Shown: positions 1 through 64,000 of the stretch, one piece after another
How positions within the stretch are numbered: position 1 is the first letter of the stretch
How the letters are laid out: each line of letters begins with the position of its first letter
NCBI GenBank assembly: GCA_024451685.1
Contig: JAMXCW010000002.1
Span: forward strand, 109,541-173,540
DNA length: 64,000 bases
Source of the DNA: Candidatus Bathyanammoxibius amoris
GTDB lineage: Bacteria; Planctomycetota; Brocadiia; Brocadiales; Bathyanammoxibiaceae
Direction: 5' to 3'
Translations under genes and position numbers: made by a program
The notes under the pieces: model-generated
Told to the model about the DNA's origin: nothing
What the model saw: only the letters and a program-made list of their open reading frames with translations
The model's database searches: none

Positions 1-418
1 GAACTACAGCCAGGGCGACCGGAGAGAGATACAGCGTAAGCCTGTTAAGCGACGCCGCAAATACCACGAACCCCAGCACGCAGGCCAGCGTAAACACCCA
101 GAGCGTCGAACGTCCCAGCTCCGTCTGCAGGACGGTCCATTTCCTGGTCCTTGGGTTTGTGGCGTCGTAGCGAAAGTCCGCCAGCCTGTTAAAGCCCATG
201 GCGCAGCTCCTTGCCATCACCAGGGCCCCAAGTATAAGCAGGAGCGGCTTCAGCGCAGGCATGCCCCCGGCCGCAAGAAACGCGCTCATCACCGCAAAGG
301 GTACGGAAAATATTGTGTGGGGAAATTTGATAAGCTCAAGAAGACTAAGGGCCTTCTCATAGAACCCCGGCCCCCTCACTCCTCCTGAATACACCCTCTT
401 GTCCTCTCCCGGGCCCAT
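1..418 (-). CDS. UbiA-family aromatic prenyltransferase (N-terminal part; gene runs off the window start)
   Basis: My own translation of the minus strand from ATG at 418-416 gives MGPGEDKRVYSGGVRGPGFYEKALSLLELIKFPHTIFSVPFAVMSAFLAAGGMPALKPLLLILGALVMARSCAMGFNRLADFRYDATNPRTRKW... The FPHTIF, NRxxDxxxD and NPRT motifs are typical of the 4-hydroxybenzoate/menaquinone polyprenyltransferase family. The ORF is absent from the track because it is open at the window edge. Confidence 0.65.
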   Translation of the reverse strand, partial: MGPGEDKRVYSGGVRGPGFYEKALSLLELIKFPHTIFSVPFAVMSAFLAAGGMPALKPLLLILGALVMARSCAMGFNRLADFRYDATNPRTRKWTVLQTELGRSTLWVFTLACVLGFVVFAASLNRLTLYLSPVALAVV

Positions 419-439
419 ATCTCGAGACTCCCCGGTGTA

Positions 440-2239
440 TTATGAGCTATGTTCTGCTTTAACAGAAGTCGCCCCAAGTTTTACCTTCATAGCATTAAGC
501 TCTTGCAAGATTTCCCGGGGCAGGCGGTCGCCAAACTGAAGTAAGAACTTTTCTATATCTTCCAGCTCCTGCTGCCAGTCCTGCGGGTGAATCTCGAATA
601 ATTTTTCAAGTCTTCCTTTGGGAATATCTAATCCTTCCAGGTCTAAATCCCTTAAATGCGGGACATATCCCAAAGGTGTTTCTTCAGCTTCAACACGGTT
701 ATTCACCCTGTCCAGTATCCACTTTAATACGCGGACGTTCTCCCCGAATCCGGGCCAGATGAACTCCCCTTCCTCGTCCACCCTGAACCAGTTAACTGAA
801 AATATCTTCGGGGGAGAGGCCAGCTTTTTCCCCATGTCAAGCCAATGCCTGAAGTAATCGCCCATGTGATAACCACAAAAGGGAAGCATGGCCATGGGAT
901 CTCTTCTTACCACACCTATTTGATGAGCGGCGGCGGCGGTAGTCTCAGAACCCGTTCTGGCGCCCGCAAATACACCGTGTTGCCAGTTAAAGCTCTCTGT
1001 CACCAGGGGTATAAGCTGCGACCTTCTTCCTCCCAGGATTATCGCCGAGATGGGAACGCCCATGGGGTTATCCAGCTCCGGCGAGACTGTGGGGCAGTTA
1101 TATATAGATACGGTAAACCTGCAATTGGGGTGTGCGGCAGTTGTCCCCTTTGAACTATCCCAGGGTTTACCCTGCCAATCCAATAGATTCTCCGGCACGG
1201 GACCATCCATCCCTTCCCACCAGGGTTCGTTTGTATCCGCGTTCAGGGCGGTATTTGTATAAAGGGTGGGATAGAATTTATTCGCCTTTAGTGTCCTCAT
1301 CATGTTGGGGTTGCTCTTCATGGAGGTTCCCGGCACCACCCCGAAGAAGCCAGCCTCAGGGTTGATGGCGTAGAGCCTGCCGTCATGACCGACATTTAAC
1401 CAGGAAATGTCATCCCCCACGGTCCATATCTTGTAGCCGGGGAGTGTGGACTCCAGCATGGCCATGTTGGTCTTCCCGCAGGCTGAAGGCATTGCGGCGG
1501 TAACATAGGTAACATTACCCTGGGGGTCCTCGATGCCGATAATCAGCATATGTTCGGCCAGCCATCCTTCTTTCAAGGCCAGGCAGGAGGCCATTCTCAA
1601 GGCAAAACACTTCTTCCCCAGCAGGGCGTTTCCTCCGTAACCGGAGCCAAAGCTCCAGATTAGATTATCCTCGGGGAAATGCATAATAAACCGCCTGTCA
1701 GGGTCGAGGTCTCCCACAGAATGGAGCCCCTTTGCAAAGTCCTGATTGTTTCCAATCTTCTCCACTGCAAGGCTTCCCACCCGGGCCATTATTCTCATAT
1801 TTACGGCTACGTAGCAACTGTCAGTAAGCTGAACGCAAGCCTTTGCGTAAGGTGAGTCGGGGTGCCCCATTGTGTAGGGTATAACATACATAGTCCTTCC
1901 CTGCATACAGCCTCTGGATAATTCGGTAAGGCGGGCCTTCGCCTCTTCGGGCGCCATCCAGTTATTGTTCGGGCCTGCGGCCTCTTTGTCTTTGTGACAG
2001 ACAAAGGTCAGGTGTTCGGTACGTGCTACGTCGGTGGGATGACTGCGATGCAAATAACAGTTTGGATACGTCTCCGGGTTCAGTTCATAAAATACCTGAC
2101 GTCCCCCAAGCTTCTCTTCTTTTATCCCTATCTCAATGAGCCTGTGAGCCTCTTCCTCCGAACCGTTGCACCAGTAAATTTTATCCGGTTTGGTAAGTCC
2201 GGCGATATCTTCAACCCATTTCTCAAGGTGTGTAGGCAC
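440..2239 (-). CDS. pckG: Phosphoenolpyruvate carboxykinase (GTP)
   Basis: The 599-aa ORF has full-length resemblance to GTP-dependent PEPCK. Supporting motifs are FPSACGKTN-like (MPSACGKTNMAM), GDDISWL and FGGRR-type (ILGGRRS). Confidence 0.95.
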   Translation of the reverse strand: MPTHLEKWVEDIAGLTKPDKIYWCNGSEEEAHRLIEIGIKEEKLGGRQVFYELNPETYPNCYLHRSHPTDVARTEHLTFVCHKDKEAAGPNNNWMAPEEAKARLTELSRGCMQGRTMYVIPYTMGHPDSPYAKACVQLTDSCYVAVNMRIMARVGSLAVEKIGNNQDFAKGLHSVGDLDPDRRFIMHFPEDNLIWSFGSGYGGNALLGKKCFALRMASCLALKEGWLAEHMLIIGIEDPQGNVTYVTAAMPSACGKTNMAMLESTLPGYKIWTVGDDISWLNVGHDGRLYAINPEAGFFGVVPGTSMKSNPNMMRTLKANKFYPTLYTNTALNADTNEPWWEGMDGPVPENLLDWQGKPWDSSKGTTAAHPNCRFTVSIYNCPTVSPELDNPMGVPISAIILGGRRSQLIPLVTESFNWQHGVFAGARTGSETTAAAAHQIGVVRRDPMAMLPFCGYHMGDYFRHWLDMGKKLASPPKIFSVNWFRVDEEGEFIWPGFGENVRVLKWILDRVNNRVEAEETPLGYVPHLRDLDLEGLDIPKGRLEKLFEIHPQDWQQELEDIEKFLLQFGDRLPREILQELNAMKVKLGATSVKAEHSS

Positions 2240-2571
2240 AATTTTAGTCCTTTCTCAAATACACTCTACAGGCTACAGGCAAAATTTTGGAAGGCGCATT
2301 GTACCTGCTTCCTGCCCTTTTGGCAAGACAGTTAAGGGCTCAGGGTTCCAGTCACATATTTCCAGACACATATATAGAACTTGACTTAATTAAAAAAACT
2401 GATAAAAACTAAGAAGACACGGAGGAGTCAGTAAATCAGGTTCCTGCCCGCCGCCTCAAGGACAAACCTGTTCTCAGGAAGCCTTTGAATGCGGCTGGAT
2501 CCTGCACCGTCAATATGGGTAATGGTACCTCCCGTTGAAAGCTGGCATCCTGTTATCTGCAATCCGGTACC

Positions 2572-3420
2572 ATGCTTAAAGGTTTTCCATTGGTAAATTA
2601 CTACGAGGTTCTACAGGTAGCCGAAGGGGCCTGTACCGAAGAAATAAAACGCTCGTTCAGGAAGCTGGTCAAGGAATACCATCCCGACAAGAACGGCAAC
2701 AAACCCTGGGCGGAAGCAAAGGTCAAGCAGGTGATTCAGGCCTACAAGATGCTTGGCGATGAGTCCCGCCGAAGCCATTATGACAAGATGTATGGTTTTC
2801 AGAAGGACAACGGCAACGGCAGGGTACTGGAAAAATGGCAGAACACCGCCAATTTTCAGGCGAGGACCATCCTTATTGACCTCCTGGACGGCAGGGGGAA
2901 ACAGGCGCTTGAGAACTATGCGCACCTGAAGAAGGAAGAGGATAACTCCGACCCCCTGTCTTATTACTCCTTCAAGGACTTCGTAGACTGCACATTTCTC
3001 CTTGGCGAAGAGTGTGAGAAACAGAAGAGGTACGCCGAGGCCCTTGAGTTCTATGAGGACGCATACCTGCGCCTGGAACGGGGAACGAAGAGGACGTATC
3101 TGATTGACGAACTCAAAGACCGTATCCAGAAGATATACTGCCGGCGTCTGGCCAGGCGCGCCGGTTCGAAAGAGGCAATCGCCTACTACGAAAAGGCGCT
3201 GGAGCTGAAGCTCGACAGGAGCGAGTCCGCCCATATGTACAAGAAGATGGCCGAATGTTACCTGAAGCTGGGGGATTATTATTCCGCCGTGATGCATCTG
3301 AATCTGGCACTTTCACTGAAGCCCAACCTGAGGGGCGTGCAAAGGGTCTGCGATAAGCTTGCCCCGCATATTCCTTTGAACGGACTCGCCTCAAAACACA
3401 CCGCAAGTGAAAAGAGATGA
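2572..3420 (+). CDS. J-domain (DnaJ-like) protein with TPR-like C-terminal region
   Basis: The N-terminus YYEVLQVAEGACTEEIKRSFRKLVKEYHPDKN is a canonical J domain with an HPD motif. The C-terminal half has TPR-like AxxYYxKALEL repeats. Confidence 0.8.
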   Translation: MLKGFPLVNYYEVLQVAEGACTEEIKRSFRKLVKEYHPDKNGNKPWAEAKVKQVIQAYKMLGDESRRSHYDKMYGFQKDNGNGRVLEKWQNTANFQARTILIDLLDGRGKQALENYAHLKKEEDNSDPLSYYSFKDFVDCTFLLGEECEKQKRYAEALEFYEDAYLRLERGTKRTYLIDELKDRIQKIYCRRLARRAGSKEAIAYYEKALELKLDRSESAHMYKKMAECYLKLGDYYSAVMHLNLALSLKPNLRGVQRVCDKLAPHIPLNGLASKHTASEKR

Positions 3421-4330
3421 CACCGTCATCCTGGAGACGTCTCTTCCCGGCCTGACCCTCTTCAAAAAGGGAAAGGTCAGAGACGTGTACGAACTCAACG
3501 GCAACCTGCTCTTCATTGCCACCGACAGGGTCTCAGTCTTCGACGTGGTAATCCCCACCGGCATCCCTTATAAAGGACGGGTGCTGACGGCCCTCTCCGA
3601 GTTCTGGTTCAATAAACTCGCGCACATAACACCGTCCCATTTCATCACCTCCGACATTAAAGAGATGGGCCGGGGACTTGAACTCTTCGGCGATGTCCTG
3701 GGGCGAACGGTGAGCGACGTCCTCGAGGGCAGGAGCATGCTGGTCGAAAAAACACAACCCCTGCCCGTTGAGTGCGTGGTCAGGGGGTATCTCGCCGGCT
3801 CCGGCCTCAAGGAATACCGGGAGACGGGACGCATCCAGGACATAGAACTCCCCGCCGGACTCAGAGAATCAGAAAAACTGTCAGAACCCATCTTTACCCC
3901 CGCCACCAAGGCCGAGACCGGCCACGACGAGAATATACCCGTCTCCCGGATGGAAGACATAGTGGGCATCGATGTAACACGTGAGGCCATTGACAAGAGC
4001 ATGGAAATATTCGTTGCGGGCAGCGAGTACGCGCTTGAGCGGGGAATAATCCTCGCCGACGCCAAGTTCGAATGGGGATTTTTGAACGACAGACTCATAC
4101 TGATAGACGAGGTGTTCACCCCCGACTCGTCCCGGTTCTGGCCCCTTGAGGGCTACAGCCCGGGCCGCCCCCAGCCCTCGTTTGACAAGCAGTACGTCAG
4201 GGATTTTTTGGAATCCACCGACTGGGACAAGACCCCGCCCGCGCCGCCCCTTCCTGATGAGATAGTGAAAAAGACCACCGAGAAATATTTAGAGGCCTAC
4301 ACCCGCCTCACCGGCAAATCCATGTCGTAG
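3407..4330 (+). CDS. purC: Phosphoribosylaminoimidazole-succinocarboxamide (SAICAR) synthase
   Basis: The 307-aa ORF carries the GKVRDVY and LLFIATDRVSVFD motifs of long-form PurC. It overlaps the upstream gene by 14 nt. Confidence 0.93.
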   Translation: MKRDDTVILETSLPGLTLFKKGKVRDVYELNGNLLFIATDRVSVFDVVIPTGIPYKGRVLTALSEFWFNKLAHITPSHFITSDIKEMGRGLELFGDVLGRTVSDVLEGRSMLVEKTQPLPVECVVRGYLAGSGLKEYRETGRIQDIELPAGLRESEKLSEPIFTPATKAETGHDENIPVSRMEDIVGIDVTREAIDKSMEIFVAGSEYALERGIILADAKFEWGFLNDRLILIDEVFTPDSSRFWPLEGYSPGRPQPSFDKQYVRDFLESTDWDKTPPAPPLPDEIVKKTTEKYLEAYTRLTGKSMS

Positions 4331-4390
4331 TCTGTCTTTCCCGGTAGACGGCACACAACAACCTTTACGGTCGTTGATTTACTGCTCTGT

Positions 4391-4672
4391 CAACGAAGTA
4401 AAATGCGCCAGAGGCGAATCTGCCTTTGGCACGGCTTCGTTGTCTACCTTCCGTAAAAAATTCCCTCCCCCTTGAGGGGGGAGGCCAGGTGGGGGTGAAT
4501 GCCACCCTCCCTTGAGGACAGCCCCTGTGGCTGTCCGCACGGGTTTATATTGTAGCTGCTCGATTCATCGAGCCGAAGGCAAAAAAGCCCCATAAATGGG
4601 GCAGCTACAGGGCAGGCGCAAGACCTGCCCCTACAGCACACGATTTGTACGCAGGGTGCGTCTGAACACACC
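4391..4672. repeat. Intergenic array of stacked hairpins (hairpin-cassette repeat region)
   Basis: Hairpins read directly from the sequence: caacgaag...cttcgttg (4391-4442, with a nested gccagaggc/gcctttggc stem); cctccccc-ttga-gggggagg; ggacagcc-cctgt-ggctgtcc; and tgtagctg[ctcga-ttca-tcgag][gcccc-ataaat-ggggc]cagctaca. The region lies downstream of purC and may also act as a terminator. Confidence 0.55.
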
Positions 4673-4721
4673 CTGACGCTATGGGTTATACAATCATATA
4701 ACCTATAAATAAATAAAAATC

Positions 4722-4750
4722 TTGCCCTCAGAAAATAACAAGATTAGAAT
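4722..4750 (+). promoter_or_regulatory. Putative sigma70-type promoter for the NfeD protease gene
   Basis: TTGCCC (4722-4727), a 17-nt spacer, then TAGAAT (4745-4750), about 50 nt upstream of the ATG at 4800. This is pattern match only. Confidence 0.3.
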
Positions 4751-4799
4751 ACTTTTAAAGGAAAGGCTTTAAATATAGGGCGAAGAATATACAGCACTT

Positions 4800-6272
4800 A
4801 TGAGAAAAAATCCGGCCTGTCTACTATCGTTCTTACTAACATCCCTCTTGCTGTGTTCGCACTTCATAACCGCGCAGGAGGAGGCTCCACGGGAGGCAAA
4901 GGTTTTCGTAATCGCCCTTGAGGGCATGATTGACGGGGGTCTCTACAGCTCCGTCGAGAGGCGGACAAAAATCGCCCTGGAAGAAAACCCATCGCTCATA
5001 ATATTCGAGATAGACACGTACGGCGGGCGGCTCGAACCCGCCTTTGAGATATCCGAGCATATCGCGGACATCCCGGAGGAGACAAAGACCGTGGCCTATA
5101 TACCCAAGAAGGCCATCTCCGCCGGCGCCCTCATAGCCGTCTCCTGCAACGAAATAGTGATGGGACCCCACGCCGAACTGGGCGATTGTGAACCGATTAT
5201 CCCCTCGGCCGAGGGCGGTTACAAGACCGTGGGCGAAAAGATTCAGACCGTCCTGCGGACAAAATTCCGCAAGTTCGCCGAGAAGAACGGCTACCCCGTC
5301 AAGCTGGCCGAGGCCATGGTAACCAGCGAACTGGAAGTCTACCGTATAATCACCGAAGATGCGCCCGAAGGCCGGTTCGTCACCACCAGAGAACTAAAGG
5401 AGATGACCGAAGAGGAAACGAAGCAGATAAAATCCAAGAAACTCATCATAGAGAAGGGCAAACTGCTCACCATGCATTCCATCGAGGCCAAGGACTACGG
5501 CTTCGCAAAATTTATAGTAAAAAACCGCGACGATCTGTTTGAGCAGTACGGCATAAAGCCGGAGCAGGCGGAAGGCCTTGAGGTCAACTGGTCTGAGGAC
5601 ATGGTGCGCTTTCTGGACAGTATCGCCCCCGTACTACTGGGCGTGGGGCTTGTGGCCATGTGGATGGAGATGAAATCGCCGGGCGTCGGGCTGCCTGGAC
5701 TGGTAGGGGTACTCTGTTTCGCGACCGTGTTCCTGAGCAAGTACATGGTGGGGCTGGCAGAGGTGCCGGAGATGATTATATTTATGCTGGGCATCATGCT
5801 CCTGGGCGTAGAGGTACTCGTGCTTCCGGGTTTCGGGCTTTTCGGTGTTGCGGGCATCCTCACCATGATGCTTGGGCTGGTGCTGGCGTTTCAGGATTTC
5901 CTGGTGCCCCAGACTCCTTACAATTATGAGGAACTGCGCGTAAACCTGCTCCAGATACTGGCCAGCATGATAGGAAGCATAGCGGTCATGGCGATACTGG
6001 TCAGATACCTGCCGGACATGCCGCTCTTTGGCCGGCTGATACTCAGGACCTCTGAGGAGGCCGCACTTGGCTTTGAGACGGTACCGGTGGCCTCCAAGGA
6101 AGACCTTGTAGGCAAGAGAGGCTATGCTATTAGCACACTCAGGCCGTCGGGCAGGGCGGATATTGACGGGGACGTTCTGGACGTCGTCACGCAGGGCGAA
6201 TTCATCGAGGCCGACCGGATGATAGAGGTGGTGGAGATCCAGGGCAACAGGATCGTGGTAAAACCAATATGA
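4800..6272 (+). CDS. NfeD-family membrane-bound serine protease (ClpP class), long form
   Basis: The 490-aa ORF has a signal peptide, an N-terminal ClpP/crotonase-like domain (ISAGALIA), a central block of about 5 TM helices and a C-terminal NfeD OB-fold (GRADIDGDVLDVVTQGEFIE...VVEIQGNRIVVKPI). The architecture matches YqeZ/STOPP-type proteins. Confidence 0.85.
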   Translation: MRKNPACLLSFLLTSLLLCSHFITAQEEAPREAKVFVIALEGMIDGGLYSSVERRTKIALEENPSLIIFEIDTYGGRLEPAFEISEHIADIPEETKTVAYIPKKAISAGALIAVSCNEIVMGPHAELGDCEPIIPSAEGGYKTVGEKIQTVLRTKFRKFAEKNGYPVKLAEAMVTSELEVYRIITEDAPEGRFVTTRELKEMTEEETKQIKSKKLIIEKGKLLTMHSIEAKDYGFAKFIVKNRDDLFEQYGIKPEQAEGLEVNWSEDMVRFLDSIAPVLLGVGLVAMWMEMKSPGVGLPGLVGVLCFATVFLSKYMVGLAEVPEMIIFMLGIMLLGVEVLVLPGFGLFGVAGILTMMLGLVLAFQDFLVPQTPYNYEELRVNLLQILASMIGSIAVMAILVRYLPDMPLFGRLILRTSEEAALGFETVPVASKEDLVGKRGYAISTLRPSGRADIDGDVLDVVTQGEFIEADRMIEVVEIQGNRIVVKPI

Positions 6273-6942
6273 ACGGTGCCTGTATTGAGCGTTTCCATCT
6301 CTTAACCTCCTTGATAAACGTGGCTAAAGAACAGCCTTTCCCGGCTTAAGCTAAGAGGATTACAACTGGTTTTCGTTGTTCTTCCATTTAACGCTTTTAT
6401 ACTTTGAAGAACAAAAAATTGTGATATACTTCGTATGGTAAAAACCGAGGAAGAAAGAGAAATACTTCGCTCGTACTGACAATTACAAAAAGGGGTGCTG
6501 ATACATGAAAACCTTCTTCAAAGGAATTTCGTCCTCCATTGTCACCTTTGCAGTAGCAGTTCCAAAACACATTAAAAACCTATTCCGAAAAAAACGCCCG
6601 GAAAAAAAAGAACCACAAGGGACACAACCACAACCCACACCTAAACCTTAAAGAAGACAACAACGACGACACAATAAATACAGCCACAGCCTGAACAGCA
6701 AGAACAATCCACAGAGAGCGAAGGGGCAGATAAGTCGAGGCCGTTAAGGCTTTTCTTTCTCTTTCTGTTATATAGTTTCTTCAGTTGTAAAAAGGCCTCG
6801 AGGCGTTCTTGCATAGTATCCGTCAAATACCGTTTTCATCAACAAACCCCACCTCTTGCCAACACAACCAACATCTGTTAAACTTATGTCAGAAAGACAA
6901 ATATAAGCATAACAACCATTTACAAAGACACCCCTTAACAGT

Positions 6943-7395
6943 ATGAGTCAGACTGAATTAATCATTTTATTTACGATAGGTCTTGCGGCCGTATTTGCAG
7001 AGATACTTATTCCTGGTATGATTGTGGGTATCTGCGGGGCCATCTGCATGCTGGCGAGCATCTACTGGGCCTATCAGGCGGGCGCGACCAACCTGGGACA
7101 TATTATGGTCGGCGTCAGCATAATATCCGTTCCCATTTTTGTCTTGCTATGGTATAGACTGGCCTCAAGGACCTTTGTCGTAACCGCCTCTGAGGCGGAT
7201 TTCAACCCGCCCGGCGAGTTTGGCAGGTTCCTGGGCGAAGAAGGCGTAGCAGTAACAAGCCTGCATCCCACGGGCATCGCCAGCGTAGACGGCAAGAGGG
7301 TAGACGTGGTAACCCGCGGTGAAATGGTCTCAAAGAATACGAGGATTAAGATAATAGACGTACAGGGAAACAGGGTTATAGTTAAATCCATTTAA
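6943..7395 (+). CDS. NfeD-family protein, short form (membrane anchor plus OB-fold)
   Basis: The 150-aa ORF has two or three N-terminal TM helices. Its C-terminal motif GIASVDGKRVDVVTRGEMV...IIDVQGNRVIVKSI is paralogous to the C-terminus of the 4800-6272 protein. Confidence 0.75.
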   Translation: MSQTELIILFTIGLAAVFAEILIPGMIVGICGAICMLASIYWAYQAGATNLGHIMVGVSIISVPIFVLLWYRLASRTFVVTASEADFNPPGEFGRFLGEEGVAVTSLHPTGIASVDGKRVDVVTRGEMVSKNTRIKIIDVQGNRVIVKSI

Positions 7396-7466
7396 CCAAC
7401 GCCTCCCCATGCACTGTTCTAGAGGGCAAAAATGGCAGGGGCGAAAGCCGGTAGGAAGGTAGAATA

Positions 7467-8492
7467 ATGGAACAATTACCTTTTGTGATACCAAAACAAT
7501 TTGCCGTGATAGGAGTGTTGTTTGGCGGGCTGATACTTCTCATCCTGCTCCTTATGTTGTTTAAGTACGGATGGCTGTACATCCAGGCCCTTGCGTCGGG
7601 TGCGCCCGTGTCGCTGATACAATTGGTCGGTATGACCCTCAGGAGGGTTAGAGCGCGGGTGGTGGTGGAGTCGAGGATAATGGCCAAGAAGGCCGGCATT
7701 GAGATAGACACCCAGCTCATTGAGGCCCACTACCTGGCCGGAGGCAACGTGATAAACGTCGTATGCTCGCTGATAGCCGCCAACAAGGCCAATATAGACC
7801 TTACCTTCAAGCAGGCCTGCGCCATTGACCTCGCGGGCCGTGACGTGCTGGAGGCGGTAAGGACAAGCGTCAACCCCAGGGTCATTGACTGCCCCGACCC
7901 CAAAAGGGGGCGGCAGACCATAGACGCCGTGGCCAAGGACGGTATACAGCTCAAGGTGAAGGCCCGCGTAACGGTTCGGGCCCACATGTCCCGGCTGGTC
8001 GGAGGCGCTACGGAAGAGACCGTTATCGCGCGCTGTGGAGAAGGCATCGTATCTACCATCGGCTCGGCGGAGAGCCACAAGAGGGTGCTTGAGAACCCGG
8101 ACCTCATCTCAAAGTCGGTACTGGAAAAGGGGCTCGACGCGGGGACGGCGTTTGAGATACTTTCCATTGATATTGCCGACGTAGATGTTGGAGTGAACAT
8201 AGGCGCAAAGCTTCAGGGGGACCAGGCCGAGGCTGACAAGCGCGTGGCGCAGGCCGAAGCGGAGAAGCGCAGGGCCATGGCCGTGGCACGCGAGCAGGAG
8301 ATGGTGGCACTGGTCTCGGAAAATCGCGCCAAGGTGGTGCTTGCCGAGGCCGAGATACCAAAGGCAATCTCCCAGGCGTTCAGGGAAGGCAACCTGGGGG
8401 TAATGGACTACTATCAACTCAGGAACATACAGGCCGATACTGATATGAGAAAGTCCATCTCAAAGTCTTCGGATGACACGTCTCAGGCGTAA
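7467..8492 (+). CDS. floA: Flotillin-like protein FloA (UPF0365/YqfA family)
   Basis: The 341-aa ORF is near-colinear with B. subtilis FloA as I remember it. Shared motifs include [57 protein letters not shown] and [11 protein letters not shown]. Confidence 0.92.
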
Positions 8493-8506
8493 GGGGTTTT
8501 TCTCAG

Positions 8507-8977
8507 ATGGAAAGAGGCATAGACCTTATTATTTGGGCCGTATTGCTGTTGCTCCTCTTCGGGGCAAACCTGATAAAGACGTTCCTCAAATGGCGTGCGG
8601 GACAGCGTAAAGAGGCCAGGAAGCCTGTGGCGGACAGGGAACGCCACACCTTCATGGAGGAGTTGAAAAAAACCCTCAAAAAGATGATGCCTCAACAGGA
8701 AGGGCCTGAAATAATCGTCGAGGAAGCACCGCCCGAATGGGAGGAAGAATACGTCGAGGGGGAGGCGGTACCGCCTTACCCACCCGTGCCCAAGTCACCT
8801 GTTAAAGACGAAGGAAGGGTAACACTGACACCTCTGGACACGGTGCTGTCGTTTAGGGAGAGAAAAAAGGTTTCGCTCTCAGAGATGCTCCCGAAGGACA
8901 AGTTGCAGAGGGCCATCGTGATGAGCGAGATACTCGGACCTCCAAGGGCTAAGAGAAGGACGCACCGCCTCTTCTAA
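8507..8977 (+). CDS. Hypothetical membrane-anchored charged protein (third gene of the floA module)
   Basis: The 156-aa ORF starts 15 nt after floA. It has an N-terminal TM helix followed by a K/E/P-rich region. I recognise no family. Confidence 0.5.
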   Translation: MERGIDLIIWAVLLLLLFGANLIKTFLKWRAGQRKEARKPVADRERHTFMEELKKTLKKMMPQQEGPEIIVEEAPPEWEEEYVEGEAVPPYPPVPKSPVKDEGRVTLTPLDTVLSFRERKKVSLSEMLPKDKLQRAIVMSEILGPPRAKRRTHRLF

Positions 8978-9033
8978 CATATTTTGACATAAGCGACCCT
9001 GGATGCTATCCTGTTATCCATCACTCGAAACGT

Positions 9034-9120
9034 GCCAGAGTGGTGGAACTGGAAGACGCGCTGGACTCAAAATCCAGTGGGCGCAAGCCCGTGTGGGTTC
9101 GACTCCCACCTCTGGCACCA
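9034..9120 (+). tRNA. tRNA-Leu (anticodon CAA), type II with long variable arm, CCA encoded
   Basis: The acceptor stem is GCCAGAG/CTCTGGC. The anticodon stem-loop is CTGGA-CTCAAAA-TCCAG. The variable arm is TGGGCGCAAGCCCGT, the T arm is GTGGG-TTCGACT-CCCAC, and the 3' end is ACCA. Confidence 0.9.
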
Positions 9121-9139
9121 TCTTAATTATCCCATAAAT

Positions 9140-10126
9140 CTACCCTTTGCTCACCTCAAACACCTCCGGGTTGACAACGTTTTTGGGTCTTTCGCCCCTG
9201 AGGCCGGCTAGCAGATTTTCGGCGGCCATTACGGCCATGTTGCGACGGGTCTCGGTGGTAGCGCTGCCGAGATGGGGGGCGAGAACCACGTTATCCAGTT
9301 CCCTCAGTCCGGGGGCTAGTTTGGGCTCTTCTTCGTAGACGTCCAGCCCCGCGCCTGCTATCTTTTTGTCCCTCAACGCCTCTACCAGCGCCTTCTCATC
9401 TACCACCGGGCCGCGGGAGGTGTTTACCAGGTAGGCGGTCTTTTTCATCAGTGAAAATTCCCTTGCCCCGATTAGATGGTATGTCTCCTGCGTCAGCGGT
9501 ACGTGCAGGGATACAAAATCACTTTCCCTGAGAAGTGTGTCCAGGTCCACCTGTTTCGCCCCCAGGTCATTCTCAAGGTCTTTCTTTTTGGAACGGCTGA
9601 AATACAATACACGCATATTGAAACCGCGGGACATCCGTACCATGGCCCGGCCTATCCTGCCCGCGCCGACAATGCCGAGGGTCTTGCCGCTCAACCCCTC
9701 GCCAAGGAGAAGCATAGGTTCCCATCCCCTGAAGCCGTTTGCCTCGCGCATCAGCCTGTCGGCCTCGACTATGCGTCTGGAGATTGAGAGCAGAAGGGCC
9801 CACGCCATCTCGGCCGTGGCATCGGTCAGAACGCCGGGAGTGTTTGTGACAATGATACTCCTGCCCGTGGCCTCCTCAACGTCTATATTGTCATATCCCA
9901 CCGCGTAGTTGGCTATGACCCTCAACGACTTTCCGGCATCCATCAGTTCTTTATCTATCTTCTCGGAGAGGAGGCACAGTATCCCATCCTTGTCCCGGAC
10001 CTTGTTGAGCAGCTCCTCCCTTGAAACGGGGTTGTGGTCTGCATAGACCTCAAGCCCGGAGCAGGCCGCACTCAAGACATCCAGCCCCTCCTGCGGTATC
10101 ATCCTCGTAACAAACACCTTGTACAT
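9140..10126 (-). CDS. D-isomer-specific 2-hydroxyacid dehydrogenase (glyoxylate/hydroxypyruvate reductase-like)
   Basis: The NAD-binding motif GIVGAGRIGRAM and the catalytic region LHVPLT...NTSRG..VDE.AL...AGAGLDV are typical of this family. I placed the start at ATG 10126 (MYKVFVTR); the track ORF extends to 10144. Confidence 0.88.
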   Translation of the reverse strand: MYKVFVTRMIPQEGLDVLSAACSGLEVYADHNPVSREELLNKVRDKDGILCLLSEKIDKELMDAGKSLRVIANYAVGYDNIDVEEATGRSIIVTNTPGVLTDATAEMAWALLLSISRRIVEADRLMREANGFRGWEPMLLLGEGLSGKTLGIVGAGRIGRAMVRMSRGFNMRVLYFSRSKKKDLENDLGAKQVDLDTLLRESDFVSLHVPLTQETYHLIGAREFSLMKKTAYLVNTSRGPVVDEKALVEALRDKKIAGAGLDVYEEEPKLAPGLRELDNVVLAPHLGSATTETRRNMAVMAAENLLAGLRGERPKNVVNPEVFEVSKG

Positions 10127-10165
10127 TGTGTACACCCCTCTCAAAAAGTCTCCTAATACCGCGTT

Positions 10166-10292
10166 GTCATTCTGAGTTTCTTGAGCGAAGAATCTGGCGT
10201 TTGTAGCGTTGGAGCTTGCTCCAACGTTGAGCGTGGCAGCAAGCTGCCACGCTACACCTTCTGCCGTTTCACTTCACGCCTGAGGCGGATGG
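10166..10292 (+). repeat. Hairpin-cassette repeat, family A copy 1
   Basis: The sequence is gtcattctgagtttcttgagcgaagaatctggcgtt-tgtagcg[ttggagcttgctccaa]cgttgagc[gtggcagcaagctgccac]gctaca... About 94 percent of it matches the reverse complement of 14135-14263 over the core of roughly 97 nt, by eye. More hairpins follow up to about 10395. Confidence 0.8.
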
Positions 10293-10573
10293 CTGTCCGC
10301 GGACAGGCCCGCTCAAAAAATAGCGGGTCCGCGCCCCTGGTGTGAGACAAACCCTATCCCTACGCCGCCTGATGCAGCAAAGAATGACACTTGGGGTATT
10401 TTGCAGAGGTCTCTATATATTAACCAGAGGCACGCCGGGGTGCAAGGTGCTGGGGCGTAAAGTTTTTTGCTTCCATTATTGGAAGAGGGTGTAATTTATT
10501 TATGTGTAATGTATATTACAGGCCGCCCGTCGTGGTTTCTCGACGCGCGGAAAAGGAAAGGAAGGAATAGATA

Positions 10574-11155
10574 ATGGCCGCAGAAACTAGGGAGTTCAAT
10601 ACATTCAGCGCCCCCCTGAGACGGCTGATCATTGTTCTGGTGCTGGCAGGTCTTGCCTTTGCCTTATTGAATGGCGTGTGGAACGTGTGGATGTACTCGC
10701 TGGTCAAGCCGCTTCCCCACGTTATGGAGGGTGTAGAGATAAAGGGGCGCGAGGTTTTGATCCAGTTGCTTATAGCCAGTTACATGGGAGGCCTCGGGAG
10801 CATAATCTTCTGCCTGAAGTCCCTGTCGGAGCCTGTGACTACTCAGGAAGAAGGGACGGACTGGGCCTACCTGTTCCGTCCGATATATGGAGCGGTAATG
10901 GCCCTTGTATTTTTCATGCTAATAAGGGGAGGGCCAATTGCCTTCACCGGCGGCAACGCAGAGTTATCCTGTATGGCCGGGGCGTCAACGGGGCAGGACG
11001 ATAGTCAGACACTGATGCAGCTTGACCTGCTACGCGCGTATGCCGGCGGTATAGGCGGTCTGGTCAGGATGTTTGCCCATGAGGGTATGGATAAGCTCCA
11101 AGAGGTCTCTGAGACGCTGTTTGGCCGGGGCGGAAGAAGTAGATATCAACGCTGA
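10574..11155 (+). CDS. Hypothetical integral membrane protein
   Basis: The 193-aa ORF has about four predicted TM segments. I recognise no family. Confidence 0.5.
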   Translation: MAAETREFNTFSAPLRRLIIVLVLAGLAFALLNGVWNVWMYSLVKPLPHVMEGVEIKGREVLIQLLIASYMGGLGSIIFCLKSLSEPVTTQEEGTDWAYLFRPIYGAVMALVFFMLIRGGPIAFTGGNAELSCMAGASTGQDDSQTLMQLDLLRAYAGGIGGLVRMFAHEGMDKLQEVSETLFGRGGRSRYQR

Positions 11156-11347
11156 TTAGACCTCAAGGTAGTGTTATCTGTGCGGTGAAGGCGGGGGTAT
11201 TACGGTTGCGGGGTCACTAATCACATTGGCCGGCGCTTTGCCGTCCGGCTCCTTCCCCGGTTTGGTTTACGGCCCTTGTTGATCTTGACCCTCCTGCTCC
11301 ACTTGAGATGGTCTCTCTTCTTATCCTTCCCCATCGGCTACGGTTCT

Positions 11348-11563
11348 TTATCCTTCCTTCTTCTGCGTCTCTTCCTCTAGCTTTTTCTTGGCCTCTTTGG
11401 TAGCAGCCTTATCCACATCATCTTCTATGCCCTGGACGCCCTTCTTGAATTCAACAATGCCCTTGCCCAAGGACCTCATGACGTCTGGAAGCCGCTTGCC
11501 AAAGATAAGAAGCGCGACGACAAGGATAACTATCCATTCCCAGCCACCCGGCATACCAAACAT
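11348..11563 (-). CDS. tatA: Twin-arginine translocase subunit TatA/E
   Basis: MFGMPGGWEWIVILVVALLIFGKRLPDVMRSLGKGIVEFKKG is a canonical TatA TM helix plus amphipathic helix. A GGGAGGA RBS lies upstream of ATG 11563. The longer track ORF (to 11665) is treated as an artefactual extension. Confidence 0.88.
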   Translation of the reverse strand: MFGMPGGWEWIVILVVALLIFGKRLPDVMRSLGKGIVEFKKGVQGIEDDVDKAATKEAKKKLEEETQKKEG

Positions 11564-11752
11564 GGGATGTCCTCCCAAAAATTGCGAGATTCTAAATAAA
11601 TAGACAGAACCTCTAGGCGTTGTACAATTCTGCCCTACAACTGGATATTTACAACTGTATCCCACATTTTAACTTATGCGGTGATATTGTCAACTTCTTT
11701 TATCCAAGGCGGCGGTATTGTATTAGATACTCTGTTACTACTTATAGTAATG

Positions 11753-12769
11753 TCACTTACGTCTTTTTTTTACGGGCCCGCGCTCTCGAAGGAGCTCAAG
11801 CACCCCCTCCATATCCCCGGGAAGCTCAGCCTGGAACGAGACCCTTTTTTTCAGTTCTGGGTGAAAAAACTCCAGCTTGTAGGCATGCAGGGCCTGCCTG
11901 TCCAATACCGGTTGCTCGTGCGGTTTTGGCTTCTCCCCAAATATCTCTGACCGATACAGGCAGTCACGTTTGTTATAATCCGCGTCTGCGACTATCGGGT
12001 GGCCTATCGCCTTCATGTGTACCCTTATCTGGTGGGTGCGGCCCGTCTTGGGCATGACCCTCACCAGCGTGAAATCACCAAACCGCTCCATTACTTCATA
12101 AATACTCGAGGCCGCCTTACCCCCGTCGTGCCTGACGGCCATCTTGAGCCGGTTAACGACATGCCGCCCTATCGGCAGCTCTATCAGGTCTGAATCCAAT
12201 TCTATATCACCCTCCACCAACGCGATATATTCCTTATTTACCGTACGCGACATGAACTGTCTGGCAACGTCGTTGTGGACCATGTCACTCTTTATTACCA
12301 GCATAACGCCGCTTGTGTCCCTGTCGAGACGGTGGACTATCCCCGCTTTCAGGGGTCCGCTGGCGGAGGAGAGTTCCTTCACATGAAAGGCCAGCGCGTT
12401 TACAAGCGTGCCGCTCATGTTGCCGGGTGCCGGATGGACAACCATGCCAGGCGGCTTATTAACCGCCATAATGTAATCGTCTTCGTAGATGATGTCGAGC
12501 GGGACGTCTTCTGGTTCTATCTTATTTTCCACTACGGCGGGAGGTTCCAGCGTTACCGTATCCCCGTATTTTATTACGTAACTGCTCTTTGCAGTCCGGC
12601 CGCCAATCTTGACGGAGCCTTCCTTTATGAGTCTCTGGATAAGGGAGCGGGAATACTGTGGGAACCGCGCGGCCAGGTATTTGTCCAGCCTTCTGCCCGC
12701 GTATATCTTTCTCTTGACTACGAATTCAAATTCCTTCTCTTCTGTAATGTCTTGTGTTTCCCGGGACAT
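11753..12769 (-). CDS. rluD: RluA/RluD-family 23S rRNA pseudouridine synthase
   Basis: There is an N-terminal S4 domain (RLDKYLA), the catalytic HRLDRDTSG motif, and GRTHQIRVH. Confidence 0.9.
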   Translation of the reverse strand: MSRETQDITEEKEFEFVVKRKIYAGRRLDKYLAARFPQYSRSLIQRLIKEGSVKIGGRTAKSSYVIKYGDTVTLEPPAVVENKIEPEDVPLDIIYEDDYIMAVNKPPGMVVHPAPGNMSGTLVNALAFHVKELSSASGPLKAGIVHRLDRDTSGVMLVIKSDMVHNDVARQFMSRTVNKEYIALVEGDIELDSDLIELPIGRHVVNRLKMAVRHDGGKAASSIYEVMERFGDFTLVRVMPKTGRTHQIRVHMKAIGHPIVADADYNKRDCLYRSEIFGEKPKPHEQPVLDRQALHAYKLEFFHPELKKRVSFQAELPGDMEGVLELLRERGPVKKRRK

Positions 12770-12783
12770 AACACTCTTGTGGA

Positions 12784-13446
12784 TTATTGCATGTTTTCCA
12801 GGCGGAACTGCGCAAGCTTAGCGGGCCAGCTGTCCGGCGCGAGCTTTACAGCCTCTCCATAGACCTTAACAGCCTCTTCCTTCCGGCCCAGCTTTTCATA
12901 GCACCTGCCAAGGTCCCATTTCTCCTGGGCCAGCAGGGAGGGCCCGTCTGCCGGCGCGTTACCATTAAGATACACTACCGCCTCGTCCAGGCGGCCGTTT
13001 TCCTCGCAGGCATAACCGAGGGACTGCCTGACCAGGGGAGCCAGGGGATGGTCACCGTAGCTGCCCAGAAACTGCTTGTAGGTCTCTGCGGCATCAGCAT
13101 ATTCCTTCGCGCCATACTGCGCATTCCCGAGTTCGAACACTATCCAGGGCCTGGTCTTTTTGGGGGCGGTGCCCTGTTCCAGAAGGAACTTGTATTGCTC
13201 AATCGCACTTGTAAACGTCTGTTTCTCGGCACTCTCATCCTGAAACTTAGCGACACTTGTATCCAGCGCAAGCGCACCTATTTTGGCCCAGGCGGCTTCA
13301 TACTCCTTCTCGCGTTTATCAACATAGGTTACCGTAACGATAGTAATCGCCGAAACGAATATTACCGTCAGCACGACAGTGATCTTATGTTCGAGCATCC
13401 AGTCCAACGCCTTTTGCCCGGCTTCTATTATCTCTTCGGGTGTCAT
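12784..13446 (-). CDS. Membrane-anchored TPR protein (YfgM-like architecture)
   Basis: The 220-aa ORF has a single N-terminal TM helix followed by TPR-like repeats. Confidence 0.65.
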   Translation of the reverse strand: MTPEEIIEAGQKALDWMLEHKITVVLTVIFVSAITIVTVTYVDKREKEYEAAWAKIGALALDTSVAKFQDESAEKQTFTSAIEQYKFLLEQGTAPKKTRPWIVFELGNAQYGAKEYADAAETYKQFLGSYGDHPLAPLVRQSLGYACEENGRLDEAVVYLNGNAPADGPSLLAQEKWDLGRCYEKLGRKEEAVKVYGEAVKLAPDSWPAKLAQFRLENMQ

Positions 13447-14105
13447 TACTTAAGGGACTCCTTCCGGCCGTGAAATAATCTCTCCGTTTCACCAAATAGC
13501 TCCCGTACCTCGTCCGGCCCAAGCCCGGCCCCCATCGCCACCTTCTCCGCCTCGGACCTGTTAAGCAGGTCTCCAGGTGAGTGCGCGTCAGAACCAAATA
13601 CCAGTACGGCACCGGTCTCTCTGGCCATGCCGGCGACGTGCCCGTTAGTCAATGAGTGGCCCTTCCTGGCCGATATCTCAAGCCCCACTCCGAGCTTGGC
13701 CGCAAGGGCGGCATCCTCCTCACTTATCAGGCCCGGATGTGTAAGTACGTCGGCCTCCGACTCAATACCGGCACGGTTGGTACCCTCTATAACGGGCTCT
13801 ACAATGGTCTCCCCATGAACCAGCACCATCTCCGCACCCAGTTCCTTCGCACGAGCCACAAGGCCGCGCACCTCAGAAGGCATTATATGGGTAAGCTCCG
13901 CCCCCGGCTTCACTACCAGCTTCATGACCTTGTTCAGTTGCCTGGACACCTCAACAAGTCGAGGAATCACAAAGTCTATATTTGACGCGTCTACGTGGTC
14001 CGAGATTACCAGACCCTTAAGACCCAGCACCTCCGCCCTGCGCGCAAGCTCCGAAGGCAGTAACTCTCCATCTGATAATATGCTGTGGGAATGTAGATCA
14101 AACAT
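13446..14105 (-). CDS. PHP-domain metal-dependent phosphoesterase
   Basis: MFDLHSHSILSDG...VISDHVD...VHGE...GSDAHSPGD matches the His/Asp pattern of the PHP family. Confidence 0.8.
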   Translation of the reverse strand: MFDLHSHSILSDGELLPSELARRAEVLGLKGLVISDHVDASNIDFVIPRLVEVSRQLNKVMKLVVKPGAELTHIMPSEVRGLVARAKELGAEMVLVHGETIVEPVIEGTNRAGIESEADVLTHPGLISEEDAALAAKLGVGLEISARKGHSLTNGHVAGMARETGAVLVFGSDAHSPGDLLNRSEAEKVAMGAGLGPDEVRELFGETERLFHGRKESLK

Positions 14106-14134
14106 AACGGTCTGTATCCATAAATAAGAAATCT

Positions 14135-14263
14135 GAACAATTGTCCTCCTGAGGGAGTGAAACGACCGAAGGTGTAGCGTGGCAGCTTGCTGCCACGTTC
14201 AACGTTGGAGCAAGCTTCAACGCTACAAACGCCAGATTCTTCACTCAAAAAACTCAGAATGAC
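14135..14263 (-). repeat. Hairpin-cassette repeat, family A copy 2 (inverted relative to copy 1)
   Basis: The reverse complement reads gtcattctgagttttttgagtgaagaatctggcgtttgtagcgttgaagcttgctccaacgttgaacgtggcagcaagctgccacgctacaccttc..., matching 10166-10292. Confidence 0.8.
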
Positions 14264-14375
14264 ACTCTATGACATTTATAACAAGTAATTATATAAGACC
14301 TTTTCTCCACCCGCAAGATAAATCATTCAGGCGTAGCAGGTTATGCGCCGGCAAAATTCTGTGGGTACGGGTGCA

Positions 14376-14405
14376 TTGCAATATACCCCTTTTAATTATT
14401 ATAAT
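14376..14405 (+). promoter_or_regulatory. Putative sigma70-type promoter for hutI
   Basis: TTGCAA (14376-14381), an 18-nt spacer, then TATAAT (14400-14405), 57 nt upstream of the start at 14462. This is pattern match only. Confidence 0.35.
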
Positions 14406-14461
14406 ACTCAAGATGAGAAACAGGGTTTACAGGCATCCTAATACCTCTATGGAATCCAGAT

Positions 14462-15742
14462 ATGGTTGACCCGGCAGATTTAGTTATTATGAACGCAGGT
14501 GAGGTGCTCACCCTTCGTGGGGCATCGCGTGTACCCAAAACGGGCGCACAGATGGACGACCTGGGCATTATCCGCAACGGCGCGCTGGCCATCAAGGACG
14601 GCAACGTGGTGGACGTCGGAACTAATGATGAGATAAACAAGAGATACGTGGTTGATGCCCTGGAGTCGATTGACGTAGGCGGCAAGGTGGTCATGCCGGG
14701 GTTCATTGACCCGCACACCCACGCAGTCTTCGGCGGTTCCCGGATAGAGGAGTTCGAACTACGCTCACAGGGCAAGCGCTACCTTGACATTCTGGGAGAG
14801 GGAGAGGGCATACTCAGTACCGTCAAAGCTACCCGCAAGTTGTCCCTGGAAGAGCTTGTTAGCACGACCATGCCGTATCTCGACAACATGCTCGTGTACG
14901 GTACCACTACGGCGGAGATAAAGAGCGGTTACGGACTCAGTCTGGATGAGGAGTTGAAGATACTCTGGTCCATAGAACGCCTCGACGAAATACACCCTCT
15001 TGACATCATCTCTACCTTTCTGGGAGCACACGCAGTACCGAAGGAGTTCAAGGACAACAAAGAGGGTTATGTCAAAGAGGTTTTGGACATGCTCCCGGTA
15101 GTGAAGGAAAGGAGTCGCGCAAGGTTCTGTGACGTCTTCTGCGACGAGGGGGCGTTCTCGCTTAAAGACACAAAAAGGATACTGGGTGAGGCAAAAAGCC
15201 TGGGTTTCCGCATCAAACTCCACACATGCGAGTTTGAGGATCTGGGGGGTGCATTCCTGGCCGTGAAGCTCGACGCCGTCTCGGTTGACCACCTCGACCA
15301 TGTCAGTGAAGACGGTATTAAGGCCCTGGCCAAAGAGAGGATAACGGGCGTGCTCCTGCCGGGTGTACCGTTCTTTTTGGGACTAGAGAACGAGACCCAG
15401 GCAAGGCGAATGATTGAAATGGGGCTGCCGATAGCCCTTGGAACGGACTTTAACCCCGGCTCCAGCCCTACCGTAAGTATGCAGATGATAATATCCCTTG
15501 CATGTCTGGAGATGGGATTAACGCCGGCGCAGGCGATCTGTGCCTCAACAATAAACGCCGCCCATGCCCTGGGCATGGGAAGGCGCGTGGGAAGCCTCGA
15601 ACCTGGCAAGTGGGCGGATATTATTGTACTGGACATACCCAGCCATAAGCACCTCCCCTACGAATTCGGCATGAACAACGTGAACATGGTGATAAAGGGT
15701 GGGAAGATAGTCGCGGAGGGTAAAAGGATAATACGTAAGTAG
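14462..15742 (+). CDS. hutI: Imidazolonepropionase (amidohydrolase superfamily)
   Basis: GFIDPHTHAVFGGSRIEEFELRSQGKRYLDILGEGEGILSTVKATR and the later HxxE/DxNPGS motifs match HutI as I remember it. Confidence 0.85.
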   Translation: MVDPADLVIMNAGEVLTLRGASRVPKTGAQMDDLGIIRNGALAIKDGNVVDVGTNDEINKRYVVDALESIDVGGKVVMPGFIDPHTHAVFGGSRIEEFELRSQGKRYLDILGEGEGILSTVKATRKLSLEELVSTTMPYLDNMLVYGTTTAEIKSGYGLSLDEELKILWSIERLDEIHPLDIISTFLGAHAVPKEFKDNKEGYVKEVLDMLPVVKERSRARFCDVFCDEGAFSLKDTKRILGEAKSLGFRIKLHTCEFEDLGGAFLAVKLDAVSVDHLDHVSEDGIKALAKERITGVLLPGVPFFLGLENETQARRMIEMGLPIALGTDFNPGSSPTVSMQMIISLACLEMGLTPAQAICASTINAAHALGMGRRVGSLEPGKWADIIVLDIPSHKHLPYEFGMNNVNMVIKGGKIVAEGKRIIRK

Positions 15743-15861
15743 TTGTTCACCCCCACCTGCACCTACTCTGCCACTGCACGGACAGGCGTTCAGTTGTTAC
15801 CGTAGGGGAAGTCGGCGAGACAGGAGACAAAGAAGGTAAGGGTCGCGGTAGATACCTCAGA

Positions 15862-17856
15862 CTACCACGACGGCGTGCTGTCTTTGTCGTCATACGGGTC
15901 ATAAGCAATTGTGGGTTCTTCCCGGATATCATCACCTGAAGCGGAGGAACCCTCCTTAACGGGCTCCTCCCTCTCAAGAAACTGCAGCTGAAAGAGTTTT
16001 GCGTAAAGATTACCCTGGGACACGAGCTCGTCATGCGTGCCTATCTCTGTTATCCTTCCCTTATCCAGTACGGCGATAATATCCGCGCTCAGTACGGTTG
16101 AGAGCCTGTGGGCAATAACAAAGGTTGTCCGGTTTTCAACCAGCTTGTAGATGGCTTCTTGTATTAGCTTTTCCGTTTCGGCGTCCACCGATGATGTCGC
16201 CTCGTCCAGGATGAGTATCCGCGGGTCTGCCAGAATGGCCCGGGCGATGGCTATCCTCTGTTTCTGTCCCCCTGAGAGTTTTATCCCCCTTTCTCCTACG
16301 ACCGTATCGTATCCTTCGGGAAGTTCGGTAATAAACTGCTGTGCGCCGGCTGTCTCTGCCGCGCGTACTACATCCTCCTCCGCGGCCTCGGGTCTGCCGT
16401 ATTTGATATTGCTTCTCACCGTATCGTTAAACAAAAACGGCTCCTGCAGTACCATGGCCATCTGCCGGCGAAGCGATTTTGAATTGATTTGTTTGAGGTC
16501 ATGACCGTCTATCAGAATTTTTCCCCGTGTAGGGTCATAGAACCTGGGTATAAGATTGGTCAGGGTGGTCTTTCCGGCACCGCTCGGACCCACCAGCGCG
16601 ACCATCTGGCCGGGACGGGCCTCAATGCTGATGTCCTTAAGCACCTCCGTCCCGTTCGGGTAGCTGAAGTATACGTTCTTAAACTCCACATGGCCCCTGA
16701 CCCTGGAAAGTTCTACGGCGTCCGGGGCATCCTGCAGGGTCACCGGTGCGTCCAGCACCTCGAAAATCCTCTCCGTAGAGGCCAGCGCACGCTGCATCTG
16801 GTTGTAGAACCTGCTCAGGCCCGAGATAGGCTCATAGACCATGCGCAGATACGGGAAGAATATTACGAACATCCCTGCGCTCATCTCTCCGTTGAGCACC
16901 TTATAACCACCCACACAGAGCACGATAACCGCCCCGGTCTCGGTAAACAGGTCAACTATCGGCCTGTACGTGGTGAACATACGGTAGATGCGCACATGCA
17001 GCCTGTAGTTCTCCTCGTTCTTCAGCCTGAACCGCTCCATCTCCCTGTCCTGCCGCGCAAAGCCCATAATAACCCTGATACCGGAGATGTTGTCATGTAT
17101 GAGCGCGTTCATTTCACCCACCTTGTCCCTGAGCTCACGATAGGTCCTGCGAATCATCCTGCCGAAACTGTATGTAATGATTACCATAAACGGCCCGACC
17201 GCCAGGGCAAGCGTGGTAAGCTGCCAGTCCCACTGGAAACAAAAAAACAGTACCCAGCCCAACTTAAACATGTCGGTTATAAACGTGGTCACGGGGACAA
17301 CCACCACCTGCTCCAGGGAATTCACGTCGTTCACCACCCTGCTCATAATGTCGCCGGTACTCTTATCCTCAAAATAGCTCAGCGGCATGTCCTGGACGTG
17401 TTGATAGACCTCATTTCTCATGTCGTATATAACCCTTTGCCCCACTCCAGACATAAAATACCCGTGTGCAATGGCTATCAGACTGGTGAACGCCTGCAAC
17501 AGAAAAAATGCGGCTGCCAAAACAAGGAAGGTCAAGTAGTCGGGGTCCACGGACGGGAACCATTCCCGCCCAACGTACAGGGTAGCTGACTTTAGCGGTG
17601 CGGTCAGGGGTATCTTACTTTCCACGGATATGTTAGCAGCTGCGCCCTCTTCCCCTGAGGTGACCGATACTACTCCCTCCATTACGTTCAACTTATCTAC
17701 GGCAATTCCAAGTATCTGTGTGGGAAGTACCGATATCAGCGCGCCGAGCAAGGAGAAAGAGAGCACCAGGAGCACCGTAGGCCAGTAGGGTATTGCGTAG
17801 CCGAGAAGCCTGCGATATGAATTCTGTGTCTGCTGGGGCATATGGGTGGGGTCCAA
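15862..17856 (-). CDS. ABC exporter, fused permease/ATPase (MsbA/multidrug type)
   Basis: The 664-aa ORF has a six-TM exporter domain followed by Walker A GPSGAGKTT, the signature LSGGQKQR and Walker B ILILDEATS. Confidence 0.9.
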   Translation of the reverse strand: MDPTHMPQQTQNSYRRLLGYAIPYWPTVLLVLSFSLLGALISVLPTQILGIAVDKLNVMEGVVSVTSGEEGAAANISVESKIPLTAPLKSATLYVGREWFPSVDPDYLTFLVLAAAFFLLQAFTSLIAIAHGYFMSGVGQRVIYDMRNEVYQHVQDMPLSYFEDKSTGDIMSRVVNDVNSLEQVVVVPVTTFITDMFKLGWVLFFCFQWDWQLTTLALAVGPFMVIITYSFGRMIRRTYRELRDKVGEMNALIHDNISGIRVIMGFARQDREMERFRLKNEENYRLHVRIYRMFTTYRPIVDLFTETGAVIVLCVGGYKVLNGEMSAGMFVIFFPYLRMVYEPISGLSRFYNQMQRALASTERIFEVLDAPVTLQDAPDAVELSRVRGHVEFKNVYFSYPNGTEVLKDISIEARPGQMVALVGPSGAGKTTLTNLIPRFYDPTRGKILIDGHDLKQINSKSLRRQMAMVLQEPFLFNDTVRSNIKYGRPEAAEEDVVRAAETAGAQQFITELPEGYDTVVGERGIKLSGGQKQRIAIARAILADPRILILDEATSSVDAETEKLIQEAIYKLVENRTTFVIAHRLSTVLSADIIAVLDKGRITEIGTHDELVSQGNLYAKLFQLQFLEREEPVKEGSSASGDDIREEPTIAYDPYDDKDSTPSW

Positions 17857-17867
17857 ATCAACAAATC

Positions 17868-17917
17868 TTCAACCTCCCCCTGCTTCGCAGAGGATGGAAG
17901 CAGGGTGGGAGGTTGAA
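17868..17917. terminator. Long imperfect hairpin between convergently spaced minus-strand genes (terminator or REP-like)
   Basis: ttcaacctccccctgcttc-gcagaggatg-gaagcagggtgggaggttgaa lies 15 nt downstream of the 17932 stop on the minus strand. Confidence 0.4.
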
Positions 17918-17931
17918 AGAAAACTACACTT

Positions 17932-18213
17932 CTAACATTTGTATCTCTTTATGTTGTGGTCCTTAACGTACTGTCCTGCCTTCGCTATGAGCTTCTTGTG
18001 GTCTGGATTTTCCATCCAGGCGGCGATGCTATCCTCGTTGTCCCACTCTGTCAGGACCATATATTTGTGCTTCTCGCCCACCGGGACAAATGCCGTTGCG
18101 CTCTTTAGCCCCTTCTGTTTCAGCGCGATCGGAAAAATCGCCATAACATCCGCCACGAAGGCCTGTTCTTGCTCAGGATGTACCTCGATGTTGAACACGC
18201 TTAATACGGCCAT
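17932..18213 (-). CDS. ABM (antibiotic biosynthesis monooxygenase-like) domain protein
   Basis: This small ferredoxin-like ORF (MAVLSVFNIEVHPEQEQAF...VLTEWDNEDSIAAWMENPDHKK) fits ABM-domain proteins. A GGAGGAG RBS precedes ATG 18213. Confidence 0.7.
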   Translation of the reverse strand: MAVLSVFNIEVHPEQEQAFVADVMAIFPIALKQKGLKSATAFVPVGEKHKYMVLTEWDNEDSIAAWMENPDHKKLIAKAGQYVKDHNIKRYKC

Positions 18214-18427
18214 TTTCTCCTCCTCTATCCTAAAATCATGAATTTGACCCAACGCAGGGCCTCAAATATACAACTAATGTCCAGATTATTTCATCCAAGT
18301 CAAGCTTAATCTTTTTGTCTTCTCCTGTATACTTATACTTTTAAAATTGAGCGGTAAAATGTAGAATGAATAGGAAGCGGGATAGGTTCCACGTATATCT
18401 TTCTTGATATAGGAGTTAAGTAAATCA

Positions 18428-19675
18428 ATGAAGGCGAAGTGGATTATCGTCCTGGCAATCGCAATACCCATCGTGGCCGCCAGCAGTACGCTAAGCGTCC
18501 TTAAGTTCAGGAAGAGGCCCCCGGAATACCGTACTGCTATACTGGAGAGGGGCGATATCACAGAAACAGTCATGGCCAGCGGCACCATCCACCCCCTTCT
18601 CAGTGTGCAGGTGGGCAGCGAGGTCTCCGGCACCATAGAGACGCTCTACACCGATATAGATTCAGCGGTTACACAGGGTCAGCTAATCGCCAAAATACAG
18701 CCTGACCCTTTCATAAGCAGGGTAAAAGAGGCAAAAGCGAACCTGAAGATGGCTCAGGCAAAGGTCGCAAGCGCATCGGCGGAGGTGACCAGCGCGGAAG
18801 TTCAAGCAAAGGACACGAAAAGGACTTACAACCGCTTCGATGCCCTCGTAAAGGAGGGTATAGTAACTAAAGAAGACAGGGACGCAACCCTTGCCAAATA
18901 CGAGATGGCCCTGGCCGGGCTTGAGGCGACAAAGGCGCGTCATGACTTAGCTCTGGCCGAACTGGAACAGTCCAGGGCCGCGCTGGAATCCACCGAGCTC
19001 GACCTCAGTCATACAGACATATATTCGCCCGTGGACGGCACAGTACTCACCAGAGAGGTCGACGCCGGACAAACCGTCTCGGCAAGGATGCAAACGCCCC
19101 TTCTATTTACCATCGCACACGACTTGAAGGAAATGGAGGCCCACCTGGACGTAAACGAGGCGGACGTAGGCAGGATATCCCTGGGCCAGCCCGCCACGTT
19201 CTACGTAAATGCCTACCCCAACAAGACCTTTGACGCCGAGGTTGTGGGCATCAGAAGTTCACCAAAGGTGACGCAGAATGTCGTAACGTATGACGTCGTC
19301 ATCGACGTAGACAACAGCAACCTGAAGCTAAAACCCGGCATGACGGCAAACGCTACTATTATCGTGGCGGAGGTAAAGAATATCATAAAGATACCCAACG
19401 CCGCACTTCGTTTCAGCCCTCCGCTGACTGAGAACAACGATAAGAAAGGCGCCGGGAATGCGCCGCGAAAAAACACCGGCTATAAGCCCCGGGAACGCGT
19501 CGTTTACGTGTTGGCCGCGAAGGGGAAGTTGAGGCCCGTACCGGTAGAGATCGGTATTTCGGACAACAGTTTCACGGCGCTCGCCAATGGAGACCTGAAG
19601 GTTGGAGAGCTTGTGGCCGTTGGCATGGAGTCAGGGCCCAAGTCCTTCAGGAGGCCCAGGAGGAGGTTGTTATAG
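18428..19675 (+). CDS. Efflux periplasmic adaptor (HlyD/MacA family)
   Basis: There is an N-terminal anchor, a coiled-coil hairpin region and beta-barrel motifs (IYSPVDGTV, NANATIIV). Confidence 0.85.
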   Translation: MKAKWIIVLAIAIPIVAASSTLSVLKFRKRPPEYRTAILERGDITETVMASGTIHPLLSVQVGSEVSGTIETLYTDIDSAVTQGQLIAKIQPDPFISRVKEAKANLKMAQAKVASASAEVTSAEVQAKDTKRTYNRFDALVKEGIVTKEDRDATLAKYEMALAGLEATKARHDLALAELEQSRAALESTELDLSHTDIYSPVDGTVLTREVDAGQTVSARMQTPLLFTIAHDLKEMEAHLDVNEADVGRISLGQPATFYVNAYPNKTFDAEVVGIRSSPKVTQNVVTYDVVIDVDNSNLKLKPGMTANATIIVAEVKNIIKIPNAALRFSPPLTENNDKKGAGNAPRKNTGYKPRERVVYVLAAKGKLRPVPVEIGISDNSFTALANGDLKVGELVAVGMESGPKSFRRPRRRLL

Positions 19676-20415
19676 TGCGAGACAGGGGCATAATAGTCGC
19701 AAAAGATTTGACGAAGGTGTACCGCATGGGCGAGGTCGAGGTGCACGCCCTTCGCGGGGTATCTTTACAGATCAACAAGGGCGAATTCCTGGCCGCCATG
19801 GGCCCATCAGGCGCGGGAAAGTCCACGTTCATGAACATACTGGGGTGTCTTGACAACCCAACCAGCGGCGTATATCTGCTTGAAGGGCGCGAGGTCTCCC
19901 GGCTGAACCGCGATGAACTGGCTGTTATTAGAAACGACAAGATAGGCTTTGTCTTTCAGAATTTCAACCTCCTGCCAAGGGTCACCGCCCTCGGTAACGT
20001 AGAACTGCCTCTCTTATACAAAGGTGTCCCACACAGGATAAGAATGAATAAGGCCGAAGAGGTGCTACATTCTGTCGGCCTGAAGAACAGGGAACGCTAC
20101 CCGCCCGGCAAGCTCTCCGGCGGAGAACAGCAGCGTGTCGCAATCGCACGGGCCATTATAAACAACCCGTCGCTGATACTGGCGGATGAGCCCACGGGAA
20201 ACCTGGACAGTAAAAATGCCGCGGACATCATGAATATCTTCGTAGAGTTGAACAAACGGGGCATCACCATCATCCTCGTTACCCATGAGACGGATATAGC
20301 GGCGTACGCACACAGAAAAATCATATTTAAGGACGGCCTTATCGTCGAGGACACCTCGACAGCCCGCCGTAAGGCTACGAAGAGCAGCAGCAGTAGTAGT
20401 AGTAGTCGGGTCTGA
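19675..20415 (+). CDS. ABC transporter ATP-binding protein (MacB/LolD type)
   Basis: The motifs are Walker [10 protein letters not shown], signature [14 protein letters not shown] and Walker [16 protein letters not shown] start overlaps the upstream stop by 1 nt. The C-terminus ends in eight consecutive Ser codons. Confidence 0.92.
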
Positions 20416-20416
20416 T

Positions 20417-21655
20417 ATGAGACTTCTTCTGGAAATATTCCGCACCGCGCTGGGCGCAATAAGACAGAACAAGATGCGCTCCGGCCTTACCATGCTCGGT
20501 GTGACCATCGGGGTGGGCTCGGTCATCATCATGGTAAGCATCGGCATGGGCGCAAGGGTTCAGGTAAAGGAGCGTATAGAGGGGCTCGGCACAAACATGC
20601 TGTTCGTCTTCGCGGGGACTACTACCTCGGGCGGGGCCAGGTCCGGGGCAGGCAGCAGCTTCACCCTTACGGCCGATGACGCCCGCGCCATCGCCAGGGA
20701 GTGCCCCGACGTCGCGATGACCTCGTACAGCAAACGGGAGACAAACCAGGTCATCTACGGCAACCGGAACTGGAATACCGTCATCGCGGGGGTAACTCCC
20801 GAATACCCGTTAATCAGAAACTGGCCGATAGGAGAAGGTAACTTCTTTGACGACAGGGACATGGAGCGGGCGGCCACCGTCTGTGTACCTGGGTCCGAGG
20901 TGGCCGAAAACCTGTTTGCCTGGGGTGAAGACCCGCTGGGAAAGACGATAATCATAAAAAAGGTCCCGTTTAAGGTCATCGGGGTCATGAGCCCAAGGGG
21001 CGCTATCGCCGGCGGCCGCGGAAGAAACCAGGACGACCAGATATTCATACCGTATACCACGGCGGAGTGGAAGATAATAGGCTCCGTACTACCCGGCTAC
21101 GTTAGCATCATATACATCTCGGCAATAAGTTCAGAGGCCGTCGGAGACGCCGAAGAGCAGATTAAGGCCCTCCTCAGACAACGGCATAATATCCAGCCGG
21201 ACCAGCCCGACGACTTCATCATACTGAACCTTCGCAACATAGCCGCCACCAGGGAGCAGATGGGCAAGATACTGACCTACCTCCTGGGCAGCATCGCGTC
21301 CGTATCGCTCATAGTGGGCGGGATAGGCATCATGAACATAATGCTGGTCTCCGTGACCGAGAGGACGAGGGAGGTGGGAATCCGGATGGCCGTGGGCGCA
21401 AAACAGCGTGATATAATGTTGCAGTTCCTGATCGAGTCCGTGGTGCTGAGCTGTATGGGCGGTATCATCGGCCTCTGTATAGGCATCATAGGCACGGAGG
21501 TTGTGTCGCTGGTGGGTGACTGGCCCGTGCTTATCTCGCCGGTTGTAGTCCTGGTAGCGTTCAGCTTCGCGGTGCTTGTGGGTGTAGTCTTCGGGCTCTA
21601 CCCGGCAAACAAGGCATCAAAACTCAACCCCATAGACGCCCTCAGGTATGAATAG
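20417..21655 (+). CDS. ABC transporter permease (MacB/FtsX family)
   Basis: The 412-aa ORF has an N-terminal TM helix, a large periplasmic domain and a C-terminal FtsX-type 3-TM bundle ([27 protein letters not shown]). Confidence 0.9.
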
Positions 21656-21657
21656 GG

Positions 21658-22461
21658 TCAACCCCCTCCTGCGGGGCTCCTGCTCAGTTGATCCTCTTTT
21701 GCGGCCTCTTCGTACATGCCCAGACGTCTGTATGCCTGGGAGAGGTGGTAGTGGATGAGGGGGTCGCCCGGGTCTATCTCTACGGCCTTCTTGTACGCAT
21801 CCACGGCCTTCTCATATTGCTTCTGCTCAAAATAGACCCTGCCGATAAGCATCTGGGCCTCCGCCTTCCATGGGTCAATCTCAACGGCGCGGGCATATTC
21901 GCCTACCGCTTCGCCGTATCTGCCGGTGGCGAAATAAACACTCCCTAATACCATATGCCGTTCCGCGTTTCCCGCGTCCCGCCCTATGCCCTTCTTCATC
22001 TCCCCCACCGCGTCGTTAAACCTTCTCAGGGCGAAATACGCCTGGCCGAGTGACATGTAGGCCCTCGCCATGCCAGGGTCACGTTCTACGGCCCTTTTAA
22101 AGGGCTTAACGGACCTCTTGTATTCACCTGTATTAAAGTACGCCTCGCCCAGGGCAAGGTGGAACTCCGCCCGTTTCTTATCATACTTTACGGCCCTCTT
22201 GTACGCCTCAATCTCCTTTTCATGGTTGCCCGTTGCCGCGTATACCTGCCCAAGGAGGAAATAAAACTCGCTATTCTTGCCCTCCAGCTCCAGCGCCTTT
22301 TCTATTTCAGTGAGGGCCTTTTGCAACTGCCCTTCTTGATAATAGGTCCGTCCCAGATGGTAATGCCCGGCGGCGTCCTCTGCCTCATCTGCATCGACCG
22401 GGATGGCCGTTAAAAGGAAGACGAGAAGGATGGCAAGCAGGGCCTTTGAAAAATTCTGCAT
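21658..22461 (-). CDS. Secreted TPR-repeat protein
   Basis: The signal peptide MQNFSKALLAILLVFLLTAIPVDA is followed by about six or seven TPR units. I moved the start to ATG 22461 because the track extension to 22665 reads through repeat element 22475-22541. Confidence 0.75.
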   Translation of the reverse strand: MQNFSKALLAILLVFLLTAIPVDADEAEDAAGHYHLGRTYYQEGQLQKALTEIEKALELEGKNSEFYFLLGQVYAATGNHEKEIEAYKRAVKYDKKRAEFHLALGEAYFNTGEYKRSVKPFKRAVERDPGMARAYMSLGQAYFALRRFNDAVGEMKKGIGRDAGNAERHMVLGSVYFATGRYGEAVGEYARAVEIDPWKAEAQMLIGRVYFEQKQYEKAVDAYKKAVEIDPGDPLIHYHLSQAYRRLGMYEEAAKEDQLSRSPAGGG

Positions 22462-22474
22462 CCACCTAAGACGG

Positions 22475-22541
22475 GTCATTCTGAGTAGGGGCGTGGTAAC
22501 TCCCCCCCGCAAGATTCTTCGCTCAAAAAACTCAGAATGAC
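22475..22541. repeat. Hairpin-cassette repeat, family A short copy
   Basis: gtcattctgagt...cgcaagattcttcgctcaaaaaactcagaatgac has self-complementary termini (gtcattctgag/ctcagaatgac). It shares the agattcttc(g/a)ctcaaaaaactcagaatgac module with 14231-14263 and, inverted, with 10166-10198. Confidence 0.75.
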
Positions 22542-22603
22542 AGGAAGTGTTATGGGCACTTTCACAGAAGTCTCTAATAATTTCCTTGTTCATTTTGTGC
22601 CTG

Positions 22604-23284
22604 CTATCTCTTAGCCCGTTTAGTCGCAACCATGCCAAACGTCCGGGTAGGCATCCAGGGGGCAATTATAGTAAATCGTTCAGGGTAAGAGAAGGAGGAC
22701 TTTTTAAGGAACGCCGCCACCTCCTCGCCGTCACGAAGCTTTGCGGCCCTGGTCACAGAATACACGTAGCGGTTTGCCCACCCCATAGAGGAGGGTAAAA
22801 ACTCCCACAGCACTAACCTGCCACCCGGCACCAGTACCCGGTGTGCCTCTCGAAACGCGGACGTAAGAGTCTCATCGGAGAGATGCTTTATCACGAATGC
22901 AAACAGTACCACAGCAAACCGCTCGTCTCCAAAGGGCAGTGAAGAGGCCGGCCCGGCTGCAATGAAGACGGAACTACCCAGGCCCCGTACGCCTATATTG
23001 CGCCTGGCCCTCTCAAGCATGGTCAGGGAAGTGTCCACCCCGTAGTACTTACTCATAGGATACCTGAAGCGTACTTCCCGGGCCCTCATTAAGATACTGG
23101 CCGTTCCACATCCCACCTCAAGCACACGGTCGGAAGGTCTCAGGCGGGCCTTACTGATGAAGTTACGGGCATAAAAGTAGCCGCTCAAGTCGAAGACTAT
23201 CCTGGCCACAAAGGATAACAGCCCCAGCCTGCCACCCTCCAGGTCATCATAAAAGACCCGGGTAAATTTCTCGTCGTCATTCAT
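22604..23284 (-). CDS. Class I SAM-dependent methyltransferase
   Basis: VLEVGCGTASI is motif I, and the remainder has a typical Rossmann-like methyltransferase layout. Confidence 0.75.
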   Translation of the reverse strand: MNDDEKFTRVFYDDLEGGRLGLLSFVARIVFDLSGYFYARNFISKARLRPSDRVLEVGCGTASILMRAREVRFRYPMSKYYGVDTSLTMLERARRNIGVRGLGSSVFIAAGPASSLPFGDERFAVVLFAFVIKHLSDETLTSAFREAHRVLVPGGRLVLWEFLPSSMGWANRYVYSVTRAAKLRDGEEVAAFLKKSSFSYPERFTIIAPWMPTRTFGMVATKRAKR

Positions 23285-23287
23285 GGC

Positions 23288-24442
23288 TCACGCGGCCGAT
23301 GACCCGGCCTCTCGCCGCCGAGCCCTGCGTCTCATCGCCTTCTGGACCCTGTCCCTTGCAATCTCCAGCGCAACGTCTCTGGGCTTCAAACCCCTCTTCC
23401 TGGAGGCCTCAAGCACCTCTCTTACGTTCTTCCTGAGCTTCGTCTCGACCGTCTTGAACATCTGTTTAGGGTTATATCCACGGTACTCCGCATAGGAAGA
23501 TATTACCCCGCCGACATTTGCCACAAAATCAGGTATCACCAGAATGCCCCTTCTAAACAACACTTCCTCCACCTCAGACTTCATTGGTATGTTAGATGCC
23601 TCTACCACTATCTTTGCCCGTACCTTGCCAACGTTCTCAGCTGTTATGACGTCAGAAAGGGCGGCAGGTACCAAAACGTCTACCTTCAGGCCGAAGAGGT
23701 CTTTTCCCTTGAGTACCCGGCCGGGTTTGTAATTCACCACGCTGCCCGTAGACTTTTTTATACGCATGAGTTTCTTCGGGTCCAGACCTTTTTTATTATA
23801 TATAGTCCCTTTTCTATCGCTGGTAGCAACCACCTTAGCGCCGAGCTTACACAGGTGCTCGGCGGTAAAAGTACCCACGTTCCCAAAGCCCTCAATAGCC
23901 ACTGTAGCGCCTCTCAGGTCCATTCCAATATGGTCAGCAGCCTCCAGCGCGGCCTGGGCGACGCCGAAACCGGTAGAGCCGAATTCATGGGGTATGCCGC
24001 ACTGCTCACCCGGCGCCACACACATGTTGGCGGGCTTGCCAGTGCAGGAATTATGAGCGCCGTTTGCCTCCGCATACCAGCGCATCTCTTCCATTCCCGT
24101 TCCCACATCCGGCCCCGCGATGTAAAGCTTGGGACAAAGCGGCTTAAGCGCCCTGGCAAACGCCTCTATAAGCGCCTTCTTTTCCCTCTCCGCCAAATCC
24201 TTAGGTTCCGCCACAATACCCGATTTGGCCCCGCCGAATGGTATATCCGCAAGGGCACATTTCCAGGTCATGGTCCTTGCCAGCCGGAAGACCTCATCTG
24301 CGGTAACCATGGACGTCATCCTTATACCGCCCTTCCCGGGGCCAAAGGCGGTGTTGTCTATGACCAGAAACCCATGCAGCCCGCTCTCCGGCTCGTATAC
24401 CTCCAGGACCTTCTCCGGCCCGAACTCGCCAAACTTTATCAT
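23288..24442 (-). CDS. Glu/Leu/Phe/Val-family amino acid dehydrogenase
   Basis: The motifs are GPGKGGIRM (catalytic Lys region), GGAKSGI and the NAD-binding GFGNVG. An unusual Arg-rich C-terminal tail is present (RRRARRREAGSSAA). Confidence 0.88.
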   Translation of the reverse strand: MIKFGEFGPEKVLEVYEPESGLHGFLVIDNTAFGPGKGGIRMTSMVTADEVFRLARTMTWKCALADIPFGGAKSGIVAEPKDLAEREKKALIEAFARALKPLCPKLYIAGPDVGTGMEEMRWYAEANGAHNSCTGKPANMCVAPGEQCGIPHEFGSTGFGVAQAALEAADHIGMDLRGATVAIEGFGNVGTFTAEHLCKLGAKVVATSDRKGTIYNKKGLDPKKLMRIKKSTGSVVNYKPGRVLKGKDLFGLKVDVLVPAALSDVITAENVGKVRAKIVVEASNIPMKSEVEEVLFRRGILVIPDFVANVGGVISSYAEYRGYNPKQMFKTVETKLRKNVREVLEASRKRGLKPRDVALEIARDRVQKAMRRRARRREAGSSAA

Positions 24443-24522
24443 ATAGTACTCTTCCTACATTCTGAGTCTTGATTCACATGGCGACCTGCGTAATTACGGC
24501 GCAAGTACAGAGACTTTTTTAT

Positions 24523-24551
24523 TTGACTGTAATTTTTACGGCCAGTATACT
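24523..24551 (+). promoter_or_regulatory. Putative sigma70-type promoter
   Basis: TTGACT (24523-24528), a 17-nt spacer, then TATACT (24546-24551), about 75 nt upstream of the ATG at 24628. A GAGGAGG RBS sits at 24611-24617. Confidence 0.4.
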
Positions 24552-24627
24552 TTACTCACCGAGGCAGTTCAAGGCCACGTTTCATGGTCTTGTAAGTCTT
24601 GTAATAGTTTAGAGGAGGGTATAACAG

Positions 24628-25032
24628 ATGCACTCGCAGGAGCATGCACACAAGGATGACAACAGCCATAAGGACCAGCCATCGACGTCTTCCCACAGTG
24701 AGAGCTGTCCGGTGGGCAGCCTGGTCTCAACAAAGTCTGTGTTCATATTGCTTATCGTGTTATGTCTGGCCTTCGGCATCACCATGATGCGGAAATACAG
24801 TAAACTTGAGGCAAAGATAGTGGCCATGGGGCTTGAGATTAATAACGACGGTACAGTACAGGTAGCGCAAAACGCCGACCCAAAGGCCGAAGAACACGCC
24901 AGGGCCCTGAGTCAGCTCGGTCACAGGCTGGGCGCACTAAAACTCAGTATGGATGAGATTGAGACCCTGTTAAAAGAGCTGGGTGTGAAGGTAGAATCGA
25001 AGAAGGCCTCGGGACCGCACGGGACACACTAA
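24628..25032 (+). CDS. Hypothetical single-pass membrane protein
   Basis: The 134-aa ORF has a His/Ser-rich N-terminus, one TM helix and a helical C-terminus. It has a good RBS. I recognise no family. Confidence 0.45.
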   Translation: MHSQEHAHKDDNSHKDQPSTSSHSESCPVGSLVSTKSVFILLIVLCLAFGITMMRKYSKLEAKIVAMGLEINNDGTVQVAQNADPKAEEHARALSQLGHRLGALKLSMDEIETLLKELGVKVESKKASGPHGTH

Positions 25033-25085
25033 CACCTGTATAGAAAAACAGACTTCGCGGCACACGCCCGGTGTACCCGGCCATA

Positions 25086-26099
25086 TTATTCCAGCAAACC
25101 CTGACTGGCCTCGTAAGAATACATATAGCCCATAAAGCCTTCCAGGCGCGGGTCCTTGGTCCTCCCCGCAACGTCCATCGTTTCCTCCAAATATTTCCCG
25201 GCATTATGGTAGTCCTCATCATTCACATACACCAGGGCCGTTAAGAAAATGCTGCTGGTATAATCGGCGGGAAAGAACTTCTCACTAAAAACGGTCCGGG
25301 CGTCGGAGAATGCGCCAAGCGCCTTCTCCATCATCAACCTGTCTTCACCGGCGCCAAACAAATCCATGTACACGCTCCCCAAACCCATCTGGGCCCTGCC
25401 ATACTGTACGGGGAATTTATCGTGGCTGGCCACTGAAAGCGTTTGTTTGAAGTAAGTTTCAGCCACACTCAAAAGGTCGCCTTTCCGCTCACCGATACTG
25501 TAAAGACGCAAACAAGCAGAACCAAGGCTGTTGCTCACGATGGCGTAGGCCCGGGGATTTTGCTCTTTCGTAAAATAGGTGGCGGCGTCTTCAAGCACCT
25601 TCACAGCCTCATCCAGGTTCTTGGTATGCTCATCTCCCGGCAACTCCTGAAGGGCCAGCCCCAAACCTACCTTCGCCTCATAAAATTCCTTTTTAAAACC
25701 ACTCTCTCCGCTAAGCTTAATCGCACTGCCAAAGTCCTCAGTCGCCAAACGAACGTGTTTCTCCCTTTGCACCGTCCTTAGCGTGAGATAAGAAAAACCG
25801 AGACGAATCCGCAATGTGACATAATCCCGTGGAGACTTTTCCTTGGTGTGGCGCGCAAGCAATTCCTCATAAGCCTCGATATCCTTTAAAAGCTCGTCCG
25901 TACTCTTATACGCATAAAGGGGCTCAAACGGTTTTTGCCCAAGTTCTTCTATATTTACTTCTACTCTCTCCCCACCCTTTTCCTCCAAGACCGCCTGAGA
26001 CTGGGCATAACACACGCCGCCGGACGTGCCGCAGTCTAAAATCGCCATACAAAAGGCACTCGCCAGTAAAATATGCACGAACAGCCGCAGGTTTCTCAT
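25086..26099 (-). CDS. Hypothetical secreted TPR-like repeat protein
   Basis: A signal-like N-terminus (MRNLRLFVHILLASAFCMAILDCG) is followed by helical repeats. The start is moved to ATG 26099. Confidence 0.55.
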   Translation of the reverse strand: MRNLRLFVHILLASAFCMAILDCGTSGGVCYAQSQAVLEEKGGERVEVNIEELGQKPFEPLYAYKSTDELLKDIEAYEELLARHTKEKSPRDYVTLRIRLGFSYLTLRTVQREKHVRLATEDFGSAIKLSGESGFKKEFYEAKVGLGLALQELPGDEHTKNLDEAVKVLEDAATYFTKEQNPRAYAIVSNSLGSACLRLYSIGERKGDLLSVAETYFKQTLSVASHDKFPVQYGRAQMGLGSVYMDLFGAGEDRLMMEKALGAFSDARTVFSEKFFPADYTSSIFLTALVYVNDEDYHNAGKYLEETMDVAGRTKDPRLEGFMGYMYSYEASQGLLE

Positions 26100-26241
26100 G
26101 GTAGTGTCATCCCCAAATGTTTCCGTCCGCTCCAATTATGTCAATTGTTAAGATTCGAAAAGGGTTTATAATCTATGGGGAACAATTTAGCAAGGTTATT
26201 TGACTGAACACTTTACTTATACCATTAATTACTCTCAAATA

Positions 26242-27168
26242 ATGAACATCGTCTCCGTAAGCAGGCGAACGGACATACCCGCATTCTACCCCGGCTGGTT
26301 TATGCGCCGCATAATGGAGGGGCATGTCCGGTACGTTAACCCCTTCGGCGGGCAGGAACACGAGGTATCCCTGCGGCCCGAAGACGTACATGCATTCGTA
26401 TTCTGGTCGAAGAATTATGGCCCGTTAATGAGATACCTGCCTGAGCTTGAGGGAAGAGGATACGACTTCTACTTCCACTTCACAATAACCGGTCTCCCCG
26501 GAACGTTTGAGAACCTCGTCATACCCCTGGACGACGCGGTCACAACCTTTCGTCTGCTGTCAGGGCGCTACGGACCCAGGCGCGTTCAGTGGAGGTTTGA
26601 CCCGATTATAATCTCCAACCTTACGGGGCCGGATTTTTACGTAACACGTTTTAAAGAAATCGCGTCCCGTCTCCAGGGGGCCACAGAGCGCTGCTACTTC
26701 AGCTTCGTGTGCGTGTACTCAAAGGTTCGCAGGAACCTGGACGTGCTCGTGAATAACTACAACATCACCTGCCGCGATCCGTCCGCCACGGACAAAACGG
26801 ACCTGACCGGGAGACTGAAGGAAATAGCCGACAGCTACGGCATAACACTCTACTCATGCTGTCAAGAGGCGCTGGCGACGGGGGGCGTAAGACAGGCGCA
26901 GTGCGTCGACGGCGAACTGCTCTTTGAACTTTTTTCCCACAAGCCCAGGCAGACAAAGATAAACCCGACACGCAAGGGCTGTCGTTGTGTCATAAGCAGA
27001 GACATCGGGGCCTACGACACCTGCCCGCACGGCTGCGTATACTGCTACGCCAACATGAACAAGGAGCTGGCACAAAAAAGGTTCCAGATGCACGACCCGT
27101 CAAGCGACATCCTGACACCTGCCCAAACCCCTCCAAACAAACCGGCGGACGTTCAGCCCCGGGCATGA
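26242..27168 (+). CDS. DUF1848-family protein (uncharacterised, C-terminal Cys cluster)
   Basis: The N-terminus MNIVSVSRRTDIPAFYPGWFMRRI and the C-terminal CPHGCVYCYAN match my memory of the DUF1848 family signature. The start is moved to ATG 26242. Confidence 0.7.
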   Translation: MNIVSVSRRTDIPAFYPGWFMRRIMEGHVRYVNPFGGQEHEVSLRPEDVHAFVFWSKNYGPLMRYLPELEGRGYDFYFHFTITGLPGTFENLVIPLDDAVTTFRLLSGRYGPRRVQWRFDPIIISNLTGPDFYVTRFKEIASRLQGATERCYFSFVCVYSKVRRNLDVLVNNYNITCRDPSATDKTDLTGRLKEIADSYGITLYSCCQEALATGGVRQAQCVDGELLFELFSHKPRQTKINPTRKGCRCVISRDIGAYDTCPHGCVYCYANMNKELAQKRFQMHDPSSDILTPAQTPPNKPADVQPRA

Positions 27169-27301
27169 CCGTGCCACTACTTACCTTCACAGGTAAGTCA
27201 CGGCTTCATAAAAAAAGGGGAGGACAAATGTCCTCCCCTTTAGATCAATTCCGCGCAAGCAATGCCCTGGGACATTGCCCTATGTATTACCCCTTACGGC
27301 C

Positions 27302-29776
27302 TTATTTCCCCGACTCACCGCTCAGGGCGGGTTCAGGAGGATGCACCTCCTCAAAGGACAGCTCACCGTCCTCAACCGTGACTGCTATTGTGGCGCCGTT
27401 AACGAACTTACCCTGAAGGAGTTCCTCCGCCATGGGGTCCTCTACCTGGTTTTCAATGGCGCGCCGCAATGGTCTGGCACCAAAGTGGGGGTCGTAACCT
27501 TTATCAATAATGTAATCAAGGGCCTTATCGTCCAGAGAGATTGTAATGTTGTAATTGCTCAGTCTCTTTTTAAGCTCATCGAGTTCTATCTGGATAATCT
27601 CCATGAGGTCTTTCTTGGTGAGCGCCTTAAACACTATTACACCGTCAATGCGGTTCAGGAACTCAGGCCTGAACTGTTTCTCCACCACCTTCATTAACTG
27701 TTCCTTCATGGCCGCGTATGACTGCTCCCCCGCGGTTTTCTTGAAGCCCACGGTGACCTGGTTCTTTATAACCTCCGCACCGACGTTTGAGGTCATGATA
27801 AGCACCACGTTACGGAAGTCCACCTTTCTGCCAAAGCTGTCGGTAAGCCTCCCCTCCTCCATTATCTGGAGCAGCATGTTGAAGACGTCCGAATGAGCCT
27901 TCTCTATCTCATCGAGGAGTACCACCGCATACGGCCTGCGGCGAATTCTCTCTGTAAGCTGACCACCCTCCTCGTAGCCTACATAGCCTGGAGGGGCACC
28001 GATAAGTCTGGAGACGTTGTGCTTTTCCATGTATTCCGACATGTCTATCTGAACCAGCGCCCCTTCCTCACCGAACATAAACTTGGCAAGGCTCTTTGCG
28101 AGATGAGTCTTACCAACGCCTGATGGGCCAACGAAGATAAACGTGGCTACCGGACGCCCAGGGTCCTTCAGCCCGGCCCTTGAGCGGCGGATGGCCTTGG
28201 CGATGGCCTTTACGGCCTCATCCTGACTCACCACCATCTTGTGGAGCTCTTCCTCCAGATGGAGCAGTTTCTTTGCCTCCTCGGTCTCCATTCTTGTGAG
28301 CGGTATTCCCGTCATCTTTGAAACCACCTCCGTCACGACATCATCATCGACGATGGCGGCCACCTCTGCGCACCTTTCTTTCCAGTTGCGCTCAATGGAT
28401 TCCTTTTTTTTCTTGAGCTTGTCGGCCTTGTCCCTGAGGCGCGCAGCCCTCTCAAAATCCTGTACGGCTACAGACTCGTCTTTGTCTTTATCGAGTTTTC
28501 CCATCTCCAGCTCAATATGCTTCAGGTCCGGCGGCTGTGCCATGTTTTTCAGCCTGACCCTTGCGCTGGCCTCGTCGATAACGTCAATGGCCTTATCGGG
28601 CAGGAACCTTCCGGTAATATAGCGGCTGGAGAGTTCTGTGGCCGCTATTATGGCATTTTCAGTAATCTTGACTTTATGATGAGCCTCGTAGCGTGTCTTC
28701 AGTCCTTTAAGAATCTCCACGGTATCCGATTTATTCGGCGGGTCCACAATTATGGTCTGGAAACGTCTCTCCAGCGCACCGTCCTTTTCTATGTACTTGC
28801 GGTACTCATCCAGTGTGGTTGCGCCTATACACTGGATTTCACCCCTGGAGAGTGCCGGCTTAAGGACGTTAGAGGCGTCTATCGCACCCTCGGCCCCGCC
28901 TGCGCCAACGAGCGTATGAAGCTCATCGATAAAGAGGATGACGTTCTTTGCACGACGCACCTCGGACATGACCGCCTTTATCCTCTCCTCAAACTGCCCT
29001 CTATATTTCGTTCCTGCCACTATCATGGCAAGGTCGAGGGCCACGATGCGGCGGCCGCCGAGTATCTCGGGCACACTGCAATTCACTATGGACTGTGCCA
29101 GACCCTCTACAATCGCCGTTTTGCCGACACCCGCCTCCCCAAGGAGCACGGGGTTATTCTTCGTGCGGCGGCACAACACCTGTATGACCCTTTCAATAAC
29201 CTCCTGACGGCCGATAACCGGGTCAAGCTCTGAATCCCTGGCCTGCTGAGTAAGGTCGCGCCCAAAGGAGTCCAGCGCAGGGGTTTTAGATTTACCCCTC
29301 CTTTCTTCCTTCTCCGGGCCTTCGCCGGGATGCGCCGATTCGGCGCCTAAAAGATTTATGACCTCTTCCCTGACGTCTTCAAGCTTAACGCCTAAGTTCA
29401 GAAGCACCTGGGCAGCCACACCCTCGTGCTCCCTCAGAAGGCCGAGAAGCAGGTGTTCGGTGCCAATGTAGTTGTGGCCCAAATTCTTCGCCTCTTCCAT
29501 CGAGAACTCCAGCACCTTCTTCACCTTTGGCGTAAACGGAAGCTGCCCCACCGACACCAGGTCGGGACCCGTTTGAACTATCTTCTCAACCTCTATACGT
29601 ATCTTCTTAAGCTCAATATCCAGGTTCTGGAGCACGTTGGCTGCGACACCACTGCCTTCCTTTACAAGGCCCAGGAGTATATGCTCCGTCCCTATATATT
29701 CGTGGTTGTACCGTCTGGCCTCTTCTCTGGCCAGCGCCATCACCTTTCTTGCCCTGTCTGTAAACTTGTCAAACAT
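27302..29776 (-). CDS. clpC: ATP-dependent Clp protease ATP-binding subunit ClpC
   Basis: The 824-aa ORF has a duplicated Clp-N repeat and two AAA+ modules (GEAGVGKTA; GPSGVGKT). A UVR-like linker (FERAARLRD) lies between them, as in ClpC. Confidence 0.95.
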
Positions 29777-29790
29777 GAACTTCCTTCCTT

Positions 29791-30846
29791 CTAATTAGTA
29801 TTACTCAAACGCTTTCTTACAAAGGTAGCCCGTAATTCATTCCTTTGGGTCGCTTCCAGCTCTTTACCTTCCAGTTTCTGTAAATGTGCCGGAAGGGTAA
29901 GTATAAAAAGCTCATTGAGTGTTTCAAGGGATAAGTCTTTAAATAATCCGAGGTTTACGCCCAGCCGCACCTGCGATATAAGATGCATCGTCTCTTCAGA
30001 GGACAGCATCCTTGCCATCTTAAGCATGCCGTACGAGCGCCAGACCCTGTCTTCCAACTGTTTCCTGTTATCTGTCACCAGGGCCTCCCTTGCCATACGT
30101 TCATAACTGGTAATATTCGGGACTACGCTCTCTACTATTTCAATGATTTCCGCCTCCGACTTACCCAGGGTAAACTGGTTTGAAATCTGGTAAAGGTCAC
30201 CGAGTACCTGGGTTCCTTCTCCATACAGCCCTCTCACTATCAGACCCAGCTTACCGACGGCGCTAAAAACCTTTTCAACGTGATGAGTAAGGCCGAGGGC
30301 GGGCAGATGTAACATAACGGAGGCCCTCATGCCCGTGCCTACGTTCGTGGGACAGGCGGTCAGGTAGCCAAAAGTGGGGCTGAAGGCATATTTCAATTCC
30401 TTCTCCAGGATGTTGTCTATTTCGTCTATTACCTTCCAGGTCCCTCTGAGCTCAAAGCCAGACCGTATTACCTGTATTCTCAGGTGGTCCTCCTCGTTGA
30501 CCATAACGCTGACGGTCTCCGACTTGCCGAAGGCGACTCCCCGCTCACCATCCCCACCCGCGTGCTCCCTGCTTATCAGCCGCCGTTCCACCAAGAAGAG
30601 CCTGTCAACGGCGCTTATATCAGAAAGTCTTATATAATGGAGGTCTTTCGTGTCATTGGCGCGTTTAATCTTTTGCCTTATAAGCCCCTCTATTTCCCTT
30701 TTTTGCTCGGTGTTGGCCCTGCTGAGGAAGGGGAAGTTAGCCAGGTTTCTTGCCAACCTGATCCTCGTGCTTATTACAGTGTCGGCCTCGGGGCCCGTAC
30801 CCCTAAGCCAGTCACCTGTTTTATTATAAAGTTCTCTTAGCATCAT
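29791..30846 (-). CDS. mcsB: Protein arginine kinase McsB (ATP:guanido phosphotransferase family)
   Basis: The motifs EEDHLRIQ and CPTNVGTGMRASVMLHLPAL are present. The start is placed at ATGATG 30846/30843 behind a GGGAG RBS, overlapping the mcsA stop. Confidence 0.9.
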   Translation of the reverse strand: MMLRELYNKTGDWLRGTGPEADTVISTRIRLARNLANFPFLSRANTEQKREIEGLIRQKIKRANDTKDLHYIRLSDISAVDRLFLVERRLISREHAGGDGERGVAFGKSETVSVMVNEEDHLRIQVIRSGFELRGTWKVIDEIDNILEKELKYAFSPTFGYLTACPTNVGTGMRASVMLHLPALGLTHHVEKVFSAVGKLGLIVRGLYGEGTQVLGDLYQISNQFTLGKSEAEIIEIVESVVPNITSYERMAREALVTDNRKQLEDRVWRSYGMLKMARMLSSEETMHLISQVRLGVNLGLFKDLSLETLNELFILTLPAHLQKLEGKELEATQRNELRATFVRKRLSNTN

Positions 30847-31339
30847 CACTCCCAGAGAGTTCAAATATGCGGTCGCGTATCTTTGCGGCCTTCTCGTAGT
30901 CTTCCTTCTCGACCGCTTTGTCCAACTCCTTCCTGAGTTGAAGCACCTCGTTCTTGACCACCAGTTCTTTTCCTGCACGGCTGGGCACCTTGCCTATATG
31001 CTGTGACGAACCGTGCATCTTATCCAGCAGCGGCACGATACCCTTCTTAAAGGCCATGTAATCCATCGGACAGCCGAGCCTGCCGCTTGAACGAAACTCC
31101 AGATACGATATCCCGCACGCCGGACATACCGTCTTAGACATTTCACTAATCTCAGGCGCCACCTGGTTTATAAGGTTGGTGAGTATGTCCGTGGGAGAAG
31201 GCATCTTCACCAGTTGGTTATTCAGATTGTGGGCACACTCGTCACACAGATGCTGCTCCTTCTTCTCGCTGCCGGTAATCTCTGTAAGGTGTACCGTGGC
31301 GTGTCTTTTGTTGCAAGATTCACATTTCATCGGGGTCAA
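30824..31339 (-). CDS. mcsA: McsA-like zinc-finger / UVR-domain activator of McsB
   Basis: There are two CxxC...CxxC zinc fingers (CESCNKR...CDEC; CPACG...) and a C-terminal UVR motif (LRKELDKAVEKEDYEKAAKIRDRI). Confidence 0.8.
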   Translation of the reverse strand: MTPMKCESCNKRHATVHLTEITGSEKKEQHLCDECAHNLNNQLVKMPSPTDILTNLINQVAPEISEMSKTVCPACGISYLEFRSSGRLGCPMDYMAFKKGIVPLLDKMHGSSQHIGKVPSRAGKELVVKNEVLQLRKELDKAVEKEDYEKAAKIRDRIFELSGSDDAKRTL

Positions 31340-31393
31340 CCCTTTAACAATAAATGAAACTCCGATAAATTCCCGGAGATTATACTTATGTTG

Positions 31394-32683
31394 TTATCTC
31401 TTCTCCCACTTTAACAGGTCTACAACCTCTGCCAAGGTCATTTTTCCCTTTTTTATTTCCGCCCTGATTCTGTTTTCCTTTTCCAGCCAGTCCATCGCAT
31501 GGTTTACCATTACCTCGGCCTCTCTCGCGGCAACCACCATCAAACCGTCGTCATCACCGACAATCCAATCGCCCGCGCAGACGGTAATTCCCGATATGTT
31601 CACGGGAACCCCTATCTCACCAAACCCCTTTGGCTCGCCGGCGTTTGGCATTACCATCCTGGCAAAGACCGGAAATCCTGATTCGCGTATCTCAGAGGTA
31701 TCTCTGACCGCGCCGTTTATGACGACTCCCGCAAGACCCTTCTGAAGGGCGCTCAGCGTTGCGAGTTCGCCCCAGATGGCAGGGCCGACCCCGCCAGCGT
31801 CCACAACCAGAACCTGTCCCTTCTCAGCAACGTCTATGGCCTCGACTGGTTTCGCCCAGTCACCGGGATAACACCTCACCGTCAGGGCTGTTCCAACCAT
31901 TTTTACCCCTTTGGTGATTGCCTCAAACCCGGTCATGCCGGCGGCGCGATGGCTCCCATCTGATATATTAGACGTGGAAACCTTGAGCAACGCATCCTTT
32001 ACACCGTTCCCGGAGACCCTCTTGTAAAGCCTCGTGGGGATACTCTTGACCTTAAGGATGGCCTCTTTTATCTCCCGCGTGGCCTCTCTTGCATCGGCGG
32101 CCTTGCTTATGGCGCCGCCTACCACTACGATCTCGGCCCCGGCCTTTGCGGCGTCTGCCGCATTCTCTGAATTTATTCCACCTGCTACGGCAACGGGTAT
32201 ACCTGTCTGGCCGGTTATTTCCTTCAGCTTGTCGAACGGCTGTATGCCCTTCATCTGGTCGTCTACAGCCACATGGACATTGAGGTAACTGGCACCCCAG
32301 CCCTCTACCTCTTTTGCGCGCCGCGAAGCTTCCTTAACTCCCAGCAGGTCCACACCTACGTCAAGACCGTAATTACGCCCGGCCGCTATACACTCCTTTA
32401 TCGTAGCGTCGGACGCGGCACCCATTACCACGGCATAACGTGCACCCGCCTTGGCCGCCATCTCCATCTCCGTACGGCCGGCGTCCATGGTCTTCATGTC
32501 GGCCACGATCGGGATATGAGGAAAGGTCTCATGCAGCTTCCTTACCACGTTGAGGCCTTCACTCTTTATCAGGGGCGTACCTGCCTCCAGCCTGTCCGCC
32601 CCGCCTCCCACAGACTCTTCCGCAACCTTGAAGGCCCTGTGCAGGTCTACAAAATCTAGCGCTACTTGCAGGATGGGCAACAT
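31394..32683 (-). CDS. Fusion protein: 3-hexulose-6-phosphate synthase-like (OMP-decarboxylase fold) N-domain plus RraA/aldolase-like C-domain
   Basis: The N-terminal half (LQVALDF...IVADMKTMDAG...VHVAVD...VAGGI) fits HPS/KGPDC. The C-terminal half (VLVVDAGG...AIWGELATLSALQKGLAGVVINGAVRD...GFPVFA) fits the RraA family. The ATG at 32683 is preferred over the TTG at 32695. Confidence 0.8.
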   Translation of the reverse strand: MLPILQVALDFVDLHRAFKVAEESVGGGADRLEAGTPLIKSEGLNVVRKLHETFPHIPIVADMKTMDAGRTEMEMAAKAGARYAVVMGAASDATIKECIAAGRNYGLDVGVDLLGVKEASRRAKEVEGWGASYLNVHVAVDDQMKGIQPFDKLKEITGQTGIPVAVAGGINSENAADAAKAGAEIVVVGGAISKAADAREATREIKEAILKVKSIPTRLYKRVSGNGVKDALLKVSTSNISDGSHRAAGMTGFEAITKGVKMVGTALTVRCYPGDWAKPVEAIDVAEKGQVLVVDAGGVGPAIWGELATLSALQKGLAGVVINGAVRDTSEIRESGFPVFARMVMPNAGEPKGFGEIGVPVNISGITVCAGDWIVGDDDGLMVVAAREAEVMVNHAMDWLEKENRIRAEIKKGKMTLAEVVDLLKWEKR

Positions 32684-32707
32684 CCCACACACCAACTTTT
32701 AAAAGAA

Positions 32708-33073
32708 CTATTCAAAGTAAGAGGCCCCGCACCGGTCTGACTCCCAGACTGATACCTTTCGCAAAGTGACCTCTTTTGGTAATTTCTTGGAGAACTCAGC
32801 GTAAAGAACCCTGGATATGTTTTCCGTGGTGGGATTATCCTTCCTGAAATATGCAAGCTCGTTAAGGTTTTTGTGGTCAAAGGCCTCAAGGATCTCCCTC
32901 GCTATACCCTTTATGTCCTTAAAATCTAAAACCATGCCCACGCCGTCCAGTCTCTCCGCACTCAGTACTATCTGAACCTTCCAGTTATGGCCATGTACGT
33001 TTTCACACTTACCGTGGTATTCTCTAAGCGAGTGCGCGGCAGCAAAATCCGTCTCTACCATCAGTTCGTACAT
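32708..33073 (-). CDS. queD: 6-carboxy-5,6,7,8-tetrahydropterin synthase
   Basis: The 121-aa ORF has FAAAHSL...CENVHGHNW, typical of QueD/PTPS. Confidence 0.9.
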   Translation of the reverse strand: MYELMVETDFAAAHSLREYHGKCENVHGHNWKVQIVLSAERLDGVGMVLDFKDIKGIAREILEAFDHKNLNELAYFRKDNPTTENISRVLYAEFSKKLPKEVTLRKVSVWESDRCGASYFE

Positions 33074-33246
33074 TTAGTTTCTTTGTTATAGGTGGGGCGC
33101 CAAAAGCTAGTCTTTGAGCAAACGGACCTACTATTTCTTTCGCTGCACGGGACACCATAAAGAACAACTACTTGTAGATGGCGCTAAAGGCCAATCCGGT
33201 TACAACGGATACTAGCATTGAGGGTGTTAAAAGTCAAGATTATTTG

Positions 33247-35004
33247 TTACTTGCCGGTTCTCTTAAATTGTTTGTCTAACTCCTCTAAGGAGAAAAACAG
33301 GGTGGTGGGACGGCCATGAGGACAGTGCGACAGCGGCTCGGTATCTTTCCGCCTTTCAAGCAGGGCAACGAGTTCCTGTGAACTAAGTTTCTGCCCGGAT
33401 TTAACGGCACCCCTGCAGGCCAGGACCTTTATTATCCGGTCAGTCATCTGCTCGCCTGTAAGCCTTTCCCTGGTATCTTCGAGGAGCCCTTTTATAAGTT
33501 CTTTTGAGTCAACGTCTTTAAGTATCTGAGGAACGGCGCGTACGATGACACTGTTGCGGCCAAACTCCTCCAGCTCGAGCCCAAGCCTTTCCAGTACGTC
33601 CTTTAATTCCAGGATACGGAAAAAATCCTCTGGGCTCAGTTCCAAAAGTTCAGGTATAAGCAACCTCTGGCTGGATAACGTCTTTTCCTGAATTGTGCCC
33701 TTTATATCGTGATAAAGCGCGGCCTCGTGTAAGGCGTGCTGGTCAATGATGTTAATACCTTTGGGGGTCTCTTCAACTATGTATGCGGAGTGAAGCTGCA
33801 CAAACCGCCCGTAACCCGTCTCCGCAGTCTCCCTGCCGGGCGTAACCGCAGGGGTTCTGGGTAGAAGCGACCCGGTTACGCCGCCTGAGCCGCATCTATC
33901 GAACATTTTTGGAGGAACCCTGACATCCTGAGACGCTCCGGTATTTGCATCTGCCCCGGATGGAGCGGCTGACGGCGGTACAAGTCCCGGCTGTAACTGG
34001 TTCAGGGCCTTTTTGACGGCCTGCAACACCTGGCCGTAAACCCTGGAACCGTCCCTGAACCGAACCTCCAGCTTAGTGGGATGAACGTTTACGTCTACAG
34101 ACGACGGGTCTATGTCAAGCGACAGAAAGATTATCGGAAACCTGCCCGGCGGCAACAGGGCCCGGTAGGCGTTGTTTATGGCATGGGTCAGGCCCGCATC
34201 CTTTATGGGCCTGCCGTTGAGGAATACAAATTGCATCCGGGTGTTCGTTCGGTACTGCGAGGGTGGCAGGGCATAACCCCTGACCTCAAGCCCGGGCTCC
34301 CTGGAACTTATGGGAACAATGTCCCTGGCCAGCTCCTCACCGTAATACGCCGCAATCCTCTCTTTCAGGCTAGAGGTGGAGGGGAGGTTGAATACCTCAC
34401 GACCGTTGTGCGAGAACACAAAATGCACCGCCGGATGAGAAAGCGTCAGTTTGGCAAGCATATCTGAGATATGCGACATTTCGGCCGGGGTGGATTTAAG
34501 AAATTTTCTCCGGGCGGGTATGTTAAAAAAGAGTTCCTTCACCTCTACCTGCGTACCATCCGGGGCACCCACGTATTTGTGTTTCCCGCGGTCGCCTCCC
34601 TTTACCTCGACCTCCGCCCCCTGTCCGGCGCCCCTGGCGCAAGAGACTACCCTGGCCATAGACACCGCGCCGATACTGGCAAGCGCCTCGCCCCTGAAGC
34701 CCATGGTATATATGGCCTCAAGGTCCTCAATGGCGGCAATCTTACTCGTGGCATGTTTCAGGAAGACCTTGGCCAGGTCATCCGCAGGGATGCCCACACC
34801 GTCGTCCGCCACGCGAATCAGGGTCTTACCCCCCTCGACCAGCTCTACGTCAATCCTGGTTGAACCGGCGTCTATCGAGTTCTCCACCAGTTCTTTCACT
34901 ACAGAAGAAGGCCGCTCGATAACCTCACCGGCGGAGATCTTTCTCGCAACGTCCGGGGAAAGGACCTGTATCCGGCCCAAAGAATCCTGTTGCTTTTGCA
35001 TCAA
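33247..35004 (-). CDS. mutL: DNA mismatch repair protein MutL
   Basis: The N-terminal GHKL ATPase motifs are IAAGEVIERP-like, VKELVENSIDAG and GFRGEALASI. The C-terminal dimerisation domain carries CPHGRP. Confidence 0.93.
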   Translation of the reverse strand: MMQKQQDSLGRIQVLSPDVARKISAGEVIERPSSVVKELVENSIDAGSTRIDVELVEGGKTLIRVADDGVGIPADDLAKVFLKHATSKIAAIEDLEAIYTMGFRGEALASIGAVSMARVVSCARGAGQGAEVEVKGGDRGKHKYVGAPDGTQVEVKELFFNIPARRKFLKSTPAEMSHISDMLAKLTLSHPAVHFVFSHNGREVFNLPSTSSLKERIAAYYGEELARDIVPISSREPGLEVRGYALPPSQYRTNTRMQFVFLNGRPIKDAGLTHAINNAYRALLPPGRFPIIFLSLDIDPSSVDVNVHPTKLEVRFRDGSRVYGQVLQAVKKALNQLQPGLVPPSAAPSGADANTGASQDVRVPPKMFDRCGSGGVTGSLLPRTPAVTPGRETAETGYGRFVQLHSAYIVEETPKGINIIDQHALHEAALYHDIKGTIQEKTLSSQRLLIPELLELSPEDFFRILELKDVLERLGLELEEFGRNSVIVRAVPQILKDVDSKELIKGLLEDTRERLTGEQMTDRIIKVLACRGAVKSGQKLSSQELVALLERRKDTEPLSHCPHGRPTTLFFSLEELDKQFKRTGK

Positions 35005-35501
35005 GAAAACCCTCTGCCACTAAGGCCGTTAACTATCTCGTCATATCCCTCCCCATGACTGGAGAGCTCAACCTTTCTCGTCGTCGGACCTTCTATAGAC
35101 ATGGAAATCTTCAGGTAACTATCGGGAAGACATTCCTCAACCCTGTCGGCCCACTCGACCACAGAGACCCCGTTCCCCCAGAAAATCTCGTCGCAACCTA
35201 GCTCATACATCTCCCTCGCCCCCTCCAGCCGGTAGGCATCAAAATGGTAGATCGGCACGCGGGCCTTATACTCGGCTATCAGTAAAAAGCTGGCGCTCCT
35301 CACCTCTCTCGCGTCACTGATACCAAGTCCCTCAGCCAGTCCCTTCACCAGTGTAGTCTTACCGGAACCCAAGCTGCCCATGAGCGCGACCACGCCGCCG
35401 GGTTCCAGAAGCCCGCCTATCCTGCGGCCGAGCGCCACTGTCTCCTCCTCGCTGGAGGTGGTGACAACACACGCTACCTGGGCGTCATCAGATGTGCTCA
35501 T
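35001..35501 (-). CDS. tsaE: tRNA t6A biosynthesis ATPase TsaE (YjeE)
   Basis: The motifs are GSLGSGKTTLVKGLAEGLG, SASFLLIAEY and HFDAYRL. There is a 4-nt overlap with mutL. Confidence 0.85.
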   Translation of the reverse strand: MSTSDDAQVACVVTTSSEEETVALGRRIGGLLEPGGVVALMGSLGSGKTTLVKGLAEGLGISDAREVRSASFLLIAEYKARVPIYHFDAYRLEGAREMYELGCDEIFWGNGVSVVEWADRVEECLPDSYLKISMSIEGPTTRKVELSSHGEGYDEIVNGLSGRGFS

Positions 35502-36456
35502 ATCCTTCAGGCCTTATTCTTCCGAGTTTCCCGCTGTTATCTTCTTTAAGAAAAAGCCCCCTCTCCCTGCGTATGTGGCCTATCCCGGTAACGGGGACCT
35601 TTAGCGGCAGGTTCTTGCCTGTAAGTCTCTCTGCATGCGATTTGCCAAGTGTGAACAAGAGTTCGTAGTCCTCCCCGTCCGTCAGTGCATGATACAGGGG
35701 GGTTTTACCGGTCCTGCGCGCGAGCCTGCGGGCGGCACGGGAAACGGGTATCTGTTTTTCGTATAAGACGGCCCCGACACCGCTATCTTCCAGTATATGA
35801 CCCAGGTCTAGGGAGAGACCGTCGCTTATGTCTATCATGGAATGCAGCCTGAAATTTTTATTCAAATAGACGGCCTCCTCCAGTCTGGGGTCGAAGCGCA
35901 TGTGTTTACCTAATATAGACCCTCCAAGTTCACCCGTGACCATTATGACGTCGCCCGGTCTCGCTCCGGAACGGAGGACGGGTCTAAGTCCGTCTGTCTC
36001 ACCAAGCACCGTAACGTTTATAAACAGAGGCCCCTTGCCGCTCACGGTGTCTCCACCGGCCACCGTCACTCCGTACTTCGCGGCCGCGCTATTCAACCCA
36101 CGGGTAAGCTGCCGGGCAAAACTCATGGGCGTAGAGCGCGGGAAGGCGATAGACACGAGGGCAAAGGTGGCCCTGCATCCCATGGCCGCCACGTCACTCA
36201 GGCTTGAGGCGATGGCCTTTCTGCCCAACTCCCTGGGGCTGGCGTCCTTGAGGTTGAAGTGGGTCCCTTCAAGGAGGGTGTCCGTGCTAAGCACACAGAG
36301 CCCCTTCGGCACCCTTACGACCGCCGCGTCGTCTCCGATGCCAGTCAGGACGTTCTTTGACACCCCCTGGACTTCCTTGAGATATTTGATATATTCGCTT
36401 TCACGCATGGGCTGACGGGTATGGGTAAAATCTTTTCCCACTGCCTGTACGTTCAA
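35488..36456 (-). CDS. thiL: Thiamine-monophosphate kinase
   Basis: The AIR-synthase-like fold motifs are GIGDDAAV, DTLLEGTHF, GGDT and DISDGL. Confidence 0.88.
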   Translation of the reverse strand: MNVQAVGKDFTHTRQPMRESEYIKYLKEVQGVSKNVLTGIGDDAAVVRVPKGLCVLSTDTLLEGTHFNLKDASPRELGRKAIASSLSDVAAMGCRATFALVSIAFPRSTPMSFARQLTRGLNSAAAKYGVTVAGGDTVSGKGPLFINVTVLGETDGLRPVLRSGARPGDVIMVTGELGGSILGKHMRFDPRLEEAVYLNKNFRLHSMIDISDGLSLDLGHILEDSGVGAVLYEKQIPVSRAARRLARRTGKTPLYHALTDGEDYELLFTLGKSHAERLTGKNLPLKVPVTGIGHIRRERGLFLKEDNSGKLGRIRPEGYEHI

Positions 36457-36554
36457 TTATAAGGAGAGGGGGCTGGATTTCTATTTGATTTTTAAAATCC
36501 TTTCTGTCAGTACGGGAACGGACATTATGGGGAATTGTCACTAAAACCCTGCCT

Positions 36555-37190
36555 ATGGAAAAGACCACACGCATCATCACCCTCCTTGAAAAGGAATATC
36601 CCGGGACCGGGCTGGCGCTGGAGTTTAAGTCACCGCTCGAACTACTTATAGCCCTTATACTTGCGGCGCAGTGCACCGACGAAAGGGTAAACCGGGTAAC
36701 CCGCGTTTTATTCAAGAAATACCGCCGCGCCGGGGATTACGCCATGGCAGACCTCGCGACACTTGAGGGAGAGATACGGTCCACGGGATTTTTTAGAAAC
36801 AAGGCGAAGAGTATAAAGGCGTGCACCGGAGATATCGCGAAAAAATTCGGGGGTAAAGTACCTGAAAATCCGGAAGACCTCCTAAAACTTCACTGCGTGG
36901 GCCGGAAGACGGCCAATATCGTCCTCGGCAATGCGTTTGGGATACCCGCCATCGGGGTGGACACCCATGTCGGGCGCCTGGCGCAGCGCATAGGGCTGGC
37001 CAGATCGAAAAACCCGGACAAGATAGAGGCCGAACTGACGGCCGCCATCCCGAAGAACAAGTGGATTAAATTCTGCCACCTGCTCCAAGACCACGGCAGA
37101 AAGGTCTGCGTCGCACGAAAACCCCTGTGTTATCAGTGCGTTATCGAGAAATACTGCAACTATTCTGATAAAACTGCGGAGCCGAAGTAG
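36555..37190 (+). CDS. nth: Endonuclease III
   Basis: There is an HhH-GPD motif (LHCVGRKTANIVL...GVDTHV) and a C-terminal 4Fe-4S cluster, CVARKPLCYQCVIEKYC. Confidence 0.93.
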   Translation: MEKTTRIITLLEKEYPGTGLALEFKSPLELLIALILAAQCTDERVNRVTRVLFKKYRRAGDYAMADLATLEGEIRSTGFFRNKAKSIKACTGDIAKKFGGKVPENPEDLLKLHCVGRKTANIVLGNAFGIPAIGVDTHVGRLAQRIGLARSKNPDKIEAELTAAIPKNKWIKFCHLLQDHGRKVCVARKPLCYQCVIEKYCNYSDKTAEPK

Positions 37191-37195
37191 TAAGA

Positions 37196-37244
37196 TAGCA
37201 GGGGCATGGCATGCCGTGTCCCTGCTATAAAATATTTTTCTTTT
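37196..37244 (+). terminator. Rho-independent terminator candidate after nth
   Basis: The stem tagcaggg...ccctgcta (37196-37227) is followed by taaaatatttttctttt. Confidence 0.5.
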
Positions 37245-37398
37245 ACAAGCTAATCATACTTGAGCACATCTAATCAATACGCCTCTCTACGGTAGCTCAC
37301 ACCCACAACGGTAAGCATATACTAATATCTTAGTAATTTTTGCCATAGATTTTTCTTTGGCTCTTTTCTCTACAAAGACCTTTGTCGCGTCTTCCCTA

Positions 37399-38022
37399 CT
37401 ATCTCCCTTTCTTCCTGCACTTTATCAGGCGGCATATGCCCATGACGTTTACGCCCTCTATGTGCTCGATGACAAGGCCGGATTCGGCTATAAGGACCCC
37501 AAAGTCCACGTTCCTCCCCAGCCCCATCGCCTCGCGGATGGGTTGGAACTTTCGTTCGAACCAGGCCACTATACCGTTTGACGCATTAACATAGTTGAGT
37601 ATATAGACCTCGCCGTCGTCCTTACAGACCCTGGCCATCTCCTTCATCACCTTCAAGGGCTCAGGCACCACACTTATCACGTGGGCGGCCACCACCTTGT
37701 CAAACCGCCCGTCCGGGAAATCCAGACTGCCGGCGTCCATCTCGCGAATCTCCACGTTGGAAAGGTTCATGGAGGTCTTTCTCTTTTCGGCCTCTGCCAG
37801 CATCTCCGTGGAGATATCTATACCCACCACCCTGGCGTACTTGGGATAACGCGGGAGTGAGACGCCCGTCCCAACACCCACCTCCAGTATCTCCTGCCCT
37901 GCCTTTATGTCCATAAGCCTGATGGCCGCTAGTCTCCCGGGGGCATAAAGCCTCCCGAAGATGCCGTCGTAAAAGTAGGAGTGAATGGCGTATACGCTCT
38001 TTATCTTGTCTATTTTCATCAA
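37399..38022 (-). CDS. Class I SAM-dependent methyltransferase
   Basis: ILEVGVGTGVSL is motif I. The 207-aa size and layout resemble small lipid/quinone methyltransferases. Confidence 0.75.
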   Translation of the reverse strand: MMKIDKIKSVYAIHSYFYDGIFGRLYAPGRLAAIRLMDIKAGQEILEVGVGTGVSLPRYPKYARVVGIDISTEMLAEAEKRKTSMNLSNVEIREMDAGSLDFPDGRFDKVVAAHVISVVPEPLKVMKEMARVCKDDGEVYILNYVNASNGIVAWFERKFQPIREAMGLGRNVDFGVLIAESGLVIEHIEGVNVMGICRLIKCRKKGR

Positions 38023-38029
38023 ATATTAT

Positions 38030-39556
38030 CTAGTAGTTCACCAGGGCCCTGCATATAGAGTCCTGGACCTTCTTAATCTTTGCGTTAGAGGCCTTAAAGT
38101 CGTTAATGAGAATAGAAAAGGCCAGCCTCTTGCCACTCAGCGTCTCCACGTATCCCGAAAGGGCACTGGCCTTGGAGATATAACCCGTCTTCGCCCTCAC
38201 CCGGCCCTTATAAGGCTCCTTCTTGAGCCGGCGGCCCATGGTGCCGGACGTGCCGGAAACGGACAGCGACGAGTAAAACACGTCGCCTTCACCATGTTTG
38301 TACATGTAGGCGAGTATGTCTACCAGCATGCGGGGGGAGAGCCTGTTGTTCCTTGAAAGGCCTGAACCGTCGGCAATCGTGTACCTGTCGGGAGGGTGTC
38401 CAAGCTCCAGCAAAAATTCTTCCAGCACCTCGCGGCCGGCGGCAAAACTGCCCTCGCCCTTTATCTCCATCCCAAGTGTCTTCAGTATCTGCTCCGCATA
38501 AAAATTCTGGCTCTTTGTATTGGCAACCTTAACGGACTGCGCCATCGTTGAGGCCGTCGAGGCAAGTTCATGTAACTCCCCTGGCGAACTCACGTCCTCC
38601 CCGGCTATCAACCGTACACGGCCGTCTACCCTGATGCCGTTTCGTTCAAGGACCTCCCTGAAGACGCTGGCAAGAAACAGCGGGGGGTCATCGACCGTCA
38701 CAAAGTGTGTCGCGGGCAGGTGCCCGCGCCTGACCTTCCCCTTTACAAATATCTCGTTAGCACCGGGCTTTCTATAAACAATGAAATTCGCGCCCTTCTT
38801 TTTCTTGGTCATGCGGCTTGAATTGTGTACCCTTACGTACCGGGTATTGGGTTCTTTGACAACCCTTACCCCGCCGTCATCGCCGGGCACCATGCGAAGT
38901 TCTATACAGTTATCGTTAAAGGACAGCGCGCTGACCGGTGCGCAGTACCACCTGGTGAGCTGGTTCCGCGGCCAATCGGGGTGGACGTGCTCCCTGTCAA
39001 ACCACGTATCGTCCGCAATGACGTCTCCGCCGATCTCCGTTATGCCGGCCTTGCCCAGCTCCAGGGCCCAATGCTCCAGTACCGCCGTGCTGCGGCCCTC
39101 GTGGAAACGACCCGATATGTTCGGGTCGCCGCCTCCTTTGATGATTAGATCGCCGTTTAACACCCCTCCCTCTGAGACGTCCCCACGGCCGTAGACGGTG
39201 GTCACAAACCGGTATTCGGGTCCCAGGTATTCCAGCGCAGCGGCGGTCGTAAGAAGCTTCATGTTGGACGCCACTATAAAAAGCCTGTCACTGTTGAGGC
39301 TGTAAAGTTCCTTCTCACCGGGGAGGGAAACAACGCAGATACCGACAGACGCGCCTTTCAACGAGGAAGAAGAAGAAGTCAGGACATGCTTGATCTTCTT
39401 CCCCAGGGTCCCGTCATCAGGACCGGCACATAGACGGGCCTCCAGGGCGATAAGGACCAAACATGAGGCAAGAACCAGTTTCAGAAGCCGAAACGCCGCC
39501 CTTTTCTTTGTTCCCTTACATCTTGATGCCACAATCATTCTAAGAGTGGCTGGCAT
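38030..39556 (-). CDS. dacB: D-alanyl-D-alanine carboxypeptidase/endopeptidase (PBP4, peptidase S13)
   Basis: There is a signal peptide, SNMK (SxxK), a DGSGLS region and KTGY (KTG). The 508-aa length fits the family. Confidence 0.88.
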   Translation of the reverse strand: MPATLRMIVASRCKGTKKRAAFRLLKLVLASCLVLIALEARLCAGPDDGTLGKKIKHVLTSSSSSLKGASVGICVVSLPGEKELYSLNSDRLFIVASNMKLLTTAAALEYLGPEYRFVTTVYGRGDVSEGGVLNGDLIIKGGGDPNISGRFHEGRSTAVLEHWALELGKAGITEIGGDVIADDTWFDREHVHPDWPRNQLTRWYCAPVSALSFNDNCIELRMVPGDDGGVRVVKEPNTRYVRVHNSSRMTKKKKGANFIVYRKPGANEIFVKGKVRRGHLPATHFVTVDDPPLFLASVFREVLERNGIRVDGRVRLIAGEDVSSPGELHELASTASTMAQSVKVANTKSQNFYAEQILKTLGMEIKGEGSFAAGREVLEEFLLELGHPPDRYTIADGSGLSRNNRLSPRMLVDILAYMYKHGEGDVFYSSLSVSGTSGTMGRRLKKEPYKGRVRAKTGYISKASALSGYVETLSGKRLAFSILINDFKASNAKIKKVQDSICRALVNY

Positions 39557-39598
39557 GACAGCATGTACGAAGAATAACTAAACTCCCTTTCACCCCCG

Positions 39599-40081
39599 CT
39601 ACCTTTTTTTCGCCTTTTTCTTAACCTTTTTTGTAACTTCCTTCTTGACCTTTTTTTTGACCTTGGGTCGTATTTTTTTGCTGGCCTTTTTCTTTTTCTT
39701 TTTCTTCGGCACCAACGGAGTCTTTACTACACCTTCTATCAGCTTCAGCGACGACTCTTTCTCCAACGGCTGAGTCAGGACCCCATGAGCACCGGATCTC
39801 AACAGGGAAGCCTGGTGGCGTTTGGACCTCTGGGACGTAATCATCACGACCTTGATATCCGGGTCAAGCTCCTTGAGCTTCTTAAGGATATCAAGACCGC
39901 TGACCTCGTGCACTTCCTCGCCTACAACGGCCAGGTCCATCTTTCTCTCTTCGACGATACTAAAGCCCACCGGGACGGCGAGGGCAACCTCCGTCTCATA
40001 ACCATAGAACTCCAGGTTGTCCCTGAGCTCATCCACCGTCTGGCGTTCATCTTCTATTATAAGTATCCGTGTAACGGCCAT
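39599..40081 (-). CDS. Single-domain response regulator (receiver) with lysine-rich C-terminal tail
   Basis: ILIIEDE...DLAVV...KVVMITS fits a CheY-like receiver. The last roughly 40 residues are about 60 percent Lys (KKKKKKKASKKIRPKVKKKVKKEVTKKVKKKAKKR). The start is moved to ATG 40081. Confidence 0.75.
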   Translation of the reverse strand: MAVTRILIIEDERQTVDELRDNLEFYGYETEVALAVPVGFSIVEERKMDLAVVGEEVHEVSGLDILKKLKELDPDIKVVMITSQRSKRHQASLLRSGAHGVLTQPLEKESSLKLIEGVVKTPLVPKKKKKKKASKKIRPKVKKKVKKEVTKKVKKKAKKR

Positions 40082-40314
40082 TTGCCTTAAACGAAGCCCC
40101 CCGGTACCCCCTTTACTTAAGTCTATTCTTCTATAACTTTTCCTCCCATTCGTCCAGCAAATATTTAAAATTTTTTGCCGCGTGTCGCTCCGCTGCCATT
40201 CCAGACACCCACGTAACATTAGTCGGAATAAAAGGTTAGGGTGTTTGGCGGTGGCGCTTTCCTACGTTCTGCCGAATATACATCCACCTTCAATCGAGGT
40301 TTTTTATTCGTTCT

Positions 40315-40887
40315 TCAAAAACTTTCCGATAAAACCTCGAAATATGCCTGAGGATGGGCGCAGGCTATACACACGGACGGTGCCTCCGTGCCCTCGTGGA
40401 CATATCCACATTTTCTGCACCGCCAGGTGACCTTCTTGTCCTTCTTAAAAACGGTTCCGGCCTCCACATTTTGCAGTAAAGCGAGATACCGTTGTTCGTG
40501 ATACTTCTCGACCACGGCAATAGCCTCGAACGCCTTGGCCACGGCCCCGAAGCCCTCCTCTCTGGCAGTCGTGGCGAACGAGGGGTAAAGCGTTTCCCAT
40601 TCCAGGTGTTCACCGCCCGCCGCGGCCTTCAGGTTTTCTGCCGTGGCGCCGGTAACGCCGGCCGGGAACGTGGCCGTTATCTCCACGTCGCCGCCCTTTA
40701 GAAACTTAAAGAACCGGCTCGCGTGAGCCTTCTCATGACCGGCCGTCTCTTCGAATATGTCCGCAATCTGCACAAAGCCATCTTTCACGGCCTTCTTTGC
40801 AAAAAACGTATAACGGTTTCTGGCCTGAGACTCACCGGCAAACGCCCCCAGCAGGTTTTTCTCCGTCTGACTCCCCTTCAGATCCAT
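40315..40887 (-). CDS. rbr: Rubrerythrin
   Basis: The N-terminal diiron four-helix bundle (EKNLLGAFAGESQARNRY, ExxH motifs) is followed by a C-terminal rubredoxin-like CRKCG...CIAC. An AGGAGG RBS precedes ATG 40887. Confidence 0.9.
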   Translation of the reverse strand: MDLKGSQTEKNLLGAFAGESQARNRYTFFAKKAVKDGFVQIADIFEETAGHEKAHASRFFKFLKGGDVEITATFPAGVTGATAENLKAAAGGEHLEWETLYPSFATTAREEGFGAVAKAFEAIAVVEKYHEQRYLALLQNVEAGTVFKKDKKVTWRCRKCGYVHEGTEAPSVCIACAHPQAYFEVLSESF

Positions 40888-41059
40888 ACACTCTCCTCCT
40901 TGCCGAAAAACGTAAACCACTCTTAAAAAAAACCATCCACAAACATCAGTCCCTGGATTATATACATATTGCAGGACATTATAAGAGTTAATTCCCGGTG
41001 TTGACTATTTTTAAAGAAGATTAGCGAAGAAGATTTTTTTGTGTATTTTCTAGTGGGGG

Positions 41060-41109
41060 CCCCATGGCTTTAGCCATGGGGTTAGTTCGCGCAGGGTTAA
41101 AACCCTGCG
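41060..41109. repeat. Two tandem hairpins immediately downstream of the tmRNA 3' end (terminator/hairpin cassette)
   Basis: The hairpins are ccccatgg-cttta-gccatgggg (41060-41081) and cgcaggg-ttaaaa-ccctgcg (41090-41109). Confidence 0.45.
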
Positions 41110-41139
41110 GCACCAGGGCGGGGTTTTTGTGTAAGGGAA

Positions 41140-41496
41140 TGGTGGAGGCGGCGGGAATTGAACCCGCGTCCCAATGCACATCGGTAAAGGTTTCTACATG
41201 CTTAGTCTATCTTTTTAAGAAATCTCGCCGTACTGCGGACCCCGGTAGACAGGGTTCCGCGACAGCCAGCCTGATAATTTTCTCACCCAGTCTCCTCAGG
41301 TAAAAAGTCCGGGCCAGCCTGTTAGCTGTCATCCTTGGGTCCTACAGGCAGGACCCGGAGGAAGGGCTACTTTTATGCAGCCATTGCCATTTGATAATCG
41401 GCACTTGTTGTTTGCGCCAGGTGTTTAATGAGGCCTCCTGACAACCTCAGCATGCTGCCTGTTACCTCCGTAACACGGTCGATTCCATTCGCCCCC
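41140..41496 (-). ncRNA. ssrA: tmRNA (SsrA)
   Basis: On the minus strand the 5' end is GGGGGCGAATGGAATCGAC and the 3' end is GGTTCAATTCCCGCCGCCTCCACCA, a tRNA-Ala-like acceptor with a G3:U pair. An internal tag reading frame, GCG CAA ACA ACA AGT GCC GAT TAT CAA ATG GCA ATG GCT GCA TAA, lies at 41417-41373. smpB is adjacent. Confidence 0.88.
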
Positions 41497-41524
41497 CAAA
41501 AAATTTTACCTCGGAGAAGGGCAA

Positions 41525-41583
41525 CTACGGCGTCGAGCAAGCTCGACCGCTACAAGCGGGGCGCAAGGTGTTGTGCCCCTGCG
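41525..41583. repeat. Hairpin cassette between smpB and ssrA
   Basis: ctacggc[gtcgagcaagctcgac]cgctacaagc[ggggcgcaaggtgttgtgcccc]tgcgg has the same style (a GCTACA motif plus short GC hairpins) as the other cassettes. Confidence 0.45.
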
Positions 41584-41588
41584 GCCCT

Positions 41589-42032
41589 TTAGCGTTTCAT
41601 GGCCCTTTGGATATCGCGCTCGGTCTCGCGCTTTCGGATGGCCTCGCGCTTGTCGTGGACCCGCCTGCCCTTTGCCAGGGCGACCTCCACCTTGGCGATT
41701 CCGCGCCTGTTAAAGTAGAGCGTTACGGGCACCAGCGCGTAGCCCTTCTCGTTCATCTTGCCGATAATCTTGGATATCTCGGTCTTATTGAGAAGGAGCT
41801 TGCGCGGACGCTTCGGCTCGTGGCCCTGGAGACCCGCCTGCTGGTACTGGCCTATGTGGAGGTTATAGAGATACACCTCCCGGCCCCTTACCTGCGCGAA
41901 GGCCTCGTTCAGGCTCGCGTCCTTATTCCTCAGGCTCTTTACTTCGCTACCCTTCAACACAAGCCCGGCCTCGTATTTATCCATCAACTCATACTTGAAA
42001 CGGGCCTGCCTGTTAGTGGCTATTATGTCCAT
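41589..42032 (-). CDS. smpB: SsrA-binding protein SmpB
   Basis: The 147-aa ORF has NRQARFKYEL, GSEVKSLR and a basic C-terminal tail. Confidence 0.93.
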   Translation of the reverse strand: MDIIATNRQARFKYELMDKYEAGLVLKGSEVKSLRNKDASLNEAFAQVRGREVYLYNLHIGQYQQAGLQGHEPKRPRKLLLNKTEISKIIGKMNEKGYALVPVTLYFNRRGIAKVEVALAKGRRVHDKREAIRKRETERDIQRAMKR

Positions 42033-42132
42033 TTCTACCGCTTGTTGAAGGGTTTACATAAATAAGATAGCACTTTTGGCGGCGTAACGCAACCTCATAA
42101 ATCAACGGGATTGCACCTGTTGGAAGGCACCG

Positions 42133-45100
42133 TCACGCCTTAACGAGCTTGACCCTGGTGCTGAAGAACGCGGAACTGCCGCCTATGGGGTCGGTGAGGC
42201 AAACGTCCTTAAGATACGGGTCTAGGCGCATGACGGCGTTCGGGCACAGCCCCTTCGTGCGGCGCTCATCTCCCTTCACGACCTCTCCGTCAATTACCGT
42301 ATCCGCCGCTCCGTATGCCCAGTGGCCGAAGTGCCAGCTGACGTTGACCACGCCCGGCTTCAGGCCCTCGGTCAGCTTGACCTTGCCCTCAGTGTACTTC
42401 TTCTGCCCCGCCGGTCCTATATGCCACGCGCCGCTCGTGTTTGTCGCAGACACAATGCGCACCACGTCTCCAGCCTTTACCCCAATTGCCTCCGCGTCCA
42501 CGGGGTTAAGCTCGACGTGGTTCTCGGGCCAGATCTGGCTCAGCCAGTAGTCGTTGGGCAGCGTCCTGGACTGCCCGCCCAGAATGCCCTTATACGTAAT
42601 CAGCGTGAACGGATATATCTCATCCCCGATCTTCCCGCCGTCACACGCCGTCGAGGGTGCATGTCCGGGCGTTCCTGAAAAATATTCACCGGTCATTGAA
42701 TCCCTGCCATTGGCCACGGGTTCCACGTAAAGGTTAACATGGCTGGAGAAGGTGTGGGCCAGCCTGTTACCCTTATACGCCCCGTCAAAGTTTTGAAACC
42801 TCCCTCCCCGCGATAGTATATACGCCACCATCTTCCAGTATTTCGCGCCAACCGTCCGTTCCCACCGTTTCACATCGAACACGCTCCCCGGCAGGTGGCG
42901 GAGTGACTTTTCATACGACTCAATTTCGGCGGGGTTTGCCTCCGGGACCTTATCCTTTTGCTTATCACCCCACGCAACGTTTGCCACCATGCGGAGATAA
43001 TAGTCCTCAAAATGTTCAAACGGCTCTCTCTGCCTGAACCCGTTCTCGCCGTAACCGGGAAGACCCATCTTCTCGGCTATCTTGAGCATTACCGTCTCCA
43101 TGCATATGGGCATATCCCTGTCAAACACCTCAACCGTCTCTGGGATGGGGGCCACGGCGGGCTGGCGGAGCTTGCTGGTCTTTGTCTGTACGTCGGGCGT
43201 TACGTGCGGCAGGCCCCATCGCTCCCATATACTGGTATCCGGAAATACGTAATCGGCAAACACGGTGGAGTCGCCTATTACTATATCGGTGCTTATAAGG
43301 AGCGGGACCTTTTCCAAGTTCCGCAGTGCCGCGAGCTGGCTGTTGGCCCCGGGGGTGGACAGACCCGGAGTGGCCATGTGCATCCAGACCACCTTTGCGC
43401 CGTACGGATACTGACTCACGGCCGAGGGCAGGACCTCCTGGTACACGTTGCTGGTAAACGGATACCACGGCCGTTTTGCCGGGTAGCCGGCAAAGAGCGT
43501 GGATTTTTCGTATGAAGACTCCTCGCGTGTCAGTTTGTGGCCGAAGGGGTGAATCTTTCCCGGATGCAGCGCCTTTTTGAGCGGGAACGGTTGACCTGTC
43601 TTATCTCCGGCCTCATGCCAGTGGCCGCCGCCCTTGCCGAGACCGCCCTTCCAGTCCAGGTTCCCGATGAGCACGTTGAGCGCTATAATCGCCTGTGCAT
43701 TGTAATACCCGTTCGTATGCTGAACGGCCCCCCTGTAAAACTCCGCCGCGGCCTTCTTACCGTGAGACGTGAACTCGCGCGCGACCTCAAAAATGTCTTC
43801 CTTTTTTATGTGGGTAATTGCGGCGTATTCGTCGAAGGTCCTGCTGAACGCGGATTCCTTCAGCAACTGGAGGGCCGTCTTGACGGCTACACCTTTTACC
43901 ATACCGTCCACAAACAGGTCGCCGAAGACGGGCTCGTTGTTCGAGTCGATTTCCATGGCCTCCGGCACGCCGCCGGAAAGCGCGACAAACTCGTTTTCCT
44001 TGCCGATGCCTATTTCCAAGGCCCGCAGGTATTTGGTCGGACGTCCGTCCTCAATCTTAACGAGCAAGCTCGCGGTACTCCATGAGGTCTCGCCGCTGTC
44101 AACCGCCGCCTTGCGGGTGGTATTTCGGAGGAAATTTTTGTCGTACCGGTCATTTTCAATAATCCAGCGAACCATCGCCAGCGCCAGCGCCCCGTCCGTG
44201 CCGGGTTTTATGGGCAGCCACTTCCATGCCTTGGCCGCGCCATTACTGAAGCGCGGGTCTACCACTACCGTCTTGAGCCGTCCGGAAATAATACCGGCCG
44301 TGACCTTCCTCGCGGCAGGCGGGGGGCCAAAACCCGCCTCAAGCCCGCCGGTGGTGCCGAAGTAGATAATGAATTCACTGTTCAGGGTGTCCGGCTTCAT
44401 GTGGGTCTTGCCGCCCTTCCACTTTCCAGCCTTGAATTTGCCGGTCATCTGCTTGTAGGCTATGTGGTGGGACTGCTCGCATATGGACGTGTGCTCGTAC
44501 CAGTTTATCGAACCAAAGCTCTGGCGCAGCCACCTCTGGCTGAACTCCTTTCTGCCGTGCTCGATGCGTCCCGCCAAAAACACAAACTGGTTGTTCCTGG
44601 GCCCAAGGTCAGGGTGTTCAGGGTCTATAAGGGTGTCCAGGTGTTCCTTATGTCTCTTCTTATACCCCGCGACAGACAACTCTCCGGAGGCCACCCTCAT
44701 GGCGTCCGCCGCCATCCACAAGGAAGTCTGGCCGTCCTTCAGGGCGAAAAGGTCTTTTAGTCCCGGAACGGCCCTCTCTTCTTCTCCCTCTACCTGTTCA
44801 AAAAGTTTGCCGCCGTTAACGATTTCGTCTATCGCCTGCTCAAAATCTATGGTGACCCATTTGTTCTCTCCCCGTCGTCCAGCACGCTTCAGCACCTTGC
44901 GTATCCTGTACGGGTCATAAAGGGACTGAATCCCGGCCTGGCCCTTCGGGCAGATATAGCCGTCCAGTTGACCTACGGCGAGGGGACTGTTCTCATACGG
45001 AATATGCGGCAGCATTGACTGGGGTGAGTAGGGATTCCCGTTTATGTTGACCAGTATGCCGTCTATTACGCTCACCTTTATCGGGCAAGCCGTGTGACAC

Positions 45101-45303
45101 TGCAGACAGGTTGAATAGACGATGTTCTCAGGCTTCGCCATCGGGTATCCCTGCGCGGTCCCAAGCCACGACCATGAGGCGTGCGCGGTCTCCACCCTGG
45201 CCGCCTGGTAGGCCAGAAGGGCACCCGTACCCAGCAAGGCTCCCGCCTTAATAAAATCCCGGCGATTAAACCTGTTGACGTCACTTTTGGAAGTTTTCTT
45301 CAT
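42133..45303 (-). CDS. Tat-exported molybdopterin oxidoreductase catalytic subunit, tetrathionate reductase TtrA-like
   Basis: The Tat signal is NRRDFIKAGALLGTGALLA...AHA. The N-terminal FeS motif is CLQCHTACPIKV...CPKGQAG. The stretch GNPYSPQS...SLYDPYRIRKVLKRAGRRGENKWVTIDFEQAIDEIVNGGKLF parallels Salmonella TtrA as I recall it. The ATG at 45303 overlaps the upstream stop (ATGA). Confidence 0.85.
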   Translation of the reverse strand: MKKTSKSDVNRFNRRDFIKAGALLGTGALLAYQAARVETAHASWSWLGTAQGYPMAKPENIVYSTCLQCHTACPIKVSVIDGILVNINGNPYSPQSMLPHIPYENSPLAVGQLDGYICPKGQAGIQSLYDPYRIRKVLKRAGRRGENKWVTIDFEQAIDEIVNGGKLFEQVEGEEERAVPGLKDLFALKDGQTSLWMAADAMRVASGELSVAGYKKRHKEHLDTLIDPEHPDLGPRNNQFVFLAGRIEHGRKEFSQRWLRQSFGSINWYEHTSICEQSHHIAYKQMTGKFKAGKWKGGKTHMKPDTLNSEFIIYFGTTGGLEAGFGPPPAARKVTAGIISGRLKTVVVDPRFSNGAAKAWKWLPIKPGTDGALALAMVRWIIENDRYDKNFLRNTTRKAAVDSGETSWSTASLLVKIEDGRPTKYLRALEIGIGKENEFVALSGGVPEAMEIDSNNEPVFGDLFVDGMVKGVAVKTALQLLKESAFSRTFDEYAAITHIKKEDIFEVAREFTSHGKKAAAEFYRGAVQHTNGYYNAQAIIALNVLIGNLDWKGGLGKGGGHWHEAGDKTGQPFPLKKALHPGKIHPFGHKLTREESSYEKSTLFAGYPAKRPWYPFTSNVYQEVLPSAVSQYPYGAKVVWMHMATPGLSTPGANSQLAALRNLEKVPLLISTDIVIGDSTVFADYVFPDTSIWERWGLPHVTPDVQTKTSKLRQPAVAPIPETVEVFDRDMPICMETVMLKIAEKMGLPGYGENGFRQREPFEHFEDYYLRMVANVAWGDKQKDKVPEANPAEIESYEKSLRHLPGSVFDVKRWERTVGAKYWKMVAYILSRGGRFQNFDGAYKGNRLAHTFSSHVNLYVEPVANGRDSMTGEYFSGTPGHAPSTACDGGKIGDEIYPFTLITYKGILGGQSRTLPNDYWLSQIWPENHVELNPVDAEAIGVKAGDVVRIVSATNTSGAWHIGPAGQKKYTEGKVKLTEGLKPGVVNVSWHFGHWAYGAADTVIDGEVVKGDERRTKGLCPNAVMRLDPYLKDVCLTDPIGGSSAFFSTRVKLVKA

Positions 45304-46289
45304 TTCAGATTCATACCCGTATGGCAGGGCGTACACGAACTAAGACCCGGCAGCACGTCAGGCACTTCCGTGGCGATATAGACCACATTAGGGTCCGTAC
45401 CGAGAACGTCCTTCATTTTAGCCACCTGATGCGCGCGCATTAGTTCCGACACAAGGCTGTTGGTGTCGTTTCCATCCCCAAAATACATGGCCCCGCCTAT
45501 ACACGTGGTAACACACGCGGGAAGCATCCCGTTTCTCAGCCGGTGGAGGCAGAAGTCACACTTTCTCGGCTTCCCGACAAGGTCCTCGCGCTTTTCGGGA
45601 GACCCATACTGATAGTTATCCACCTCTTCATACGGCTGGGGGGGAGCGTCCGTACCTTCGACACCCCCAACACCTTGTGTAAAATAAGACCCGTCGTCAT
45701 AAAATATAGTATTCTCGTACGGGCAGGCTTCTATGACCGCGTCCACCTCCGCCTTGTCCCTGAACTTTTTGAGGTTAACCGTAACGATGCCGTCGGGCCG
45801 CTTCTCCAGCCCTCCCTCCGGCGCGGCCTCGACACAGGGCGGGTTATTACACTGCATACAGTTACTCGGCATGAAGGTCCTGGTGACGTCGGGGAAGGTT
45901 CCATACTCCGCAGTAAAGACCTTTCGCAGGGTCACACCCGGAGGTGAAACGTTTTCTGAGATGCAGGCCACCTCGCAGGCGTAGCAGCCGATACACTGGT
46001 TTACATTTATGACCATCTTCCACCGCAGGTCTTCGATAGGTCTCTTGATGGCATATCTGAGGTCATCGTACATCCGCGTCAGCGTGCCCTGGCCCGGCGG
46101 AACGTTTTTCGGGAGAAGCAACTCCGGTGCGGCGACCTTCGGGTTCCCCGCCTCCCCGGTTTTCTTAGGGGTCTTGAACGCGGTTTTCTTCTTCTCAATG
46201 CACCCGCCCAGCACTCCCAGGGACATGCCCGCGATGCCGGCCTTCAAGAAGTCCCTGCGGCCTAATTTGTTTGTCTTTTTACCACGCAT
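45300..46289 (-). CDS. Tat-exported 4x[4Fe-4S] ferredoxin-type subunit (TtrB/PsrB-like), possible lipoprotein
   Basis: The Tat motif GRRDFLKAG is followed by the h-region AGMSLGVLGG and a Cys (lipobox-like LGGC). The Cys clusters are CIGCYACEVAC, CMQCNNPPC and CDFCLHR...CVTTC. Confidence 0.85.
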   Translation of the reverse strand: MRGKKTNKLGRRDFLKAGIAGMSLGVLGGCIEKKKTAFKTPKKTGEAGNPKVAAPELLLPKNVPPGQGTLTRMYDDLRYAIKRPIEDLRWKMVINVNQCIGCYACEVACISENVSPPGVTLRKVFTAEYGTFPDVTRTFMPSNCMQCNNPPCVEAAPEGGLEKRPDGIVTVNLKKFRDKAEVDAVIEACPYENTIFYDDGSYFTQGVGGVEGTDAPPQPYEEVDNYQYGSPEKREDLVGKPRKCDFCLHRLRNGMLPACVTTCIGGAMYFGDGNDTNSLVSELMRAHQVAKMKDVLGTDPNVVYIATEVPDVLPGLSSCTPCHTGMNLK

Positions 46290-46462
46290 ATATTTTCAGA
46301 CTTCTTAGTGTCGTTAGACAGAAGAAACGTAATATATCTATAAACGCACCATACATTTAACTTACAAATCATACCATCACCGCATTCAAAAATCAAATTC
46401 GTCAAACATTTTTAATTCTTTGTTTGACTACGCTTACGTCACTGCCTAAAATCTCACTTGAT

Positions 46463-46549
46463 GCCGAAGTGGCGGAACTGGCAGACGCGCTAGGTTCAGG
46501 ACCTAGTGGACGCAAGTCCATCGGGGTTCGACTCCCCGCTTCGGCACCA
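46463..46549 (+). tRNA. tRNA-Leu (anticodon CAG), type II, CCA encoded
   Basis: The acceptor stem is GCCGAAG/CTTCGGC. The anticodon stem-loop is CTAGG-TTCAGGA-CCTAG. The variable arm is TGGACGCAAGTCCAT and the T arm is CGGGG-TTCGACT-CCCCG. Confidence 0.9.
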
Positions 46550-46612
46550 ATAACAGCCGTGCGTTGAAGGCGGGGGGCTTCCAGCCGGGAGGATAAAAAG
46601 AAAAACAACGTT

Positions 46613-46957
46613 ATGAAAAGTTTCTATCTGATAACCCTCATATGTATTCTAGGTTTAGGCCTGCCGGGTACGGGGTGTACCTCCAGCAAGACGGCAAAGG
46701 GTGCCGGAATAGGTATGGGGGCAGGTGCAGCCACCGGTGCGGCAATCGGCGCGGCCTTCGGTGCGCCCGGTATAGGTGCCGCCATCGGTGCAGGCGCCGG
46801 TAGTGTGGTAGGCGCTGTGACCAGCAAAATAATGCAAAAAAAAGAGAAGGACGAAGAAGAGAAAAAGGAAATAAAAAAGCAGCTTGATGACGTCGAGGCC
46901 AGAATGAAGCTTGGAACTCCCGCACAGACCGGCGAACCCGAAAAACCCCCTGAATAG
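46613..46957 (+). CDS. Glycine-zipper lipoprotein with acidic/basic C-terminal tail
   Basis: The signal peptide has a lipobox (LPGTGC). It is followed by GxxxG-type glycine-zipper repeats (GAGIGMGAGAATGAAIGAAFGAPGIGAAIGAGAG). Confidence 0.65.
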   Translation: MKSFYLITLICILGLGLPGTGCTSSKTAKGAGIGMGAGAATGAAIGAAFGAPGIGAAIGAGAGSVVGAVTSKIMQKKEKDEEEKKEIKKQLDDVEARMKLGTPAQTGEPEKPPE

Positions 46958-47036
46958 CGAGACAAAAACCCACCCCGCAAGAAAAGGCGGAACCTGGCCT
47001 GCAACTCACAAACCCTTACGTCCTGAAAACGTCTTA

Positions 47037-47711
47037 TTATTGCGGTTTTACCTTAAATATCAGGAAATAGTGCTGCCGTAAGAACGGGTGGTAACGGACC
47101 GTGTAGTAGCCCGCTTCTTCCGCAGCAATCTCCACGTCGTTCCGCGCTACCCTTTCATCCATGGGGGGGCCAAAATCCGATTCCCTATCTTTCCGCCAAT
47201 CTATGATAACCAACATGCCACCGGGCTTTAGCGAACGGCTTATACTCTTTAAAAGCGCTGCCGGGTTCTCCACCTCATGGTAGACGTTCCCCATAAACGC
47301 CAGATCCAGCGAGCCCTCAGGGAAGCCGGGGTCATCGGGTTTGCCCAGCACTACCTTAATGTTCTCTATTCCCTCTTCTTTTATCTTTTCTGCCGTATAG
47401 TCCACCATCTCCTGCTGTATGTCCTCGGCGTAGACAATGCCGTTTTCTCCAACCCAGTCAGAAAAGTACAGGGCGAAGTACCCGGCGCCGGTACCTATGT
47501 CGGCCACAACATAGCCGTGCTCTATGTCCAGAAACTCCATAATCTGTTCGGGCTTCTGCCATTCCCTGGGTTCCTCAAGTTCCTCAATCCTCTCGGGAGG
47601 GAAAATCTTGCTCTTTTTCTTTACCTCAGCCTCTTGTGCATAGGCAATGAAAGTCATGCTTAACACAACCACACAGAAACACACGACATTAACGATAGAC
47701 AGTACCTTCAT
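47037..47711 (-). CDS. Class I SAM-dependent methyltransferase with N-terminal signal peptide/anchor
   Basis: MKVLSIVNVVCFCVVVLSMTFIAYAQ is followed by motif I, VVADIGTGAGYFA. A GGAGG RBS precedes ATG 47711. Confidence 0.75.
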   Translation of the reverse strand: MKVLSIVNVVCFCVVVLSMTFIAYAQEAEVKKKSKIFPPERIEELEEPREWQKPEQIMEFLDIEHGYVVADIGTGAGYFALYFSDWVGENGIVYAEDIQQEMVDYTAEKIKEEGIENIKVVLGKPDDPGFPEGSLDLAFMGNVYHEVENPAALLKSISRSLKPGGMLVIIDWRKDRESDFGPPMDERVARNDVEIAAEEAGYYTVRYHPFLRQHYFLIFKVKPQ

Positions 47712-47886
47712 CACCATTCCTCCCCAGGCCCAAGGCCCATTTCCCATATTATCTAAGAATTATCCGGCCAAAATGGGGTCCAAACTCGACCTTTACCCCT
47801 TCATAAACTACGTAATATATCAATATTTGCCATTTTTTAAAGACAAAAATAGTGAGAAAACCATAAAAAAAGGACACCGTTTCAGA

Positions 47887-48100
47887 AAATCCATCATAAT
47901 TCACCACCTGCCAGAAACTCCGTCACATTAAGCAACAAACGGCCGTTATTCGCCTTATTCCAATTGTCATAAAGGCGGCGCCCCGGTGTGCTTGTAGTGC
48001 CGTCGTCAGCCGGTGAACTATCAGACAGGGCCGCAATCCTGCCCCCGCCCAGCCTGGAGGTGGCAAGTATTATGTTGAGTCCCGTCTGCCACGCCCTTCT
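47887..48100 (-). pseudogene. Orphan 3' fragment of a paralog of the 62214-63122 gene (left copy of a 214-bp direct repeat)
   Basis: Nucleotides 47887-48100 match 62207-62420 with only about half a dozen mismatches by eye. The encoded peptide ...LNIILATSRLGGGRIAALSDSSPADDGTTSTPGRRLYDNWNKANNGRLLLNVTEFLAGGE is the C-terminus of the 302-aa protein. Nothing upstream is homologous. Confidence 0.85.
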
Positions 48101-48294
48101 TATGCTAAAATTTAATTTGCCTCGCTCTATCCCAATTTGCATGATTTTAGACCTCTTTTACCCACCTGAAATTTGTTGTCAGTATAATTACGAATCCTAC
48201 ACTAAAATAATTTATGTACACTTATTTTGATTGAGGTTACGTCAGCAATAGCGGTAATCTTGGTCAGAGTACAATTTGTTGGGTCTAAAGGACC

Positions 48295-49590
48295 TTAAGA
48301 AGCTGCCGTTGCGCCCCTTAGGAATTTTAAAGAGAGCCCGACAACACCCGAATCCCCTACAATCTCACGATAGGTCTTGGTGCCTGAGAGGAAGTCTGTC
48401 AATACGTTTAACAGGACCCTGTCTTTAGCCGCGACCCTGAGCGCGCCGGGCATCGTACCGTATTTCTCCCCAAGTATGGTCATCTGCCTTACCGTACGGC
48501 CGTAGGGGAGGTCCTTTACTATGTGTGAAAAGGCTGTATAGTACTCTTTCAGGGCCCGGTGGGATATTCCAACCTTTAACATCACCTCTGCCGCCTTTAT
48601 CCCGGTCTCGCAGGCGGAGTTGATACCGTTGCCTTTGTAGGCCCTGACAAGCCCGGAGGTGTCTCCTACCGTGACATACCTGTCTCCAAAACTGTTTTGC
48701 GCAGGCTCCAGAGGGATGGGCAACGGCCGGGACACCAGCTTCTCATCTTCCCTGACGACATCCGCCGGAACCAGTTCCCTTACCTCCGGCAGGGAGAGGA
48801 ACCGTTCCAGGGACTCTTCAGTCACGGCAGGCCCTGCCACGTTAACGATAAGGTCGGTAAGTTTTGGGGTGACCACACCGAACTCTATGTCATCGAGGGT
48901 GGTAGGCAAGAACACATGTAAATAGTCCTCACATTCCTTTAAATACTCCGGGTCGGCGGGGATCTTGGTCACAACAGAGAACAGCGCCTTGGGAGTCACA
49001 TAGGGTGTGGCCTGTTCCAGAAGGTTGGCTGTCTCTGCGTCCAGCCCAAAGGCGCCTACCAGGACGTCTCCCTTTGTCGCTCCCTTTGCCCCCTTCAGGT
49101 CACTTTCTACTGCAATACCGTCAGGATAGAATTTTATGTCCTTTACCCTCCCCGGGATAACCCTTACACCCAGCTCCTTGGCCTTGCCCAACAGGTAGCG
49201 GTCAATGGCCACGTTGTGTCCCACAAAGGAGAGTCTTCCTCCCAGATTAAGCTTGATCTTGGCATCGCCTGAGTGGAGATAATACCCGGCTACCTTCCTC
49301 TGGATGGCCTCACAGGGAAAGGTTACTCCCAAGACCTCTTCCAGGGTCTCCTTGAGGGGCGGGGACAGAACTCCTACCCTCTTAATACAGTCTTCGTTGA
49401 ACTTCATTCCCTCATATATGATGACGTTTATGTCCCTGCCCAGCTTCTTGCCCATCATCTTCAGGGTGATGGCGCAACTTGAGCCGGCAGGGCCGCCCCC
49501 AATAATGATTGCAGTCTGACCGTCCTCCAGAGGACCCAGGGAGTGACTCACTCTTGCTACGTTTGGATGGTAGTTATCGGAAATGGACAT
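48295..49590 (-). CDS. FAD-dependent oxidoreductase (geranylgeranyl-reductase-like family)
   Basis: AIIIGGGPAGSSCA is a dinucleotide-binding motif near the N-terminus, with GD..G later in the sequence. The start is moved to ATG 49590. Confidence 0.75.
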   Translation of the reverse strand: MSISDNYHPNVARVSHSLGPLEDGQTAIIIGGGPAGSSCAITLKMMGKKLGRDINVIIYEGMKFNEDCIKRVGVLSPPLKETLEEVLGVTFPCEAIQRKVAGYYLHSGDAKIKLNLGGRLSFVGHNVAIDRYLLGKAKELGVRVIPGRVKDIKFYPDGIAVESDLKGAKGATKGDVLVGAFGLDAETANLLEQATPYVTPKALFSVVTKIPADPEYLKECEDYLHVFLPTTLDDIEFGVVTPKLTDLIVNVAGPAVTEESLERFLSLPEVRELVPADVVREDEKLVSRPLPIPLEPAQNSFGDRYVTVGDTSGLVRAYKGNGINSACETGIKAAEVMLKVGISHRALKEYYTAFSHIVKDLPYGRTVRQMTILGEKYGTMPGALRVAAKDRVLLNVLTDFLSGTKTYREIVGDSGVVGLSLKFLRGATAAS

Positions 49591-49839
49591 GTTATTGCGA
49601 TGTCCTTGCTGCAAACTCTCAGGAGGTAGGCTGTTAGCGGAATTAAATCTTAATTGTACAGAGCAAGTCATAAGCCCTGTTAGCAAGTTCGGTCATACGG
49701 GTATCATCATAGGCGCACCGCCGGCCCCTGGATAGAAACTACCACAACGCCAACCAGTAGGACGAAGAGTGTGGCCACATCTGTGGCGGAGAGTATCACA
49801 GCTTTTGTTCTGTTATTTACTAATATCACAGCACGACCC

Positions 49840-50469
49840 TTATTGGACAGGGAAGGTCATGCTTATACCTCCCTTTAGCTCTCCAAGCTTGTAGTTTTCC
49901 ATGTAACTGCCAGTTATGTCTTTCCCGTCACCTGTGGGGCTGTTCGAGGGGTCGCCGTGACACTTTAGGCATTGCTCATTCATGTAGAGGGGGTGGAAGT
50001 AGCGGTAAACTATCTCCTTTGGCCTCTCGTCTACCCTGCTGTATTCTCCAAAACCTGCGTCAGCTCGAAGTCCCTGCCCCTTGAATTTACTGATTTGGAC
50101 CTGCTCCCATTCATCAGCCAGGTTATCCGGGTTTCTGATGCCATACTCGTCTTTCCCTACATCAACGAACTTGATCCTAACTCCTGACCTTTTTGTAAAG
50201 TCCTTGCTAATGGTTATGGCGAAGTTGACGGGGTTAATGCCCTTGTAGCTGTAAGGTTCATCTTCGGGGACAGGCATGCCGAGTTTTGCATTGTGCGTGT
50301 CAATAACATCCATATTCTCGGCTATCAGAACGCTTGAAACGGTCAACATGTTTATAATATGTTTGGCTATTTTGTTGAAGTCATAAACCTGTGCAAAACA
50401 GTCTCCGACAGGAAATATTGTCAGAGTATACATTAACACTACAACTGCGATTTTCTGTAGGGATTTCAT
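49840..50469 (-). CDS. Secreted monoheme c-type protein, DUF3365 (Tll0287-like) family, paralog 1
   Basis: There is a signal peptide and a single CLKCHGDP heme motif in the context YRYFHPLYMNEQCLKCHGDPSNSPTGDGKD.TG. The ATG at 50469 overlaps the upstream stop (ATGA). Confidence 0.7.
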   Translation of the reverse strand: MKSLQKIAVVVLMYTLTIFPVGDCFAQVYDFNKIAKHIINMLTVSSVLIAENMDVIDTHNAKLGMPVPEDEPYSYKGINPVNFAITISKDFTKRSGVRIKFVDVGKDEYGIRNPDNLADEWEQVQISKFKGQGLRADAGFGEYSRVDERPKEIVYRYFHPLYMNEQCLKCHGDPSNSPTGDGKDITGSYMENYKLGELKGGISMTFPVQ

Positions 50470-51140
50470 TTCCGTTCTCCCTCCTCTTCCTTGGCCAGCC
50501 ATGTTTCATCCACAGGGAACGCAAGGCTTATGGCACCACGAAGTTCTCCCAGCTTGTAGTCTTCCATCTCAAAGCCAGTCAAGTCTTTACCGTCCCCAGT
50601 GGGGCTTGCTGCAGGGTCACCATGACATTTTAGGCAACGGTCCTCTATGTACAGGGGGTATATATAGCGGTAGACCATCTTGTTTAGCTCCGCACCGCCC
50701 ACCAGCTCTATCTCTCCGTAGCCTACCCCCTTGGGGTATCTTACCTTAGAAAATTTCTCCAGTTGCTTGTTCTCCCACTTGTCCGGTTTATTGTACATAT
50801 TCCTTGGGCCGCATTTACCCTTTCCATTCGAGACGAATTTTGTCGATATCCCAGTCATCCTGGCAAACTCTATCGCTATCAAGGTGGCAAATCCCTCGGG
50901 ATTAATCCCCTTGTAGCTAGTGAGTTCACCTTCGGGGATTGGTTCTCCAACCTTTGCGTTGTGGGTATTTATCACCTCGAAGTTATCCGCAATAAAGTCT
51001 GTCGTCGCGTTCATCATGTTTACGATGGAGCTTGACACCCTTTCGTAGTCATATACTTGAGCCCTGCCGTCTTCGGCAAAGAAAAGGCTCAGTGCCGTGA
51101 AGGCTAATACGAACTTAATTTTCCTCACTGCATCTTTCAT
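50466..51140 (-). CDS. Secreted monoheme c-type protein, DUF3365 (Tll0287-like) family, paralog 2
   Basis: The signal peptide is MKDAVRKIKFVLAFTALSLFFA. The heme context is YRYIYPLYIEDRCLKCHGDPAASPTGDGKDLTG. A GGAGG RBS precedes ATG 51140. The ORF is colinear with paralog 1. Confidence 0.7.
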   Translation of the reverse strand: MKDAVRKIKFVLAFTALSLFFAEDGRAQVYDYERVSSSIVNMMNATTDFIADNFEVINTHNAKVGEPIPEGELTSYKGINPEGFATLIAIEFARMTGISTKFVSNGKGKCGPRNMYNKPDKWENKQLEKFSKVRYPKGVGYGEIELVGGAELNKMVYRYIYPLYIEDRCLKCHGDPAASPTGDGKDLTGFEMEDYKLGELRGAISLAFPVDETWLAKEEEGERK

Positions 51141-51372
51141 GGCATGTCCTCCGTCTGCCTTAATGAGTATTTTGCTGTGTGGCTTCCAAGACCATCCCAG
51201 CCGCCTTCTCCATGCCCTCTTGTGAATGCTGTTTTGAGCCCCGATTCTCCCGGCATCTTTCTTGCAATGTGGGTCTTGATACACCCCGGTCTTACTACAA
51301 AAAGCATCTTATAAAATACTAACGGACCACAAATAAATCCGTAGACTACTACTGTTCCCGTTTCTGAAAGAA

Positions 51373-51744
51373 CTAATCTGCAGGAATCTCCAGGCTCATA
51401 GGTCCACCTTGGAGACTACCCGAACCCTCCAGCTTGGCATGCGCCTTTACCTCTCCGTTAGTAAGGATCTCTACTCTGGTGTCACGCTCCACCCTGACCT
51501 CCATCACCGTTTCTGACAAATTTACCCCGATGTTCGCAGGCTCCGTAGTTATCTCCATGCCACTCAAACGAATAAAGGGCAAAAACCAGAGCTTCATCTT
51601 AACCTCGGGCAGTTTTATCTTGATCCCGGGGAGGGTGATTGACACCTTTCCACCGGGGTTAATCTTTAGCTCCGTGGGCTGAATGTCTATTGCACTTTTC
51701 ACATCCAATAAAGTAGTAGCGTCAGTTTCGCCCCTAAGTGGCAT
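51373..51744 (-). CDS. Hypothetical 123-aa protein (beta-rich, no signal peptide)
   Basis: A clean ORF with an AAAGGAGG RBS upstream of ATG 51744. I recognise no family. Confidence 0.5.
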   Translation of the reverse strand: MPLRGETDATTLLDVKSAIDIQPTELKINPGGKVSITLPGIKIKLPEVKMKLWFLPFIRLSGMEITTEPANIGVNLSETVMEVRVERDTRVEILTNGEVKAHAKLEGSGSLQGGPMSLEIPAD

Positions 51745-52051
51745 TGGCGGACCTCCTTTAATTTGCCTTACGCAGTTAGAGTAGGACCCTTACAAAAGTC
51801 CCACACAAAAGCTATCAACTCACCTGAACTTCCCACGCCTATACCTCCGCAGAGAAAACAAAAACCCATAAAAACAGGCCTTAAACCAGACGATACCTTT
51901 GAAGCACCCGGCACATACGATAACTGGTAAATACATCTATGTAAGAAAGAGAGAGCCCAACTCATACGGAGAGTATACATCTGGGACATTCTCCATATAA
52001 GGGAGGCCGCGTCGAGAACGGGGGCTCTCTCTTCAGTCGTCGGTCAGTGAT

Positions 52052-53665
52052 CTATTTCTCCTCCAGGGCCTTGAGCCTTCTGAGCCTATTGGCCTCATCC
52101 TGGATACGAGCCAGTGAACCAATCATGTGCGACCAGCCATACCACCAGGAATAATCCTGCTGGGCATGGGCTGTACCCTTATAACCCTTGAGCTTGTACC
52201 AGAACCACATTTCCGCGTACTCCCTCTCTATGGCACTGGGAGTGCCGGGTCTGGTGATGAAGACACTATAGACCCCAAGAATGGGGCCTATTACAGGGAC
52301 ACGCCCCTCCAGATCCTTGAAGGCCTTGTAGACACCCATCCCTAACTTATCCGGGCCCAGGGCATCGGCCAGTACGTCTCCCATAGGGAAGACAGGCCTG
52401 TCTTTAGGAGCAGGGTTAAGCAGGCCCTCAGCAACGACCTGATCAAGTATCAGCTGGGCTTCGTCCTGCTTCTTGAAACACAGGAACATGTACTGATCCA
52501 TGTTTTCCAGCCACAGTCGCGCAAAGCGGCTGCTGTGACACCTGCCGCACATCTCTATCCACAGCTCCCGCTTCTGGAGATTCTCCGGGGAATATACCTC
52601 CAGTTTCGCATCCAAAGGAGGGATATTAATCCCGTAGGGGTAGTCCTTGAGGCTGGACTTATACTCTACCTCCTTCGGGGGTACGGTGCCCATGCGCCAG
52701 ATGCCCTTGCTAATGGGATTAATCGTCCATTTATTACCCCCCATATACATGTGGCAATACTGACAGGTGGGACTCTTATAGTCCTTTCCAGGGATGATGT
52801 CCCCCAGGGGCTTGTCCCAGGGCCAATGTTCACCCTCCAGCTCATAAATAGTGCCCATCTTAGAATGGCTGTAGGTCTCCCAATCGGGATGGTCAGGTCC
52901 CATGTGACAACTCATGCAGGCCTCCGGTCTCCTGCCCTCAGCGGCTGAGAAGCTGTGCCTGGTGTGGCATGTGTCACACCTGGCCATTTCCTCATGACAC
53001 ATGTCACAGCCTATCAGAGAGGCGCCTTCTCCCTGACGATATGACTCTATATACCAGGGCACCACCACGTTGGCCTCCCAGCTCTGGAGATGGCTGGGCC
53101 GACCGTACTTTCTCTCAGAGGCATACTCCTCTGCCTGCTTCAAGTGGCACTCACCACAGGCATTATCCACGGTGGGCATCTGCAGCACATCGTGGCTCTT
53201 GCCGTGGCAACCAGAACAGTCTACCTCTTTTATCTCCCGACCCAGGCGTTTTTCTATCTCCGCGGTCTTTGCGGCGAAATATTCATTCCTCTTGGGCTGG
53301 GCATGGGTGGAGGCCTTCCAGGAGTTGACTATCCCAGGTGTGATATCGGCGTGGCACTCCACACACTGATCGGGTTGAAATTTTTTCATCAACTCTGGAA
53401 ACATCTTGATGTCTGGCCGTACGTAGTGTCTTAAAGGATTCATATACATGTAGAGAGGTATGGGCTTGTAGGCATCGGCAAAGGGACCATCCCCCTTTTC
53501 CAGGTACACTGCCTCTGCGAACATTTTCTGAAGCTCTGGTGTGGGATAGGCCCAGGACTTCTTGGCTACCTTCTCCTCAGGGGCCTTTTCGTCGGCGGCT
53601 CGGGCCTGACCCGGCCCTAGTAAAATAACTGCCGTGGCCAACGCTATGATAAATGGTAATCTCAT
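52052..53665 (-). CDS. Octaheme cytochrome c, hydroxylamine oxidoreductase (HAO)-like
   Basis: The signal peptide is MRLPFIIALATAVILLGPGQARA. There are eight CxxCH motifs: CVECH, CSGCH, CGECH, CDMCH, CDTCH, CMSCH, CQYCH and CGRCH. Their spacing, including the CDMCHEEMARCDTCH doublet, is typical of the HAO family. Confidence 0.88.
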   Translation of the reverse strand: MRLPFIIALATAVILLGPGQARAADEKAPEEKVAKKSWAYPTPELQKMFAEAVYLEKGDGPFADAYKPIPLYMYMNPLRHYVRPDIKMFPELMKKFQPDQCVECHADITPGIVNSWKASTHAQPKRNEYFAAKTAEIEKRLGREIKEVDCSGCHGKSHDVLQMPTVDNACGECHLKQAEEYASERKYGRPSHLQSWEANVVVPWYIESYRQGEGASLIGCDMCHEEMARCDTCHTRHSFSAAEGRRPEACMSCHMGPDHPDWETYSHSKMGTIYELEGEHWPWDKPLGDIIPGKDYKSPTCQYCHMYMGGNKWTINPISKGIWRMGTVPPKEVEYKSSLKDYPYGINIPPLDAKLEVYSPENLQKRELWIEMCGRCHSSRFARLWLENMDQYMFLCFKKQDEAQLILDQVVAEGLLNPAPKDRPVFPMGDVLADALGPDKLGMGVYKAFKDLEGRVPVIGPILGVYSVFITRPGTPSAIEREYAEMWFWYKLKGYKGTAHAQQDYSWWYGWSHMIGSLARIQDEANRLRRLKALEEK

Positions 53666-53772
53666 AAACGCCTCCCTCCTTAACAAAGTTTCTACTACTG
53701 CTTAACCTCCCTGGGTACTGGAGGTCTTGGCCTGAAGGTTTCGTAGTCTCTTGTAACACTCTCGCTTGGGTT

Positions 53773-55290
53773 TTAAGGAATAGCTTCTCCTTCCTGCTGT
53801 GGGGACTTTTCATCCAGGGGCATGGCCTCCTGCCCCACAGCCTCCTGGGCTGGGGGGAAGGCCTCTCCTTCAACGATTACCAGTTTAGTTTCCCGGATGA
53901 TCTCGTCTTCCGAGAAAGAAGTAGCTTCTCCTTCCTGCTGTGGGGACTTTTCATCCAGGGGCATGGCCTCCTGTCCCGCAGCCTCCTGGGCCGGGGGTGG
54001 GGCCTCTCCTTCAACGATTACCAGTTTAGTTTCCCGGATAATCTCGTCTTCCGAGAAAGAAGTAGCTTCTCCTTCCTGCTGTGGGGACTTTTCATCCAGG
54101 GGCACGGCCTCCTGTCCCACCGCCTCCTGGACCGGGGAGAAGGCCTCTCCTTCAACGATTACCAATTTAGTTTCCCGGATGATCTCATCTTCCGAGAGCG
54201 GGGATGTCCCGGCAGACCCCCCAAATACAGGCACCTGCACGCTAACAGGTATTACCTCTTCCTGAGAGGTTTCTTTCTGCGGTAAGGCCTGTGTCACCGG
54301 GCCTTCGGATTGAATCTTGGCGAGGGGTTCAGCCCTCAGCTCGTGGTGTCTGGCCATATGGCATTTACCGCAGACGTCATAGCTAAAACCTAGTTTGCTG
54401 AGCCTACCAGCCTCGTCCACCTTTCCCTGACTCATAAAATAGACGTAAAGCTGTCCGGGCCCGTGACAGGCCTCACAGGTGACACCTTCCTCTACATATT
54501 CGCCGGTCTCTTCATCGTACCCGGTGGTATGGCACTCGTAGCACTTCTTTCTGTACTCCTCATCACCTTGTATAAAGTCTTTTGCTTTTTTGACCCGTTC
54601 CATGGTGACAAACTTGTTGTCCTTCCAGCGGTCGATGTGCCAGGTGGTGAGGCCCTTGTGACACCTGACGCAGGCAGTGCTGCCCACGTAGACCGCCTTC
54701 TCGCCGGTTATGCTGTAATACTTGTAATCTGAGGCTTCCTGGCCCTCCTTGGGGGAAAGTTCGGCCAATCCCTTCCACAACTCCAGCACGGCATCAGCGG
54801 TGTCTATCCTGCCAATCATTTCTTTCCTGCTGGCATATAAGTGCTCATGGGCCCCCTCCAGTCGGAGGGATTCGCCCTGGCCACCGTGGCAGACCGTACA
54901 GCCGTAAATGTCGTAAGGTAAATAATCAAACGTCTTGGGGTGCAGTTCTTCTAATTTGTCCACATCTACATGACAGGTCATACACCTGTCCACCTTCTCT
55001 CCGTTTTCCCCATCCTTCCAACGTCCGCTGCCTTTAAGGAGTAACTGTTTTACCCCCACGGGGGGGTTTTTTAGGGCCGCAATCCTCTGTTTCAGCTTTT
55101 CTGCCATGACAGGATCCCCCCATTTAGGGTCGGACCACCTCTCCAGCTCGTGCTCTAGCCTGTCCACCTGTTCGGCATAAGCGACCTTCTGATAGCCCAC
55201 CCACTCGGGGTAGACTTCCCTGACAACCCAGAGGACAAGCAGGCCCAGCAAGACCACTGATAAGACAACAAAAGGTATCCTCCACAACAT
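53773..55290 (-). CDS. Membrane-anchored hexaheme cytochrome c with repetitive acidic C-terminal extension
   Basis: There is an N-terminal TM helix and six CxxCH motifs (CMTCH, CTVCH, CVRCH, CYECH, CEACH, CGKCH). The C-terminal roughly 140 aa are three 47-aa repeats. Confidence 0.85.
   Translation of the reverse strand: MLWRIPFVVLSVVLLGLLVLWVVREVYPEWVGYQKVAYAEQVDRLEHELERWSDPKWGDPVMAEKLKQRIAALKNPPVGVKQLLLKGSGRWKDGENGEKVDRCMTCHVDVDKLEELHPKTFDYLPYDIYGCTVCHGGQGESLRLEGAHEHLYASRKEMIGRIDTADAVLELWKGLAELSPKEGQEASDYKYYSITGEKAVYVGSTACVRCHKGLTTWHIDRWKDNKFVTMERVKKAKDFIQGDEEYRKKCYECHTTGYDEETGEYVEEGVTCEACHGPGQLYVYFMSQGKVDEAGRLSKLGFSYDVCGKCHMARHHELRAEPLAKIQSEGPVTQALPQKETSQEEVIPVSVQVPVFGGSAGTSPLSEDEIIRETKLVIVEGEAFSPVQEAVGQEAVPLDEKSPQQEGEATSFSEDEIIRETKLVIVEGEAPPPAQEAAGQEAMPLDEKSPQQEGEATSFSEDEIIRETKLVIVEGEAFPPAQEAVGQEAMPLDEKSPQQEGEAIP
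53776..54195 (-). repeat. In-frame tandem repeat, 3 x 141 bp (47 aa), inside the hexaheme cytochrome gene
   Basis: The unit is SEDEIIRETKLVIVEGEA(F/P)(S/P)P(V/A)QEA(V/A)GQEA(V/M)PLDEKSPQQEGEATSF. The unit boundaries are 54195/54054/53913/53776. The DNA copies are nearly identical. Confidence 0.9.
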
Positions 55291-55301
55291 TCCACTCTAC
55301 C

Positions 55302-56078
55302 TCATATGTTAAACCAGGGGGTTACCAGTACGTATTTGACATTAAAGACGACCCTCAATAATATCTTTATGGGCACAAATAGCATGGCGGCAAATAGATT
55401 CATTGTAATGAAGTATCGTATAAGACCCAGTTTGAAGAAAAACTTAGGGAAGAGGATGGCCGGGAGTATAAGCATCAGAGCACCGTAACATACCAAAAAG
55501 GCTATGCCCGCAGGAAGGGGGAAACTGCCCAGCGCCTGCTCCATGGGTTTGATAACATCCCAGCTTTCCCCCGGCCAATAAAAGTTCCAGAATGGGCCCC
55601 GGAAATACTGACCCACTATCACCAAGACAAACCACATAGTAAAGCCCCCAATGAAACAGGCCGAGGCAAACTTTCTCGTCCTCACGTTATAGCGGCCCAC
55701 CCCCTTTATGGGGTCAGGGTCGATGTAGGGTATGAGAGCCAGGCCAACAAGGATGACAGTAGGCAGTACCACTCCTGCCATCCAGGGGTCAAAATACACC
55801 AGCAGTTCCTGCAGGCCCACGAAATACCAGGGTGCCTTGGCCAACTTGGGGGTCTCATTAGGATTGGCCAGCTCCTCCAGAGGGGCATTTTGTAGCAGGC
55901 TCCAGGCCACGACCACTATGGAGGCCGCCAGCACGGCTATGAGTTCCCTCTTTACCAGGTGGGGCCAGGTGTCTACCTTTTCTTCTTTCGGATAGACATC
56001 ACGCTGCCTGAGCAGGAGGTCCTCTCTTACCACGGTGATGAGTCTAATCTTTTCTTTGTTTTCTGTTTTCTCTACCAT
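55302..56078 (-). CDS. Cytochrome b C-terminal half (subunit IV / PetD-like) with extra C-terminal TM helices
   Basis: The Qo-loop region ETPKLAKAPWYFVGLQELL aligns to the PEWYF region of subunit IV. There are about six or seven predicted TM helices. Confidence 0.85.
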   Translation of the reverse strand: MVEKTENKEKIRLITVVREDLLLRQRDVYPKEEKVDTWPHLVKRELIAVLAASIVVVAWSLLQNAPLEELANPNETPKLAKAPWYFVGLQELLVYFDPWMAGVVLPTVILVGLALIPYIDPDPIKGVGRYNVRTRKFASACFIGGFTMWFVLVIVGQYFRGPFWNFYWPGESWDVIKPMEQALGSFPLPAGIAFLVCYGALMLILPAILFPKFFFKLGLIRYFITMNLFAAMLFVPIKILLRVVFNVKYVLVTPWFNI

Positions 56079-56090
56079 TTGTCTAATACA

Positions 56091-56825
56091 CTATAAAGGC
56101 CTGGAAATGCCTCCGGACTTTCTGATTCTCCAGAAGTGAACGGCCATTAATCCCACTGCGACCCCTGGCAGGCCCACACAGTGGGCAAAGTAAAAGCGAA
56201 TCAGGGTGGGCTGATCTATTGCGGTGCCGCCCAATATAATAAAATGGATATCCTGTTCAGGGCCAAGGATGCTAAAAGGGCCTTTAGCGCCCAAGACGGG
56301 GGTGTTTTCCCCCATTGTAGCTCCTACTGTCACTGCCCAGAAAGACAACTGGTCCCAGGGCAGTAAATAGCCCGAAAAACTAAGCAATAAGGTTATCACA
56401 AGCAGGCCCACCCCGATGACCCAGTTAAACTCTCTAGGTGGTTTATAAGAGCTGGTCAAAAATACCCTTAGCATGTGCAGAGGCACAATGAGGACCATCA
56501 GGTGAGCTGCCCAGCGGTGGAGGTTCCTCTGAAAGGAGCCGAAGGGTACTATATAGTCTATGTCCTTCATGCTGGAATAGGCCTTATCCACATGGGGCAC
56601 ATAATAAAGCATCAGAAACGCGCCGGTTATGGCCGTGACTATAAAGAAGAAGAGAGCGAACCCACCCAGGCAGAAGGTGTAAGTAAACTTTATGCCGTCC
56701 TTGCTCACCCGGGCTGGTTGGATATGAAGGACAAAATTCGATATCACACGGAAGACCCGGTGGAGGTGACTATCAGAAGTCCCGGTCCTGAATACAGACC
56801 TCCACATCTGGGTGAATATATTCAT
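56091..56825 (-). CDS. Cytochrome b6-type N-terminal half (PetB-like)
   Basis: The heme ligand pairs are HRWAAHLMVLIVPLH (H-x13-H) and HCVGLPGVAVGLMAVH (H-x14-H). The FCLGG motif corresponds to the heme ci Cys of b6. Confidence 0.9.
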   Translation of the reverse strand: MNIFTQMWRSVFRTGTSDSHLHRVFRVISNFVLHIQPARVSKDGIKFTYTFCLGGFALFFFIVTAITGAFLMLYYVPHVDKAYSSMKDIDYIVPFGSFQRNLHRWAAHLMVLIVPLHMLRVFLTSSYKPPREFNWVIGVGLLVITLLLSFSGYLLPWDQLSFWAVTVGATMGENTPVLGAKGPFSILGPEQDIHFIILGGTAIDQPTLIRFYFAHCVGLPGVAVGLMAVHFWRIRKSGGISRPL

Positions 56826-56848
56826 CTCTCTCCTCTTAAAAAGAATCG

Positions 56849-57370
56849 CTAGGCACGCAGGAAGTAGTCTATATTCACTTTCTTGCCCTCATCAACCTCC
56901 AACCGTCCATCTTTGGCCACGGTAATCTCCAGGCGCTCCAAGGGTTTGGGGGCCGGGCCAGCAAAGTTTACCCCGTTCTTGTAAAAACGGCTGCCATGGC
57001 AGGGGCATTTGAAGATCTGCTGGCCTTCATACCATACCGGCTGGCAACCTAGATGGGTACATATGGCCAGGAGGGCATAAAAGCCCTTATCTCCCCGTAT
57101 TATCCAGACCTTTCGGCCGGTCACCAGGTTCACCGAGCCCTTTGCGTACTGCTCAGGCCTCTTGGCCTTAAAAATCTTAGAGGGCTCGTAAGTGGCCCTG
57201 GGGTAGAGGAACCGTACCAGCGTTGCCCCTGTAACACTGAGTATGACAAGAAGTAGCCCCCAGCCACTCCACCAGAGCGCAGTCCACATAGCCTGTCGTC
57301 TGGCGGGCTTCTTAACCCCCGTGGGTATAGCTTCCTCTGCATTTGTCTTAGACTTAACCATCACATACAA
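56849..57370 (-). CDS. Rieske [2Fe-2S] protein
   Basis: The cluster motifs CTHLGC and CPCHGS are present. The N-terminal RR-containing TM anchor is KKPARRQAMWTALWWSGWGLLLVIL. Confidence 0.9.
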   Translation of the reverse strand: MYVMVKSKTNAEEAIPTGVKKPARRQAMWTALWWSGWGLLLVILSVTGATLVRFLYPRATYEPSKIFKAKRPEQYAKGSVNLVTGRKVWIIRGDKGFYALLAICTHLGCQPVWYEGQQIFKCPCHGSRFYKNGVNFAGPAPKPLERLEITVAKDGRLEVDEGKKVNIDYFLRA

Positions 57371-57375
57371 CCTCT

Positions 57376-59316
57376 CTACAAGATTTCCTCAAATTTCACC
57401 ATTGAGATGGCATCAACGGGACAGCGATAGCTACACAGTCCGCAGTGGATGCAAAGCTCCTCATCCTGTGTCAGCCCTACCCAGGGCCCATCACCTCCCG
57501 CACCATCCCATAGGGAAAACTCCTTCACCACTGACCCATCCAGATAGGCCATAGCGAGAGCCCTGGTGGGGCAGACGTCCACACAACCTCCGCAGAGGAT
57601 ACACTGCATCTCCTGCCTTTGCCCTATTACCGGGCTGACATTGCAGTTCAAGCACCGCCCGGCCTGGTCCTGGGCCTCGTACTCTGAGTAAGGTATCTCT
57701 GAGGCCTCCCATCCCTTGAGCCTTTCTTCGGGAGGCCGCAGGGTAGGATACTGCTTTGTCAGGGAGAGTCCGTAGTAGAACCTCTCAAATCTCCAGGTAA
57801 TGGGTATTGCCTCCATGTGCTCCTGTTTGCTCAGCCCCAGGGAGCCAACGCCTCCCAGATATTCATGCATGGACTGGGCGGCCAGCTGACCCGAAGCTAC
57901 TGCATTTATTACCAGACCCGGGCCCAGGATGTCGCCGCAGGCATAGACTCCGGGCTTGGAGGTGGCCAGGGTAACGGGGTCTACCTTTAGCATCTTCCTC
58001 TGGTTTAGCTCAAAACCCTGACTGCCGTCCAGGAAACTCATATCAGGGGCCTGACCCACAGCCAGGAGGATGTTGTCGCATTCTATGATGCGTTCTGTAC
58101 CCGGGACAAAGGTTGGGTTAAACCGGCCCTCTGAGTCATAAACATCGATTACATTTATCACCTCCAGACCCGCGACCCGGCCATCCTGACCCACCACCAC
58201 CCTCTTGGGGCCCCAGGAGGTGTTCATGATGATTCCTTCCTCACTAGCATCCACAACGTCGCCTATCCAGGCAGGCATCTCCTCCTTGAGGTTATCAGGT
58301 CTACAGCCCTTCATGGCCTCCAGGCATACAAGGTGCACCTCGCTGGTGGAGTCAATTCTCATTGCCGCCCTGGCTACATCGGTAGCCACGCATCCCCCTC
58401 CTATTACTACTACCTTCTCACCCAGAGTAAACTTTCGGTCAGTTGCTATGTCCCCTACGTCCATCAGGAAGTCCAACCCTGATAAAACCCCTGGCGTCTC
58501 CACTCCCGGGACGGGTACACCCCTCCCCTTCTGGAGACCCACCGCGATAAGAACTGCGCCAAACTCCTCCTTGAGCTGGTCAAGGCTGAAGTCCTTTCCG
58601 CAGGCCTGATTAAGTTTCAGCTTTATGGGCAAAGAGAGTATGGACTCCACGTCCTTCCTCACTGCCTCTCTATCCAATCTGAAGAAGGGTAGCGCATTGG
58701 CAGGCATACCACCAGGATTACTGCCGGCCTCATAGAGCGTTACCTCGTAACCCATGAGTATCAGGTCATGGGCGGCCGAAAGGCCGGCGGGCCCCGCACC
58801 AATTATCGCCATCCGAGCCGGGACGAGCTTGGGAGACTCCCTCTTCACCACTGCAGGCTTCACCTTTCCCATCTTCTGCCTTATCCAACGATAAACCTCC
58901 CCAGTACTCAGGTGGTTGTTTTTTACGGCAAAATCCTTCAGGCCCCTTATGCTTACCGCCTCGTCCACCTTGCCCCTCTGGCAGGCCGACTCACAGGGCG
59001 CACCACAGACCTTAGCGCAGACGGCAACAAAGGGATTATTCCTCCTGGCAATCAGATAGGCCTCCTGGTACCTACCTTCATCAATGGCCATCACGTAGCC
59101 CCTTGCATTGGTGCCAGACGGACAGGTGCGGCGACAGGGCACATTCTCACGAAACCATTCCTTGTCCACAGAAGTGGCTACCGGTGTGTCAGTCAGCACA
59201 GATTGCCGTGCGGCCTCCAGATGCCTGGCCCTCATCTGGGAGAGCTCATCTAGAGATATTGAGAAGTCGCGCTCCTTGAAGCTTATTGTTATAGAATTAG
59301 CAGACTCTCCGCTCAT
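57376..59316 (-). CDS. NAD(P)H-dependent FAD oxidoreductase (glutamate synthase small subunit GltD/NfnB-like) fused to a C-terminal 2x[4Fe-4S] ferredoxin domain
   Basis: The N-terminal FeS region is CPSGTNARGY...CAKVCGAPCESAC. The FAD motif is IIGAGPAGLSAAHDL and the NAD(P) motif is VVVIGGGCVATDVA. The C-terminal clusters are CLNCN...CILCGGCVDVCP and CIHCGLCSYRCP. There is no signal peptide or TM helix. Confidence 0.88.
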   Translation of the reverse strand: MSGESANSITISFKERDFSISLDELSQMRARHLEAARQSVLTDTPVATSVDKEWFRENVPCRRTCPSGTNARGYVMAIDEGRYQEAYLIARRNNPFVAVCAKVCGAPCESACQRGKVDEAVSIRGLKDFAVKNNHLSTGEVYRWIRQKMGKVKPAVVKRESPKLVPARMAIIGAGPAGLSAAHDLILMGYEVTLYEAGSNPGGMPANALPFFRLDREAVRKDVESILSLPIKLKLNQACGKDFSLDQLKEEFGAVLIAVGLQKGRGVPVPGVETPGVLSGLDFLMDVGDIATDRKFTLGEKVVVIGGGCVATDVARAAMRIDSTSEVHLVCLEAMKGCRPDNLKEEMPAWIGDVVDASEEGIIMNTSWGPKRVVVGQDGRVAGLEVINVIDVYDSEGRFNPTFVPGTERIIECDNILLAVGQAPDMSFLDGSQGFELNQRKMLKVDPVTLATSKPGVYACGDILGPGLVINAVASGQLAAQSMHEYLGGVGSLGLSKQEHMEAIPITWRFERFYYGLSLTKQYPTLRPPEERLKGWEASEIPYSEYEAQDQAGRCLNCNVSPVIGQRQEMQCILCGGCVDVCPTRALAMAYLDGSVVKEFSLWDGAGGDGPWVGLTQDEELCIHCGLCSYRCPVDAISMVKFEEIL

Positions 59317-59522
59317 ATCTTTCCTCTATTAGAAAAAAGAGACTGTTACCATCCACCATCTTTAGAGAAAGATCAGGACACGCTACTTTGCAGGATGGGG
59401 TAGACGTTGAAGGACCGGCGGCTACTGCCATACCGCTGGCAATGCCGGATTGCTGAAGGTAGCTTCGCCTACTAGTCCTCATTATCCTTCCTGCTATTTT
59501 AAGGTGAGGTTTTTGTTACAAT
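59275..59522 (-). repeat. Leader/5'-CDS repeat unit, copy 1 (functional copy, upstream of and overlapping the first 42 nt of the oxidoreductase gene)
   Basis: It aligns by eye along its whole length with 60160-60417, and its distal 100 nt align with 60063-60159. Confidence 0.85.
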
Positions 59523-60057
59523 CTTACCGGCCATACTGTGTGGCAAGCTTATTTGTGCGTGCCACCAGCTTCGCCTCCCCAGAGGCTACATGTGCTCTAT
59601 GCCTCCGGGTGGACATGGACCGACCCGGTATCTTACATGCACACCGCTTCAACTCCTTAAACCCGAACCGTACACGCTTTACTACTATGCGCCGTTTCGA
59701 CGGGCCTAGAACTTTACAGAAGCGGCGTCCTTAAGAATCTCCTTGTCCAGAGACAGGTCCGCCACCAGACGTTTAAGACGGGTGTTCTCATACTCAAGCT
59801 CCTTCAGACGCTTGCCCTGATCTACCTTCAGGCCACCGTATTCCCTGCGCCACCGGTAATACGTTTGCTCCGCGATTCCGAGCTTGCGTGCAATATGTCC
59901 AACCGTCTTTCCCTGAGATAGCTCCATCTTTGCTTCTTCAAGTCTGTGGATTATCTGGTCTACTGTATATCTCTTGCGACTCACAACTCCCCACTTCTTC
60001 TGATCCAATTTAACTCCAAAGACTGACATTAAAACTGGACCGATTTAAAGGAGGCAG
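59523..60057 (-). mobile_element. IS3-family insertion sequence remnant (orfA intact-looking, orfB truncated after about 60 codons)
   Basis: The OrfA 59706-60029 reads ...SRKRYTVDQIIHRLEEAKMELSQGKTVGHIARKLGIAEQTYYRWRREYGGLKVDQGKRLKELEYENTRLKRLVADLSLDKEILK, an HTH plus leucine zipper typical of IS3 OrfA. The downstream -1 frame reads CKIPGRSMSTRRHRAHVASGEAKLVARTNKLATQYGR (like an OrfB N-terminus) and stops at the junction with repeat copy 1. No DDE domain is present. Confidence 0.8.
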
Positions 60058-60062
60058 ATCGC

Positions 60063-60159
60063 TACCATACCGCAGGCAATGCCGAACTGCTGAAGGTAGC
60101 TTCGCCTACTAGCCCTCATTATCACTCCTGCCATTTTAAGGTGAGGTTCTTGTTATGAT
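60063..60159 (-). repeat. Leader repeat unit, copy 2 (distal part only; proximal part replaced by the IS3 remnant)
   Basis: ctaccataccgcaggcaatgccgaactgctgaaggtagcttcgcctactagccctcattatcactcctgccattttaaggtgaggttcttgttatgatc aligns with 59424-59522. Confidence 0.85.
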
Positions 60160-60417
60160 CTTGAAATTAGTGTTACAGAGTTAGCACAGGCCCTTTGTCT
60201 ATATCTTCCTTGTTAGAAAATGAGACTGTTACCATTTCACTATCTTTGAGAAGGTTAGAACATGTTAGTTTAAAGTTAGAATACGTTACTTTGTGGGAGG
60301 GGGTAGGCGTAGACGTTGAAAAACCACGGGTTACTGCCATACCACAGGCAATACCAGACCATCGAAGGTAGCTTCGCCTACTAGCCCTCATTATCATTCC
60401 TGCCATTTTAAGGTGTT
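60160..60417 (-). repeat. Leader/5'-CDS repeat unit, copy 3 (degenerate; start codon mutated to ATA)
   Basis: On the minus strand, GATATAGACAAAGGGCCTGTGCTAACTCTGTAACACTAATTTCAAG aligns with GATATGAGCGGAGAGTCTGCTAATTCTATAACAATAAGCTTCAAG of the real gene start. The rest aligns with copy 1, apart from an insertion of about 20 nt. Confidence 0.85.
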
Positions 60418-61170
60418 TTTGTCGTGATATACCGTAAAACAGCCTAGTTTTACGACAATCAGCGGCAGTTATACACCATTTGTCGTAACAACCAACATGT
60501 GATATGTCGGTGAGATTTTATCGCAACTATACCACACAAAAAGGTGTTTGCAAGAACTTTTTAAGAAAATTTTAGGGAGGGGAAACTTGCTTACCAACTT
60601 AAAGAGGATCGTAATAGTAGCCCTCTTTGTTATCAATTTATGTTCGAATAACTTATTCTAATCAAACAGTAACATAGTACGATGCAGGATAACAACCCAA
60701 TGCGTACGGCAATCAGGCACTGCTAAGACTTTGAATTGGCCATTAATCGGGCTTTGCCGATATAAGCCGTGTCAATGGCAAACCTCAAACCTGCGCTCGT
60801 ACAAAATTCTGTCAGCAGTTTTATCCATAAGTTCATTCCCACATGTCAGACACTCTCTGCTGGACATACAAATCTTGTATATGTAATTGAAAGCTTGCGA
60901 GATTAAATATGGGGCCACAAAAACATGTAGTTGAAATAAAACGGGAATCTAAGATTACTATATTTTTCTCCTACCCGGCTTTTTTTTGACAAACACTTTT
61001 TTGTGGTAAACTTCTGACCAGTTTGATAACCTCTTGCTTATGGCCTTTAAGAGATAGGCGCATAGATGGGCAATGGAAGGCCTGATGGTGTGCCGCCAAT
61101 CCTTGGCACACTTATTTTTGTGTTCTCTGCACTGAGCTTCTTAACTCACCGGCAGGTGTGAGGTGCGACG

Positions 61171-62205
61171 ATGCAGGACCGGACAGGGCCTGGTAGATAT
61201 TTGACCCTTTTCACAATAACGGCAATTATCCTGTTTTGCCTTCAGGATGCCCAGGCACAGGATGCACAGAAGTCTTTCAACACCGGAAAAGCCCTACTCA
61301 AGCAGCGAAGGTATGAGGATGCACTTATCCACTTTAACAAGACGCTGGAGATTGAACCAGGGTTTGCCACAGCATGGAACGAAAAAGGCACGGTCTTTCT
61401 CAAATTGGGCAGGTACTGGGAGGCGATTGAATGCTTTGACAAGGCACTGAAGATTAACCTAAGCTACGCCGAGGCATGGCATAACAAGGGCAAGGGCTTT
61501 GACAACTTGGGCAGGTATCAGAGGGGCATTAAATGCTACAATAAGGCATTGAAGATTAACCCACGCTACGCCGAGGCATGGTACAGCAAGGGAGCGTCCC
61601 TGTTCGCGCTGGGCTACAAGAACGGCGCAACCCAGTACGCGGCACGCTTGTATCAGGAGGCCTTTGAATGTAGCGACAAGGCGCTGGAGATGGACCCAAA
61701 GCTTGCCGAGGGATGGCTCAACAGGGGCTTTGCCGGCGTCGAACTAGGCAGCTATAAAGAAGGCATTGGAGGCGACAACAAGGCACTTAAGACTGATCCA
61801 AGGTACGCCGAGGCATGGTACGGCCAGTGCATGGAGCTGGGTAGCCAGGGCAGTTATCAGGATGCCATTGACTACTACGACAAGGCACTGGAGATAAACC
61901 CAAAGGACGCTGGAGCATGGTATAAAAAGGGCGTGGCACTAGGTAACCTGCGCAGGTATCAAGAAGCTATTGAATGCTATGACAAAATACTGGAGATTGA
62001 CCCAAAGAATACATACGCGTGGAGCAATAAGGGCTGGGTCCTGGCCAGGATGGGCAGACCGCCTGAAAAAGAATTTGCCTGCTACGAAAAAGCATTAGAG
62101 ATAGACCCAAAGCATGTCCCTGCGTGGAGCACAAACGGCGCACCCCTGTCAGAACTGCCTCGATATATAGAGGTAGAAAAGGCCGCCATGGGTGTGAAGA
62201 GATAG
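61171..62205 (+). CDS. Secreted TPR-repeat protein
   Basis: A signal-like N-terminus is followed by about eight or nine canonical 34-aa TPR units (YxEAIECYDKALEINPKxAxAW repeated). Confidence 0.8.
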   Translation: MQDRTGPGRYLTLFTITAIILFCLQDAQAQDAQKSFNTGKALLKQRRYEDALIHFNKTLEIEPGFATAWNEKGTVFLKLGRYWEAIECFDKALKINLSYAEAWHNKGKGFDNLGRYQRGIKCYNKALKINPRYAEAWYSKGASLFALGYKNGATQYAARLYQEAFECSDKALEMDPKLAEGWLNRGFAGVELGSYKEGIGGDNKALKTDPRYAEAWYGQCMELGSQGSYQDAIDYYDKALEINPKDAGAWYKKGVALGNLRRYQEAIECYDKILEIDPKNTYAWSNKGWVLARMGRPPEKEFACYEKALEIDPKHVPAWSTNGAPLSELPRYIEVEKAAMGVKR

Positions 62206-62206
62206 A

Positions 62207-62420
62207 GAATCCATCAGAATTCACCACCTGCCAGAAACTCCGTCACATTAAGCAACAAACGGCCGTTATTCGCCTTATTCCAATTGTCATAAAGGCGGCG
62301 CCCCGGTGTGCTTGTGGTGCCGTCGTCAGCCGGTGAACTGTCGGACAGGGCCGCAATCCTGCCCCCGCCCAGCCTGGAGGTGGCAAGTATTATGTTGAGT
62401 TCCGTCTGCCGCGCCCCTTT
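62207..62420 (-). repeat. Right copy of the 214-bp direct repeat (3' end of the intact 62214-63122 gene)
   Basis: See 47887-48100. The two copies have the same orientation and lie 14.3 kb apart. Confidence 0.85.
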
Positions 62421-63122
62421 TAACCATATATGTCCTCTCGCGGCGGGGCTTGCCGGGGATTTCACTATACTGATTGTCCCAAAACCATGAAGATATATCA
62501 TCTCTACCACACCAAAGGGGCCGCGCAGGACCGCCACGTCATCAGGACTGAAATTGGCGGTGTAATGGCCGCCCCTTGTCCACGAATTAATCTCATTCCC
62601 GGTCTGGAAGTGTATCCCGGTGTGCGACTGAAGCTTATTAAAGATGCCGGTAGAGTCTATACCGTCGTTGTTCCTGTCGGAATTGAAGTGGTCCGCAATG
62701 AGAAATAGCCCGCCCCCGTTTTTCACAAACGAGATGACGGCGGCCCGCTCGGATACGGCGAGGTCACTGTTGGGCTCGCACAATATCAGCACGTCGTACC
62801 CCGAGAGGTCTTGCGGGTTTTCCGGGTTACCGTAGCTTAGCGGCTCTTTCGTGCTCTCCACCCCGTACCTGCCGGTCTTATAAAGTTCATAGGCCCACGA
62901 GGATATCCCGCCCGACCAGTCCCCGGGCGAAGAGGGGTCCGTGGGTTTCGGCACCGACATGTCGTCGTCAATTATCCAGTCGGCATGCCTGCCGGAACTC
63001 TGTGCGTGGCCGGCATCAAACAGTACCCTGTAATACTTCCCGCCCGCGCCTGCCGTCATACATACAGGCAGGCAAACGACAATAATTAGTAGAAATATTC
63101 GCAGGAATTTCTTGGCAGACAT
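62214..63122 (-). CDS. Hypothetical secreted protein
   Basis: The 302-aa ORF has a signal peptide (MSAKKFLRIFLLIIVVCLPVCMTAGA). The central motif GGGLFLIADHFNSDRNNDG suggests a GATase1/ThuA-like fold, but I cannot assign a family. Confidence 0.6.
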   Translation of the reverse strand: MSAKKFLRIFLLIIVVCLPVCMTAGAGGKYYRVLFDAGHAQSSGRHADWIIDDDMSVPKPTDPSSPGDWSGGISSWAYELYKTGRYGVESTKEPLSYGNPENPQDLSGYDVLILCEPNSDLAVSERAAVISFVKNGGGLFLIADHFNSDRNNDGIDSTGIFNKLQSHTGIHFQTGNEINSWTRGGHYTANFSPDDVAVLRGPFGVVEMIYLHGFGTISIVKSPASPAARGHIWLKGARQTELNIILATSRLGGGRIAALSDSSPADDGTTSTPGRRLYDNWNKANNGRLLLNVTEFLAGGEF

Positions 63123-63341
63123 TTGGTATAATTATCTTCCTGGCAACCGGGTTTATCTTAGGGAAAGGCTTTGCTTTGAACGGCAACGTCCTGTCACGAT
63201 AACCAGGCGGAGAACACCTTTCCCGTATTAACCGTTATATTAGCCGTATTCCGGGCATTTTTCAAAGCATAACCCATTATCATCGTACCCGGCTTCAACA
63301 TTTCCAGAAGGTTTTTTCTCAAACACAAAGGGGGGGGGTTC

Positions 63342-63911
63342 ATGAAGAGATCGTTAGGCTCAAAGGCGCTTATCCATCCAACACCCGTGTGGTGCGTTGG
63401 GTCTTATGATCGGGAGGGCAGGCCAAACGTCGCGACCATCGCCTGGGGCGGTATCTGCAGCTCCAAGCCGCCATCCGTAACCGTTTCGCTGCGCAAGGCC
63501 ACTTACACCTACGGCAATATCATGGAACGGAAGGCATACACGGTCAGCGTGCCGTCAGAAAGGTTTGCCAGAGAGGCGGACTATTTCGGCATAGTTTCGG
63601 GCAAGACGGCGGACAAGTTTGCGGCAACCGGCCTGACCCCCGTAAAAAGCGAAATAGTGAACGCGCCCTACGTCGGGGAATTTCCGCTTATACTGGAGTG
63701 CAGTGTCACGAACGTCGTTGAGGTCGGCCTCCACACCCAGTTTATCGGGGAGGTCATGGACGTCAAGGCCGACGAGGATATACTGGATGAAAACGGGTTA
63801 CCGGACCTTAAAAAGCTCTGCCCGGTCATCTTTACCCCTGAATCACGTTACTACTACGGAATCGGCGAACTGATAGGCAAGGCATTTTCCATCGGCCGGG
63901 AGATTAAGTGA
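63342..63911 (+). CDS. Flavin reductase-like FMN-binding protein (flavoredoxin family)
   Basis: The 189-aa ORF has the split-barrel flavin reductase pattern (NVATIAWGG...SVTVSLRK.TYTY.NI...AYTVSVP). A poly-G/GGGGG RBS lies upstream. Confidence 0.8.
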   Translation: MKRSLGSKALIHPTPVWCVGSYDREGRPNVATIAWGGICSSKPPSVTVSLRKATYTYGNIMERKAYTVSVPSERFAREADYFGIVSGKTADKFAATGLTPVKSEIVNAPYVGEFPLILECSVTNVVEVGLHTQFIGEVMDVKADEDILDENGLPDLKKLCPVIFTPESRYYYGIGELIGKAFSIGREIK

Positions 63912-64000
63912 CACGTACTGGCAAGCAATTTTTCGGTCATGCGGCTGCCGCGTCTTTTTATGCACGGCCGGCTCACTAGCTCGAATTGACGCGCCGCCTG

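Follow-up and report, generated by a model that had tools for sequence, protein, structure and literature searches.

In the window (the whole stretch of DNA that was analysed, 64,000 nt), an anammox-type Rieske/cytochrome b operon has a 5' leader that is probably an old, vertically inherited scar in which an upstream promoter and one insertion sequence gene, orfA, have been kept. Ahead of the first operon gene the leader is built, on the minus strand throughout, of a complete repeat unit (copy 3), the 5' 100 nt of a second unit (copy 2), the remnant of an IS3-family element, and the proximal unit (copy 1) (Table 1). What we describe is ordinary genome history plus one modestly interesting retained gene, and current understanding stands; the new point is the sequence signature of purifying selection on the IS orfA beside a neutral orfB fragment.

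Pfam searches gave the operon order as oxidoreductase, Rieske protein, cytochrome b, a subunit IV-like partner and multihaem cytochromes that include an octahaem-type Multi-haem_cyto protein, and this synteny is kept in lineages L005, L006, L009, L010 and L012. The operon is of the type described for the anammox Rieske/cytochrome b complexes with an NAD(P) oxidoreductase subunit, Kuste4569-4574 and Kustd1480-1485 of Kuenenia (PMC12954380), with which it has in common the GltD-like FAD/Fe-S oxidoreductase, the Rieske protein, a split cytochrome b, multihaem c proteins and the octahaem-type protein. Such complexes are central to anammox-type energy metabolism and still poorly understood; the present finding concerns the non-coding leader and not the enzymes.

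Table 1. Features of the leader and the first operon gene, in order along the minus strand
Feature	Position	Strand	Description
Sigma-70-like promoter	60526..60553	-	TTGCAA-16-TG.TATAGT (TG-extended), from promoter scan; inferred operon promoter
Copy 3	60160..60417	-	Complete but degenerate; orthologous copy in L001, L005, L014, L016, L017
Upstream ORF, copy 3	60173..60406	-	77 aa; equivalent of copy 1 ORF
Possible stem-loop equivalent, copy 3	60389-60375 with 60315-60296	-	Counterpart of the copy 1 arms
Copy 2	60058..60159	-	5' ~100 nt left; cut by IS insertion
IS3-family remnant	59523..60057	-	Left end starting TG, orfA, orfB N-terminal fragment; no DDE domain, no right inverted repeat
orfA	59706..59984	-	92-aa IS3 OrfA-type HTH protein; GTG start here, ATG in relatives
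orfB N-terminal fragment	59523..59718	-	~64 codons, -1 frame, open, ends ...ATQYGR*
Copy 1	59275..59522	-	Proximal leader, ribosome-binding site GAGGAAAG, first 14 codons of the real gene
Upstream ORF, copy 1	59297..59482	-	61 aa, MRTSRRSYLQQSGIASGMAV..., Tat-signal-like; overlaps gene start by 20 nt
Possible RNA stem-loop, copy 1	59393..59480	-	5' arm GAGGACTAGTAGGCG (59480-59466) complementary to 3' arm CGTCTACCCCATCC (59406-59393)
First operon gene	57376..59316	-	GltD-like FAD/NAD(P) oxidoreductase with Fe-S domains

Repeat units, the IS3 remnant and their history

An initial annotation of this DNA had described a unit of about 250 nt, in which leader sequence runs on into 14 codons from the start of the oxidoreductase gene, as present in three tandem copies before that gene, and the repeat search, MAFFT, self-BLAST and a shuffle control all agreed with this description. 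The repeat search returned one direct-repeat family (59397-59506, 60034-60143 and 60306-60415), and a 31-nt core, ATAATGAGGGCTAGTAGGCGAAGCTACCTTC, occurred three times at ≤1 mismatch against 0 occurrences in 100 shuffles. By MAFFT and self-BLAST, copy 1 (59522-59275) and copy 3 (60417-60160) were about 72% identical over 271 columns and 83% identical over the first 110 nt, while copy 2 (60159-60058) matched the 5' 100 nt of copies 1 and 3 at 88-90% identity; the self-comparison found the copies to be colinear. Because of its interruption and divergence, the array gave no rows in Tandem Repeats Finder. The copies thus lie head to tail and colinear, have a common junction and exceed chance, as in a tandem segmental duplication; unlike typical examples, the unit here joins a leader to a gene start instead of covering an entire gene, and an IS breaks up one copy.

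The details of the individual copies were also borne out. Copy 3 has ATA at 60202-60200 where copy 1 has ATG (59316-59314), and its insertion, put at about 20 nt in the initial annotation, measures about 21 nt in the alignment, which contains a further insertion of 6 nt. Copy 2 is indeed partial and followed by an IS3-family element, and seven sequences (the window, L001, L005 and L014-L017) have exactly the same junction between the two. The truncation of the IS3 orfB at the boundary of copy 1 was likewise found: its terminal ...ATQYGR*, at 59523, stops a few nt short of copy 1.

The left end of the IS begins with TG at 60057, and the right end, with its inverted repeat and the target flank, has been deleted. 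No Pfam match and no rve domain were found for the orfB fragment in the window, whereas in L015 an IS at the same insertion site has an orfB that continues through HTH_21 (E=5e-14) to the beginning of rve; therefore the window contains a remnant and not an element. The remnant resembles the IS3 family (IS911, IS2, IS3, IS150) in the HTH_Tnp_1 domain of orfA, the -1 frame of orfB and the TG left end. It differs in being immobile, with the DDE (rve) domain and right inverted repeat gone, in its fixed orthologous site in several species, and in the lack of an A-rich slippery heptamer: none is visible at the end of orfA, which reads TCT GTA AAG TTC TAG, and canonical OrfA relatives end in ...SKNF or ...GNF at the protein level. 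Other copies of the IS had been suggested as a point to check, and a search within the 64-kb window found no second copy.

The same architecture was found in the Brocadiales lineages L001, L005, L014, L016 and L017, of which the last three are known as short contigs; the oxidoreductases of L001 and L005 are 81-82% identical to that of the window, and L017 has one additional complete unit. L006 (76% identical) has the same unit junction and no IS, and a stretch of 255 nt has been re-duplicated there separately, with a single mismatch. The unit-to-unit junction (...TTYAAG|AYYRTARCAARAACC) is found both with the IS (window, L001, L005) and without it (L006), and therefore the duplication came earlier and the IS insertion later. 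Comparison with orthologous loci, also raised in the initial annotation, separated distant orthologous operons, which have a single leader, from the close lineages, which have the array. A search of JGI metagenome contigs for the exact pattern of the unit core gave 0 matches.

One site read across the paralogous copies is C,C,C in the window, A,A,A in L001, C,C,C in L005 and A,A in L006. Such species-specific variants common to paralogous copies show concerted evolution, and the array is like other tandem repeats that evolve in this way in its head-to-tail copies, shared junction, copy-number differences and recent re-duplication in L006. As a neutral benchmark we used the four-fold sites, whose identity between species was 0.82, with dS of 0.22-0.35. 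The leader segments showed 0.71-0.86 identity and 47 gap events in ~1200 columns; judged by these sequence comparisons, most of the scar evolves at a neutral rate. Being common to species separated by dS of 0.2-0.35, the scar is, on the same comparisons, much older than a recent local accident.

The history proposed earlier, in which a segment was duplicated, an IS3 element entered the middle copy and a deletion reached the copy 1 boundary, is supported by the shared junctions and by the longer IS in L015. In the sequence of events that we favour, a piece of ~250 nt (the distal two-thirds of the leader plus the first 14 codons) was tandemly duplicated before at least four species diverged, and since then gene conversion has exchanged sequence between the copies and unequal recombination has changed their number. 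The IS3-family element came into the middle copy in the ancestor of three of those species. A later deletion took away the catalytic transposase region together with the right end of the IS and what was left of the middle copy, stopping only a few bases from where the next unit begins. On present sequences this deletion does not fit a simple tree, since L015 is the closest relative of L005 (orfA dS 0.08) yet lacks it, while the window, L001 and L005 have an identical junction. At the deletion end, which lies at the unit boundary, only short AAG, AAGAT and CCGGT-like microhomologies were seen, none of them convincing. The locus is a natural example of a leader array that changes by unequal recombination and gene conversion.

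A conserved promoter-like site upstream of the array

Across species, a single sigma-70-like site of the region is conserved; it lies at 60553-60526, about 110 nt upstream of copy 3 and outside the unit. The window, L001, L005 and L006 all carry the block AAAAAGTTCTTGCAAA...GTGTGGTATAG unchanged, with a spacer that varies, and the more distant orthologous operons have the same promoter type 130-250 nt from the ATG with a single leader; the leaders of L002, L009 and L012 are single and 130-250 nt long, and that of L010 has its own 62-nt tandem duplication. By motif and conservation the promoter thus lies upstream of the array and not in the unit. A terminator scan of the minus strand found no terminator-like site in the region. 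Since the conserved promoter is outside the unit, the array and the IS remnant are most likely transcribed as one leader of ~1.2 kb and not from three promoters, a model that rests on consensus motifs and conservation in a phylum, Planctomycetota, that may use promoters the scan misses. The proximal copy would supply the ribosome-binding site and start codon. A scarred 1.2-kb leader running from a single upstream promoter is relevant to annotation, to the reading of transcriptomes and to expression work on the operon.

The units might nevertheless carry a signal of another kind, and it is possible, though doubtful, that selection keeps in each a stem-loop of ~90 nt, in which GAGGG..GUAGGCG pairs with CGUCUAC..CCCUC around a variable hairpin, as a cis-regulatory or mRNA-stabilising element. 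Such a reading would also cover the persistence of complete copies, with the proximal copy forced to stay intact beside the gene. The two longest invariant runs of the unit are complementary to each other, and the minimum-free-energy folds of all nine ~100-nt segments tested (7 distinct; window copy 1 not included) close with this helix, at z from -1.5 to -3.2 relative to mononucleotide shuffles. The 6-nt insertion of copy 3 creates CGCCTAC, which complements GTAGGCG perfectly, both arms of L005 copy 1 carry insertions of 3 nt, and the motifs TTGCCTGTGGT and GAAGCTACCT reappear in the single leaders of distant orthologous operons. Against this, covariation is absent: the inner helix (helix 1) is 100% paired and never varies, the central hairpin (helix 2) has one compensatory pair, pair counts do not exceed the shuffle control (117/500) and the alifold covariation term is -0.28 kcal/mol. 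The whole of copy 1 folds at z = -1.45, and there was no Rfam match at E<=1 in 58800-61200. Gene conversion alone could keep paralogous blocks alike, and orthologous identity in the 5' half of the unit, 0.84-0.86, is barely above the neutral 0.82.

The initial annotation had placed a promoter in the unit and counted up to three promoter copies. That reading, under which each unit has its own promoter or regulatory signal, the triplication multiplies the control inputs and the promoter of copy 1 drives the gene, is quite unlikely. Every unit does contain a TAAAAT -10-like hexamer, in CACCTTAAAATGG, and leader duplications have arisen independently in this operon family, in L006 and, as the 62-nt repeat, in L010. 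However, the scan found no promoter-like site of the sigma-70 kind within any unit, no acceptable -35 lies 16-18 nt from TAAAAT as judged by eye, and the one promoter conserved across species is upstream of the array; in addition, copy 2 is truncated and copy 3 has no start codon.

A regulatory leader peptide was a further candidate. Here the unit would encode a small Tat-like protein (MRxSRRxYLQQSGIAxGMAV...) whose translation couples or tunes operon expression, which we consider very unlikely. In 11/11 copies there is a Shine-Dalgarno-like AGGA, an ATG and an RR-x-(Y/F/I)-(L/I) motif, TIGR01409 matched the copy 1 ORF at E=0.03, some indels keep the frame (one of 3 nt in copy 1 of L005, one of 6 nt in copy 3 of the window), and the copy 1 ORF stops 20 nt within the gene. 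Substitutions are nevertheless spread evenly over the codon positions (17:19:18 in 29 codons of 11 copies), the copies differ in frame and stop (37-77 aa), L001 copies 1 and 2 being frameshifted, and the TIGR01409 score for copy 1 is 14.7 bits against a cut-off of 16.7, with no match for copy 3. A signal-peptidase-type AxA site and a mature domain are both absent. L006 has no upstream ORF before the real gene, none is present in the more distant orthologous leaders, and the sole homologue among 5.8 billion proteins was another unit copy, with no larger protein having this N-terminus. The copy 1 upstream ORF is therefore probably not a conserved coding sequence. A Tat signal (SRRSYL plus a hydrophobic stretch) as the main explanation was rejected on the codon positions, the sub-threshold HMM score, the shifting frames and the peptide search. 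SecM, MifM and VemP are regulatory leader peptides that monitor protein export; the ORF is like them in being short, with an export-signal-like N-terminus, and in lying before (in the window, overlapping) a gene start, and unlike them in showing no sign of coding constraint, no conserved arrest motif and no conserved frame or stop, so that this is a resemblance only and not membership.

Purifying selection on orfA

The orfA product matched HTH_Tnp_1 (PF01527) at E=1.7e-17 and, over model positions 8-83, NCBIfam NF033516 transpos_IS3 at E=8e-14, a partial match under the whole-protein cut-off. Alternative in-frame upstream starts exist at 60008 and 60029. Like its relatives, which are 92 aa long and 65-74% identical, it keeps the leucine-rich C-terminal part of IS3-family OrfA proteins, and it retains every residue invariant in the aligned relatives. 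The frame is open in six lineages, with omega of 0.2-0.5; over 15 pairwise comparisons omega was 0.22-0.66, significantly <1 in most, and for pooled sister pairs it was 0.37 (p=0.0025), at a shallow sampled divergence (dS up to 0.37). None of the 12 strain-level SNPs falls in orfA, and 0 gap events were seen in 300 columns against about 12 expected (Poisson P about 8e-6). The orfB fragment, with an omega of 1.28 between the window and L001, evolves neutrally. Omega is also high for the oxidoreductase in these genomes (0.30-0.41), and the contrast between orfA and neutrality therefore rests on about 90 codons. These rates and gap counts show orfA kept intact by purifying selection next to a neutral orfB fragment.

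That all of the scar is neutral junk, with orfA intact by chance, is disfavoured and highly improbable. The species are close (dS 0.2-0.35), the remaining scar is neutral, and a simulated 100-codon ORF remained open in 16-38% of cases at 6.5-13% divergence; the open frame in six lineages, however, comes together with the absence of indels, with omega <1 in most comparisons and in independent sister pairs, and with the contrasting value for the adjacent orfB fragment.

For orfA under purifying selection, then, the protein would probably still be made by read-through from the operon promoter and would probably act in trans as a DNA-binding protein, most plausibly as a repressor of related IS3 elements. 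OrfA proteins such as IS2 InsA and IS911 OrfA bind the ends of their elements and down-regulate transposition. Because orfA lies within the 1.2-kb leader of the operon, beside the IS left end that OrfA normally binds, it could gate read-through; co-option of OrfA to regulate the Rieske/cytochrome b operon itself, where it would form an autoregulated roadblock to read-through or a switch controlling it, with the unit stem-loop as a possible second cis element, is nonetheless unlikely.

The gene has the features of a domesticated transposase in that it is immobile, occupies the orthologous position in the window, L001, L005 and L014-L017 and is under purifying selection. It is like domesticated transposase-derived DNA-binding genes in its lost mobility, its fixed position across species and the selection on its DNA-binding module, and unlike established ones in that its host role is putative and may amount to trans-repression of related IS3 copies. 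Our literature search on a solo IS3 orfA under selection found nothing directly relevant. The locus offers a natural example of an IS decaying domain by domain, with selection retaining orfA after the death of the element. As a separate observation, paralogous copies are more alike in the unit core than elsewhere in the unit, and the functional part may extend beyond orfA.

Agreement among assemblies

A collapsed or chimeric repeat, the artefact that the initial annotation had allowed for, is effectively refuted: although L014-L017, short contigs of related metagenome-assembled genomes, end exactly at the unit core, a sign that assemblers have trouble with the region, the same part order and junctions are found in three strain-group assemblies and several other lineages, which come from different projects (NCBI, ENA and Logan). 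L007 (GCA_020555905.1) and L008 (ENA ERZ23500248) are colinear with the window, with 12 substitutions in 1501 nt (99.2% identity).

Architecture and conservation of the leader array

Repeat searches, shuffled controls and domain matches bore out the initial annotation's description and coordinates of a triplicated unit of ~250 nt, with an IS3-family remnant, upstream of the oxidoreductase gene that opens the Rieske/cytochrome b operon. When up to one mismatch was allowed, a 31-nt core of the unit was recovered at three places, versus none in 100 shuffles. Copies 1 and 3 were ~72% identical overall and 83% identical across their first 110 nt, while copy 2 was 88-90% identical to copy 1 or copy 3. 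Copy 3 has ATA where ATG is expected and carries insertions of 6 nt and ~21 nt.

Features of the leader array in the window and in two related contigs
Feature	Location	Strand	Remarks
Oxidoreductase gene	window 59316-57376	minus	GltD-like, Fe-S/FAD, 646 aa
Copy 3	window 60417-60160	minus	~250-nt unit
Copy 2	window 60159-60058	minus	5' ~100 nt of the unit only
IS3-family remnant	window 60057-59523	minus	
Copy 1	window 59522-59275	minus	reaches 14th codon of the real oxidoreductase gene
IS in L015	L015 441-946		undeleted (HTH_21 and rve), at the window's insertion site; 1-nt insertion in N-terminal part of orfB
Array in L017	L017 1-895		lineage closest to L005, as L015; one extra complete unit

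The oxidoreductase was 100% identical to a protein from a 'Candidatus Brocadiales bacterium' MAG, and two other assemblies, L007 (GCA_020555905.1) and L008 (ENA ERZ23500248), were colinear with the window across 60700-59200 with only 12 substitutions. In two other species, L001 and L005 (oxidoreductase identity to the window 81-82%), the order of the parts and their junctions were exactly the same, and the short contigs L014, L016 and L017 shared this architecture. Since other assemblies and other species give an identical layout, the array is real and not an assembly artefact; the comparison of orthologous loci proposed in the initial annotation thus places the array in common among related species and makes the event an old one. 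Copy 1 of L001 also contains an insertion of ~170 nt (L001 5547-5715) that separates the conserved block CGTCTACCCC from the ribosome-binding region and is absent in the window and L005.

Order of events and the deletion within the IS

A fourth species, L006 (76% identical), has no IS but has the same unit-to-unit junction as the window, ...TTTAAG/ACTGTAGCAAAAACC. The distant orthologous operons L002, L009, L010 and L012 (58-63% identical) have neither IS nor array, only a single leader of 130-250 nt. These two observations place the tandem duplication of the unit first and the insertion of the IS later, in an ancestor shared by the lineages of the window, L001 and L005. The IS-free leader of L006 has grown independently to ~1.3 kb. 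It contains two full units that differ at one base over a 255-nt period, the product of a recent re-duplication, together with 52-codon and 31-codon pieces of the 5' end of the oxidoreductase gene and, between two such duplicated fragments, a captured part of the gene for HPr, a PTS phosphocarrier (L006 5572-5865; PF00381, E = 1.5e-6). Species-specific variants were common to every paralogous copy within one genome, which shows gene conversion between the copies.

The leaders of L002, L009, L010 (L010 2355-2490) and L012 have in common the motif TGCCTGTGGT, ~85 nt before the ATG, and several TGCCTA boxes, and this operon family may thus have a regulatory site that is conserved here. The L010 leader has its own 62-nt tandem duplication, covering the TGCCTGTGGT/TGCCTA part.

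The deletion junction, where TATGGCCGGTAAGA directly abuts the unit, is identical in the window, L001 and L005. The contig L015, 97% identical to L005 across copy 2 and the IS and with an identical insertion junction, has an IS that runs past ...CAGTATGG into an HTH_21 domain (E = 5e-14) and the start of rve, and this longer element shows what the deletion removed. No relative is closer to L005 than L015 (orfA dS 0.08), yet the IS of L015 is undeleted. One possible explanation of this conflict is that L015 represents a second, paralogous array, and the whole operon is indeed tandemly duplicated in L006. It is also possible that recombination passed the deleted allele between lineages, or that an IS-mediated rearrangement took place. 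No convincing microhomology able to make the deletion recurrent was found. The history of duplication, IS insertion and deletion put forward in the initial annotation is supported and extended.

Constraint on orfA against a near-neutral leader

The IS remnant begins with TG and encodes a small helix-turn-helix protein, OrfA (59984-59706, minus strand; HTH_Tnp_1, E = 1.7e-17; NCBIfam transpos_IS3, E = 8e-14), followed in the -1 frame by ~64 codons of the orfB N-terminus, which ends ...ATQYGR* at 59523. Neighboring genes served as the neutral benchmark (four-fold-site identity 0.82, dS 0.22-0.35); in these genes omega was 0.30-0.41 (oxidoreductase) and 0.35-0.45 (neighboring Rieske and TPR genes). 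In the three-species alignment, the leader segments had identities of 0.71-0.86 and 47 gap events in ~1200 columns, a roughly neutral rate. Identity of orfA in this alignment was 0.87, with no gap events in 300 columns (Poisson P ~8e-6). Its omega ranged from 0.22 to 0.66 in 15 comparisons across six lineages (pooled omega 0.37, p = 0.0025, three independent sister pairs), all residues invariant among aligned OrfA relatives were retained, and none of the 12 strain-level differences fell within it. The adjacent orfB fragment, although its frame is open, had an omega of 1.28. The element is thus dead, but purifying selection maintains its orfA.

OrfA-type proteins such as InsA of IS2 and OrfA of IS911 attach to the element ends and repress transposition. 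By analogy, the simplest role for orfA would be that of a trans-acting repressor against related IS3 copies; control of the operon itself, through the left IS end (60057-60010) retained in the leader, is possible. As a genome scar made by duplication, IS insertion, deletion and gene conversion, the locus is of an ordinary kind. It is slightly above routine in two respects: it is conserved across species and occupies the leader of an operon that is key to anammox-type respiration, and it has kept a solo IS3 orfA under purifying selection.

Across its first 117 nt (59200-59316), the oxidoreductase gene was 93-95% identical between species versus 82% at four-fold sites, through either nucleotide-level constraint or conversion with duplicated gene starts; L006 has two extra fragments of this region.

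Transcription and structure of the leader, and other repeats

The only sigma-70-like site of the region conserved between species was TTGCAA-16 nt-TG.TATAGT (60553-60526, minus strand), outside the unit and upstream of copy 3 by ~110 nt. Four species share AAAAAGTTCTTGCAAA...GTGTGGTATAG without any change to this block, with a spacer that varies, and a similar promoter, TTGCAW-16/17-TAYAAT, was seen by eye in the distant orthologues. Promoter scans found no such site within any unit, so the suggestion of three promoters, one inside each unit, is not supported. As a scan of the minus strand of the region also found no terminator-like site, the array and IS remnant would be transcribed together as a single leader of ~1.2 kb, in which copy 1 would supply no more than the ribosome-binding site and start codon. 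Four species retain a hairpin-like inverted repeat, AAAGAGG-N14-CCTCTTT (60601-60628, minus strand), some 50 nt before the -35 hexamer; a regulator could bind here, or a transcript from further upstream could terminate here.

Two explanations were considered for the conserved unit core. A structured leader element, an RNA stem-loop, is reasonable but unproven. The two longest stretches without variation, GAGGG..GTAGGCG and CGTCTAC..CCCTC, are mutually complementary, and their helix closes the predicted fold in 9 of 9 tested segments of ~100 nt (7 distinct; window copy 1 not among them). However, the helix never varies, which makes covariation uninformative, the fold of copy 1 as a whole is no better than that of shuffled sequences (z = -1.45), there is no Rfam match, and gene conversion alone can account for the likeness of the 5' halves of the copies. 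The second explanation is an upstream ORF, since AGGA, an ATG and a Tat-signal-like peptide start, MRxSRRxYLQQSGIAxGMAV, are found in every copy. We do not think that this is a conserved coding sequence because its TIGR01409 score (14.7 bits) is below the cut-off of 16.7, substitutions are even across codon positions (17:19:18), frames and stops differ between copies, the real gene in L006 has no upstream ORF, the distant leaders lack it, and a search of 5.8 billion proteins gave no homologue other than a further copy of the unit.

Other repeats occur in the window. A 213-nt direct repeat (47884-48096 and 62204-62416; 96.7% identical) flanks a 14.3-kb block that runs from the TPR gene through the leader array and the entire Rieske/cytochrome b operon to three genes further downstream. 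In the L007 contig, window 49569->47884 is connected straight to 62416->56402 across this repeat, which points to another arrangement in that strain, or to a segmental duplication. The multihaem cytochrome gene (53773-55290) has in its 3' part about three tandem 141-nt repeats (53775-54197; 93% identical), which encode a repeated SFSEDEIIRETKLVIVEGEA...PLDEKSPQQEGEA module, and a 109-nt inverted repeat (10165-10273 and 14156-14264; 94.5% identical) flanks ~4 kb.
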